In this document: piece by piece, positions 1 to 36,921 of the stretch
Layout: each line of letters starts with the position of its first letter
Position numbering within the stretch: the stretch's first letter is position 1
Source: a virus
Lineage: Duplodnaviria > Heunggongvirae > Uroviricota > Caudoviricetes
DNA length: 36,921 nt
Reading direction: 5' to 3' (one strand)
Virus record (IMG/VR): IMGVR_UViG_2531839667_000014
Coordinates: 1 to 36,921 of that record
The notes under the pieces: model-generated
What the model was told of the DNA's origin: nothing
The model's database searches: none
What the model saw: only the letters and a program-made list of their open reading frames with translations
Translations under genes and position numbers: made by a program

Positions 1-729
1 TACGGCGTCTTCCGCCGCTATCCTGCTTTGTTCCGCTGACTGTGCGCTTTCTGCTGACTCCCGGGCTTTTTCTGCTGCGGTCGTTGCATCCCTGGATGCA
101 TTACCGGCTGCACTTTCTGCCGTCTTTCTTGACAATTCAGCTTCTGCTGCACTTTGTGATGACTCACTGGCTTTTTGAGCGGCCGCAGAAGCCGAGGACG
201 AGGACGCCTCCTCTGACTGCTTTGCAGCGGCTGCACTTTCTGCCGCCTGCCGGGCTGACTCCGATGCCTCCCCTGCTGAAGTGTCAGCATTTGCAGCGCT
301 CTTTTCTGCCTGACTGGCTGATATGCCGGCATTCCTCGCGGACGTCTCTGCCTCTCCGGCATTCTTCTTCGCCTCCTCTGCGTGACGCGCCACCTCTTCC
401 ACCATCAGTTCAAAACGGCGCAGTGCCTCCGGCCGGACGTCATCCTCCGACATGGCACCGAGAAAATCATTCAGCGTACCGGGTTGAGAATCTTCATACA
501 CGGTGATGGTCCCGGCATGTGACGGAGGAAATCCCTCCACCAACAGAATAACGCTGTACTGACCGTACTCAACGTCCATGCTGTAACGACCGGCTTCATC
601 CGGATTTTCTGAGGCCACCGTGTTCACCACCACCGTGGCGCTGTTACGTCTGGCTTTCAGTTGAATGGTGCAGTTCTCTACCGGTTTTCCTGTGCCGTCT
701 TTCAGTACACCTGAAATCTTTACTGCCAT
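1..729 (-). CDS. stf: side tail fibre protein Stf, N-terminal part; gene runs off the window start
   Basis: ATG at 729..727; I checked the frame is open for all 243 codons down to position 1 (not in the ORF track because it has no stop). Translation begins MAVKISGVLKDGTGKPV..., matching lambda Stf N-terminus from memory, followed by Ala/Ser/Glu-rich repeats. Confidence 0.75.
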   Translation of the reverse strand, partial: MAVKISGVLKDGTGKPVENCTIQLKARRNSATVVVNTVASENPDEAGRYSMDVEYGQYSVILLVEGFPPSHAGTITVYEDSQPGTLNDFLGAMSEDDVRPEALRRFELMVEEVARHAEEAKKNAGEAETSARNAGISASQAEKSAANADTSAGEASESARQAAESAAAAKQSEEASSSSASAAAQKASESSQSAAEAELSRKTAESAAGNASRDATTAAEKARESAESAQSAEQSRIAAEDAV

Positions 730-740
730 ATTCCCCCCAC

Positions 741-766
741 AAAAAAGCCCGCCTGAAACGGCGGGC
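741..766 (-). terminator. rho-independent terminator downstream of lom
   Basis: Minus-strand hairpin GCCCGCC-gtttca-GGCGGGC followed by TTTTTT, about 28 nt after the lom stop. Confidence 0.6.
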
Positions 767-793
767 TGTCATAACACTGTGTTACCTGGCTAA

Positions 794-1393
794 TCAGAAC
801 TTATAACCGACACCCACGATGAAACCGTCAGTGCGCCAGTCACCACTGCCGGAGCCTTCATAAGCAATATCAATGGCCACGGATTCGGTCGGGTTAAACT
901 GCACGCCAGCTCCCCACGCCAGAGACGTGTTGCTGTGGCGACCGTCATCACTTCCGGTCAGCACGTCGTGCGTTTTCCCCTTGTTGTCAGTTACGCGAAG
1001 ATAATCCCCGGAGAAAGTCGACACACGGCTGTAAGCCATACCCGCCATCGCATACGCGCTGAACCATTCATTCACGCGCACAGACGGCCCCGCCATCACG
1101 CTGAACCAGCGGTTACGCACGGAATCTTCATGCCAGCGGGTATCGCTGTAACGGGTAAGCTGGCGATTCTTGTCTCCTGCATAGCTGAATGACGTCACCA
1201 TTCCCAGCGTGTCCGTAAATTCATAACGGTATTTCACGTTAATCCCGTTCAGATCATCGCTGCCGGGAGCGTTCGTCCGGGCATGAAGATACCCCGCGCT
1301 CAGTGTGGACTGATGTTCAGACGCCCATGCAGGCGCACCGGATACGGACAGACAGATGGCTGCGGACAAAATGGCTGCACAAACTTTACGCAT
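794..1393 (-). CDS. lom: Lom/Ail-family outer membrane protein (prophage moron)
   Basis: 199 aa, N-terminal signal peptide, C-terminus ...[24 protein letters not shown] matching lambda Lom from memory; lies directly downstream of J as in lambda. Confidence 0.9.
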
Positions 1394-1416
1394 AATTACC
1401 TCTCGCTTTTCTGCAA

Positions 1417-1441
1417 TAAAAAAGGCGTCATTCCTGACGCC
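1417..1441 (-). terminator. rho-independent terminator between J and lom
   Basis: Minus-strand hairpin GGCGTCA-ggaa-TGACGCC followed by TTTTTTT. Confidence 0.55.
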
Positions 1442-1463
1442 ATTTATTGGGGTTATAAATATT

Positions 1464-4400
1464 TCAACGAATACTGATGCCGGAAGCCGCTTTTTTGGTC
1501 ACAATCACCGTACAGTCGGTGATATTGCCTGCCCCCTGATTGCCTTTCTGGAAAATCTTAAACTCCAGAGTGACGCTACCACCACCACTAGGCATATCAA
1601 TAACTGCACTGTAACTACCGGGAATGGCCCCTTTAGTTTCTCTGGATGCGATTAATACACCGTTTTTGCGAACTTCAAAACCATAACCCGTGTAACTTGT
1701 ACCTCCCGGGTTATTACCACTTCCCGGATAGCTATACGCTATTCCGTTAAAGATAATGGGCGGAATAATGATTTGACGGTCAAAGTTATGATCATCGCTG
1801 ATGGTGACTGTAACCGTCCCGTTTGGTGTTTCCGTGTTACCCCACGTACCAGCCTGTTTCGGGAATGATTTGGATACAGCTTTAACGAAGTCACCTCTGA
1901 CCTGAGTCGCCTCCAGCATGCCCTTAATCGTACAGTTTTCATTTACCGTGACGTTGTTGAGCGTCCCGGAGTTCGCATTCACACTGCCACTGATATCCGC
2001 ATTTTTAGCGGTCAGCTTTCCGTCTGATGTCAGGGAAAATACCGGAGGACTGCCACCACTGGTAATGGTGGGAGCCGTCAGGCGCTTCAGGAACACGTCG
2101 TTCATGAATATCTGATTGCCCTGCGCCACAAACATCGGCGTTTCATTCCCGTTTGCCGGGTCAATAAACGCGATACGGTTAGCGGCAACCAGAAACTGGC
2201 TCAGCTTGCCTTCTTCCGTGTCCTCCATGCTGAGGCCAATACCCGCGACATAATGTTTGCCGTCTTTGGTCTGCTCAATTTTGACGCCCCACATGGCATT
2301 CCATTTATCGTTAGCGTCCTTCCACTCTTTCGAAAACTCCTCCAGTCTGCTGGCGTTATCCTCCGTCAGATCGACTTTTTCCAGCAGCTCCTTGCCGAGA
2401 TGAGATTCGGTTATCTTGCCTTTGAAAAAATCCAGGTAACCTTCCGCATCATCGCTCGCCCGACCGACGGCCTCCACGAATGCCGATTTGCCAACGGTGT
2501 TCACACTGCGAACATAAAAGTAATAATCATGGCCCGGTTTGATATTGATACTGGCGGCTATCCAGTACAGCCCCGTGCCAAGGTAGCGGGCTGTGGTTTC
2601 AACCTGCCTGATATCGGTAATCCGCGTTTCCGAGAACCAGAACTCAAACTGTACCGTCGGATCATAAACCGCAAGATGCGGCGTGGCAGTTATCTGAAAA
2701 TAGCCCGGCGTCAGCTCAATCTGTGACGGCGCTGCCGGTGCGGCAATCCGGAACGATACCGACGCCGGATCGCCCTGCTGTCCCCGGGCATTTACCGCCC
2801 GGACTGTCAGCGTGTAACGCCCCAACGCCAGCTGCCTGAAGCGGTATGTGGTTTCCGTCGTCCGGGCCGTGCTGACCAGCCGCTCACTGCCGTCATCCGC
2901 TGCCACGGTCAGGCGAAGCATAAAGCTCCCCCCCTTCACCACCTTCGGCGTGTCCCAGCGCGCCAGCACCTGGTATTCCCCGCTGTCTGCGGTGACTTCT
3001 GCGGTCAGGTGCTGCACTGCTGGCGGCGTGACACCATTCACCGTGCCGCTCTGGTCGCCGTCAAAGTGCGCCCCGTTATCCACGATGGCCTCTTTCTCCG
3101 GCACATGCTGCACAGCGGTGATGGCATACGTGCCGTCGTCATTCTCACGGATACTCACGCAGCGGAACAGGCGCTGGCGCAGCGTCGGCAGCTTCAGCCC
3201 CCATACGCTGTATTCAGCAACACCGTCAGGAACACGGCTCACTTTTACCTTCACGCCGTCGGTGACGGACTGAACCTCCACGCTGACCGGATTGCCACTT
3301 CCGTCAACCAGGCTTATCAGCGTGGTACCGGAGGATGGCAGCGTGATTTCACGGTCGAGCGTCAGCGTCCGGGTCTGGCTGTTCACCGCCAGCACACGAC
3401 CACCGGTGCTGATACCGGCATAGTCATCATCACAGATTTCAATGACATCGCCCGGCACATGGCGAAGCCCTTCTGCGCCCACGCAGAAGTCCACGGTCTG
3501 CGTTTCCAGCAGTTCTGTTTTAATCAGCCACAGCCCGGCGCGGTGTGCCTGCCCCCGGCTGGTACAGCCAAAAGCATCCATCTTCGTGACGTTACGACCG
3601 TAACGGGCAATGGCCTGCGTATCCTCCACAAGCTCTGTCGCCGTCTCCCAGCCGTTGTCCGGGTCAATCCAGTTCACCTCAACGGCATTATGGCGGTCTT
3701 TCAGGGCGCTGAAGCTGTAGCGGAACGGCGCGCCATCATCCGGCATCACCACATTACTGCGGTTATAGGTCCACACCTTATCCGACGGTCGGTCCTGCAC
3801 GAACGTCAGCGTCTGCCCGTTCCATACCGGCATACAGCGCATCGCCGAGCAGAAATCACTGAGCACATCCCACGCCTTGCGCTGTGTGGTCAGGTACGCA
3901 TTACAGGTGATGCGCGGCTCCGTGCCGCCAAAGCCGTCCGGCACTGACTGGTCGCAGTACTGGCCGATGACATACAGCGCCCATTTGTCCACATCCGCCG
4001 CACCAAGACGTTTCCCCATGCCGTAGCGTGGATGGGTCAGCATATCCCACAGACACCAGGCCATGTTATTGCTGTATGCTGGCTTAAACGTTCCGTCCCA
4101 GATACCGCTGTATTGCCGCGTCTGCGGGTTATAGTTCGACGGCACCTGCAGAATACGCCCGCGCAGATGATAATTACGGCTCACCTGCTGGCTGCCGAAC
4201 TGCTCCGAATCCACCTGTACGCCGACCAGTGCCGTGTTCGGGTAGCACTGTTTCACATCGATGATTTCGGTGTATGACGACCAGAGCGTTTTGTTCTGCA
4301 GCTGGTCTGTGGTGCTGTCCGGCGTCATCCTGCGCATCCGGATATTGAACGGGCGCGGCGGCAGGTTACCCACCACCACCGATGCCAGATACTGTGAGGT

Positions 4401-4877
4401 GGTTTTGCCTTTAATGGTGATGTCTTTTTCCGTCACCCAGCCACCGTTACGCTGTATCTGAACCAGCAGGCGGACTTCCGACGGATTCCGGTCCCCCTTT
4501 GAGGTGGTTTCCACCAGTGCCTGCACACCGAAGGTCAGGCGCAGACGGTCGATGTTTGCAGACGTAATGGTGCGGGTGATCGGCGTGTCATATTTCACTT
4601 CCGTACCCAGCACCGTCTCGGAGCCGGAGGATTCAAACCCCTCCGGCGGTGTCTGCTCCTGCTCACCGGCACGGAACACCACCGTGACACCGGAGATATT
4701 GGTATTCCCCTCACTGTCCAGCACTGGCGTACTGTTCAGCAGCACACTTTTTAATCCGTCCACCGGACCTTCAATCGGCCCTTCACTGATGGCGTCTATC
4801 ACGCTCAGCATCTGGGATGATTTCAGGTTGTCCTTCGCTTCGCGCGGGGTATGCCCCTTACTGCTGCCTTTACCCAT
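1464..4877 (-). CDS. J: host specificity / central tail fibre protein J
   Basis: 1137 aa; N-terminus [20 protein letters not shown]... and most of the length match lambda J from memory; the C-terminal ~150 aa appear divergent. Confidence 0.95.
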
Positions 4878-4937
4878 TCGTCACGCTCCAGAAACGACAA
4901 AACCGCCCTGAGGCGGTTTCACATAAAACATTTTGCA

Positions 4938-5585
4938 TCAGCGACCAATCACCACAACCTGACCACCATCTCCTTCATCTGCCGTGCTGATCTCCTGAGA
5001 AATCACCCGTGACCCCACGCGCATTTCACCGTACAGAACCGGCAGAACATTGCCCTGGGCAACCATGTTATCCAGTGAGGAGAAATAGGTGTTCTGCTTA
5101 CCGTTATCCGTTGTCTGTGTGCGGGGAGTTCTGGCTTTCGGTGCCAGCATCTGAGCCACACCGCCCAGGATCATACTGGCCCCTGCCGCATACATGCCCG
5201 ATACAGCCGCGGCACCCAGCCAGCCCACAGGGTTCCACCATGCCACCGCAATCAGCGCCGCACCCAGCACTGCCTGAAAAACACCGCCACTTTTAGCTCC
5301 CGCCAGACGCGGCACAATGTGGATCACGGCACCATTTGCCAGCGGCTCATTAAGACGGGCAGATAATTCATTTTCTCCTGCATCACGCCCGACAATGCGC
5401 ACCTGATACCAGCCCTCATTCAGTTTCTGACGAAACGCCGGGAGCTGTGTGGCCAGCGCCCGGATGGCTTCGGCCCCCGTTTTCACACGAAGGTCGATGC
5501 GGCGGCCAAATCGTTGCAAATCCCCGTAAAGGCAGATGCGTGCCATGCCCGGTGACGCCAGAGGGAGTGTGTGCGTCGCTGCCAT
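4938..5585 (-). CDS. I: tail assembly protein I
   Basis: 215 aa, MAATHTLPLASPGMARICLYGDLQRFGRR... matches lambda I from memory; sits between K and J. Confidence 0.9.
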   Translation of the reverse strand: MAATHTLPLASPGMARICLYGDLQRFGRRIDLRVKTGAEAIRALATQLPAFRQKLNEGWYQVRIVGRDAGENELSARLNEPLANGAVIHIVPRLAGAKSGGVFQAVLGAALIAVAWWNPVGWLGAAAVSGMYAAGASMILGGVAQMLAPKARTPRTQTTDNGKQNTYFSSLDNMVAQGNVLPVLYGEMRVGSRVISQEISTADEGDGGQVVVIGR

Positions 5586-6226
5586 TTTTCGGTATACCTC
5601 TCTCGTTTGCTCAGTTGTTCAGGAATATGGTGCAGCAGCTCGCCGTCACCACAGTAAATGGCGGCATGATTCGGCACCGATGAACCAAAACAGCACAGCA
5701 GCACATCGCCCGGCTGCGCCGCTGACAACGGCACCTGATACAGCCCTGTGGCCTCCAGATTATCCAGATAGAGATTCTGACCGTTACGCCACCAGTCATC
5801 CTCACGATGAAAATCCGGCATCTCAATCCCCGCCAGATGGTAAGCATCCCGGAACAGCGTGTAACAGTCCGTCACCCCGTGCTCAAAGCGCCGCCCGGTA
5901 AGATGCGGCACACAGCGGAATTTATGAATCGCTCCCCGGCAGACCAGCCACCACGGCAAATCACTCTGCACCTGCAGCCGCCGGTCAGCCTCACTCAGCC
6001 AGGGCAGACCACCGGGGTGGCTGTGGACCAGCGCCACAATCTCACCCTGCATTTCTGCCTGCAGCCAGTCCTCCGGCGACATCCGGAAATAATCTTCCGG
6101 CTCACCGGAGATATTCACGCAGGGAAAATATCTTTCTCCCTCCGGCGTTCTCACCACGAAGCCGCACGACTCCGCTGGCGCACATCGCCGGGCGTGCGCC
6201 AGAATCGCTGATTCTGTCTCTGTCAT
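5483..6226 (-). CDS. K: tail assembly protein K (MPN/JAB plus NlpC/P60-like)
   Basis: 247 aa; HSHP motif and cysteine peptidase-like region; overlaps the start of I as lambda K does. Confidence 0.85.
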   Translation of the reverse strand: MTETESAILAHARRCAPAESCGFVVRTPEGERYFPCVNISGEPEDYFRMSPEDWLQAEMQGEIVALVHSHPGGLPWLSEADRRLQVQSDLPWWLVCRGAIHKFRCVPHLTGRRFEHGVTDCYTLFRDAYHLAGIEMPDFHREDDWWRNGQNLYLDNLEATGLYQVPLSAAQPGDVLLCCFGSSVPNHAAIYCGDGELLHHIPEQLSKRERYTEKWQRRTHSLWRHRAWHASAFTGICNDLAAASTFV

Positions 6227-6231
6227 GGGAT

Positions 6232-6930
6232 TTACTGCGAAAGTTTGTTAATGGAAAGGAAGCCGCCAAAGTTGCCGACATTATTGCGAAACTTACAACC
6301 GCTCAGGCATTTGCTGCATTTATCCTTCGTGATATCGGATGTCGGCTGGTCATATTCATCCGCGACCGCCGGACCGTGATAACCGCACTCATCACCGCGA
6401 TAGGTCCAGGTACAGGTGTTGGCCAGCATGGTGCGCCCCGGAAAAACAGCGCCATCCGTTTCCGTCGGCGTGGACAGTACAAAAGAGGCACTGACTGCGC
6501 TCAGTTCGCTGCACTGCTCGATGCGCCAGCGGCTGATCGCCTCCTGCTCCGGGTCTGCGTCGATGTTTCCGTTGACGAAGTTCACCGCATCCAGAAAACG
6601 GGCGTAAACCTTACGCCTGACCACCGTTCCGCCGACCAGACTCTGCAAATCTTCCACCATCCCGGTGACCATGCCGTGCAGATTAGAGACTTTCAGCGTT
6701 GGCCTGGCGCTGGCTCCTTTACCGTTCATCTCAAATCCCGTCCCCTGAATGGGATAGGCCTGATACTGCCGCCCCTGCCAGATGACCGATTCGCCTTTTT
6801 CGTTCTGCTCATTACAGAAAAAATAACGCTCTCCGCCGACTTCTGTCAGATCGACTTCCCAGAGCACGACCAGCGCGGATTGCTCCGCTTTTGTACACTC
6901 ATTCAGTGTTTCCTGCTGTATATCCTGCAT
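6232..6930 (-). CDS. L: minor tail protein L
   Basis: 232 aa, same length and position as lambda L; cysteine cluster near the C-terminus. Confidence 0.85.
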   Translation of the reverse strand: MQDIQQETLNECTKAEQSALVVLWEVDLTEVGGERYFFCNEQNEKGESVIWQGRQYQAYPIQGTGFEMNGKGASARPTLKVSNLHGMVTGMVEDLQSLVGGTVVRRKVYARFLDAVNFVNGNIDADPEQEAISRWRIEQCSELSAVSASFVLSTPTETDGAVFPGRTMLANTCTWTYRGDECGYHGPAVADEYDQPTSDITKDKCSKCLSGCKFRNNVGNFGGFLSINKLSQ

Positions 6931-7229
6931 CAGTGAGTGACCTCTTCAAAGGTACAGTTAAAATCGGTATACATGGCATTATCCGAAATACTCCACTCCC
7001 TGCAGACAACCCGGACGGTTCTGTTGTGTTTTGGCGGACGCCACAAAAAAGCACGTATCCCGGCATGACGGGATAAAAAACTGTCCAGCGCAGCACGGGA
7101 ATATTCATCTGTGACACGAAACACCGGTTTAAACGTTTTCAGATCCGCATTCAGACCACCAGCCCGTCGCTGTTCATATCCGTCACCGAACTTTACCGTA
7201 ATAACAGATGGCTTTCGTGTCGTCTCCAT
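6930..7229 (-). CDS. M: minor tail protein M
   Basis: Track ORF 6930..7316 is probably over-extended; the internal Met (METTRKPSVITVKFGDGYEQR...) at 7229 gives ~99 aa, similar to lambda M; start site uncertain. Confidence 0.7.
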   Translation of the reverse strand: METTRKPSVITVKFGDGYEQRRAGGLNADLKTFKPVFRVTDEYSRAALDSFLSRHAGIRAFLWRPPKHNRTVRVVCREWSISDNAMYTDFNCTFEEVTH

Positions 7230-7263
7230 CCCCTCGCGGGGGATCCAGTTAAAAACTTCAGAC

Positions 7264-10200
7264 TCAGGCACTGCATAATCCTCCGTCCCGACGTGATGAC
7301 TGCATAATTGACACAACCCTGCTGTCGATCAGATCCACCAGCCCCCTGGCTGACTGCGTATCTGTCTCGCCATTGCTCCCTTGATTCTGAATGCTGATGT
7401 GATACACGGGAGAATAAACAAATCCACCGCCACCATTCACATTGCCAATGGCTCTGACTCCAAGAGAGCCGTCCGCTGCCCGAGTCAGTGGCATGATAGC
7501 TTCAGGCCCGGCCTCGCCCATCAGCCCGGCACCTTTCGCAAAAGCAAAATACGTCGGTGTATCCACAATGGTGTTACTGTAAGCACTCAGATTTGCCGAT
7601 GTGTAAACACCACCTTTTGCGTTTGCCACTGCACCGGAAAGCCAGTCGCCGACCGTACCAAGCCATCCTCCGGCACCGGACATGCTTTTGGAAAGTGACT
7701 TCAGCCCGTTAACGATGGCAGCGTTCATCAGAATTTTTGAAACTTCCTGGAGAATTGAACTCCCCCAGTTTCTCCAGTCCACAACATTCCCGGCCAGTGC
7801 ATCGGAAATATTTGATACCAGCCCGTCCATAGTGGAAACGACAGCATCTGCCGCCTGCGAAGCATAATCAGTGGCACTGTCTGCCCAGTTCGTCAGTCCC
7901 TCCTGGAGTCCGGCATTCCAGTTACTGCGTAAAGCATCAGCCTTTGCATAATAATCCTGCTGATCGTTGAGACGCTCTTCCAGATATTTTTCATTCAGTG
8001 CTTTTTCCTGTTTCCACAGGGATTCTTCAATTTCTCCGGTCTGATACTGTCTCAGCAGCTCATTATTTTTCTGCTCAAACGCCTGCCGGATACTCCACAT
8101 TTCCTGAAGTCGTTCACGCATCCGTGAGCCTTCACCATATCCCAGTAACTGAGCCTCATTTGATGCTCTGACACTGGCGTTACTGTCCGCCAGACTGCTT
8201 TCATACGCGGCAAGCTGCTCGCGAATTTTTTTCTGGTCGATGAGTGCCGCATTCTGTAAAAGCGTTTTTTTCTGCGCTTCTGACAGGGTTGATAATTCGC
8301 CCTGACTGACCTGATATTTCATCTTAGCCAGTTCAGTATTTTGCCCTGCCAGTGCTATTTGTTCTTTTTGCTGTTTAATCAGCCATTTATAAATATCTTC
8401 TGTTTTTTCCGCTTCGGTCTTTTTATGTGTTTTGGGTTTATTTGCCTGGTTATTTCGCCATGCATCCAGTGAGTTATTGATATAATTCTGTCTGGCTGTC
8501 TGATACGCCTCCCCCACAAAACCAAGATCATCCGCAACATAGCCCAGTCTGGCACGCTCACGCGCTTCCCCCTTCAGACGGGACAGAGCCAGTTCGCGCT
8601 TGCTGTTATTCAGTGCAGTCTGCTGCTTATCATCCAGAGTGGCCTGTGGCAGCCGTAATGGTGCAGTCACCAGCCCCTGTCGCTGCTGAAGTAATTCATT
8701 ACCAAGCCCGAGAAGGCGATTAAACTCGGTATACTGCCCGTTCATGATCAACAGGGACTGATACGCTTTGTTTTGTTCCGCCGCCTGTTGACGGATCAAC
8801 GCCACCCGTCGCTCCTCCAGCCCGGCAAGCACATCCTGAATGGATTGCGCTTTGCCCTGCATTTGAGTGAGGCGAGACTGTTCAACTGCCAGTTGATTTG
8901 TTGCTTCTGCAAGCCCTTCTGTGACAGTTTTTACCGACGTCATGTAGTTAATCATAAAACCGTTATCGGTTGTCCAGCCCGGGTTTGCCAGCACATACTG
9001 ATAGCCAGCAATTTTTTCCTGTAAGGATTTAATCTTACTTTTCTGCTCGTCAATTAACCTGTTCTGCTCCTTCAGTGCCTGCCGCGTCTTTTCTTCATTA
9101 TCTGACGTTTCAGGAAGCGACATTGCCGACGTTTTCTGGCGAATTTCGTCGATTGTTGCGGCATACTGGCGTGCAGATTCTCTGGCCTGCTCCTGATTCT
9201 GATACATTGTGTACCAGGCCGTCGCCCCCAGCATGACGAGTCCCGGCACACCACCAACCAGCCCCAGCGCACCACTTAACAGACGGCTCCCCACTGACGT
9301 GACATTATTCAGCGTTGTCTGTGCCGCTGTTCTGGCCGCAATATTACGGGTAAGTGACGCCTGGGCAACTGTCAGCTTCGCTTCTGCTGCGGCCTGCCTT
9401 TCGGTACCGCGAGCAGCAACAACCGCCTGTTGCGCACGATAAACCGCCGCACGCGCCCTGGCGGTTGCTATCTGTGTCCCCCGGAGTTGCGCTTCCGCAA
9501 GAGCCACTTCGTTTCTGGCAGCAGTAATTAATCCGGCAGTTGCAGATCCAGCAGAAGCCGCCATATTGCCAAAATATCGGGCTACCCCGACGGCAACCAG
9601 AGCACCGGCAGCGGTTGCCACGGTGTCAATATTGCCTGCAATACCATTCAGCACCCCGGAGAGCGTCTTCGTCACTCCGCTTGCCTCGTTCGCACCACCA
9701 ACCCAGGCCATAAAGGCGTTTTCAACTTTGGTTGCAGAGGATGAAACCGTATCAGGCATTGCTGCATATTCATCACGCAACGCCCCAAGCTGACTAATCA
9801 GTGCAGGAACAACCTTATCGGCGGTCAGTTTTCCGTTATCCGCCATGGCCTTCAGATCCTTACGGGCAACGCCCATTCCCGCAGCCAGCGCACGAATAAC
9901 ACGATCACCGCTCTCATTCACGGCGTTAAATTCTTCACCGCGCAGCACTCCCTGCGCCAGTGCCTGGCTGAACTGCGTGATCACCGAACTGGCTTCTGCT
10001 GTACTGGCACCGGATAATTTCAGGCCCGTGGAGATCGCCTCGGTGACTTTCAGTACCTCCTCAGAACTGTAACCATACTCCCGCATGGAAGCTGCAGAGC
10101 GGGCAAAAAGGCTGGCGTTATCAGAAAAAGCCGTCCCCGTTCTCTGGCTGATTGCCATTAATTCACGTTGTGATGCCTGAAAATCATCACTGGACTGCGT

Positions 10201-10509
10201 GGCCTGCTTCAGACGGGCATTTACTGAATTCCACTCATCGGCGAGAGAAATTAGATGACCGGTAGCAAAAGCCCCGGCAAATGCCCCCGCCATATTCAGT
10301 GCCGAAGATTTAGCTGTATTTATCTGATCCGTCACTTCTGCCAGTGCACGCCGCATTTCACGGGATGCGGCAGCGGACTGCCGGCCTCCGTTCTGCATGG
10401 TACGGTAGTAATCCTGCCCCATACGCGAAGCCCGGGAGATCTCTGACTGGAATGACCGGGAATTTGCCGAGATTTTAATAATCAGTTCACGTAATGTCGC
10501 CACACTCAT
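7264..10509 (-). CDS. H: tail tape measure protein H
   Basis: 1081 aa, long Ala/Gln-rich coiled-coil region with hydrophobic segments; position between GT chaperone and M. Confidence 0.9.
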   Translation of the reverse strand: MSVATLRELIIKISANSRSFQSEISRASRMGQDYYRTMQNGGRQSAAASREMRRALAEVTDQINTAKSSALNMAGAFAGAFATGHLISLADEWNSVNARLKQATQSSDDFQASQRELMAISQRTGTAFSDNASLFARSAASMREYGYSSEEVLKVTEAISTGLKLSGASTAEASSVITQFSQALAQGVLRGEEFNAVNESGDRVIRALAAGMGVARKDLKAMADNGKLTADKVVPALISQLGALRDEYAAMPDTVSSSATKVENAFMAWVGGANEASGVTKTLSGVLNGIAGNIDTVATAAGALVAVGVARYFGNMAASAGSATAGLITAARNEVALAEAQLRGTQIATARARAAVYRAQQAVVAARGTERQAAAEAKLTVAQASLTRNIAARTAAQTTLNNVTSVGSRLLSGALGLVGGVPGLVMLGATAWYTMYQNQEQARESARQYAATIDEIRQKTSAMSLPETSDNEEKTRQALKEQNRLIDEQKSKIKSLQEKIAGYQYVLANPGWTTDNGFMINYMTSVKTVTEGLAEATNQLAVEQSRLTQMQGKAQSIQDVLAGLEERRVALIRQQAAEQNKAYQSLLIMNGQYTEFNRLLGLGNELLQQRQGLVTAPLRLPQATLDDKQQTALNNSKRELALSRLKGEARERARLGYVADDLGFVGEAYQTARQNYINNSLDAWRNNQANKPKTHKKTEAEKTEDIYKWLIKQQKEQIALAGQNTELAKMKYQVSQGELSTLSEAQKKTLLQNAALIDQKKIREQLAAYESSLADSNASVRASNEAQLLGYGEGSRMRERLQEMWSIRQAFEQKNNELLRQYQTGEIEESLWKQEKALNEKYLEERLNDQQDYYAKADALRSNWNAGLQEGLTNWADSATDYASQAADAVVSTMDGLVSNISDALAGNVVDWRNWGSSILQEVSKILMNAAIVNGLKSLSKSMSGAGGWLGTVGDWLSGAVANAKGGVYTSANLSAYSNTIVDTPTYFAFAKGAGLMGEAGPEAIMPLTRAADGSLGVRAIGNVNGGGGFVYSPVYHISIQNQGSNGETDTQSARGLVDLIDSRVVSIMQSSRRDGGLCSA

Positions 10510-10519
10510 TCTCCGGACG

Positions 10520-10541
10520 AAAAAAAACCGCCGAAGCGGTT
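10520..10541 (-). terminator. terminator-like hairpin between T and H
   Basis: Minus-strand hairpin ACCGC-ttcg-GCGGT followed by an 8-T run, inside the 40-nt gap between the T stop and the H start. Confidence 0.5.
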
Positions 10542-10549
10542 ATGTTGAC

Positions 10550-10861
10550 TCACTGAGACACTATTAAAAGCGCGTTTTCCAGTCCGGCAAATGGATCTGA
10601 TACGCCTTCTGTCTGCTCCTTCTCCCACTGAAGAAGCGCATCATTCAGTGGCACTTTGACCCCCTGCGCACCGTAAACAGCTGAAACAATCTGGGCAGCC
10701 CGGATATCAGCCCGTTCGTCCCCCAGCGGACTGAACCTGTCAAATTCTGCCCACATCATGATTTCTGATGCTGACATTTCCCGGCGTAACTCTGACAATG
10801 TGCGCCCCATCCTGAGCGCCAGCATCATCAGAAAACGCATCCCCGGAAGCGCTACTTTTTT
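10550..10861 (-). CDS. T: tail assembly chaperone T segment, expressed as a G-T fusion by -1 frameshift
   Basis: ORF in the -1 frame relative to G; reading from the slippery site gives ...KKVALPGMRFLMMLALRMGRT...; contains a DRFSPLGDERAD segment typical of lambda gpT-like proteins. Confidence 0.75.
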   Translation of the reverse strand, partial: KKVALPGMRFLMMLALRMGRTLSELRREMSASEIMMWAEFDRFSPLGDERADIRAAQIVSAVYGAQGVKVPLNDALLQWEKEQTEGVSDPFAGLENALLIVSQ

Positions 10862-22502: not shown

Positions 22503-22717
22503 TATTCACCTCTCGCAGCCTTTCTTCTGTCTTCTCTGATTTTGAAGTACAGATTTGTCAGATAAGTCAGGAAGCCCAGAACCAGACTCCCCAGTACACC
22601 AATCGCAGCCCACTGTGACGGACTGACCTGATCAAGCCACTGTAAAAACCAGTAGCCAGCACTGCCTGCGGAGGTGCCGTAGGCAATGCCCGTTGAAATT
22701 TTGTCCATGGATTTCAT
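22502..22717 (-). CDS. S: pinholin S21 with dual-start motif
   Basis: 71 aa [14 protein letters not shown]... with two TM segments; Met1-Lys-Ser-Met4 dual start as in phage 21 S (S21-71 antiholin / S21-68 holin). Confidence 0.9.
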
Positions 22718-22773
22718 AGCCTCACCTCCGCAAATAACGGATGGCGTAGTTTTACACTGAGAGATGAAAGGGA

Positions 22774-22802
22774 TTTGAAAAGAAAAGCCCGCAAAAGCGG
22801 GC
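22774..22802 (-). terminator. terminator-like hairpin upstream of the lysis cassette
   Basis: Minus-strand GCCCGC-tttt-GCGGGC followed by TTTTCTTTTC. Confidence 0.45.
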
Positions 22803-23009
22803 GAAATTGGATCTACAGTCAGGAAAGCACTCTATCCAACAAACCACCCACAGTTAATCGGAATAAAAGCAGAGCGCTTATGAATGATCGCCTGCCCGAA
22901 GGTTAGTATTTCTGCACAGCAATTTTGCAAAAAAAAGCGATCATTCATAACTTAAACGTCTTTCAGTCACTCCGGGCTTTCCCATCATCGCAGACTGAAA
23001 GACTCTAAC

Positions 23010-23084
<75 letters not shown>

Positions 23085-23087
23085 ATA

Positions 23088-23163
<76 letters not shown>

Positions 23164-23351
23164 ATTGGTTCTTCGGGTGTGAATGAGATGCCCGGATACA
23201 TAATTTACCCTTCCCTCGGAACCGCAGAGATAATACAAATAAATAACCAGAATTCAATATTTGCTTATTCGTCTGTCGAAAAATCCAGCAAGATGAAAGA
23301 ACCGTATTCGCAACCACCAGCGTGTTTAATGTACCGTACCGCTTTTCAGGC

Positions 23352-23377
23352 ATAAAAAACCCGCTCGGAGGCGGGCT
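23352..23377 (-). terminator. rho-independent terminator downstream of the late promoter (tR'-like)
   Basis: Minus-strand AGCCCGCC-tccga-GCGGGTT followed by TTTTTAT. Confidence 0.65.
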
Positions 23378-23423
23378 GTAAAATTCTTCTAACGTCAGGC
23401 ATAAAACGCCCATCGTTATGGAA

Positions 23424-23451
23424 AATTTACCACAAATTCGGGAAAAATCAA
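23424..23451 (-). promoter_or_regulatory. late promoter PR'-like (-35 TTGATT, -10 TAAATT) with Q-utilisation region
   Basis: Minus strand TTGATT-N16-TAAATT then ...AACGATGGG..., resembling the lambda PR' segment GGGTAAATTTGACTCAACGATGGG as I recall it; directly downstream of the Q-like gene. Confidence 0.6.
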
Positions 23452-23456
23452 CAACA

Positions 23457-24278
23457 CTATCGCGTTACCCTCTTTAACTGCCGCTCCGCCCATGTCTCTT
23501 CAATGTCAAACCGAACCACCAACGTATCGTAAAAGCGTTTCACTGATTTTTTCCACGTATCAAGCGTGATAGCACTCGTCACTTTACATATGGCATTAAA
23601 TGCCTCCGTTGATGGCAGTCTTTCATAGCCCCGACCACCACAACGCTGGCAGTTCCTGATTACAGGCATACCCCGTTTTTCCGACTCTTCACGATGAATG
23701 GCAACACCACGCCCACGGCAGTCTTTACAGGCAGTGGAAATCTCCCCCTTCCCTTTACATTCAGGACAGGAAACTTTCACCACCTCCCGGATTTTTTTCC
23801 ATTCTTCCCAGTAAGACGGATACACACCCTTCGTACACTTTGCCCATACTGGCGGCTTGCCATCCGGATACTGGACCTTGTTTGTAAAAACTTCGCTTTC
23901 AATAAATTTTTCCCCATGGCAACAAGGGCACTGCTTTTTACTCGCTGCGCTGCGGGCATAATCCTCAAAAGCATACGAAGCCATAATGCGCATCACTGCC
24001 GGTTTTATTTCTGCCGGAAGTTTTCTTAACGCCGCCACGCGATCGCACTGACTTAATGCATAATCTGCCAGTAATTCTGTTGCCCGCGCCCTGTCATTCA
24101 TACTAATGCCCATTTTCCCCAGGAACGCAGAAAATCCCATCTCAGCACGGTTTTGTGTCATACCCTGCGCAGCCATCACATCAGTGATACTCAGCGTATC
24201 TTTTGACGTCGAGACGGATGCATCAGTCAGGCCAGGCGATTTTGGGGAGTAGTATTTCGGTAAATCTTCCAGCTTCAT
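23457..24278 (-). CDS. Q: late antiterminator Q-like protein (zinc-binding)
   Basis: 273 aa with several CxxC pairs; located between rusA and the PR'-like promoter; ATGA overlap with rusA. Confidence 0.65.
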   Translation of the reverse strand: MKLEDLPKYYSPKSPGLTDASVSTSKDTLSITDVMAAQGMTQNRAEMGFSAFLGKMGISMNDRARATELLADYALSQCDRVAALRKLPAEIKPAVMRIMASYAFEDYARSAASKKQCPCCHGEKFIESEVFTNKVQYPDGKPPVWAKCTKGVYPSYWEEWKKIREVVKVSCPECKGKGEISTACKDCRGRGVAIHREESEKRGMPVIRNCQRCGGRGYERLPSTEAFNAICKVTSAITLDTWKKSVKRFYDTLVVRFDIEETWAERQLKRVTR

Positions 24279-24655
24279 TTATTGACCTGCCCGTCATGCA
24301 TTATTTCGTAAATTTTCACGCCCAGTCGACCACCAGGAACGAGCTGACCGCGCACTATATTGATTTCGTCAAACTGCTCATCGTCGATAAGCAGTCCTGC
24401 ATGTGTCAGTGCATCCAGTGGTGCCTTCAGGATATTGTCCAGGTCGCGGCAGCGCTTATCCGGTGGCTCTGCAATAATCCTGATTGCCAACCTACCGGAC
24501 AGATTTAATTTCAGTCGCTGCTGGCGAACAATAAGCGCCACATCCCGGCGATAACGCTCACCGGCTTTTGATACAAAATATACGCCACCACGACGGCGCC
24601 AGTAGGTGTTCACCGACGGCGGGTAAGGCAAAACAAATTCTATGCGCTCAGTCAT
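24275..24655 (-). CDS. rusA: Holliday junction resolvase RusA
   Basis: 126 aa; N-terminal ...EFVLPYPPSVNTYWRRRGG... and acidic catalytic residues typical of RusA; nin-region position. Confidence 0.85.
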   Translation of the reverse strand: MTERIEFVLPYPPSVNTYWRRRGGVYFVSKAGERYRRDVALIVRQQRLKLNLSGRLAIRIIAEPPDKRCRDLDNILKAPLDALTHAGLLIDDEQFDEINIVRGQLVPGGRLGVKIYEIMHDGQVNK

Positions 24656-25711
24656 TTATGCTTTCCACTTCAGGACACCCGAATTTCTCGCGTGCATTAA
24701 AAAACGAATCAGCAACAACAGCTGGCTGCCGTGTTTTTCTTCAAAATCTTTTACCCCGGCGTGCAGTTCGTTATGACATTTACGGCACAGCGGAATAACA
24801 AACAAATCATCAGCCTTTGTTCCCATCCCTCCCAGTCCATGACCAATGATGTGATGCGGATCATCTGCCTGATTACCGCACGTCATGCATTTCTGCGTTT
24901 TTACCCAGCGCGTGTATACAGGCATCTCTTCCCGTTGTGGTTTCTGGCGCTGGAGATACTGAGCCGGTGACTCCGGATCAACGGCAATGCTGACCACCGT
25001 CTTTTCCTGTGGCGGATTTTGCTGGTGGGCGTGAGGCAGCGGCGCAAGATTTTTTGTGCGCTGCTTCAGTATGCTGGTGGCGGTCTGCTCTCCCGGTACG
25101 ATGTCGCTTTCACGGTACACTGAGCGGATTTTTTCCGCACGCCCCCCCAGCGAACGACGTAATACCGCTTCCGGTAGCGCGTCCGCCACCTGATTGCGGA
25201 CCGCCCACCAGGATAATTCAGCCAGAGATAACTCCCGTTCCTGTGTACCGCTTATTGCGTGGCGGATGACGCCAATCATCCAGGCTGCCAGATTTTGATG
25301 AGCAAGTTGCCCGAGTGATTCGGATGTCTGGTCACGCAGCAGGTTGTCGCAGTGCCAGCACAACACTATTGCGCCGGTACCATAACGGTGAATGACGGTT
25401 TCGCTGTGATGATAATCGCCGTGTGGCCACTGGCAGGATTTAATATGGCGCAACAGCCAGTCAGACAATGCACCAGCACCACCAGCAGCACGAATCACCC
25501 GTGCGTTACTGAAAAACGGCAGCAATGTTTTGTCTTCCACCAGCGGCTGGCGAACGGCAGGAACGACCCCGGACGGCAGATTACGCATGCTTTTCGGTTC
25601 CGGCTCCACCAGCACTCGAGGATTGTGAAATACCTGCATGGATTCACGGCCCGGCTTAACGATCACCAGCCCGAGTTCCGGTACCAGAACAGGTCGAAGT
25701 AATACCCGCAC
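24656..25711 (-). CDS. DUF968-family prophage protein (YdfU-like) with C-terminal HNH-like motif
   Basis: 351 aa; C-terminal ...CMTCGNQADDPHHIIGHGLGGMGTKADDLFVIPLCRKCHNELH... has HNH-type Cys/His spacing; an internal start (MQVFHNPR) is possible. Confidence 0.65.
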   Translation of the reverse strand: MRVLLRPVLVPELGLVIVKPGRESMQVFHNPRVLVEPEPKSMRNLPSGVVPAVRQPLVEDKTLLPFFSNARVIRAAGGAGALSDWLLRHIKSCQWPHGDYHHSETVIHRYGTGAIVLCWHCDNLLRDQTSESLGQLAHQNLAAWMIGVIRHAISGTQERELSLAELSWWAVRNQVADALPEAVLRRSLGGRAEKIRSVYRESDIVPGEQTATSILKQRTKNLAPLPHAHQQNPPQEKTVVSIAVDPESPAQYLQRQKPQREEMPVYTRWVKTQKCMTCGNQADDPHHIIGHGLGGMGTKADDLFVIPLCRKCHNELHAGVKDFEEKHGSQLLLLIRFLMHARNSGVLKWKA

Positions 25712-25712
25712 G

Positions 25713-25991
25713 TTACCTCCAGATCCGTTGCTGGAATGTGCGGGACGGACGCGGTGGGCGTTCGGAATAAGGGAGTCTGACGTAGATTATCCAGAGACGA
25801 TAATCGAGGCTGAGGGCTTTCCTAAACTCATACCCACGTCTGCGGTAGTTATGAATCAGCCATTCGGCCTGTTCTTCAGTGCAGGGGTCATGCTGGTACC
25901 AGTCATATTTGAATGCGTGAGGGCGCCGCCCGTGCCCGCTGGCAAAGACGGCTGAATTATCAGAATTGTTAATTTTCTTGTAATGCACCAC
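25713..25991 (-). CDS. hypothetical prophage protein
   Basis: 92-aa ORF abutting the DUF968 gene on the same strand; no family recognised. Confidence 0.4.
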   Translation of the reverse strand: MVHYKKINNSDNSAVFASGHGRRPHAFKYDWYQHDPCTEEQAEWLIHNYRRRGYEFRKALSLDYRLWIIYVRLPYSERPPRPSRTFQQRIWR

Positions 25992-26057
25992 TACTGTCCT
26001 CGTAATGGTGCGACAGACGCCAGTTGTTCAGGCTGGCTTTGACTACGGCATTATAAT

Positions 26058-26252
26058 CTAGTCTTTCTTAATGCTGAAGTGACTGACCGAATCCACATGC
26101 GATTCTTTGGTGATCAGAATAACATCGGATGGCAATGGCATTACGATAAATTCACCATTCTCAAGAACTATTACTTCATAATTACCAGGTACAGAAAGCG
26201 CAGCAATTAATTCCTTATCGTTCATAACCAAAATCCCGTGAACTTTAAACAC
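26058..26252 (-). CDS. hypothetical protein
   Basis: 64-aa ORF; the annotated start is GTG with no spacing to a GGGGAG stretch, so the true start may be the ATG at 26225. Confidence 0.35.
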   Translation of the reverse strand: MFKVHGILVMNDKELIAALSVPGNYEVIVLENGEFIVMPLPSDVILITKESHVDSVSHFSIKKD

Positions 26253-26467
26253 CTCCCCTTAAGGGGTCCATCCATCTTCTCCCTGCGCGCTACTCAAAAC
26301 GGGTGAATTCTAATTAATCTTTATTTCGAAGCAATCGCAAAAAACAAAATAGAAAATAAAAACAAACACACTAAAAACAACAAATACAACTATATCGAAA
26401 ATTAATTAACTATTCGGACAGCAGAGCAATATAACTTCAGTTAAAATCATTAATCTCCCTTATTCAT

Positions 26468-26494
26468 GAAAAACAAAACCCGCCGAAGCGGGTT
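26468..26494 (-). terminator. rho-independent terminator at the 3' end of the hok transcript
   Basis: Minus-strand AACCCGC-ttcg-GCGGGTT followed by TTGTTTTTC. Confidence 0.6.
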
Positions 26495-26562
26495 AAGTGC
26501 GGGTGCGTTGAGGATGCCTGACACATCAGAGGTGGCGAGGGATTTCTCCCCCGCCGGGTCTC

Positions 26563-26718
26563 TTACTCCTCAGGTTCGTAAGCTGTGAAGACAGCGACCT
26601 CCGTCTGTCCGGTTCGGATTCGTACCTCGCAGAGGTCTTTCCTCGTTACCAGTGCCGTCACAATGACGGTTAAACAGATGACGATCAGGGCGATTAGCAT
26701 CGCCTTTTGCTGCTTCAT
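26563..26718 (-). CDS. hok: Hok-family type I toxin (HokD/RelF-like)
   Basis: 51 aa MKQQKAMLIALIVICLTVIVTALVTRKDLCEVRIRTGQTEVAVFTAYEPEE; single TM helix; AAGGAG RBS; the track ORF is extended in frame by 19 codons. Confidence 0.9.
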   Translation of the reverse strand: MKQQKAMLIALIVICLTVIVTALVTRKDLCEVRIRTGQTEVAVFTAYEPEE

Positions 26719-27007
26719 AGCCTGCTTCTCCTTGCCTTTCGGCACGTAAGAGGCTAACCTACGTGTGCAAGTCATAGATATGGCCTCAGATTAATGTTAA
26801 GCGTCTTGCAGGACGCGTAATGTTAACTGGGGCTTTCTCTGCCTGCCTTACAGTGGCATGCCCGAGGCAGACAGCCTCAAGCACCCGCAGCAATTCTACT
26901 TAACTATCTTTCTCCCGCAAATCGTTTTTATCCCCAGCGGCAAATCGAATACACAACCAGTGCTACCGCCATTGCAATTCCTACTGTTGTGAATGCCTCA
27001 GGCCAGG

Positions 27008-27700
27008 TCATCGTAAAACATCCTCCACGCCTATCAACCCGTTCCGCTCCAGATAGCCCATCGCATTATCTGGCAATTTGCAGTCCGGTTTCGATTTCTT
27101 CAGTTGGCTGACTAATTGCTTCACCAGCATTGTCAATTCGATAACCTGTTTGCCTGATGTTCGCTCACTACAGCTTATCCAATCATCCGGAGTTGCCGGG
27201 GAGCTGGTTGACGAATTCTTATTTTCCCGAAAGTTTCCGGCCTGAAACATAGCGGCGCGGTGACACCAGATAATCCAGCCAATCGCCATATCCCATGCCA
27301 TGTATTCGCTACCGCCATTTTTTGCCCTGCGGCGATCAACAGAATCCCCGAAATGCTTCTCCATAAATAACTCATAGGCAGCCCGTTCATCCGGCACCAC
27401 CAGCATTGGCGGCGTGGCGTATAGCTTACGGGTCTGAACACCTGCCCCCTGGCATTTCTCTTCCTCAACAAATCTTTCGAAAGCATATTCCCCGCAATCT
27501 TCCCATTCTCCCCATTCATCATATTCTGCATCCCACTGGCGATACTGATATGCCACTGGCTCTGCTTCCAGCGATGCCAGAGCAATACGAAACACATTGG
27601 CAAGCAGGCTGTTTGAAGATTGGTTATCGTGCGCCGAATCGCTCAGAAAACCAGTGATGAATGATTTAATCTCCGCGCTTTCTCTGGTAATAGTGGTCAT
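27008..27700 (-). CDS. hypothetical protein, acidic Trp-rich N-half and basic C-terminus
   Basis: 230-aa ORF tightly packed with neighbours; no recognisable family. Confidence 0.5.
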   Translation of the reverse strand: MTTITRESAEIKSFITGFLSDSAHDNQSSNSLLANVFRIALASLEAEPVAYQYRQWDAEYDEWGEWEDCGEYAFERFVEEEKCQGAGVQTRKLYATPPMLVVPDERAAYELFMEKHFGDSVDRRRAKNGGSEYMAWDMAIGWIIWCHRAAMFQAGNFRENKNSSTSSPATPDDWISCSERTSGKQVIELTMLVKQLVSQLKKSKPDCKLPDNAMGYLERNGLIGVEDVLR

Positions 27701-27701
27701 A

Positions 27702-27905
27702 TCACTCTCCTTTAGTGCGCAAGTGGTTTTTCCAGCGGTTTTTCGCCGCGCTGGGCTTTTTAAGGGAACACATCACAATATCAGCTGTGTTTGTGAACAA
27801 GCCCATTCTGCGGTTACTGAGTTTTAACCATTGCTGGACGCCGCGAGCATTTCTACAGGTCAAAAGAATTTTTGCTTTACGGTTTTTCATTGTTTTGCTC
27901 TCCAA
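27702..27905 (-). CDS. hypothetical small basic protein
   Basis: 67 aa, Lys/Arg-rich; stop abuts the start of the 230-aa gene. Confidence 0.4.
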   Translation of the reverse strand: MESKTMKNRKAKILLTCRNARGVQQWLKLSNRRMGLFTNTADIVMCSLKKPSAAKNRWKNHLRTKGE

Positions 27906-27919
27906 TTGATTCAGCCATT

Positions 27920-28093
27920 TTATTCTTCCTCTTCATCTTTTATTTCGTGGTATGCGTAATTGCAGTAGTTAAAGAAAATATCTTTAGCTTCGTCATAAAC
28001 TTCATCAGGTGTCGCGTCATCGCCCACTTCGAATACATCCTCAAAATCTCCACCAGCTATTCCCGTTTCAATAATTATTTTGAACTTTCGCAT
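27920..28093 (-). CDS. hypothetical small acidic protein
   Basis: Manually found ORF (below the track threshold): MRKFKIIIETGIAGGDFEDVFEVGDDATPDEVYDEAKDIFFNYCNYAYHEIKDEEEE, 57 aa, strongly acidic. Confidence 0.4.
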   Translation of the reverse strand: MRKFKIIIETGIAGGDFEDVFEVGDDATPDEVYDEAKDIFFNYCNYAYHEIKDEEEE

Positions 28094-28188
28094 TTCACTA
28101 CCGCCCTTTCGGACGGCCTCCTGATGTATTGAGGTTGCAGGAATCCCTCCGGTTAAGGATTAAATTTTATTTACAGTGCTAAATTTAA

Positions 28189-28803
28189 TTATTCTGGAGC
28201 GCGAAGCTGTTCCGCACAATGCAGCAGCGCATCCGTTGCTTCATTAAGCGTTACGGTATCGGCATCATCCAACCCTGCAACTTTTGCGTGCCTGACAAAC
28301 GCCGCGCAAAGGTCGTTAAACGCCAACGCCCGCACTTCAGCCAGAAAAACATCGGTGGCCGGGGTGGGCTTTTGTGGTGATATAGCAATACGAATTGTTT
28401 CAAGCCCCGATTTTGTTTTCATTGCTGGCGCTTTGATATGCCCAAGTTGCACCACATTCATGATAAACCTGCGACGGTCATCACATATCGCCTTCACCTC
28501 TGCATTCTCCGCCGCCAGCGCCACAAGATTAGCCTCCAACTCTCCTATATGCTTGTTTTGGGCTTCCCGCTCATCCAGCAGCGCCTGCACTACTGCAGGG
28601 TTGAAAGCTGCGATATAACGAGCGTTGTTCTCTGCGTTTTTCTGTCCGTCAAAACCGGGCCATTTGATAACGTCTTCACATCGTTTATCACCGGGCGTAT
28701 GCACCGCATACGTACCAGTACCCGTCGAAATAAATGCGCCCCATTCGCCCTGTGTTGCCTGTTTTGCTATCTCACGTAGTACCTGATGGTTAATTTCACT
28801 CAC
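28189..28803 (-). CDS. Ead/Ea22-like protein
   Basis: Track ORF trimmed to a GTG start with a GGAGGTG RBS that overlaps the upstream stop (GTGA); contains ...NARYIAAFNPAVVQALLDEREAQ... plus coiled coil, reminiscent of Ea22-like proteins. Confidence 0.5.
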   Translation of the reverse strand: MSEINHQVLREIAKQATQGEWGAFISTGTGTYAVHTPGDKRCEDVIKWPGFDGQKNAENNARYIAAFNPAVVQALLDEREAQNKHIGELEANLVALAAENAEVKAICDDRRRFIMNVVQLGHIKAPAMKTKSGLETIRIAISPQKPTPATDVFLAEVRALAFNDLCAAFVRHAKVAGLDDADTVTLNEATDALLHCAEQLRAPE

Positions 28804-29222
28804 GATAACACCTCCTGAAATTTCCCCTGATAAAACGCCAGCACACGCTGCATAGCTTCGCTCTTCCGGCACTCACGACAGATTATGTTCATACGCCTGT
28901 CGTAGCGGCGTATTTCTCCATCTTGTAACGACCGGATAAGACCCGGATCAACCACAGCAGGTTTCTTCACCTTTGCCCTTGATAGTTTTTTACGGGTGTT
29001 TTGCCAGTCCTTGCGAGCCTGTTCAGACGGAAATAACCCGTAGCCAGAATTGTATACATCACCACTGGCAACCAGCTCTCTGGCAAGAACGCTCATCAGA
29101 TATCTTGTCGTACCTGTCTTGGCTTCCAGTTGTCGTAACGTCTCGCGCCCACTCTGGCGCACGAGTTCAACAACCTGCCCCTTAATTTTTTCCCGCTCTT
29201 CTTGTGTAAAAACTTTTGCCAC
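28800..29222 (-). CDS. hypothetical protein with N-terminal helix-turn-helix
   Basis: 140 aa; HTH-like segment RETLRQLEAKTGTTRYLMSVLARELV; C-terminal CxxC. Confidence 0.5.
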   Translation of the reverse strand: MAKVFTQEEREKIKGQVVELVRQSGRETLRQLEAKTGTTRYLMSVLARELVASGDVYNSGYGLFPSEQARKDWQNTRKKLSRAKVKKPAVVDPGLIRSLQDGEIRRYDRRMNIICRECRKSEAMQRVLAFYQGKFQEVLS

Positions 29223-29262
29223 AAGTCCTCCTGAAAATTACCTCATGACCTGAAATCAACAA

Positions 29263-30210
29263 TTACCCTCTGAACCCAGGTGGAATTTCGGTATCCGGTT
29301 CAGAAATATGATTCACACAACGCTGTATTGGCGAACGCCCCAAGCGAATAACCAGCTCATCCCATTTTTCGCGAAGCTTTGACGGGCTCATGATGTTTTT
29401 TACCCAGAATGGATCCCGCTGTACCCGACCAAACATTTCACAAATTTGTCTGTGAGTTCTGCCATCCAGCATCCGCATTGTGCGCACATCATTGGCCCAT
29501 GCGGTCCAGTTTGGTTCTTTCGGTCGCATGATTTCGCCATCATCGCTGGCAGCCTGCTCGTAAAGACTCACGATTCGTCCCCAGATCCACTGCGCACACG
29601 CCAAATCTTCCTGGCTACCCCACTGGCGTTTTTTCGCACTGAACACAACCGCGTCAGGGTGTCGGGTTAAAAAATCCTGTTCAGCCGTCTGCGGCTCCGG
29701 TTGCGAAGCGTCCGGACAAGAAGATCTTTTATCTGACGGATCAGGTTTTAATACTGACGGATCGGGGCCAACCATCGCCCCCCTAACCGGATGTTTTTTA
29801 TCAACGGTTGATCCATCAAAATTTGACGGGTCAACCGTTGAGGGGTCAATGTTTGACGGGTCATTTTTTACCTGGTTAATTTTTCTTTTCGGTTTATATG
29901 CCTCACGCGCCGCCGCTGCTGCTGCTTCGAGTTTTTCCACATTAAGACGGTAGATATTGCTTTCATTACGCCCACCGACCTTACGTTCCTCCTTCGTCAG
30001 CCAGCCGTTCTTTTCCAGTTCTGCTATCGCAGCTTTAACCGTTGATTCACTCTTTGCCCCAATCTGACGACGAATGGTCTCCACTGCAGGCCATGACACA
30101 CCTTCGTCATTGCTGTAATCTGCAAGGCGAGCCATTACTGCCACCCTGGATAAGATCATGCCGGTGAAGGCACACCCTTCCCAGACAAGACCATGAAGCT
30201 TGCTGCTCAT
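29263..30210 (-). CDS. replication initiation protein (O-like, N-terminal winged-helix domain)
   Basis: 315 aa; N-terminal DNA-binding domain ...SWPAVETIRRQIGAKSESTVKAAIAELEKNGWL...; the linker is encoded by the iteron cluster; position downstream of cro-like and YdaT-like genes. Confidence 0.65.
   Translation of the reverse strand: MSSKLHGLVWEGCAFTGMILSRVAVMARLADYSNDEGVSWPAVETIRRQIGAKSESTVKAAIAELEKNGWLTKEERKVGGRNESNIYRLNVEKLEAAAAAAREAYKPKRKINQVKNDPSNIDPSTVDPSNFDGSTVDKKHPVRGAMVGPDPSVLKPDPSDKRSSCPDASQPEPQTAEQDFLTRHPDAVVFSAKKRQWGSQEDLACAQWIWGRIVSLYEQAASDDGEIMRPKEPNWTAWANDVRTMRMLDGRTHRQICEMFGRVQRDPFWVKNIMSPSKLREKWDELVIRLGRSPIQRCVNHISEPDTEIPPGFRG
29734..29900. repeat. candidate origin of replication: iteron cluster plus AT-rich tract inside the initiator gene
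   Basis: 9-mer TGACGGATC/TGACGGGTC at 29734, 29755, 29824 and 29854, an inverted near-copy at 29810, an inverted pair TCAACGGTTGA/TCAACCGTTGA, then a T/A-rich stretch at 29863..29900. Confidence 0.55.
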
Positions 30211-30233
30211 AAAAAACTCCGAACACCGTGCTT

Positions 30234-30659
30234 TTAGTGCATCACCAGGGCATTTCCCGCCGGACCACCACGATTCATCTGATTGAAACCAGCGATCGCC
30301 ACTGCGACAAAATCATCAGCGTCTCTCACCAGTCGTTCCCGCGTCTCCACCAGCTCCCGAAAATAGGCTGAACTGTGGCTGCGCATTCGGGCCACCAGCA
30401 GAGGTGGCATTGCCTTTTCGATCGCTGGTAACAACGCCTGAATTTTTTTAACCGCATCAGGGGTGTCTTTCTCCACCCAGCGGAAAATTTTCTGAGTATT
30501 GCGAGCCAGGGCTTCCGGATGGCTGTCGTCATACAGTTCCGGAAACGTCATACCCAACTCAAAATAAGCCTGGGTTATTCCAGCTGCCGGAACTTTTTCG
30601 CCATAAGTACGCGCCCAGGCATTCATCGCCATGCGGATGTGTTCATGCTTGATTTTCAT
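30234..30659 (-). CDS. YdaT-like / CII-position regulator (putative)
   Basis: 141 aa starting MKIKHEHI...; second gene of the rightward early operon after the cro-like gene; family call from memory and weak. Confidence 0.4.
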   Translation of the reverse strand: MKIKHEHIRMAMNAWARTYGEKVPAAGITQAYFELGMTFPELYDDSHPEALARNTQKIFRWVEKDTPDAVKKIQALLPAIEKAMPPLLVARMRSHSSAYFRELVETRERLVRDADDFVAVAIAGFNQMNRGGPAGNALVMH

Positions 30660-30918
30660 GAATCAACTCCGGTGTATTTGGTGTGTTAGCCTTATCTCCA
30701 ACAGGCAACCCGTCTGTTGGATTCGGGTATAAATCTGGTCGCAATTCATGAGGAGTCACCCCAGTTGCAATATAAATTTGACGAACCCGTTCTCCTGTCG
30801 GCACTCGACCTTTGTATTCATTTGCCCATTTGTGTATTTGAGACGGCCAAGCCCCTATTGCTCGCCCTAGCGGACGAATACCACCAGCAATCTTTATTGC
30901 TTTGTCCAATGCTGTCAT
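30643..30918 (-). CDS. Cro-like (YdaS/DicC-type) HTH regulator
   Basis: 91 aa; HTH-like segment near the N-terminus; GGAGG RBS 5 nt upstream; divergent from the repressor gene. Confidence 0.65.
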   Translation of the reverse strand: MTALDKAIKIAGGIRPLGRAIGAWPSQIHKWANEYKGRVPTGERVRQIYIATGVTPHELRPDLYPNPTDGLPVGDKANTPNTPELIHENQA

Positions 30919-30946
30919 ACAACCTCCAATTCAACTAATCACAACA

Positions 30947-31015
30947 ATTGTTCACTTAAAACGAACATAAGTCAACAACCTGAGGAATTGTTAGTGTTCA
31001 CTGAACGGTTATAAT
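30947..31015. promoter_or_regulatory. immunity switch: divergent promoters with operator repeats
   Basis: Minus-strand promoter TTGACT-N17-AACAAT (30975..30947) overlapped by TGTTC-N9-GAACA (30949..30967); plus-strand promoter TTGTTA-N16-TATAAT (30988..31015) with the palindrome GTTCAcTGAAC (30996..31006) in its spacer; TATAAT ends 6 nt before the repressor ATG. Confidence 0.6.
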
Positions 31016-31021
31016 TGCCAA

Positions 31022-31411
31022 ATGGACATGAGAAAAAAGCAATACGACACCCCGCTGGCAGAAAGGTTAGATACGATCTCGCAACAGCATCATTTAAGCG
31101 GTTCAGATTTAGCGCGTATCGCTGGTGTAGGTCGTTCATCAGTCAACGCATGGAAAAAAAGAGGGACAATCAGTAAAGATTCCGCAGCTAAAATTGCAGA
31201 AGCTACAAACGTTTCCCTTTCTTGGCTACTGACAGGAAAAGAAGATACAAATAGAGAGGCGCTTGATGATGATGAGAAAGCCCTGCTTGATGTTTACAGA
31301 AACCTGCCACCCGTAGAACGTAGAAATATGCTGGCAGCTTTTCAAATGCGACTTCAAAAACTGACCGAATTTTACTCAGAATACGTTGACCCAATCACAC
31401 GACAAAAATAA
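31022..31411 (+). CDS. CI/DicA-like repressor (HTH-XRE type, no peptidase domain)
   Basis: 129 aa with HTH ...LSGSDLARIAGVGRSSVNAWKKRG...; divergent from the cro-like gene; followed by a terminator and the dicB-operon promoter. Confidence 0.7.
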   Translation: MDMRKKQYDTPLAERLDTISQQHHLSGSDLARIAGVGRSSVNAWKKRGTISKDSAAKIAEATNVSLSWLLTGKEDTNREALDDDEKALLDVYRNLPPVERRNMLAAFQMRLQKLTEFYSEYVDPITRQK

Positions 31412-31432
31412 TTCTTTATTTTACAAAATGAT

Positions 31433-31455
31433 ACCGCCGTAAGGCGGTTTTTTTT
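31433..31455 (+). terminator. rho-independent terminator after the repressor gene
   Basis: ACCGCC-gtaa-GGCGGT followed by TTTTTTTT. Confidence 0.7.
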
Positions 31456-31466
31456 GCCTCTCGCGC

Positions 31467-31495
31467 ATTCATAGTGTTGACATTTGTTCACCTAA
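31467..31495 (+). promoter_or_regulatory. promoter of the dicB-type operon with overlapping operator
   Basis: TTGACA (31467..31472), 17-nt spacer, AACAAT (31490..31495); operator TGTTC-N9-GAACA at 31475..31493 has the same geometry as the site in the cro-like promoter. Confidence 0.6.
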
Positions 31496-31578
31496 AGAGA
31501 ACAATGTATTCCATCAAAGTACAACGGTGCGACAGGTCTTAGTTCCGCTACCCCGGCGTTAAGGGGAAATGAGGTCAC

Positions 31579-31734
31579 ATGGATACTATCAATCTTGGCA
31601 ACAACGAATCTCTGGCATACGGTGTGTTTCCCAACCAGGACGGTACGTTCACCGCTATGACGTATACCAAAAGCAAAACGTTTAAAACCGAATCTGGCGC
31701 ACGTCGCTGGCTGGAAAGAAACTCAGGTGAGTGA
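31579..31734 (+). CDS. ydfA: small protein, YdfA-equivalent (51 aa)
   Basis: Manually found ORF MDTINLGNNESLAYGVFPNQDGTFTAMTYTKSKTFKTESGARRWLERNSGE; length and operon position match K-12 ydfA as recalled; symbol assigned by synteny. Confidence 0.55.
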   Translation: MDTINLGNNESLAYGVFPNQDGTFTAMTYTKSKTFKTESGARRWLERNSGE

Positions 31735-31735
31735 T

Positions 31736-31864
31736 ATGGATTTCGACACAATCATGGAAAAGGCTTACGAAGAATACTTCGAAGGCCTTGCCGAAGGCGA
31801 AGAAGCTCTCAGCTTCAGTGAGTTTAAACAGGCGCTTTCCTGCTCGGAAAAATCTAACGGCTGA
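31736..31864 (+). CDS. ydfB: small acidic protein, YdfB-equivalent (42 aa)
   Basis: Manually found ORF MDFDTIMEKAYEEYFEGLAEGEEALSFSEFKQALSCSEKSNG starting 1 nt after the ydfA stop; symbol by size and synteny. Confidence 0.5.
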   Translation: MDFDTIMEKAYEEYFEGLAEGEEALSFSEFKQALSCSEKSNG

Positions 31865-31893
31865 TAAGCGAAGCAGCACCGCGAGGAATCAGT

Positions 31894-32112
31894 ATGCAGA
31901 AACGAGAACCCGTCATCATCGCGCCAGACTATACCGATGATGAACTTTATGAGTGGATGCACCAGAAAATTAAGGCAGCGCAGGACCTGAAATGGGCCAA
32001 TGAAGCCAGGGCTAAGCAGGCCGAAAATCTGTCTGCTCTGGAAAAAGATATTACCAATCTGGAAAAAGCAGCGGCATTAAGTATCGCCAGAATGATTACA
32101 TACCCGCGTTAA
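31894..32112 (+). CDS. ydfC: small protein, YdfC-equivalent (72 aa)
   Basis: 72-aa ORF with a coiled-coil-like sequence; third gene of the operon; symbol by size and synteny. Confidence 0.55.
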   Translation: MQKREPVIIAPDYTDDELYEWMHQKIKAAQDLKWANEARAKQAENLSALEKDITNLEKAAALSIARMITYPR

Positions 32113-32452
32113 TAGCTAAACAACGAAGCTAAGGTTGGTAATTAAGGAGTTCTCCACGGGTGAGGTGGAGTGCGTGCGCCGGACACGGGTGAACATCCGG
32201 CACTGACAGTTTACTGAAAGGATATTTCCCTGAAAAGTCAGACCATAACGCGAAAGCGCACGGCGAGGTAGCTGGTTCATAGATAGCCTGTCGTTAAATT
32301 TTCGTCGACCGTGCGCTTCCGGTTGTGGCAATCCGCGAAATGGCGCGGCGGTAAGTATGGCGGGGTTATTCCTTCCCCGTTGAGGACACCGGGTTGTCAG
32401 GTTGACCATACGCTTAAGTGACAACCCCGCTGCAACGCCCTCTGTTATCAAT

Positions 32453-32508
32453 TTTCTGGTGACGTTTGGCGGCATCTGTTTGCCCATGAACTGATGTCCG
32501 CCCTTTTT
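32453..32508 (+). ncRNA. dicF: DicF-like small RNA (cell-division inhibitor sRNA)
   Basis: TTTCTGGTGACGTTTGGCGG...GATGTCCGCCCTTTTT: the 5' and terminator-hairpin ends match K-12 DicF as I recall it; sits between ydfC and dicB; exact ends uncertain. Confidence 0.6.
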
Positions 32509-32677
32509 AAAGTGAATTTTGTGATGCGGTGAATGCGGCTAAGCGCACGCGGAACAGTTAAAGCTAAAAACAGTGTTATGGGTGGATTCTCTGTATCCGG
32601 CGTTAATTGTTAACTGGTTAACGTCACCTGGAGGCACCAGGCACCGCATCACAAAATTCATTGTTGAGGACGCGATA

Positions 32678-32866
32678 ATGGAAACGTTATTACCAAACGT
32701 TAATACGTCTGAAGGTTGTTTTGAAATTGGTGTCACTATCAGCAATCAGATATTTACTGAAGATGCCATTAATAAAAGAAAACACGAACAGGAACTGCTA
32801 AATAAAATATGCATTGTTTCGATGCTGGCCCGTTTACGTCTGATGCAAACAGGATGCAGGCAATGA
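32678..32866 (+). CDS. dicB: cell division inhibitor DicB
   Basis: 62 aa METLLPNVNTSEGCFEIGVTISNQIFTEDAINKRKHEQELLNKICIVSMLARLRLMQTGCRQ, near-identical to K-12 DicB from memory; GAGGA RBS; the track ORF is over-extended upstream. Confidence 0.9.
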   Translation: METLLPNVNTSEGCFEIGVTISNQIFTEDAINKRKHEQELLNKICIVSMLARLRLMQTGCRQ

Positions 32867-33054
32867 ATACGGCATTTGTACTCGTTCTGACTGTTTTTTT
32901 TGTTTCTGGTGAACCGATTGATCTTGTTATTGACATACATGACTCAATGGAAGAATGCATGACTGCCGCGGCAGAGCAAAAAATTCCCGGGAACTGTTAT
33001 CCTGTCGACAAAATTATTCGCATGAACAATAACGAAATCCCGGCAGGCCTTTAA
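32863..33054 (+). CDS. ydfD: YdfD-like small membrane protein
   Basis: 63 aa MNTAFVLVLTVFFVSGEPIDLVIDIHDSMEECMTAAAEQKIPGNCYPVDKIIRMNNNEIPAGL; ATGA overlap with the dicB stop. Confidence 0.8.
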   Translation: MNTAFVLVLTVFFVSGEPIDLVIDIHDSMEECMTAAAEQKIPGNCYPVDKIIRMNNNEIPAGL

Positions 33055-33143
33055 AGCCCCATAATAAATATCCGGTTTTATTTTTATATGTCAGCAATGG
33101 CAGGGATTTGTCCACCCTTAAATCTGTAATGAGGTAAAACAAA

Positions 33144-35615
33144 ATGAGTAAAGTCTTTATTTGCGCCGCCATTCCGGACGAACAGGCAACAGCAGAAGGC
33201 GCCAAACCTGTGGCCACTGCCATTGAAGCAGGCGACGAACGCCGGGCAAGAGCCAAATTTAGCTGGTTATTTCTGGAACAATACCCGGAAGCTCAGGACT
33301 GTGCTTATAAATTTCTTGTCTGCGAGGATAAACCCGGCATGGCCCGCCCTGCTCTCGATTCCTGGGATTCCGAATATATGCAGGAAAACCGCTGGAATGA
33401 GGAGTCGGCTTCCTTTGTTCCGGTCGACCCTGAACCGGATACAGAAACTGTTAACTTTAATCAGTTATCTGAAGACAAGCGGGCTGCTGTCCTTGTCAGG
33501 TTCGGTACACATGAAAACATCACCGTGGATATGGTCATCAATGCAAGCGGGCTTCTCGGCGATGACGAGATGACGACTTTTGATGGACACCTCACTGAAG
33601 CAATTATCAGGACTAAAGAAATTAACGCCATGTATCCTGAGCGTCAGACTGAGTACATCAACGATGCCAGACGTGATTTAAAACCAACAGCCAAATGGCC
33701 CGACGTTCAGGCGTATTTTCTCGAACGTAAAAAACGCATGGAAAAGGAGCGCAAAGAAGGTGGAGCATATAATTCCGTCGTCGATCTTGCCCGCGCCAGA
33801 GTCAACCGGCAAGGCACTGAAAACTCTGCAGGAAAAACTGACTCCGTAACTGCTGTCGTTCGTCGCGAATACAGGCAGACATGGAAAACACTGGATGAAG
33901 AACTGGCCTACGCTTTCTGGCCTGGTGATATTGATGCCGGAAACATTGACGGCAGCATCCATCGCTGGGCAAAAAATGAAGTTATCGACAAAGATCGCGA
34001 AGACTGGAAGCGTATTTCCGCATTAATGCGCAAACAACCTGATGCCGTTCGCTACGACCGTCAGACTATTTTTGGCCTTGTCCGTGAGCGTCCGATCGAC
34101 ATTCACAAAGATCCCGTGGCGCTGAACAAATACATCACTGAATACCTGGCGACAAAGGGCGTGTTTGAGGATGAAGAAACAGACCAGAGCACTGCTGATA
34201 TTCTCCAGCCGTCAGCAGCACAAACTGATGCAGTGGAAACTGAAGTATCTGATACCCAAAAAAATGAAAGCGCGCTGGAAACTGAACCATCTGTAGAGCG
34301 TGAAGGACCGTTCTACTTCCTCTTCACCGATAAGGATGGCGAAAAATATGGTCGTGCAAACAAACTTTCTGGTCTGAATAAGGCGCTGGCTGCCGGGGCT
34401 ACTGAAATCACGAAAGAAGAATATTTTGCCCGTAAAAACGGCACGTACTCAGGTTCACAACAAAATACTGGTGCATCTGACACGACCGCACAACCAGAGC
34501 CGGTAAAAGTTACCGCTGACGAAGTAAACAAAATTATGCAGGCAGCCAATATCAGCCAGCCTGACGCCGATAAGTTGCTTGCTGCCTCTCGCGGAGAATT
34601 TGTTGCAGGGATTAGCGACCCGAATGATCCGAAATGGGTGAAGGGGATTGAAACCCGCGATTCTGTAAACCAGAACCAGCAAGAATCGGAACAGAACGAC
34701 CAGAAAGCGGAACAAAACAGCCCAAATGCGCAACAAAACGAGCCAGAAACGAAACAATCCAAACCAGTAACGCAACAGGAACCTGAAAAAGTCTGCACCG
34801 CCTGCGGTCAGAGCGGTGGCGGCAACTGCCCTGATTGTGGCGCGGTGATGGGCGACGCAACATACCAGGAAACATTCGATGACGAGAATCAGGTTGAAGT
34901 TCAGGAAGACGATTCGGAGAAAATGGAAGGCGCTGAACATCCACACAAGGAGAATGCTGGCAGCGATCAGGATCACGCCAGCGATAGTGAAACTGGCGAG
35001 ACGGCAGATCCCTTAATTGCGGTGAACGGTCATCACGTTATCACATCCACCAACAGAGCGGGGATTCATCTGATGATCGACCTTGAAACCATGGGAAAAA
35101 ATCCTGATGCCCCGATTATCGCAATAGGTGCAATATTTTTCGATCCGCAAACCGGAGATATGGGGCCGGAATTTAGCAAGACCATCGATCTGGATACTGC
35201 TGGCGGAGTCATTGATCGTGACGTCATTAAATGGTGGCTTAAGCAATCACGTGAGACGCAATCTGCCATTCTGACCGATGAAATTCCGTTAGATGATGCA
35301 CTACTGCAATTGCGGGAATTTATAGATGAAAACTCCGGTGAATTTTTTGTTCAGGTCTGGGGAAATGGAGCCAACTTCGACAACGTGATTTTACGCCGTT
35401 CATACGAACGACAGGGTATCCCCTGCCCGTGGCGCTACTGCAACGATCGCGATGTACGCACAATCGTTGAGCTGGGGAAAGCTATAGACTTCGATGCCAG
35501 AACGGCTATCCCATTCGAAGGTGAGCGCCACAATGCACTTGATGACGCCCGTTACCAGGCAAAATACGTTTCAGCTATCTGGCAAAAACTGATCCCGAAT
35601 CAGGCTGATTTTTAA
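33144..35615 (+). CDS. large multidomain protein: RecE-like N-terminal/central regions, zinc ribbon, C-terminal DEDDh 3'-5' exonuclease domain
   Basis: 823 aa; C-terminal motifs DLET, NGANFD and HNALDDA (DnaQ-like DEDDh); CxxC-x8-CxxC (CTACGQSGGGNCPDCG); Q/N/E-rich low-complexity linker; central segment ...LLAASRGEFVAGISDPNDPKWVKGIETRD... resembles Rac RecE from memory. Confidence 0.8.
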   Translation: MSKVFICAAIPDEQATAEGAKPVATAIEAGDERRARAKFSWLFLEQYPEAQDCAYKFLVCEDKPGMARPALDSWDSEYMQENRWNEESASFVPVDPEPDTETVNFNQLSEDKRAAVLVRFGTHENITVDMVINASGLLGDDEMTTFDGHLTEAIIRTKEINAMYPERQTEYINDARRDLKPTAKWPDVQAYFLERKKRMEKERKEGGAYNSVVDLARARVNRQGTENSAGKTDSVTAVVRREYRQTWKTLDEELAYAFWPGDIDAGNIDGSIHRWAKNEVIDKDREDWKRISALMRKQPDAVRYDRQTIFGLVRERPIDIHKDPVALNKYITEYLATKGVFEDEETDQSTADILQPSAAQTDAVETEVSDTQKNESALETEPSVEREGPFYFLFTDKDGEKYGRANKLSGLNKALAAGATEITKEEYFARKNGTYSGSQQNTGASDTTAQPEPVKVTADEVNKIMQAANISQPDADKLLAASRGEFVAGISDPNDPKWVKGIETRDSVNQNQQESEQNDQKAEQNSPNAQQNEPETKQSKPVTQQEPEKVCTACGQSGGGNCPDCGAVMGDATYQETFDDENQVEVQEDDSEKMEGAEHPHKENAGSDQDHASDSETGETADPLIAVNGHHVITSTNRAGIHLMIDLETMGKNPDAPIIAIGAIFFDPQTGDMGPEFSKTIDLDTAGGVIDRDVIKWWLKQSRETQSAILTDEIPLDDALLQLREFIDENSGEFFVQVWGNGANFDNVILRRSYERQGIPCPWRYCNDRDVRTIVELGKAIDFDARTAIPFEGERHNALDDARYQAKYVSAIWQKLIPNQADF

Positions 35616-35681
35616 TGTTCAACCCTGATCGCCGTCCACCAGCTATAGTGGCGGCGGTCATGCTGTAAGGCACGTGACCAC

Positions 35682-35933
35682 ATGTACGAATTAACTCTAT
35701 CGCCAGCAGAGATTAGAGAGCTCACGAGATACGAACGGTACACAAAACAGCAACACCAGTTAAGGTTGCACGGTATCCCATTTGTAACCGGTCCTAAAAA
35801 CGAACCAATAGTTCTTCGCAGTGATGTTCCACGCGGAGTGACTGCGATGCCGAAAGTATCTGAACTGGTTTCTGCTGAACCCGATTTTGAGGCGCTGAAC
35901 AATGGGAAGACCAAGAAAAAACAAAAAAGATAA
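35682..35933 (+). CDS. xis: excisionase
   Basis: 83 aa, basic C-terminus, overlaps the int start by 32 nt as lambda xis does. Confidence 0.8.
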   Translation: MYELTLSPAEIRELTRYERYTKQQHQLRLHGIPFVTGPKNEPIVLRSDVPRGVTAMPKVSELVSAEPDFEALNNGKTKKKQKR

Positions 35934-36921
35934 TGCACTACCACCGCGTGTTAGATCAAATGGTTACAGTTACGTGTGGAAACCCGAGGGAAGCACAAGA
36001 ACTATAGGGCTCGGAAGAGTGCGGGAAACCAGCGTAGCTAAAGTCTGGCAAAATTATGAACTGGAAAAAGCAAAACTCCACAACATAATGACCGTCGCTA
36101 AATTATGGCATATGTTTATGGATTCTCCCGCATTTACAGAGCTGGCCCCCAGAACCCAAAAAGATTATCGGCAACATCAAAGAGCGTTGCTGGCGGTATT
36201 CGGGAAAGTACTGGCTGATAATGTAAAAATTGAGCAGGTAAGAATTTTCATGGATAAACGAGGACTAGAAAGCAAAACCCAGGCAAACCATGAACTGGCA
36301 AGTCTGAGTCGCGTATACGGATGGGGGTATGAGCGTGGATATGTGAAAAATAATCCATGCAAAGGAGTCAGAAAATTCACGCTTAAAGCCCGTACTGTTT
36401 ACATCACTGATGAACAGTATGCTGCGATATATGCGGAAGCAATTCCACAGTTACGTATTGCAATGGAGATATCCTATCTTTGTGCGGCAAGGCTCGGTGA
36501 TGTGCTCGAGCTAAAATGGCAGGATATTATGGATAAAGGAATTTACATTGAGCAAAACAAGACTGGTGCTAAACAAATTAAGGAATGGTCTCCGCGATTA
36601 CGTACCGCGATCCAGTTAGCCCGAAATGTAACTTCCGGCACATGCGAGTATGTGATCAACACAACCAAAGGTGGGAAAGTTATAGCCAAAACGCTGAACA
36701 ACTGGTGGAATCAGGCTAAACGCGCAGCAGAGCAAAAAGCCGGTGTTCCGTTTGGGTGCAATTTCCATGACATAAAAGCCAAAGGGATATCAGATTACGA
36801 GGGAAGCAGTCGCGACAAACAAATTTTCAGTGGGCATAAAACAGAAAATCAGGTGTTGATTTATGATCGAAAAACAAAAGTCACACCAACACTGGACTTG
36901 CCACTTGTGGTTAGTAAATAG
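35902..36921 (+). CDS. int: tyrosine integrase (lambda Int family)
   Basis: 339 aa; N-terminal arm-binding-like MGRPRK...NGYSYVWKPEG; C-terminal catalytic region with a conserved Tyr (...VLIYDRK...); stop codon is the last triplet of the window. Confidence 0.9.
   Translation: MGRPRKNKKDNALPPRVRSNGYSYVWKPEGSTRTIGLGRVRETSVAKVWQNYELEKAKLHNIMTVAKLWHMFMDSPAFTELAPRTQKDYRQHQRALLAVFGKVLADNVKIEQVRIFMDKRGLESKTQANHELASLSRVYGWGYERGYVKNNPCKGVRKFTLKARTVYITDEQYAAIYAEAIPQLRIAMEISYLCAARLGDVLELKWQDIMDKGIYIEQNKTGAKQIKEWSPRLRTAIQLARNVTSGTCEYVINTTKGGKVIAKTLNNWWNQAKRAAEQKAGVPFGCNFHDIKAKGISDYEGSSRDKQIFSGHKTENQVLIYDRKTKVTPTLDLPLVVSK

Follow-up and report, generated by a model that had tools for sequence, protein, structure and literature searches.

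DicB and DicF, the products of the dicB operon, inhibit cell division and also change the function of phage receptors. The moment at which a lysogen filaments is therefore set by whatever silences them. The best described case is that of the Qin prophage of Escherichia coli K-12, whose repressor DicA binds the operator Oc, with single base changes in Oc abolishing the binding (PMC3441716). Deletion of dicA raises the activity of the promoter dicBp 22-fold (PMC10448788), and the same paper, citing Bejar et al. 1988, places operators at both dicCp and dicBp. A second system of this kind is the immunity region of prophage CP-933P. Here, the repressor PaaR2 and the Cro-like protein YdaS both footprint the intergenic region and each represses the left promoter PL933P approximately 100-fold; PL933P has its -35 and -10 sequences and its operators in common with PR933P (PMC8630535).

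The DNA analyzed in this study (IMG/VR record IMGVR_UViG_2531839667_000014; 36,921 bp, referred to below as the window) is identical to positions 2514591-2551511 of the genome of E. coli DCE7 (accession no. NZ_CP090611.1). This 36.9-kb window covers most of a lambdoid prophage that appears to be complete, not cryptic. It contains genes for tail and head proteins, terminase, lysis, a Q-type antiterminator, the hokD/sok system and replication, followed by the immunity region (30.2-31.6 kb), the dicB operon, an exonuclease gene and an integrase gene. In the E. coli record matching the window, yccA is located directly past the integrase gene. Several other features were recorded: an IS200C transposase gene (2098-2556) between the tail-fibre and lom genes, a tRNA-Gly/tRNA-Thr pair (23010-23163) between the Q antiterminator and lysis genes, and the hokD/sok toxin-antitoxin locus (26563-26886), whose sok component scores 100 bits.

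The genes of the immunity region and of the adjacent operon are arranged in the order ydaT, cro (YdaS-type), a gene for a 129-aa CI/DicA-like repressor, a terminator, and a promoter that reads into ydfA-ydfB-ydfC-DicF-dicB. The first-pass annotation had named the transcription unit downstream of this promoter the dicB operon, and the label is correct, since its members were identified using Pfam, Rfam and the RefSeq annotation. The operon body (31579-33054, + strand) consists of (i) ydfA, encoding a DUF1391 protein (31579-31734), (ii) ydfB (31736-31864), (iii) ydfC (31894-32112), (iv) the small RNA gene DicF (32454-32503), (v) dicB (32678-32866; Pfam DicB, 4e-39) and (vi) a ydfD-like DUF1482 gene (32863-33054), all on the + strand; the exonuclease gene and int lie further downstream. 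The DicF copy scores 43.5 bits (E = 9.5e-8), which is below the Rfam gathering score of 48, so that a default Rfam scan misses it. A match resembling STnc100 (32501-32710; 39 bits against a gathering score of 47) covers the sequence just upstream of dicB together with the dicB start.

The repressor gene occupies positions 31022-31411 of the + strand if translation is counted from the first ATG. NCBI PGAP/RefSeq places the start at the second ATG, at 31028; two relatives are annotated from the first one. The only Pfam matches of the protein are to helix-turn-helix families (Phage_CI_repr, 1.8e-12, and HTH_3, 2.6e-8), both within its N-terminal domain, and no S24 peptidase domain was found by this search. 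Since the repressor does not contain this autocleavage domain, induction by RecA-stimulated self-cleavage is impossible. The protein is aligned over its full length by the NCBIfam DicA model NF007257, with a score of 38.7 bits, which is below the cut-off of 101 and places it outside the DicA subfamily. BLASTP comparison with DicA of K-12 gave 26% aa sequence identity (5e-7), and the match includes the C-terminal segment. The nearest solved structure, and the only structure match, is the N-terminal domain of phage 186 CI (2fjr, E = 0.004). Homology to PaaR2 was also considered and rejected, none being detectable in a BLASTP comparison with the ORF in the PaaR2 position of locus L043 (E = 0.88).

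An intrinsic terminator of the repressor gene is located at 31433-31455 on the + strand. It is comprised of a 6-bp stem with five G-C pairs (31433-31448) and a run of seven T residues (31449-31455), and it is kept in relatives, in which the loop changes. At the other end of the gene, TATAAT (31010-31015) ends 6 nt before the ATG at 31022 and no Shine-Dalgarno sequence is found there. This arrangement is also kept in relatives. The repressor mRNA may therefore be leaderless, which is plausible on the basis of this spacing and has precedents in the paaR2 and cI mRNAs (PMC8630535).

On the opposite strand, the Cro-like gene (30643-30918, - strand) encodes a 91-aa protein with a YdaS-type helix-turn-helix (Pfam YdaS_toxin PF15943, 40 bits against a cut-off of 30), which matches phrog_35, 'transcriptional repressor', at 1e-24. 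It is followed by a gene of the YdaT family (30234-30659, - strand; Pfam YdaT_toxin PF06254, 39.1 bits against a cut-off of 21), the CII analogue of this region; a CII-like role of YdaT has been described (PMC9986795). Only the C-terminal 50 aa of the Cro-like protein, encoded by a segment that overlaps the start of ydaT, are 55% identical to YdaS of the CP-933P type. The left edge of the immunity cassette is located inside cro, the N-terminal, DNA-binding half being type-specific and the C-terminal 50 aa common between types. The right edge of the cassette lies just past the -10 sequence of the left promoter.

This left, PL-like promoter of the dicB operon is located at 31477-31505 on the + strand. 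The first-pass annotation had read the promoter correctly as TTGACA-N17-AACAAT, with coordinates (31467-31495) that are too low by exactly 10. The -35 sequence, TTGACA (31477-31482), is separated by the 17-nt spacer from the -10 sequence, AACAAT (31500-31505), and the promoter scored 10/12 in a scan with the sigma-70 consensus. The -35 sequence had been called near-consensus and placed 12 nt after the repressor terminator; it is in fact the exact consensus, and it starts 21 nt after the end of the T-run at 31455. Read along the promoter, the sequence is TTGACA-TT-TGTTC-ACCTAAAGA-GAACAAT. It includes the inverted repeat TGTTC-ACCTAAAGA-GAACA (31485-31503), designated OL, a 19-bp palindrome that occupies the spacer and overlaps the -10 sequence. 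The centres of its half-sites are 14 bp apart, i.e. more than one helical turn. A reading of this palindrome as an RNA hairpin was rejected: the site precedes the predicted start of the PL transcript and follows the repressor terminator, and a hairpin of 5 bp closing a 9-nt loop would be weak.

The 103-bp intergenic region between the repressor gene and cro carries two back-to-back promoters. The PR-like promoter of the cro/ydaT early operon (30947-30975, - strand) consists of TTGACT (30975-30970), a 17-nt spacer and AACAAT (30952-30947). It scored 9/12 in the scan, and it sits 29 nt upstream of the cro ATG (30918), which is preceded by AGGAGG. Along the promoter it reads TTGACT-TA-TGTTC-GTTTTAAGT-GAACAAT. 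This promoter contains the second exact copy of the palindrome, OR1 (30949-30967; TGTTC-ACTTAAAAC-GAACA). The register reported in the first-pass annotation was confirmed to the nucleotide, as both promoters conform to TTGAC[A/T]-N2-TGTTC-N9-GAACAAT. The two copies, in divergent promoters on either side of the repressor gene, are the only exact occurrences of TGTTC-N9-GAACA in the 36.9 kb, against 0.06 expected, and none of 100 shuffled sequences reached two.

The repressor is preceded by a PRM-like promoter (30988-31015, + strand; TTGTTA at 30988-30993, a 16-nt spacer and TATAAT at 31010-31015; 10/12 in the scan), the spacer of which contains the half-site GTGTTCACTG (30994-31003). With this half-site, the heptamer TGTTCAC occurs at all three sites, as had been proposed, at positions 30949, 30995 and 31485 of the + strand. 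Because the three copies share the same genomic orientation, the heptamer forms the -35-proximal half of the palindrome at PL and the -10-proximal half at PR. In the PRM-like promoter its register is nearly the same, one base after the -35 sequence compared with two, and the spacer is one base shorter. There are 10 copies of TGTTCAC in the whole window (5.6 expected), a number reached by 5 of 100 shuffles, and this enrichment is not significant. The weight of the heptamer therefore rests on its clustering, with three copies within 540 bp of regulatory DNA, and on its conservation, all three being invariant in 21 distinct relatives.

A third operator with two mismatches (TGTTA-N9-GAACG, 30989-31007) was considered at the PRM-like promoter and rejected, its outer bases being lost in two relatives, the Lelliottia locus L008 and locus L116. 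The inner 10-mer GTGTTCACTG is invariant in the 21 relatives, including L008 and L116, whose repressors are 78% and 81% identical to that of the window; the conserved element is therefore the 7-mer named in the first-pass annotation. Sites with at most two mismatches to the palindrome number 28 in the window (17.9 expected), and those other than the two exact copies and 30989-31007 are scattered, mostly inside annotated genes. Three tandem operators per side are thus absent: there is one full site and a conserved half-site on the cro side, and one full site at PL. With one full site per promoter instead of three, the sequence gives no indication of cooperative switch-like behaviour.

We consider it probable (approximately 0.8) that the palindrome at 31485-31503 is the OL operator of the prophage immunity region and is bound by the adjacent 129-aa repressor. 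The repressor would bind OL as a dimer, with one helix-turn-helix per TGTTC half-site. Since OL occupies the spacer and overlaps the -10 sequence of PL, bound repressor would exclude RNA polymerase. Occupation of OL would keep ydfABC-DicF-dicB, together with the downstream exonuclease and integrase genes, silent in the lysogen, and the same repressor would bind OR1 and shut off cro-ydaT, replication and the lytic genes. The half-site in the promoter of the repressor itself may be a weak site, serving autoregulation or Cro. Binding of the repressor, its dimer stoichiometry and repression at OL and OR1 are what we infer from the organization of the locus, and looping between the two full sites, across 536 bp, would be a further step of the same kind. 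The claim of the first-pass annotation that a single repressor governs the cro-side operon as well as the dicB operon is supported by the register of the palindromes, by the half-site footprint and by the co-occurrence of motif and repressor, as described below.

The footprint was obtained from five E. coli loci, a prophage of Lelliottia nimipressuralis and 27 IMG/VR contigs, which together gave 21 distinct sequences of the TGTTC type with repressors 78-100% identical to that of the window. At both sites, TGTTC(A) and (A)GAACA show no or almost no variation, and it is the central spacer bases and the flanks that vary. At PL, the -35 bases TTGAC and the -10 sequence are invariant, the half-sites of OL are nearly invariant, spacer positions 31491-31497 are variable and the DNA upstream of the -35 sequence is poorly conserved. 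At OR1, positions 30947-30955 and 30963-30966 are invariant, and 30956-30957 and 30961-30962 are variable. The mean column entropy is 0.055 for the half-sites (20 columns), compared with 0.47 in the two 9-nt spacers and 0.38 in the remaining non-coding columns. Of 20,000 random column draws, none equalled the half-sites in conservation, and the value for the 10 half-site columns outside both promoter hexamers is p ~0.003, statistics that overstate independence, since these relatives are closely related. Such constancy of the arms around a drifting centre would be expected of a dimer-binding site.

The same alignment bears on the view that PL and PR are copies of one promoter and that the inverted repeat is an unbound passenger of this paralogy. 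The right half-site is embedded in the -10 sequence (GAACAAT contains AACAAT) and could be conserved solely for its role in the promoter; in the extended -35 sequence (TGTTGAC), TGTTG is similar to a half-site, and PL and PR agree at 19 of 29 positions. The TGTTC in the spacer has no role in recognition by sigma-70, yet it is nearly invariant, and the adjacent spacer bases vary freely. Moreover, the spacers of PL and PR differ at seven of nine positions, so they are not the product of a recent duplication. Other immunity types keep the position of the promoter and swap the palindrome for one matching their own cro side, as detailed in the comparison of ydfA-linked loci below. A paralogous origin without operator function is, on this evidence, very improbable, and operator function for OL remains the preferred reading.

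Of 5426 complete E. coli genomes, 82 (~1.5%), O157:H7 strains among them, contain the cassette, always as a single copy and with 89-100% DNA identity. When the immunity region was used as the query in a blastn search (distant mode), the GenBank phage collection gave no match, so none of the isolated phages in it carries the cassette. Among 2.9 million viral contigs of IMG/VR, exact matches to TTGACN3TGTTCN9GAACAAT were found in 31. A repressor and a cro of the window type are encoded beside the match in 25 of these, 20 of which contain both copies, ~530 bp apart. The remaining six contigs have single matches without the repressor, and the one examined lies inside a coding region of an unrelated phage.

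This distribution is relevant to the idea that the palindrome is recognized by a host transcription factor or by the regulator of another prophage. The DCE7 genome has four places that match a query extending from ydaT to ydfC; this immunity type is single per genome in all 82 E. coli genomes that carry it. The palindrome also moves with the repressor into Lelliottia, in addition to its location beside a repressor of the window type in most of the matching contigs. The palindrome fits none of the consensus sequences of LexA (CTGT-N8-ACAG), CRP (TGTGA-N6-TCACA) and FNR (TTGAT-N4-ATCAA). Taken together, recognition by a host factor or by another prophage seems extremely unlikely, and we retain the adjacent repressor as the probable ligand.

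The Lelliottia locus (L008), with its repressor 78% identical, keeps both palindromes as well as the TGTTCAC half-site, and its left promoter reads TTGACA-TA-TGTTC-ACTTTAAAA-GAACAAT. Neither ydfA nor dicB was found within 2.5 kb at this locus, and the first downstream gene differs. Similarly, loci L104, L105 and L114 contain the same cassette and leader joined to different first genes. As judged from these comparisons, the putative operator is part of the repressor cassette and not of the dicB operon.

The converse arrangement was observed in 80 viral loci chosen only for the presence of YdfA. Upstream of ydfA these carry ~16 other immunity types, and the type of the window is not among them. 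The types with a short leader have an inverted repeat of their own between the -35 and -10 sequences, at the same position, which matches their own cro-side region: a TTAG-type repeat in DicA relatives, CTAC-N5-GTAG in locus L013 and AAAAC-N6-GTTTT in locus L030. In 14 types lying upstream of ydfA, the region that follows the repressor was compared with the divergent intergenic region; the best 19-nt match had a mean of 15.7 in cognate pairs, compared with 13.4 in non-cognate pairs, and the observed trace was reached by none of 100,000 permutations. In loci L043, L047 and L051 (IMG/VR), which have immunity of the CP-933P type, a gene for a ParE-family toxin lies directly upstream of the PL region.

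The 5′ leader of the operon (31509-31578, + strand), between PL and ydfA, was found in alignments to be conserved across differing immunity types. It is kept with unrelated cassettes of the K-12 Qin, L013, L015, L030, L044 and L070 types. Many ydfA-linked immunity types have an extra conserved leader segment of ~95 nt (ATGCAGGGCAATACTTCGAG...), which is absent from the window. The first hairpin of the leader is G(T/C)AC-AACG-GTGC, in place of which K-12 has ACACC-GCAC-GGTGT and L030 has CAACGA-N6-TCGTTG. These replacements look compensatory, with weak support from RNAalifold (-5 kcal/mol and two covarying pairs for the leader structure). An Rfam scan of the leader identified no family; antitermination and translational control are possible roles.

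A sister cassette is present in loci L117 and L118 (about 2380-2500 and 2890-2990), whose repressors are 72-73% identical to that of the window. OR1 of these loci is TGTTA-N9-TAACA, a symmetric one-base change in both half-sites. Their PL site, TATTC-N9-AAATA, is a poorer and more degenerate match; identity of OL and OR is therefore common, but not absolute. The repressors differ from that of the window by G37S, which changes the residue that opens the predicted recognition helix, and by K45Y, Q21E, Q22R and G27N. We tentatively suggest, as something rather less likely than its opposite, that the two cassettes constitute a natural pair differing in DNA-binding specificity; if this were true, one base of the operator and one residue of the repressor would make the window and L117/L118 types heteroimmune. 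It is a separate and equally doubtful proposal that OL and OR are looped by way of the DicA-like C-terminal segment of the repressor. Such a loop, if it exists, would explain how one site per promoter suffices for tight repression of a toxic operon.

The repressor is not the only candidate ligand, as the YdaS-type Cro-like regulator might be the protein that mainly acts at the operators, in which case the dicB operon would be shut down late, instead of being silenced in the lysogen. The DNA-binding half of Cro is a part of the same swapped cassette, and cro co-varies with the operators as the repressor does: its product is 88% identical to that of the window in the Lelliottia locus and 58% identical in L117/L118, in which the operators differ. 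In CP-933P, the region footprinted by PaaR2 is also footprinted by YdaS, which represses PL933P (PMC8630535). In K-12, deletion of dicA derepresses dicBp, but deletion of dicC does not (PMC10448788). Furthermore, DicB and DicF are toxic on overexpression, and both would be made from an unrepressed PL, with its exact -35 sequence and its score of 10/12. Action of Cro at these sites is in any case compatible with control by the repressor, since both proteins share operators in every studied lambdoid switch, and by analogy with lambda Cro and CP-933P YdaS, the Cro-like protein probably uses the same operator sites as the repressor. That Cro, and not the repressor, is the principal regulator of the dicB operon is improbable. 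In the lysogen, silencing of the operon is more reasonably ascribed to the 129-aa repressor.

The arrangement described here follows the usual OL/OR scheme of a lambdoid immunity region, which has been demonstrated before with DicA acting at dicBp and PaaR2 at PL933P. The only new element would be its specificity, namely an uncharacterised DicA-like repressor of 129 aa and an operator of the form TGTTC-N9-GAACA. By these comparisons, the dicB operon is passive cargo, for which the upstream immunity cassette, of whichever type, supplies its own promoter-embedded operator. The locus would add a putative repressor-operator pair to the heteroimmune DicA-like switches, and the understanding of such switches is unchanged by it.

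One close resemblance is to Qin of K-12, which has the same order of cro analogue, repressor, promoter and ydfA-ydfB-ydfC-dicF-dicB-ydfD. Its dicBp consists of TTGACC-N17-TAATCT followed after 6 nt by CATCAA; PL of the window is homologous to it position for position, and the leader of the window also begins with CATCAA. An operator-like inverted repeat is located between the -35 and -10 sequences of dicBp and matches the cro-side Oc (PMC3441716; PMC10448788). The repressor of the window, like DicA, is short, has no RecA-cleavage domain and possesses the DicA-like C-terminal segment. The differences are as follows: (i) the operator of the Oc type is TTGTTAGTCATAACTAACAA, compared with TGTTC-N9-GAACA in the window, (ii) Cro of the window is of the YdaS type and is followed by ydaT, with E = 0.08 against DicC in BLASTP, and (iii) the window has no detected homologue of Rem and its prophage looks complete, whereas Qin is cryptic. 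A tblastn search of the window for this Rem-type antirepressor gave a best E of 0.49, inside other genes and off the syntenic position. The position of rem in Qin, between the DUF968 gene and hokD (25713-26225 in the window), is occupied by two ORFs, phrog_1212 and phrog_34610; a 55-aa ORF of this interval gave no BLASTP alignment with Rem.

With CP-933P, the window shares a YdaS-type Cro and YdaT beside a short CI-like repressor. PL and PR of the window likewise have the same -10 sequence, with -35 sequences one base apart, and TATAAT stands close before the ATG of the repressor gene. CP-933P differs in having paaA2-parE2 toxin-antitoxin genes downstream of the repressor, where the window has the terminator directly after the gene, and in its operators, which are 18-bp palindromes based on GTTTAGTAA, three per side, in contrast to one full site per promoter in the window (PMC8630535).

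The phage 186 CI family, Phage_CI_repr, provides the best Pfam match for the helix-turn-helix of the window repressor. This match is confined to the N-terminal domain; the C-terminal oligomerisation domain of 186 CI is absent, and the genetic context is lambdoid, not P2/186-like. In comparison with lambda itself, the three tandem sites of OR1-3 and OL1-3 are replaced by a single full operator per promoter and one half-site, the operator has 19 bp compared with 17 bp, and the 129-aa repressor is devoid of the S24 domain. The locus nevertheless has in common with lambda the divergent repressor and cro genes, the same operator at PL and PR overlapping promoter elements, and a cassette that is exchangeable as a unit.

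Follow-up and report, generated by a model that had tools for sequence, protein, structure and literature searches.

The window, that is, the whole stretch of phage DNA under analysis, comprises 36,921 nt, and the region of interest within it is the ydfC-dicF-dicB segment of a Qin-like early operon ('dicBF') in an apparently complete lambdoid prophage. According to open reading frames, domain matches and alignment, the genes ydfA, ydfC, dicB, the DUF1482 gene and an exonuclease gene (823 aa, following ydfD) stand in the order of Qin in E. coli K-12 (Table 1). A prophage adjoining yccA in the pig isolate DCE7, again apparently complete and lambdoid, matches the whole window. In record NZ_CP090611.1, an identical genome, the gene preceding the dicF spacer is annotated as ydfC; the DCE7 RefSeq record has no annotated feature between ydfC and dicB, leaving the dicF allele described here unannotated. 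The candidate promoter of the operon occupies the position of the K-12 operon start, and promoter-like sites in the consensus scan were not enriched relative to shuffled sequences.

Table 1. Features of the dicF region (positions in the window) and DicF-like hairpin loci of E. coli EDL933 (positions in assembly NZ_CP008957.1)
Feature	Position	Strand	Description
DicA-like repressor gene, CI/HTH domain	31022-31411		upstream of the candidate promoter
Candidate sigma-70 promoter, ydfABC-dicF-dicB operon	31477..31505	+	TTGACA, 17 nt, AACAAT; from consensus scan only
ydfA (DUF1391)	31579..31734	+	first gene of the operon; Pfam DUF1391, 98 bits
ydfB			between ydfA and ydfC
ydfC	31894..32112	+	72-aa ORF; 94.1% nucleotide identity to K-12 ydfC
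Gene-free stretch, ydfC to dicB	32113-32677		565 nt
ydfC-dicF spacer	32113..32452	+	structured precursor segment upstream of the putative RNase E-made 5' end
Stem-loop in ydfC-dicF spacer	32251-32263/32309-32321	+	inverted repeat
Stem-loop GGGTTGTCA/TGACAACCC	32391-32399/32419-32427	+	perfect 9-bp inverted repeat, 19-nt loop
dicF, 'type B' allele	32453..32508	+	51 nt up to CCGCCC, then five T
Single-stranded 5' pairing region	32453..32472	+	corresponds to K-12 DicF nt 1-20, 100% identity
Swapped hairpin interior CATCTGTTTGCCCATGAACTGATGT	32473..32498	+	26 nt; 46% identity to K-12
dicF-dicB spacer and dicB leader	32509..32677	+	structured module common to dicB-type and kil-type prophage operons
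Long-range stem, 5' arm	32513..32531	+	perfect 19-bp inverted repeat; putative RNase III site
Long-range stem, 3' arm	32642..32660	+	about 20 nt upstream of the dicB start codon
dicB, cell-division inhibitor gene	32678..32866	+	Pfam DicB, 132.5 bits; NCBIfam CellDivInhibDicB, 132.6 bits (cutoff 100)
ydfD (DUF1482)	32863..33054	+	Pfam DUF1482, 80.9 bits
EDL933 locus 1	1253044-1253115	-	K-12-type variant, change in the 5' region
EDL933 locus 2	1847254-1847321	-	type B; prophage adjoining ompW
EDL933 locus 3	1894270-1894339	-	K-12-type, one substitution
EDL933 locus 4	2168457-2168531	+	Rac-type, upstream of kilR, without DicF 5' region
EDL933 locus 5	2345130-2345199	+	identical to K-12

The dicF gene sits in the 3' untranslated region of ydfC. 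Identity to K-12 is 88.9% for dicB and 73.3% for ydfD, and the spacers around dicF are closer to K-12 than the flanking protein genes (97-98% vs 73.3-94.1%). Plus-strand open reading frames in the spacer are all 36 aa or shorter. A 123-aa minus-strand open reading frame in the spacer was considered as a gene and rejected, as it just lies opposite the RNA elements in antisense orientation.

DicF, a textbook example of a small RNA encoded by a prophage, links cell division, sugar metabolism and, in enterohaemorrhagic E. coli (EHEC), virulence. In the window, the DicF 5' end (TTTCTGGTGACGTTTGGCGG) begins at 32453, and the hairpin GGCGGCATC...GATGTCCGCC, followed by TTTTT, spans 32468 to 32508. 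A first-pass annotation of this DNA had described a DicF-like 5' end and terminator hairpin with a centre that seemed to differ from K-12; the two elements were indeed found at 32453-32508, between ydfC and dicB, and alignment confirmed the difference. The conserved 5' region (UUUCUGGUGACGUUUGG) is identical to K-12 at 20 of 20 positions, as are the last 10 nt of DicF (100%). The terminator hairpin (GGCGGCAUC...GAUGUCCGCC plus U5) is present as well, with a minimum free energy of -17.3 kcal/mol, and is slightly more stable than that of K-12 (-15.9 kcal/mol). Between these parts, in the hairpin interior (32473-32498), only 13 of 28 aligned columns match K-12. This 46% identity stands against 97-98% in the spacers (97.6% between ydfC and dicF, 97.0% between dicF and dicB) and 97% over the whole 565-nt region, and the concentration of differences in the hairpin interior is real and far beyond chance. 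The K-12 segment replaced here contained GCUCUGCC as well as ACUCCG, the pairing partner of the ftsZ ribosome-binding site. The alteration concerns the hairpin interior, which in K-12 is engaged in pairing with ftsZ and pykA, and spares the xylR-pairing 5' region. This version of the gene is referred to as type B.

The altered interior affects how the gene is detected. At the Rfam gathering threshold, the window yields just sok and two tRNAs and no DicF match. With E-value reporting in a 1-kb search, the DicF model (RF00039) matches 32454-32503 with 43.5 bits (E 5.3e-8), below the gathering score of 48. Neither outcome that the first-pass annotation had named as refuting it was obtained, since there is a DicF match, albeit sub-threshold, and type B differs from K-12. 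On the same model, K-12 DicF scores 76.7 bits and Rac-type hairpins, described below, 29.5-41.1 bits, which places type B in the range of the latter. No Rfam family matched the ydfC-dicF spacer. A simple terminator consensus scan, the rules of which demand a loop of at most 8 nt and an uninterrupted stem, did not list the type-B hairpin because of its long loop and bulge; the same rules would probably miss the K-12 DicF terminator too.

The allele is not particular to this DNA. The 47-nt type-B hairpin region recurs with 100% identity in 290 of 5426 complete E. coli genomes, mostly of O157:H7 and O55:H7 and including EDL933 and 86-24; the K-12-type hairpin is found in 3948 E. coli genomes. When the query was extended to 73 nt by adding the DicF 5' end, the same 290 genomes were returned (294 places), so the type-B hairpin is always joined to the DicF 5' region. 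Among 120 loci with a DicF 5' end in a sample of IMG/VR, about 115 have the K-12-type hairpin, with or without point changes, and 2 have type B; forms intermediate between the two hairpins were absent from this sample. Comparison of these sequences indicates that type B is a discrete allele and not the product of gradual drift. Few records combine a K-12-like spacer with the type-B hairpin as the window does, and only four reach 99% identity over the 565 nt; EDL933 has the same type-B allele behind a spacer with a 634-bp insertion. A contig scan with CTGGTGACNTTTGGCGG was discarded: with 16 specified bases and 596 Gb of sequence, it picked up unrelated bacteria by chance.

Relatives of the type-B hairpin are found in other prophages. 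In phage and E. coli records, kin hairpins occur upstream of kilR/kil or dicB in Rac-like prophages, Stx phages and two more E. coli prophages; the loci include Rac-SA53, PhiR5_2, Shigella phage 75/02 Stx and the 'DicF_3' locus of EDL933, together with hairpins upstream of dicB in strain A30 and upstream of kil in strain M6. Hairpin alignments of 7 and of 10 loci reveal an invariant frame, consisting of TTGGCGG(A)[C/T]ATCNGTTT, a variable loop, CTGATGTCCGCCC, TTTTT and AAAGTGAATTTTGTG. The window hairpin fits this frame, and the K-12 hairpin (...TATCAGTTTTACTCCGTGACTGCTCTGCCGCC) is the outlier. The Rac-like, Stx, A30 and M6 hairpins all have GGCGG(A)CATCNGTTT...CTGATGTCCGCCCTTTTTAAAGTGAATTTTGTG, and the type-B 5' arm GGCGGCATC and 3' arm CTGATGTCCGCCC are common to the kil/dicB-upstream hairpins of Rac-like and Stx prophages. 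With the Rac type, the window shares the arms GGCGG(A)CATC / GATGTCCGCC, a variable loop and then TTTTTAAAGTGAATTTTGTG, but its 5' flank is that of DicF and its downstream gene is dicB, not kil. Similarly, the kil-upstream hairpins of Rac-like and Stx prophages resemble type B in their frame and in the structured leader ahead of a small division-inhibitor gene, and differ from it in having another 5' region (...TTGCTGTGTGTAGYC...) without the DicF pairing sequence and in preceding kil instead of dicB; the exception is A30, in which a non-DicF 5' region stands before dicB.

The 5' regions ahead of the kin hairpins are of several unrelated types (DicF, Rac, A30, M6), and 5' region and hairpin therefore occur in different combinations. 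The flanking single-nucleotide differences are polymorphic within the K-12 type as well and do not separate it from type B, so the exchanged tract is the hairpin interior 32473-32498 alone. On these alignments, the divergence from K-12 is a discrete swap to the hairpin version common upstream of kil and dicB in Rac-like and Stx prophages. The K-12 hairpin may be the derived form, since most relatives share the type-B-like stem; alternatively, type B may have arisen by the hairpin swap.

Both spacers are structured, to different degrees. The ydfC-dicF spacer folds at -124.2 kcal/mol (z = -2.3). A stem-loop quoted in the first-pass annotation was recovered as a perfect 9-bp repeat (32391-32399/32419-32427); it is identical in K-12 and for this reason gives no covariation information. 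DicF together with the dicF-dicB spacer folds at -90.1 kcal/mol (z = -5.5), and the strongest structure, the perfect 19-bp stem 32513-32531/32642-32660, lies downstream of dicF and not in the upstream spacer (z -5.5 vs -2.3). This stem is conserved across 12 loci upstream of dicB or kil, where the consensus has a closing stem of about 28 bp and two internal hairpins, shows G-U and three compensatory changes, and varies in the length of its central part. The dicF-dicB spacer also matches the full-length model of STnc100/PasD (RF02076), with the same closing stem and internal hairpins, at 32501-32710 (model positions 1-206). This match is sub-threshold, with 39 bits here and 32.2-43.8 bits in kin loci against a gathering score of 47. 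Members of the STnc100/PasD family are carried by prophages and vary (bioRxiv 10.64898/2026.05.13.724894). In EDL933, the STnc100 entries of PMC5331693 Table 1 lie, by their coordinates, several kb or more from the listed DicF genes and appear to be other prophage sites.

In K-12, the 53-nt DicF ends at the terminator, and RNase E, the terminator and RNase III take part in its processing, which also gives a 72-nt species ending about 19 nt past CCGCCC (PMC5069750, PMC9438474). The RNase E cleavage-site context and the 19-bp stem are conserved in the window relative to K-12, and the position 19 nt past CCGCCC is about 32522, within the 32513-32531 arm. Since the K-12 72-nt end maps inside this arm, the stem 32513-32531/32642-32660 is the putative RNase III site. 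The first-pass annotation had pointed to stem-loops of the upstream spacer and to a precursor likely processed by RNase III/E; by analogy with K-12, the RNase III substrate would be this downstream stem and not those stem-loops. By analogy with K-12, RNase E would cut the operon transcript between AAU and UUUCUGG (32452/32453). Transcription would then halt at the hairpin and U5, producing a small RNA of about 51-56 nt, or read through; the read-through transcript would be cut by RNase III in the 19-bp stem, giving a species of about 70 nt and splitting off the dicB message. A similar arrangement is found in SroC and CpxQ, which likewise derive from a coding transcript and have a terminator 3' end and an RNase E 5' end (PMC9438474). 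Unlike them, DicF has an additional RNase III route that leads to a longer species.

The consequences of the swap for target recognition were predicted with a home-made energy model, in which ViennaRNA duplexfold windowed duplexes were combined with constrained-ensemble opening energies on K-12 target leaders. Full-length RNAduplex without accessibility was rejected, as it gave unrealistic duplexes across the whole RNA, and the windowed duplexes with opening energies were used instead. For xylR, the totals at the same 5'-end site are -13.1 kcal/mol for K-12 DicF and -13.2 kcal/mol for type B, and the DicF 5' region forms a perfect 13-bp duplex with xylR +8..+20. For ftsZ, the total changes from -7.3 kcal/mol (K-12) to +0.4 kcal/mol (type B), and for pykA from -11.7 to -2.4 kcal/mol. 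The values for manX (-4.2 for K-12, -1.0 kcal/mol for type B) are weak for both alleles and uninformative; manX is a known K-12 target, which means that the model misses some real interactions.

A control was restricted to those ftsZ duplexes that touch the ribosome-binding site. Here, K-12 DicF reaches -8.2 and type B +4.9, and the DicF 5' end fitted with four other natural hairpins gives +2.8 to +16.2. When the interior of the K-12 hairpin was shuffled 60 times, the values averaged +0.24 (sd 4.07); in no case was that of K-12 DicF attained, and 52 shuffles equalled or surpassed type B. By computation, type B thus lacks the complementarity between the 3' half of DicF and the ribosome-binding site of ftsZ, on which the division-inhibiting function is based. 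In 5392 of 5425 genomes the ftsZ leader shows 99% identity or more; being nearly invariant, the target does not co-vary with the allele.

These predictions can be set beside the genetics of K-12 DicF, where pairing with ftsZ takes place at its ribosome-binding site and involves the 3' region of DicF, pairing with xylR involves the 5' end, and repression of pykA needs residues in both regions (PMC5069750). In the K-12 3'-region mutant DicF9, ftsZ repression and toxicity are lost and xylR repression is kept (PMC5069750). The type-B RNA would bind Hfq, as expected by analogy, and its unchanged 5' nt 4-17 would pair with messages such as xylR. Because the ACUCCG loop and the GCUCUGCC arm are missing, type B should not repress ftsZ or pykA, and in the model the division-blocking toxicity of DicF would be absent without this repression. 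Type B probably keeps the 5'-region regulation and loses ftsZ and pykA. The first-pass proposal that seed changes could shift the target spectrum is in this sense only partly borne out: pairing with ftsZ and pykA is predicted to be lost, but the 5' pairing region (nt 1-20, including the xylR site) is unchanged. Compared with DicF of K-12 Qin (RF00039), type B has the same locus, nt 1-20, terminator base, U-run and predicted xylR pairing, and nearly identical spacers, which include the sequence around the RNase E site and the putative stem for RNase III; it differs in the replaced 26-nt interior. The reading preferred here, with a probability of roughly 70%, is that the window carries a type-B dicF allele in its dicBF operon, which combines the DicF 5' end with a prophage-type hairpin, is processed much as in K-12, and retains xylR but not ftsZ and pykA as targets.

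The EDL933 genome illustrates how this allele relates to the known copies of DicF. Five DicF-like hairpin loci are present in its assembly (Table 1). The published table of EDL933 non-coding RNAs has four DicF entries of 52, 52, 56 and 52 nt (PMC5331693), which match loci 1, 3, 4 and 5 by order, strand and length; type B is absent from it. The entry 'STnc100_10' was considered as a marker of the type-B locus and rejected, its region being the Stx1 prophage. An earlier survey took in only copies more than 99% identical (PMC5069750). In another O157:H7 strain, PV15-279, four places have the DicF upstream sequence and 5' end, of which two have the exact K-12 hairpin and one has type B. Type B thus seems to have escaped annotation. 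Reviews state that EHEC has four dicF copies, each active on overexpression (PMC7873438, PMC8139620), and that each of the four RNAs complements a narL phenotype (PMC8139620); divergent DicF copies can therefore be active. Type B may be among the four copies covered by these reviews.

The activity of all four EHEC copies on narL (PMC8139620), together with the locus, 5' end and terminator base shared with K-12, could be taken to mean that type B is a fully equivalent DicF, which still represses ftsZ through its 5' region or the shared CCGCCC end and blocks division. A weak duplex of the 5' region with ftsZ -23..-6 (hybridisation -11.5 kcal/mol) is consistent with this. Such equivalence is nevertheless quite improbable, given that the ftsZ site totals of +0.4 to +4.9 kcal/mol are no better than those of shuffled hairpins, compared with -7.3 to -8.2 kcal/mol in K-12, that the ftsZ-pairing ACUCCG loop is absent, and that the K-12 3'-region mutations DicF9 and DicF23 reduce or abolish ftsZ repression (PMC5069750). 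A further reading, that the new loop (UGUUUGCCCAUGAACU) confers new targets and a different regulon has been gained instead of ftsZ and pykA merely being lost, appears unlikely. In its favour, the predicted fold leaves the loop exposed, nine nucleotides (AUGGGCAAA) match perfectly within the coding part of an EDL933 gene of the PerC family (pch), and the dicB leader contains a near-match at 32571-32588. The totals are weak, however (-1.2 kcal/mol for pch and -6.2 kcal/mol for the dicB leader), complements of the loop are not enriched in the 36.9-kb window (ten 9-mer matches vs 6.0 +/- 4.5 expected, self-antisense removed), and the loops of kin hairpins vary freely, which suggests weak constraint.

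Another explanation dispenses with a regulatory RNA altogether and treats the element as acting only in cis, as an early-left terminator and processing module that gates read-through to the toxic dicB or kil gene, with the 5' end kept for RNase E alone. Rac-like and Stx prophages without the DicF 5' region do have the same hairpin, T-run and 19-bp stem ahead of kil, these hairpins score 29.5-41.1 bits against the DicF model, and the module exceeds the adjacent protein genes in conservation. As the whole account, this explanation is still rather improbable. In every copy of type B, the hairpin is joined to the 20-nt 5' region, which is 100% conserved. Hfq-binding small RNAs also usually have a 3' module of this kind, made up of a hairpin and a U-run. 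The perfect 13-bp match to xylR, a validated DicF target site, is kept (PMC5069750), and the roles do not exclude each other, K-12 DicF being both terminator and regulator. The idea that errors of sequencing or assembly, or the decay of a pseudogene, account for the divergence is effectively refuted: it has the below-threshold Rfam score in its favour and no other support, and it conflicts with the recurrence of the 47-nt and 73-nt sequences, unchanged, in 290 complete and independent genomes, with a hairpin more stable than that of K-12, and with changes that keep the stem common to many prophages.

Beyond the preferred reading of an allele that keeps xylR and loses ftsZ and pykA, a wider interpretation may be offered tentatively, at somewhat less than even odds. 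Type B would then be a natural separation-of-function DicF, acting on xylR and probably a pch site, blind to ftsZ and pykA and non-toxic, and at the same time an overlooked fifth DicF-like gene of O157:H7. The pch site in question is a predicted pairing of DicF nt 1-19 with coding positions +87..+106 of the PerC-family gene in EDL933 (hybridisation -19.0). In this interpretation, 5' regions and hairpins would be exchanged as modules, and the ftsZ pairing of K-12 would have been made by a few changes to an ordinary prophage terminator.

The DicF family has long been known, and the allele is common in well-studied strains; the novelty lies in the pairing with ftsZ and pykA that type B is predicted to lose, in the modular combination of 5' region and hairpin, and in the lack of annotation. 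Type B is carried by about 5% of complete E. coli genomes, the main O157:H7 reference strains among them. If the 5' pairing is kept and ftsZ and pykA are left untouched, the DicF copies within one strain differ in function. Additionally, counts based on Rfam thresholds or high-identity BLAST miss type B, and a 5' pairing region of the DicF type may therefore persist in strains deleted for multiple copies. The overall view of DicF is unaffected, and the finding is a refinement of a long-known regulator. It provides a case in which the target specificity of a small RNA can sit in the terminator hairpin and be swapped with it.

Five DicF-like hairpins were located in the EDL933 chromosome (NZ_CP008957.1), and they are listed below together with the sok and tRNA genes of the window. 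The published ncRNA table of this strain contains four DicF entries (PMC5331693), which were assigned to the EDL933 loci by order, strand and length. By this assignment, 'DicF_3' (56 nt) corresponds to the Rac-type hairpin upstream of kilR, which is devoid of the DicF 5' region, and the type-B copy, in which the DicF 5' end is joined to a swapped hairpin interior, is absent from that table. At the EDL933 type-B locus, the ydfC–dicF spacer carries a 634-bp insertion (L002, positions 2119-2752 of this locus in NZ_CP120944.1) encoding a 135-aa hypothetical gene and a 77-aa antisense ORF, neither of which is present in the window or in K-12.

DicF-like hairpins of EDL933, and sok and tRNA genes of the window
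Feature	Location	Strand	Rfam match
DicF-like hairpin, L259	NZ_CP008957.1 1253044-1253115	-	
DicF-like hairpin, L265, type B, prophage adjoining ompW	NZ_CP008957.1 1847254-1847321	-	
DicF-like hairpin, L260	NZ_CP008957.1 1894270-1894339	-	
DicF-like hairpin, L261, Rac-type upstream of kilR	NZ_CP008957.1 2168457-2168531	+	
DicF-like hairpin, L262	NZ_CP008957.1 2345130-2345199	+	
sok antisense RNA of hok/sok module	window 26713-26886	-	RF01794, 100 bits
tRNA-Gly(TCC) and tRNA-Thr(TGT), prophage-borne	window 23010-23163	-	

The matching genome (NZ_CP090611.1) has hokD annotated at the position of sok, and the two tRNA genes are flanked on one side by the late antiterminator gene and on the other by the lysis genes.

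Non-coding spacers around dicF (window 32113-32677) share 97-98% identity with K-12, whereas the values fall to 88.9% in dicB and 73.3% in ydfD (32678-33054). Because the spacers are conserved above their flanking genes, the comparison suggests either that RNA structure or processing is under constraint here, or that this segment was exchanged recently. The dicF–dicB spacer (window 32501-32710) is also matched over the full length of STnc100 (RF02076) at 39 bits, below the gathering score of 47, as are the K-12 and kil-type leaders (32.2-43.8 bits). A 2026 preprint (bioRxiv 10.64898/2026.05.13.724894) connects STnc100 with PasD, small RNAs found in pathogenic E. coli.

Within the type-B loop (window 32473-32498), UUUGCCCAU is a perfect 9-nt complement of AUGGGCAAA, which occupies roughly positions +66..+74 in the coding sequence of a PerC-family (pch) gene of EDL933 (L259 25697-26011, minus strand); the predicted pairing is weak, with a total energy of -1.2 kcal/mol. 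Another perfect 9-nt complementarity links GGTGACGTT of the DicF 5' region (32458-32466) to AACGTCACC of the dicB leader (32620-32628), its chance occurrence being roughly estimated at 0.006. In most Rac-like loci, AACGTCACC is kept upstream of kil as the 3' arm of a hairpin. The match of GGTGACGTT to AACGTCACC may be a coincidence, or it may enable DicF to base-pair, in cis or in trans, with the leaders of dicB or kil.

What the first reader, a model, noticed from the sequence alone, without database searches (positions are those of the whole stretch)
33144..35615. 823-aa exonuclease fusion protein with no annealase partner
The protein sits where lambdoid phages carry exo/bet or recE/recT, but the next gene is xis and no RecT or Bet-like annealase is present. 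Its C-terminal ~190 residues carry DnaQ-like DEDDh motifs (DLET, NGANFD, HNALDDA), which indicate a 3'-5' exonuclease and not the 5'-3' nuclease fold expected for RecE. Upstream are a CxxC-x8-CxxC zinc ribbon, a Q/N/E-rich disordered linker and a ~400-aa N-terminal region of unknown function. A 3'-5' DNase or RNase without a recombination partner suggests another role, such as degrading host or competitor nucleic acid, anti-defence, or signalling-nucleotide turnover. This is the strongest candidate for an undescribed function in the window.
Basis: partly seen in the sequence, partly recalled or inferred. Interest (0 to 1): 0.7.

Follow-up and report, generated by a model that had tools for sequence, protein, structure and literature searches.

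The report
RecE-scaffold prophage protein with 3'-5' exonuclease head
This is a very common but untested E. coli prophage protein that keeps the front part of the recombination nuclease RecE, carries a 3'-5' exonuclease of the opposite polarity at its end, and never has the DNA-annealing partner gene recT next to it.

Summary
ORF 33144-35615 encodes 823 aa. Its last ~180 residues are a DEDDh 3'-5' exonuclease (Pfam PF16473, E 6e-65) with catalytic residues D646, E648, D746, H796 and D801. No RecT, Bet, lambda Exo or Gam is encoded in any frame of the window.

The N-terminal part is not an orphan. It is the YdfE/RecE scaffold (Pfam YdfE_N and YdfE_C). Residues 262-624 are homologous to Rac RecE, and 474-624 are 73% identical. 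The sequences diverge at about residue 625, just before the nuclease.

This scaffold occurs with four alternative C-terminal heads:
- the RecE PD-(D/E)XK nuclease, with recT downstream in 14 of 14 loci;
- this DEDDh head, with recT in 0 of 6 genome loci and 0 of 80 viral loci, always followed by xis-int;
- a Rad52-fold annealase, next to a Gam-like gene;
- an unknown head.

The gene lies at the end of the repressor-controlled early-left operon. It is under purifying selection, is present in viable phages, and occurs in 2308 of 5426 complete E. coli genomes.

My best reading (confidence 0.45, inferred) is a DNA-end-trimming 3'-5' exonuclease of the lytic cycle that works without its own annealase. 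I found no experimental work on it. I rate it a new variant of a known kind, of moderate interest.

The parts
33144..35615 (+). Whole gene: 823-aa fusion of the YdfE/RecE scaffold with a DEDDh exonuclease (RefSeq WP_000048600.1, 'exonuclease')
   Evidence: ORF list. PHROG 2082 matches 1-823 of 823. 100% identical to NZ_CP090611.1 2547734-2550205.
33144..33926 (+). Scaffold module A (aa 1-261). AF2 shows two folded parts: an alpha/beta part at aa 1-95 and a helical part at aa 100-205. It is replaced by PF06630 'Exonuc_VIII' (RecE_N) in other family members.
   Evidence: PHROG 5943. AF2 pLDDT 80-93. Module swaps. dN/dS 0.30. No PDB fold match.
33927..34499 (+). Scaffold module B (aa 262-452). 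It contains a helical domain at aa 245-340, a disordered acidic stretch at aa 345-384, and a conserved mini-domain at aa 388-432 (GPFYF...GRANK). It is distantly homologous to the RecE middle region.
   Evidence: NCBIfam PRK09709 aligns aa 238-626 to model positions 261-603. tblastn with Rac RecE. AF2. Invariant columns R386 G388 P389 F390 Y391 G403 R404 N406 K407. dN/dS 0.24.
34563..35015 (+). Block shared with Rac RecE at 73% identity (aa 474-624). It holds the conserved segment RGEFVxGISDPNDPKW, the Q/N/E-rich linker, the zinc ribbon and an acidic tail, and it ends at the head-swap junction.
   Evidence: BLASTP against Rac-SA53 RecE, E 3e-67. At DNA level, nt 1438-1834 of the gene are 84.9% identical to recE (H25).
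34794..34838 (+). Zinc ribbon C551-x2-C554-x7-C562-x2-C565
   Evidence: Sequence. Conserved in Rac-SA53 RecE. Weak Pfam DZR hit, E 0.13.
35067..35582 (+). DEDDh 3'-5' exonuclease head (aa 642-813) with catalytic D646, E648, D746, H796 and D801
   Evidence: PF16473, E 5.9e-65. T4 DexA is the only solved relative found by sequence. Catalytic columns are invariant in the alignment with DexA and phage relatives. dN/dS 0.19.
31477..31505 (+). Promoter-like site (TTGACA-17-AACAAT) downstream of the repressor-gene terminator. It is the likely early-left (pL/dicBp-type) promoter of the ydfA-ydfB-ydfC-DicF-dicB-DUF1482-exonuclease-xis-int operon.
   Evidence: Consensus scan only. No promoter-like site was found directly upstream of the exonuclease on the + strand. 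Gene order. Function inferred.
35682..35933 (+). Excisionase (DUF4224), the gene immediately downstream where RecE-type phages carry recT
   Evidence: PHROG 1266, E 1e-20. RefSeq annotation. The same exonuclease-xis-int order holds in all 80 viral loci.

Best explanation
**What it is.** The gene encodes the DEDDh-head variant of the modular YdfE/RecE protein family of Rac/Qin-type lambdoid phages.

**When it is made.** It is the last large gene of the repressor-controlled early-left operon, so it is made after induction or infection and not in the quiescent lysogen (inferred from gene order and one promoter-like site).

**Scaffold.** The N-terminal ~630 residues are four small folded modules joined by disordered acidic or Q/N/E-rich linkers, plus a zinc ribbon. 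The same scaffold carries RecE's 5'-3' nuclease or a Rad52-fold annealase in sister phages. I therefore infer that it assembles or targets its cargo at DNA ends or recombination intermediates.

**Head.** The C-terminal head is a metal-dependent DEDDh exonuclease that removes nucleotides from free 3'-OH ends. The fold family and catalytic residues are shown. DNA as the substrate is inferred from T4 DexA, the only solved relative.

**Consequence.** The head replaced both the RecE nuclease domain and recT, so this is not a two-component exonuclease-annealase recombinase. I propose it is a single-component enzyme that trims or resects the 3' strands of linear DNA ends during lytic growth. That would expose 5' tails or remove 3' tails on the phage's own replication and recombination intermediates. 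Any annealing or strand exchange would be left to host functions.
For: - **Head identity.** PF16473, E 5.9e-65. DexA catalytic D7, E9, D119, H186 and D191 align with D646, E648, D746, H796 and D801. The motifs are kept across the family.
- **Scaffold homology to RecE.** Shown.
- **Same slot as recE-recT and exo-bet-gam.**
- **Four interchangeable heads on the scaffold.**
- **Link between head type and recT.** RecE head: recT in 14 of 14 loci. DEDDh head: 0 of 6 and 0 of 80.
- **Fixed downstream order.** xis-int always follows.
- **Purifying selection.** Folded modules have dN/dS 0.14-0.30; the linker has 0.50.
- **Viable phage.** mEp460 has the same arrangement.
- **DNA-break precedent.** T4 DexA acts on DNA and takes part in break-dependent intron homing (abstract of PMC12153337).
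Against: - No experiment exists; substrate, polarity and timing are all inferred.
- A 3'-5' exonuclease destroys the 3' tails that RecA and annealases normally use, so a pro-recombination role is not obvious.
- The nearest standalone relatives of the head (59% and 54% identical) lie among accessory early genes without a classic annealase. The head may therefore have a role unrelated to recombination.
- The Pfam family is named after an exoribonuclease, so RNA is not excluded.
- Operon membership rests on gene order and one consensus promoter match.
Confidence: 0.45

Rival explanations
1. Inter-phage competition or defence. The exonuclease degrades the nucleic acid of other phages: modified DNA as claimed for the E. 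coli DexA homologue EcD ('HREX'), or RNA-phage 3' ends as for the TONDO DEDDh proteins. The scaffold would act as the auxiliary domain.
For: - PMC12153337 reports that plasmid-borne EcD, a DexA-family E. coli exonuclease, protects against T4.
- PMC13344964 reports prophage- and plasmid-borne DEDDh exonucleases with variable auxiliary domains that block MS2 and Qbeta.
- dicB, in the same operon, is known to give phage exclusion (my knowledge: Ragunathan and Vanderpool 2019).
- The head family occurs in 1312 phage records.
Against: - EcD is a different, standalone protein. Its cloning primers show it starts MIDTET and ends TIPETYD.
- By alignment, DexA's proposed 5hmC-contact residues W152 and D169 correspond to C766 and A780 here.
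- The TONDO authors state that their genes are distinct from other defence-linked DEDDh domains, and PF00929 matches this head only weakly (E 4.5e-4).
- The gene sits at the far end of a repressor-controlled lytic operon with no promoter-like site of its own.
- The scaffold is shared with bona fide recombination proteins.
Confidence: 0.2
2. Host-DNA scavenging or host takeover. Like T4 DexA, it degrades host DNA fragments or oligonucleotides to mononucleotides during lytic growth.
For: DexA is the only solved homologue, and host-DNA scavenging is its classical role.
Against: - Lambdoid phages are not known to degrade the host chromosome (my knowledge).
- DexA works downstream of dedicated endonucleases, and none is evident in this operon.
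- This role does not explain a 630-aa scaffold shared with RecE and an annealase.
Confidence: 0.12
3. 3'-5' exoribonuclease. As in the family's namesake Rv2179c, the head trims RNA 3' ends, for example in processing or decay of the long early-left transcript that also yields DicF, or of host RNAs.
For: - The Pfam family is named for an exoribonuclease, and many database entries call the protein '3'-5' exoribonuclease'.
- A DicF-like sRNA lies 640 nt upstream in the same operon.
Against: - By sequence, the only solved relative found is the DNase DexA. No solved RNase was reached even with a profile.
- The scaffold partners (RecE nuclease, Rad52-fold annealase) are DNA enzymes.
- The database names are transferred by homology, not tested.
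Confidence: 0.1
4. Anti-defence. The enzyme destroys a nucleic-acid component or signal of a host immune system, such as retron msDNA, 3'-ended DNA that triggers a sensor, or linear oligonucleotide signals.
For: - Early-left operons of lambdoid phages commonly carry counter-defence genes such as gam and ral.
- The absence of an annealase partner fits a stand-alone activity.
Against: - There is no direct evidence.
- Cyclic signals lack a free 3' end.
- No known anti-defence protein uses this fold or scaffold, as far as my literature searches show.
Confidence: 0.08

Closest known systems
RecE (exodeoxyribonuclease VIII) of the Rac prophage, with its partner RecT
   Same: - It occupies the same position at the distal end of the early-left operon, before xis-int.
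- The middle region is homologous (aa 262-624, 40% identity overall). Residues 474-624, including the zinc ribbon, are 73% identical.
- Other DEDDh-head members even carry RecE's own N-terminal PF06630 module: 21 of 80 viral loci and P0129.
   Different: - The catalytic head is DEDDh (3'-5'), not PD-(D/E)XK (5'-3').
- The NCBIfam RecE equivalog scores 274 bits against a cut-off of 1269.
- recT is absent.
- The N-terminal 261 aa differ from Rac RecE.
T4 DexA (exonuclease A; PDB 8KEL and 8KEN)
   Same: It has the same DEDDh fold family and is the only solved structure reached by sequence (E 2e-4 with the single sequence). All five catalytic residues are conserved. It is a phage early gene acting on DNA 3' ends.
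   Different: - Identity is only about 24-30%.
- DexA is a standalone 227-aa protein with extra loops.
- DexA W152 and D169 are not conserved by alignment.
- DexA belongs to a virulent phage that degrades host DNA.
EcD / 'HREX' (E. coli DexA homologue, PMC12153337)
   Same: An E. coli-encoded DexA-family exonuclease. It is the only member from E. coli with a published functional claim (anti-T4).
   Different: EcD is a standalone protein with different termini (MIDTET...TIPETYD) and has no YdfE scaffold. I could not obtain its sequence, so its identity to this head is unknown.
YdfE (Qin prophage, E. coli K-12) and the Pfam families YdfE_N (PF27430) and YdfE_C (PF27432)
   Same: The scaffold of this protein carries both families, according to the precomputed Pfam hits of its near-identical homologues. 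The prophage is Qin-like: ydfA, ydfB, ydfC, DicF and dicB lie upstream.
   Different: From my own knowledge (not tested here), K-12 ydfE is a truncated remnant. No function has been reported for YdfE.
Rv2179c (M. tuberculosis 3'-5' exoribonuclease), namesake of PF16473
   Same: Same Pfam family.
   Different: Rv2179c is a standalone bacterial RNase. It was not reached in the PDB sequence searches, even with a profile.

Membership tests
DEDDh 3'-5' exonucleases, Rv2179c-like/DexA-like (PF16473) | Significant full-length match to the family profile | tested here: met
   218.7 bits against a cut-off of 27, E 5.9e-65; profile positions 2-177 of 177.
DEDDh 3'-5' exonucleases, Rv2179c-like/DexA-like (PF16473) | Catalytic residues: D-x-E (Exo I), D (Exo II), H-x4-D (Exo III) | tested here: met
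   D646 and E648 (DLET), D746 (NGANFD), H796 and D801 (HNALDD). These are invariant columns in the alignment with DexA and phage relatives.
DEDDh 3'-5' exonucleases, Rv2179c-like/DexA-like (PF16473) | 3'-5' exonuclease activity, and substrate (DNA or RNA) | not testable with these tools
   Needs a nuclease assay.
RecE / exodeoxyribonuclease VIII (NCBIfam NF007259 equivalog) | Whole-protein score above the curated cut-off | tested here: not met
   273.7 bits against a cut-off of 1269. Only aa 238-626 align, to model positions 261-603.
RecE / exodeoxyribonuclease VIII (NCBIfam NF007259 equivalog) | C-terminal PD-(D/E)XK nuclease domain | tested here: not met
   There is no match to the RecE nuclease region or to DUF3799, whereas Rac-SA53 RecE has it.
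RecE / exodeoxyribonuclease VIII (NCBIfam NF007259 equivalog) | Cognate RecT annealase gene immediately downstream | tested here: not met
   No RecT in six frames of the window. RecT is present in 0 of 80 and 0 of 6 related DEDDh loci, against 14 of 14 RecE-head loci.
YdfE/RecE scaffold family (Pfam YdfE_N PF27430 + YdfE_C PF27432) | Match to both scaffold families | tested here: inconclusive
   These models are not in the local Pfam copy. Homology of aa 1-470 to 37 family members is shown by alignment A4.
HREX (hmC-recognising exonuclease; DexA/EcD, PMC12153337) | Tryptophan and acidic residue equivalent to DexA W152 and D169 | tested here: inconclusive
   By MAFFT these align with C766 and A780. 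W763 and D782 lie 2-3 residues away, and the alignment is only 24% identical. Position 766 is C, Y or W across the family.
HREX (hmC-recognising exonuclease; DexA/EcD, PMC12153337) | Loss of the tetramer-forming aspartate (DexA D90; alanine in EcD) | tested here: not met
   D718 aligns with DexA D90 and is retained.
HREX (hmC-recognising exonuclease; DexA/EcD, PMC12153337) | Protection against T4 and selective cleavage of hmC DNA | not testable with these tools
   Needs plaque and nuclease assays.
Two-component phage recombinase (exonuclease + single-strand annealing protein) | An annealase (RecT, Red-beta, Erf, Rad52/Sak-type) encoded in the same module | tested here: not met
   Queries for Erf and Sak4 were not included in the tblastn; for those families the evidence is only the PGAP and PHROG annotation of the window.

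The most novel reading that the evidence does not exclude
The YdfE/RecE scaffold may be a general delivery platform that brings interchangeable DNA-end enzymes to one shared target: a 5'-3' nuclease, a 3'-5' nuclease, a Rad52-fold annealase, or an unknown head. On this reading the DEDDh version defines a single-component pathway of reversed polarity that needs no annealase. It would resect 3' strands so that linear phage ends either anneal through their 5' tails or become poor substrates for RecBCD. That would stand in for both Red/RecET and Gam in a large share of E. coli lambdoid phages.
Probability: 0.2. Interest if true: 0.8.

Novelty: new variant of a known kind. Interest (0 to 1): 0.55.

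Why it matters
- **Prevalence.** About 43% of complete E. coli genomes carry this gene, often in several copies, including many prophages of pathogenic strains. Yet I found no paper on its function.
- **Annotation.** The comparison shows that 'exodeoxyribonuclease VIII' annotations in Enterobacteriaceae cover at least four proteins with different activities on one scaffold. One of them is an annealase rather than a nuclease.
- **Biology.** If the 3'-5' version supports recombination or end protection on its own, it would change how the recombination modules of lambdoid phages are understood. These modules drive prophage mosaicism and the spread of toxin genes.
- **Tools.** It could also add a reagent to the RecET/Red recombineering toolbox.
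- **RecE itself.** The scaffold is a tractable route to the unexplained role of the N-terminal ~600 residues of RecE.

Tried and rejected
- **Missed annealase.** Rejected by six-frame tblastn, by the PHROG scan and by annotation.
- **RecE-type nuclease fold in the C-terminus.** Rejected.
- **The protein is the published EcD.** Rejected from the cloning primers in the paper's supplement.
- **Literature.** 'Rv2179c + prophage', 'PF16473' and 'YdfE + prophage' gave no functional study. The 'full-length RecE' search was swamped by 'receptor' papers.
- **DicF.** The Rfam gathering scan missed it, and my remembered DicF sequence gave no match. The E-value scan then found a DicF-like RNA.
- **Decaying pseudogene.** Rejected by dN/dS of 0.14-0.30 in the folded modules and by the full-length 823-aa form in most loci.
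- **Ungapped dN/dS.** My first, ungapped calculation for module A was wrong because of a compensated indel. It was redone on a codon alignment.
Full report

Yes. The window is E. coli DCE7 (NZ_CP090611.1, 2514591-2551511). It is a lambdoid prophage of the Qin/dicB type integrated next to yccA.

ORF 33144-35615 (+) has an ATG start preceded by GAGG and encodes 823 aa. The Pfam hit it predicted is found: PF16473, aa 642-813, E 5.9e-65, full profile length.

The zinc ribbon is C551/C554/C562/C565, which is CxxC-x7-CxxC. The stretch at aa ~505-550 is strongly Q/N/E-rich. The next genes are an excisionase (PHROG 1266, E 1e-20) and a tyrosine integrase.

**2. Is an annealase really missing?**

Six-frame tblastn of Rac RecT, lambda Bet, Exo and Gam, RalR and YdaC against the whole 36.9-kb window gave nothing better than E 0.2. 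The RefSeq annotation of the whole prophage lists none. A PHROG scan of ten early-region ORFs gave a replication initiator, CII-like, Ren-like, HNH and unknown families, but no annealase.

The viable phage mEp460_ev081 has the same order: dicB, DUF1482, exonuclease, xis, int.

I examined 80 IMG/VR loci whose head is 93-96% identical. None has RecT, Bet, Exo, Gam or a Rad52-like head within 8 kb. In each of the 77 loci where my script found the ORF (76 of them with DNA downstream), it is followed at +53 to +73 bp by a 67-89-aa ORF of the size and position of xis, and then, in nearly all of them, by a large ORF of 223-451 aa in the position of the integrase. The integrase of this window matched 33 of the 80 loci. 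Several different xis-int cassettes are involved.

**3. What is the N-terminal part?**

It is not unrelated to known proteins.
- The NCBIfam RecE equivalog aligns aa 238-626 to model positions 261-603, at 274 bits against a cut-off of 1269.
- Against the 1048-aa RecE of phage Rac-SA53, aa 262-624 align at 40% identity, E 1e-64.
- Residues 474-624 are 73% identical. This block holds the segment RGEFVxGISDPNDPKW, the Q/N/E linker, the zinc ribbon and an acidic tail.
- Homology stops at about residue 625. RecE continues into its PD-(D/E)XK domain (DUF3799 hit), while this protein continues into the DEDDh domain.

Precomputed Pfam hits on the identical database protein are PF27430, PF16473 and PF27432. 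The first and last are named YdfE_N and YdfE_C.

An AlphaFold2 model of aa 1-470, built from 38 aligned homologues, has mean pLDDT 73.7. It shows four confidently folded modules:
- aa 1-95, alpha/beta;
- aa 100-205, helical;
- aa 245-340, helical;
- aa 388-432, a small beta-beta-alpha-beta-alpha unit carrying the family's most conserved residues.

**4. The family is modular.**

A search of 1.84 billion representative proteins with aa 1-640 found only 240 clusters at E <= 0.001, many of them fragments. Dissecting the long members showed that the scaffold modules combine with four alternative C-terminal heads. The modules are A or the RecE PF06630 N-terminus, B or the RecE middle region, the conserved segment, and the zinc linker.

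The four heads are:
- the DEDDh exonuclease;
- the RecE PD-(D/E)XK nuclease;
- a ~290-aa head bearing the motif KKSLTDALKKALSLLGFSAD;
- a ~250-aa head with no family match.

All combinations occur. P0133 has this protein's A+B modules with a RecE nuclease. P0129 has RecE's own N-terminus with the DEDDh head.

Loci of this type in Klebsiella, E. albertii and Citrobacter read: KilR, GamL (or a weak Gam hit), fusion, Sipho_Gp157, xis, int. The fourth type occupies the same slot.

The slot is thus the phage's recombination module. It corresponds to gam-bet-exo in lambda and recE-recT in Rac.

**5. Head type and recT are linked.**

A genome scan with the divergent DEDDh-head member P0235 returned 23 loci from a dozen or so Enterobacteriaceae genera.
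- Six loci have a DEDDh head: Citrobacter youngae, three Enterobacter, Kosakonia, and one unnamed gut isolate. None has recT. xis and/or int hits follow in five of the six.
- Fourteen loci have a RecE nuclease head and enough downstream DNA to judge. All have recT immediately downstream.

The exchange therefore replaced 'nuclease domain plus recT' as one unit. The left junction lies in the acidic linker.

**6. Is the gene functional, and when is it expressed?**

Compared with the mEp460 copy, dN/dS is 0.30 for module A, 0.24 for B, 0.14 for the conserved segment, 0.50 for the linker and 0.19 for the head. dS differs about fourfold between modules, as expected for a mosaic gene. The catalytic motifs are kept across the representatives.

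Of 5426 complete E. coli genomes, 2308 have a copy covering at least 80% of the gene. The median is two matching places per genome among genomes with any match.

All genes from ydfA to int are co-oriented. The only good promoter-like site on that strand is TTGACA-17-AACAAT at 31477-31505. It sits just after the terminator of the dicA/cI-like repressor gene. No such site lies directly upstream of the exonuclease. I infer, but have not shown, that the gene belongs to the repressed early-left operon and is expressed on induction.

**7. What does the head resemble?**

By sequence, the only solved relative is T4 DexA (8KEL and 8KEN; E 2e-4 with the single sequence). A profile search added only marginal DnaQ-type hits. 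DexA's D7, E9, D119, H186 and D191 correspond to D646, E648, D746, H796 and D801.

DexA is a DNA 3'-5' exonuclease involved in host-DNA scavenging and in break-dependent intron homing (PMC12153337). The same paper claims that a standalone E. coli homologue, EcD, degrades hmC-DNA and blocks T4. The cloning primers show that EcD starts MIDTET and ends TIPETYD, so it is not this protein. DexA's proposed hmC-contact residues W152 and D169 align with C766 and A780 here, and the tetramer residue D90 is retained as D718. Membership of 'HREX' is therefore not supported, although the alignment is weak.

A 2026 preprint describes prophage DEDDh exonucleases with variable auxiliary domains (TONDOs) that block RNA phages (PMC13344964). 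These are ISG20/RNase T-like, and PF00929 matches this head only marginally (E 4.5e-4).

The head family is widespread in phages, with 1312 records. Its closest standalone relatives are 59% identical (phage Lys8385Vzw) and 54% identical (Yersinia phage P840). They lie among accessory early genes (RdgC-like, Lar-like, Ead/Ea22, DUF551) with no classic annealase.

**8. Most likely mechanism.**

Shown:
- a DEDDh exonuclease head with intact catalytic residues;
- a RecE-family scaffold;
- location in the recombination slot;
- absence of any annealase;
- purifying selection.

Inferred: the protein is made early in lytic growth. The scaffold brings the head to the same DNA-end or recombination context to which it brings RecE nuclease or the Rad52-fold annealase in sister phages. 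The head then removes nucleotides from 3'-OH ends of DNA.

Because recT was lost together with the RecE nuclease, this is not an exonuclease-annealase recombinase. I take it to be a single-component 3'-end trimming or resection enzyme. Annealing or strand exchange, if needed, would come from host functions.

From general knowledge, not tested here:
- 3'-5' resection can also expose complementary strands, as with the poxvirus polymerase exonuclease and with E. coli ExoIII-dependent in vivo cloning;
- RecBCD loads poorly on ends with long single-stranded tails.

Both a recombination role and an end-protection role are therefore conceivable. My confidence in this reading is 0.45.

The rivals are:
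- inter-phage defence or competition (0.20);
- host-DNA scavenging (0.12);
- an RNA exonuclease role (0.10);
- anti-defence (0.08).

**9. Novelty and verdict.**

Its interpretation is partly supported. The function is indeed undescribed: no literature turned up for YdfE, for Rv2179c-like prophage proteins, or for PF16473.

However, the protein is an abundant, already catalogued family (PHROG 2082; Pfam YdfE_N and YdfE_C plus PF16473). The evidence places it in a DNA-end or recombination setting rather than in nucleotide signalling.

I class it as a new variant of a known kind: a RecE-family protein with a head of opposite polarity and no partner. Interest is 0.55. It is not a surprise at the level of fold, but it is a common, experimentally tractable gap, and the modular scaffold with four heads gives a direct handle on the long-unexplained N-terminal part of RecE.

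Noticed in passing
window 32454-32503 (+): A DicF-like small RNA lies between ydfC and dicB. It scores 43.5 bits (E 7e-8) over the full model but falls below Rfam's gathering score of 48, so the default scan missed it. A sub-threshold STnc100-like match (39 bits, below the gathering score of 47) follows at 32501-32710 and overlaps the start of dicB.
   Followed up: partly
[not shown]
   Followed up: yes
L008 6001-8109 (protein P0126, Enterobacter): A fourth C-terminal head of about 250 aa sits on the same scaffold, in the same slot (KilR, fusion, xis, int). It has no Pfam match, and its only PHROG match is a family of unknown function.
   Followed up: partly
L096-L118 (23 genome loci from Enterobacteriaceae): Head type and recT are perfectly linked. 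All 14 loci with a RecE-nuclease head and downstream DNA have recT immediately after it; all 6 loci with a DEDDh head lack it.
   Followed up: yes
window 33144-34553 (aa 1-470): The scaffold is predicted as four small, confident domains joined by disordered linkers. None has a recognisable solved-structure relative. The mini-domain at aa 388-432 (GPFYF...GRANK) holds most of the invariant residues but is absent from Rac-SA53 RecE.
   Followed up: partly
L090 4995-5567 (phage Lys8385Vzw); L091 4995-5567 (Yersinia phage vB_YenS-P840): Standalone 190-aa relatives of the head (59% and 54% identical) are annotated 'exonuclease' and 'exodeoxyribonuclease VIII'. They sit among accessory early genes (RdgC-like, Lar-like, Ead/Ea22, DUF551, PrtN-like) with no classic annealase.
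   Followed up: partly
window ~2098-2556 (-) and 26563-26718 (-): According to RefSeq, an IS200C transposase is inserted between the lom-like gene and the tail-fibre genes, and a hokD type I toxin gene lies in the region between the replication and Q-like genes. tRNA-Gly and tRNA-Thr genes lie upstream of the lysis genes.
   Followed up: no
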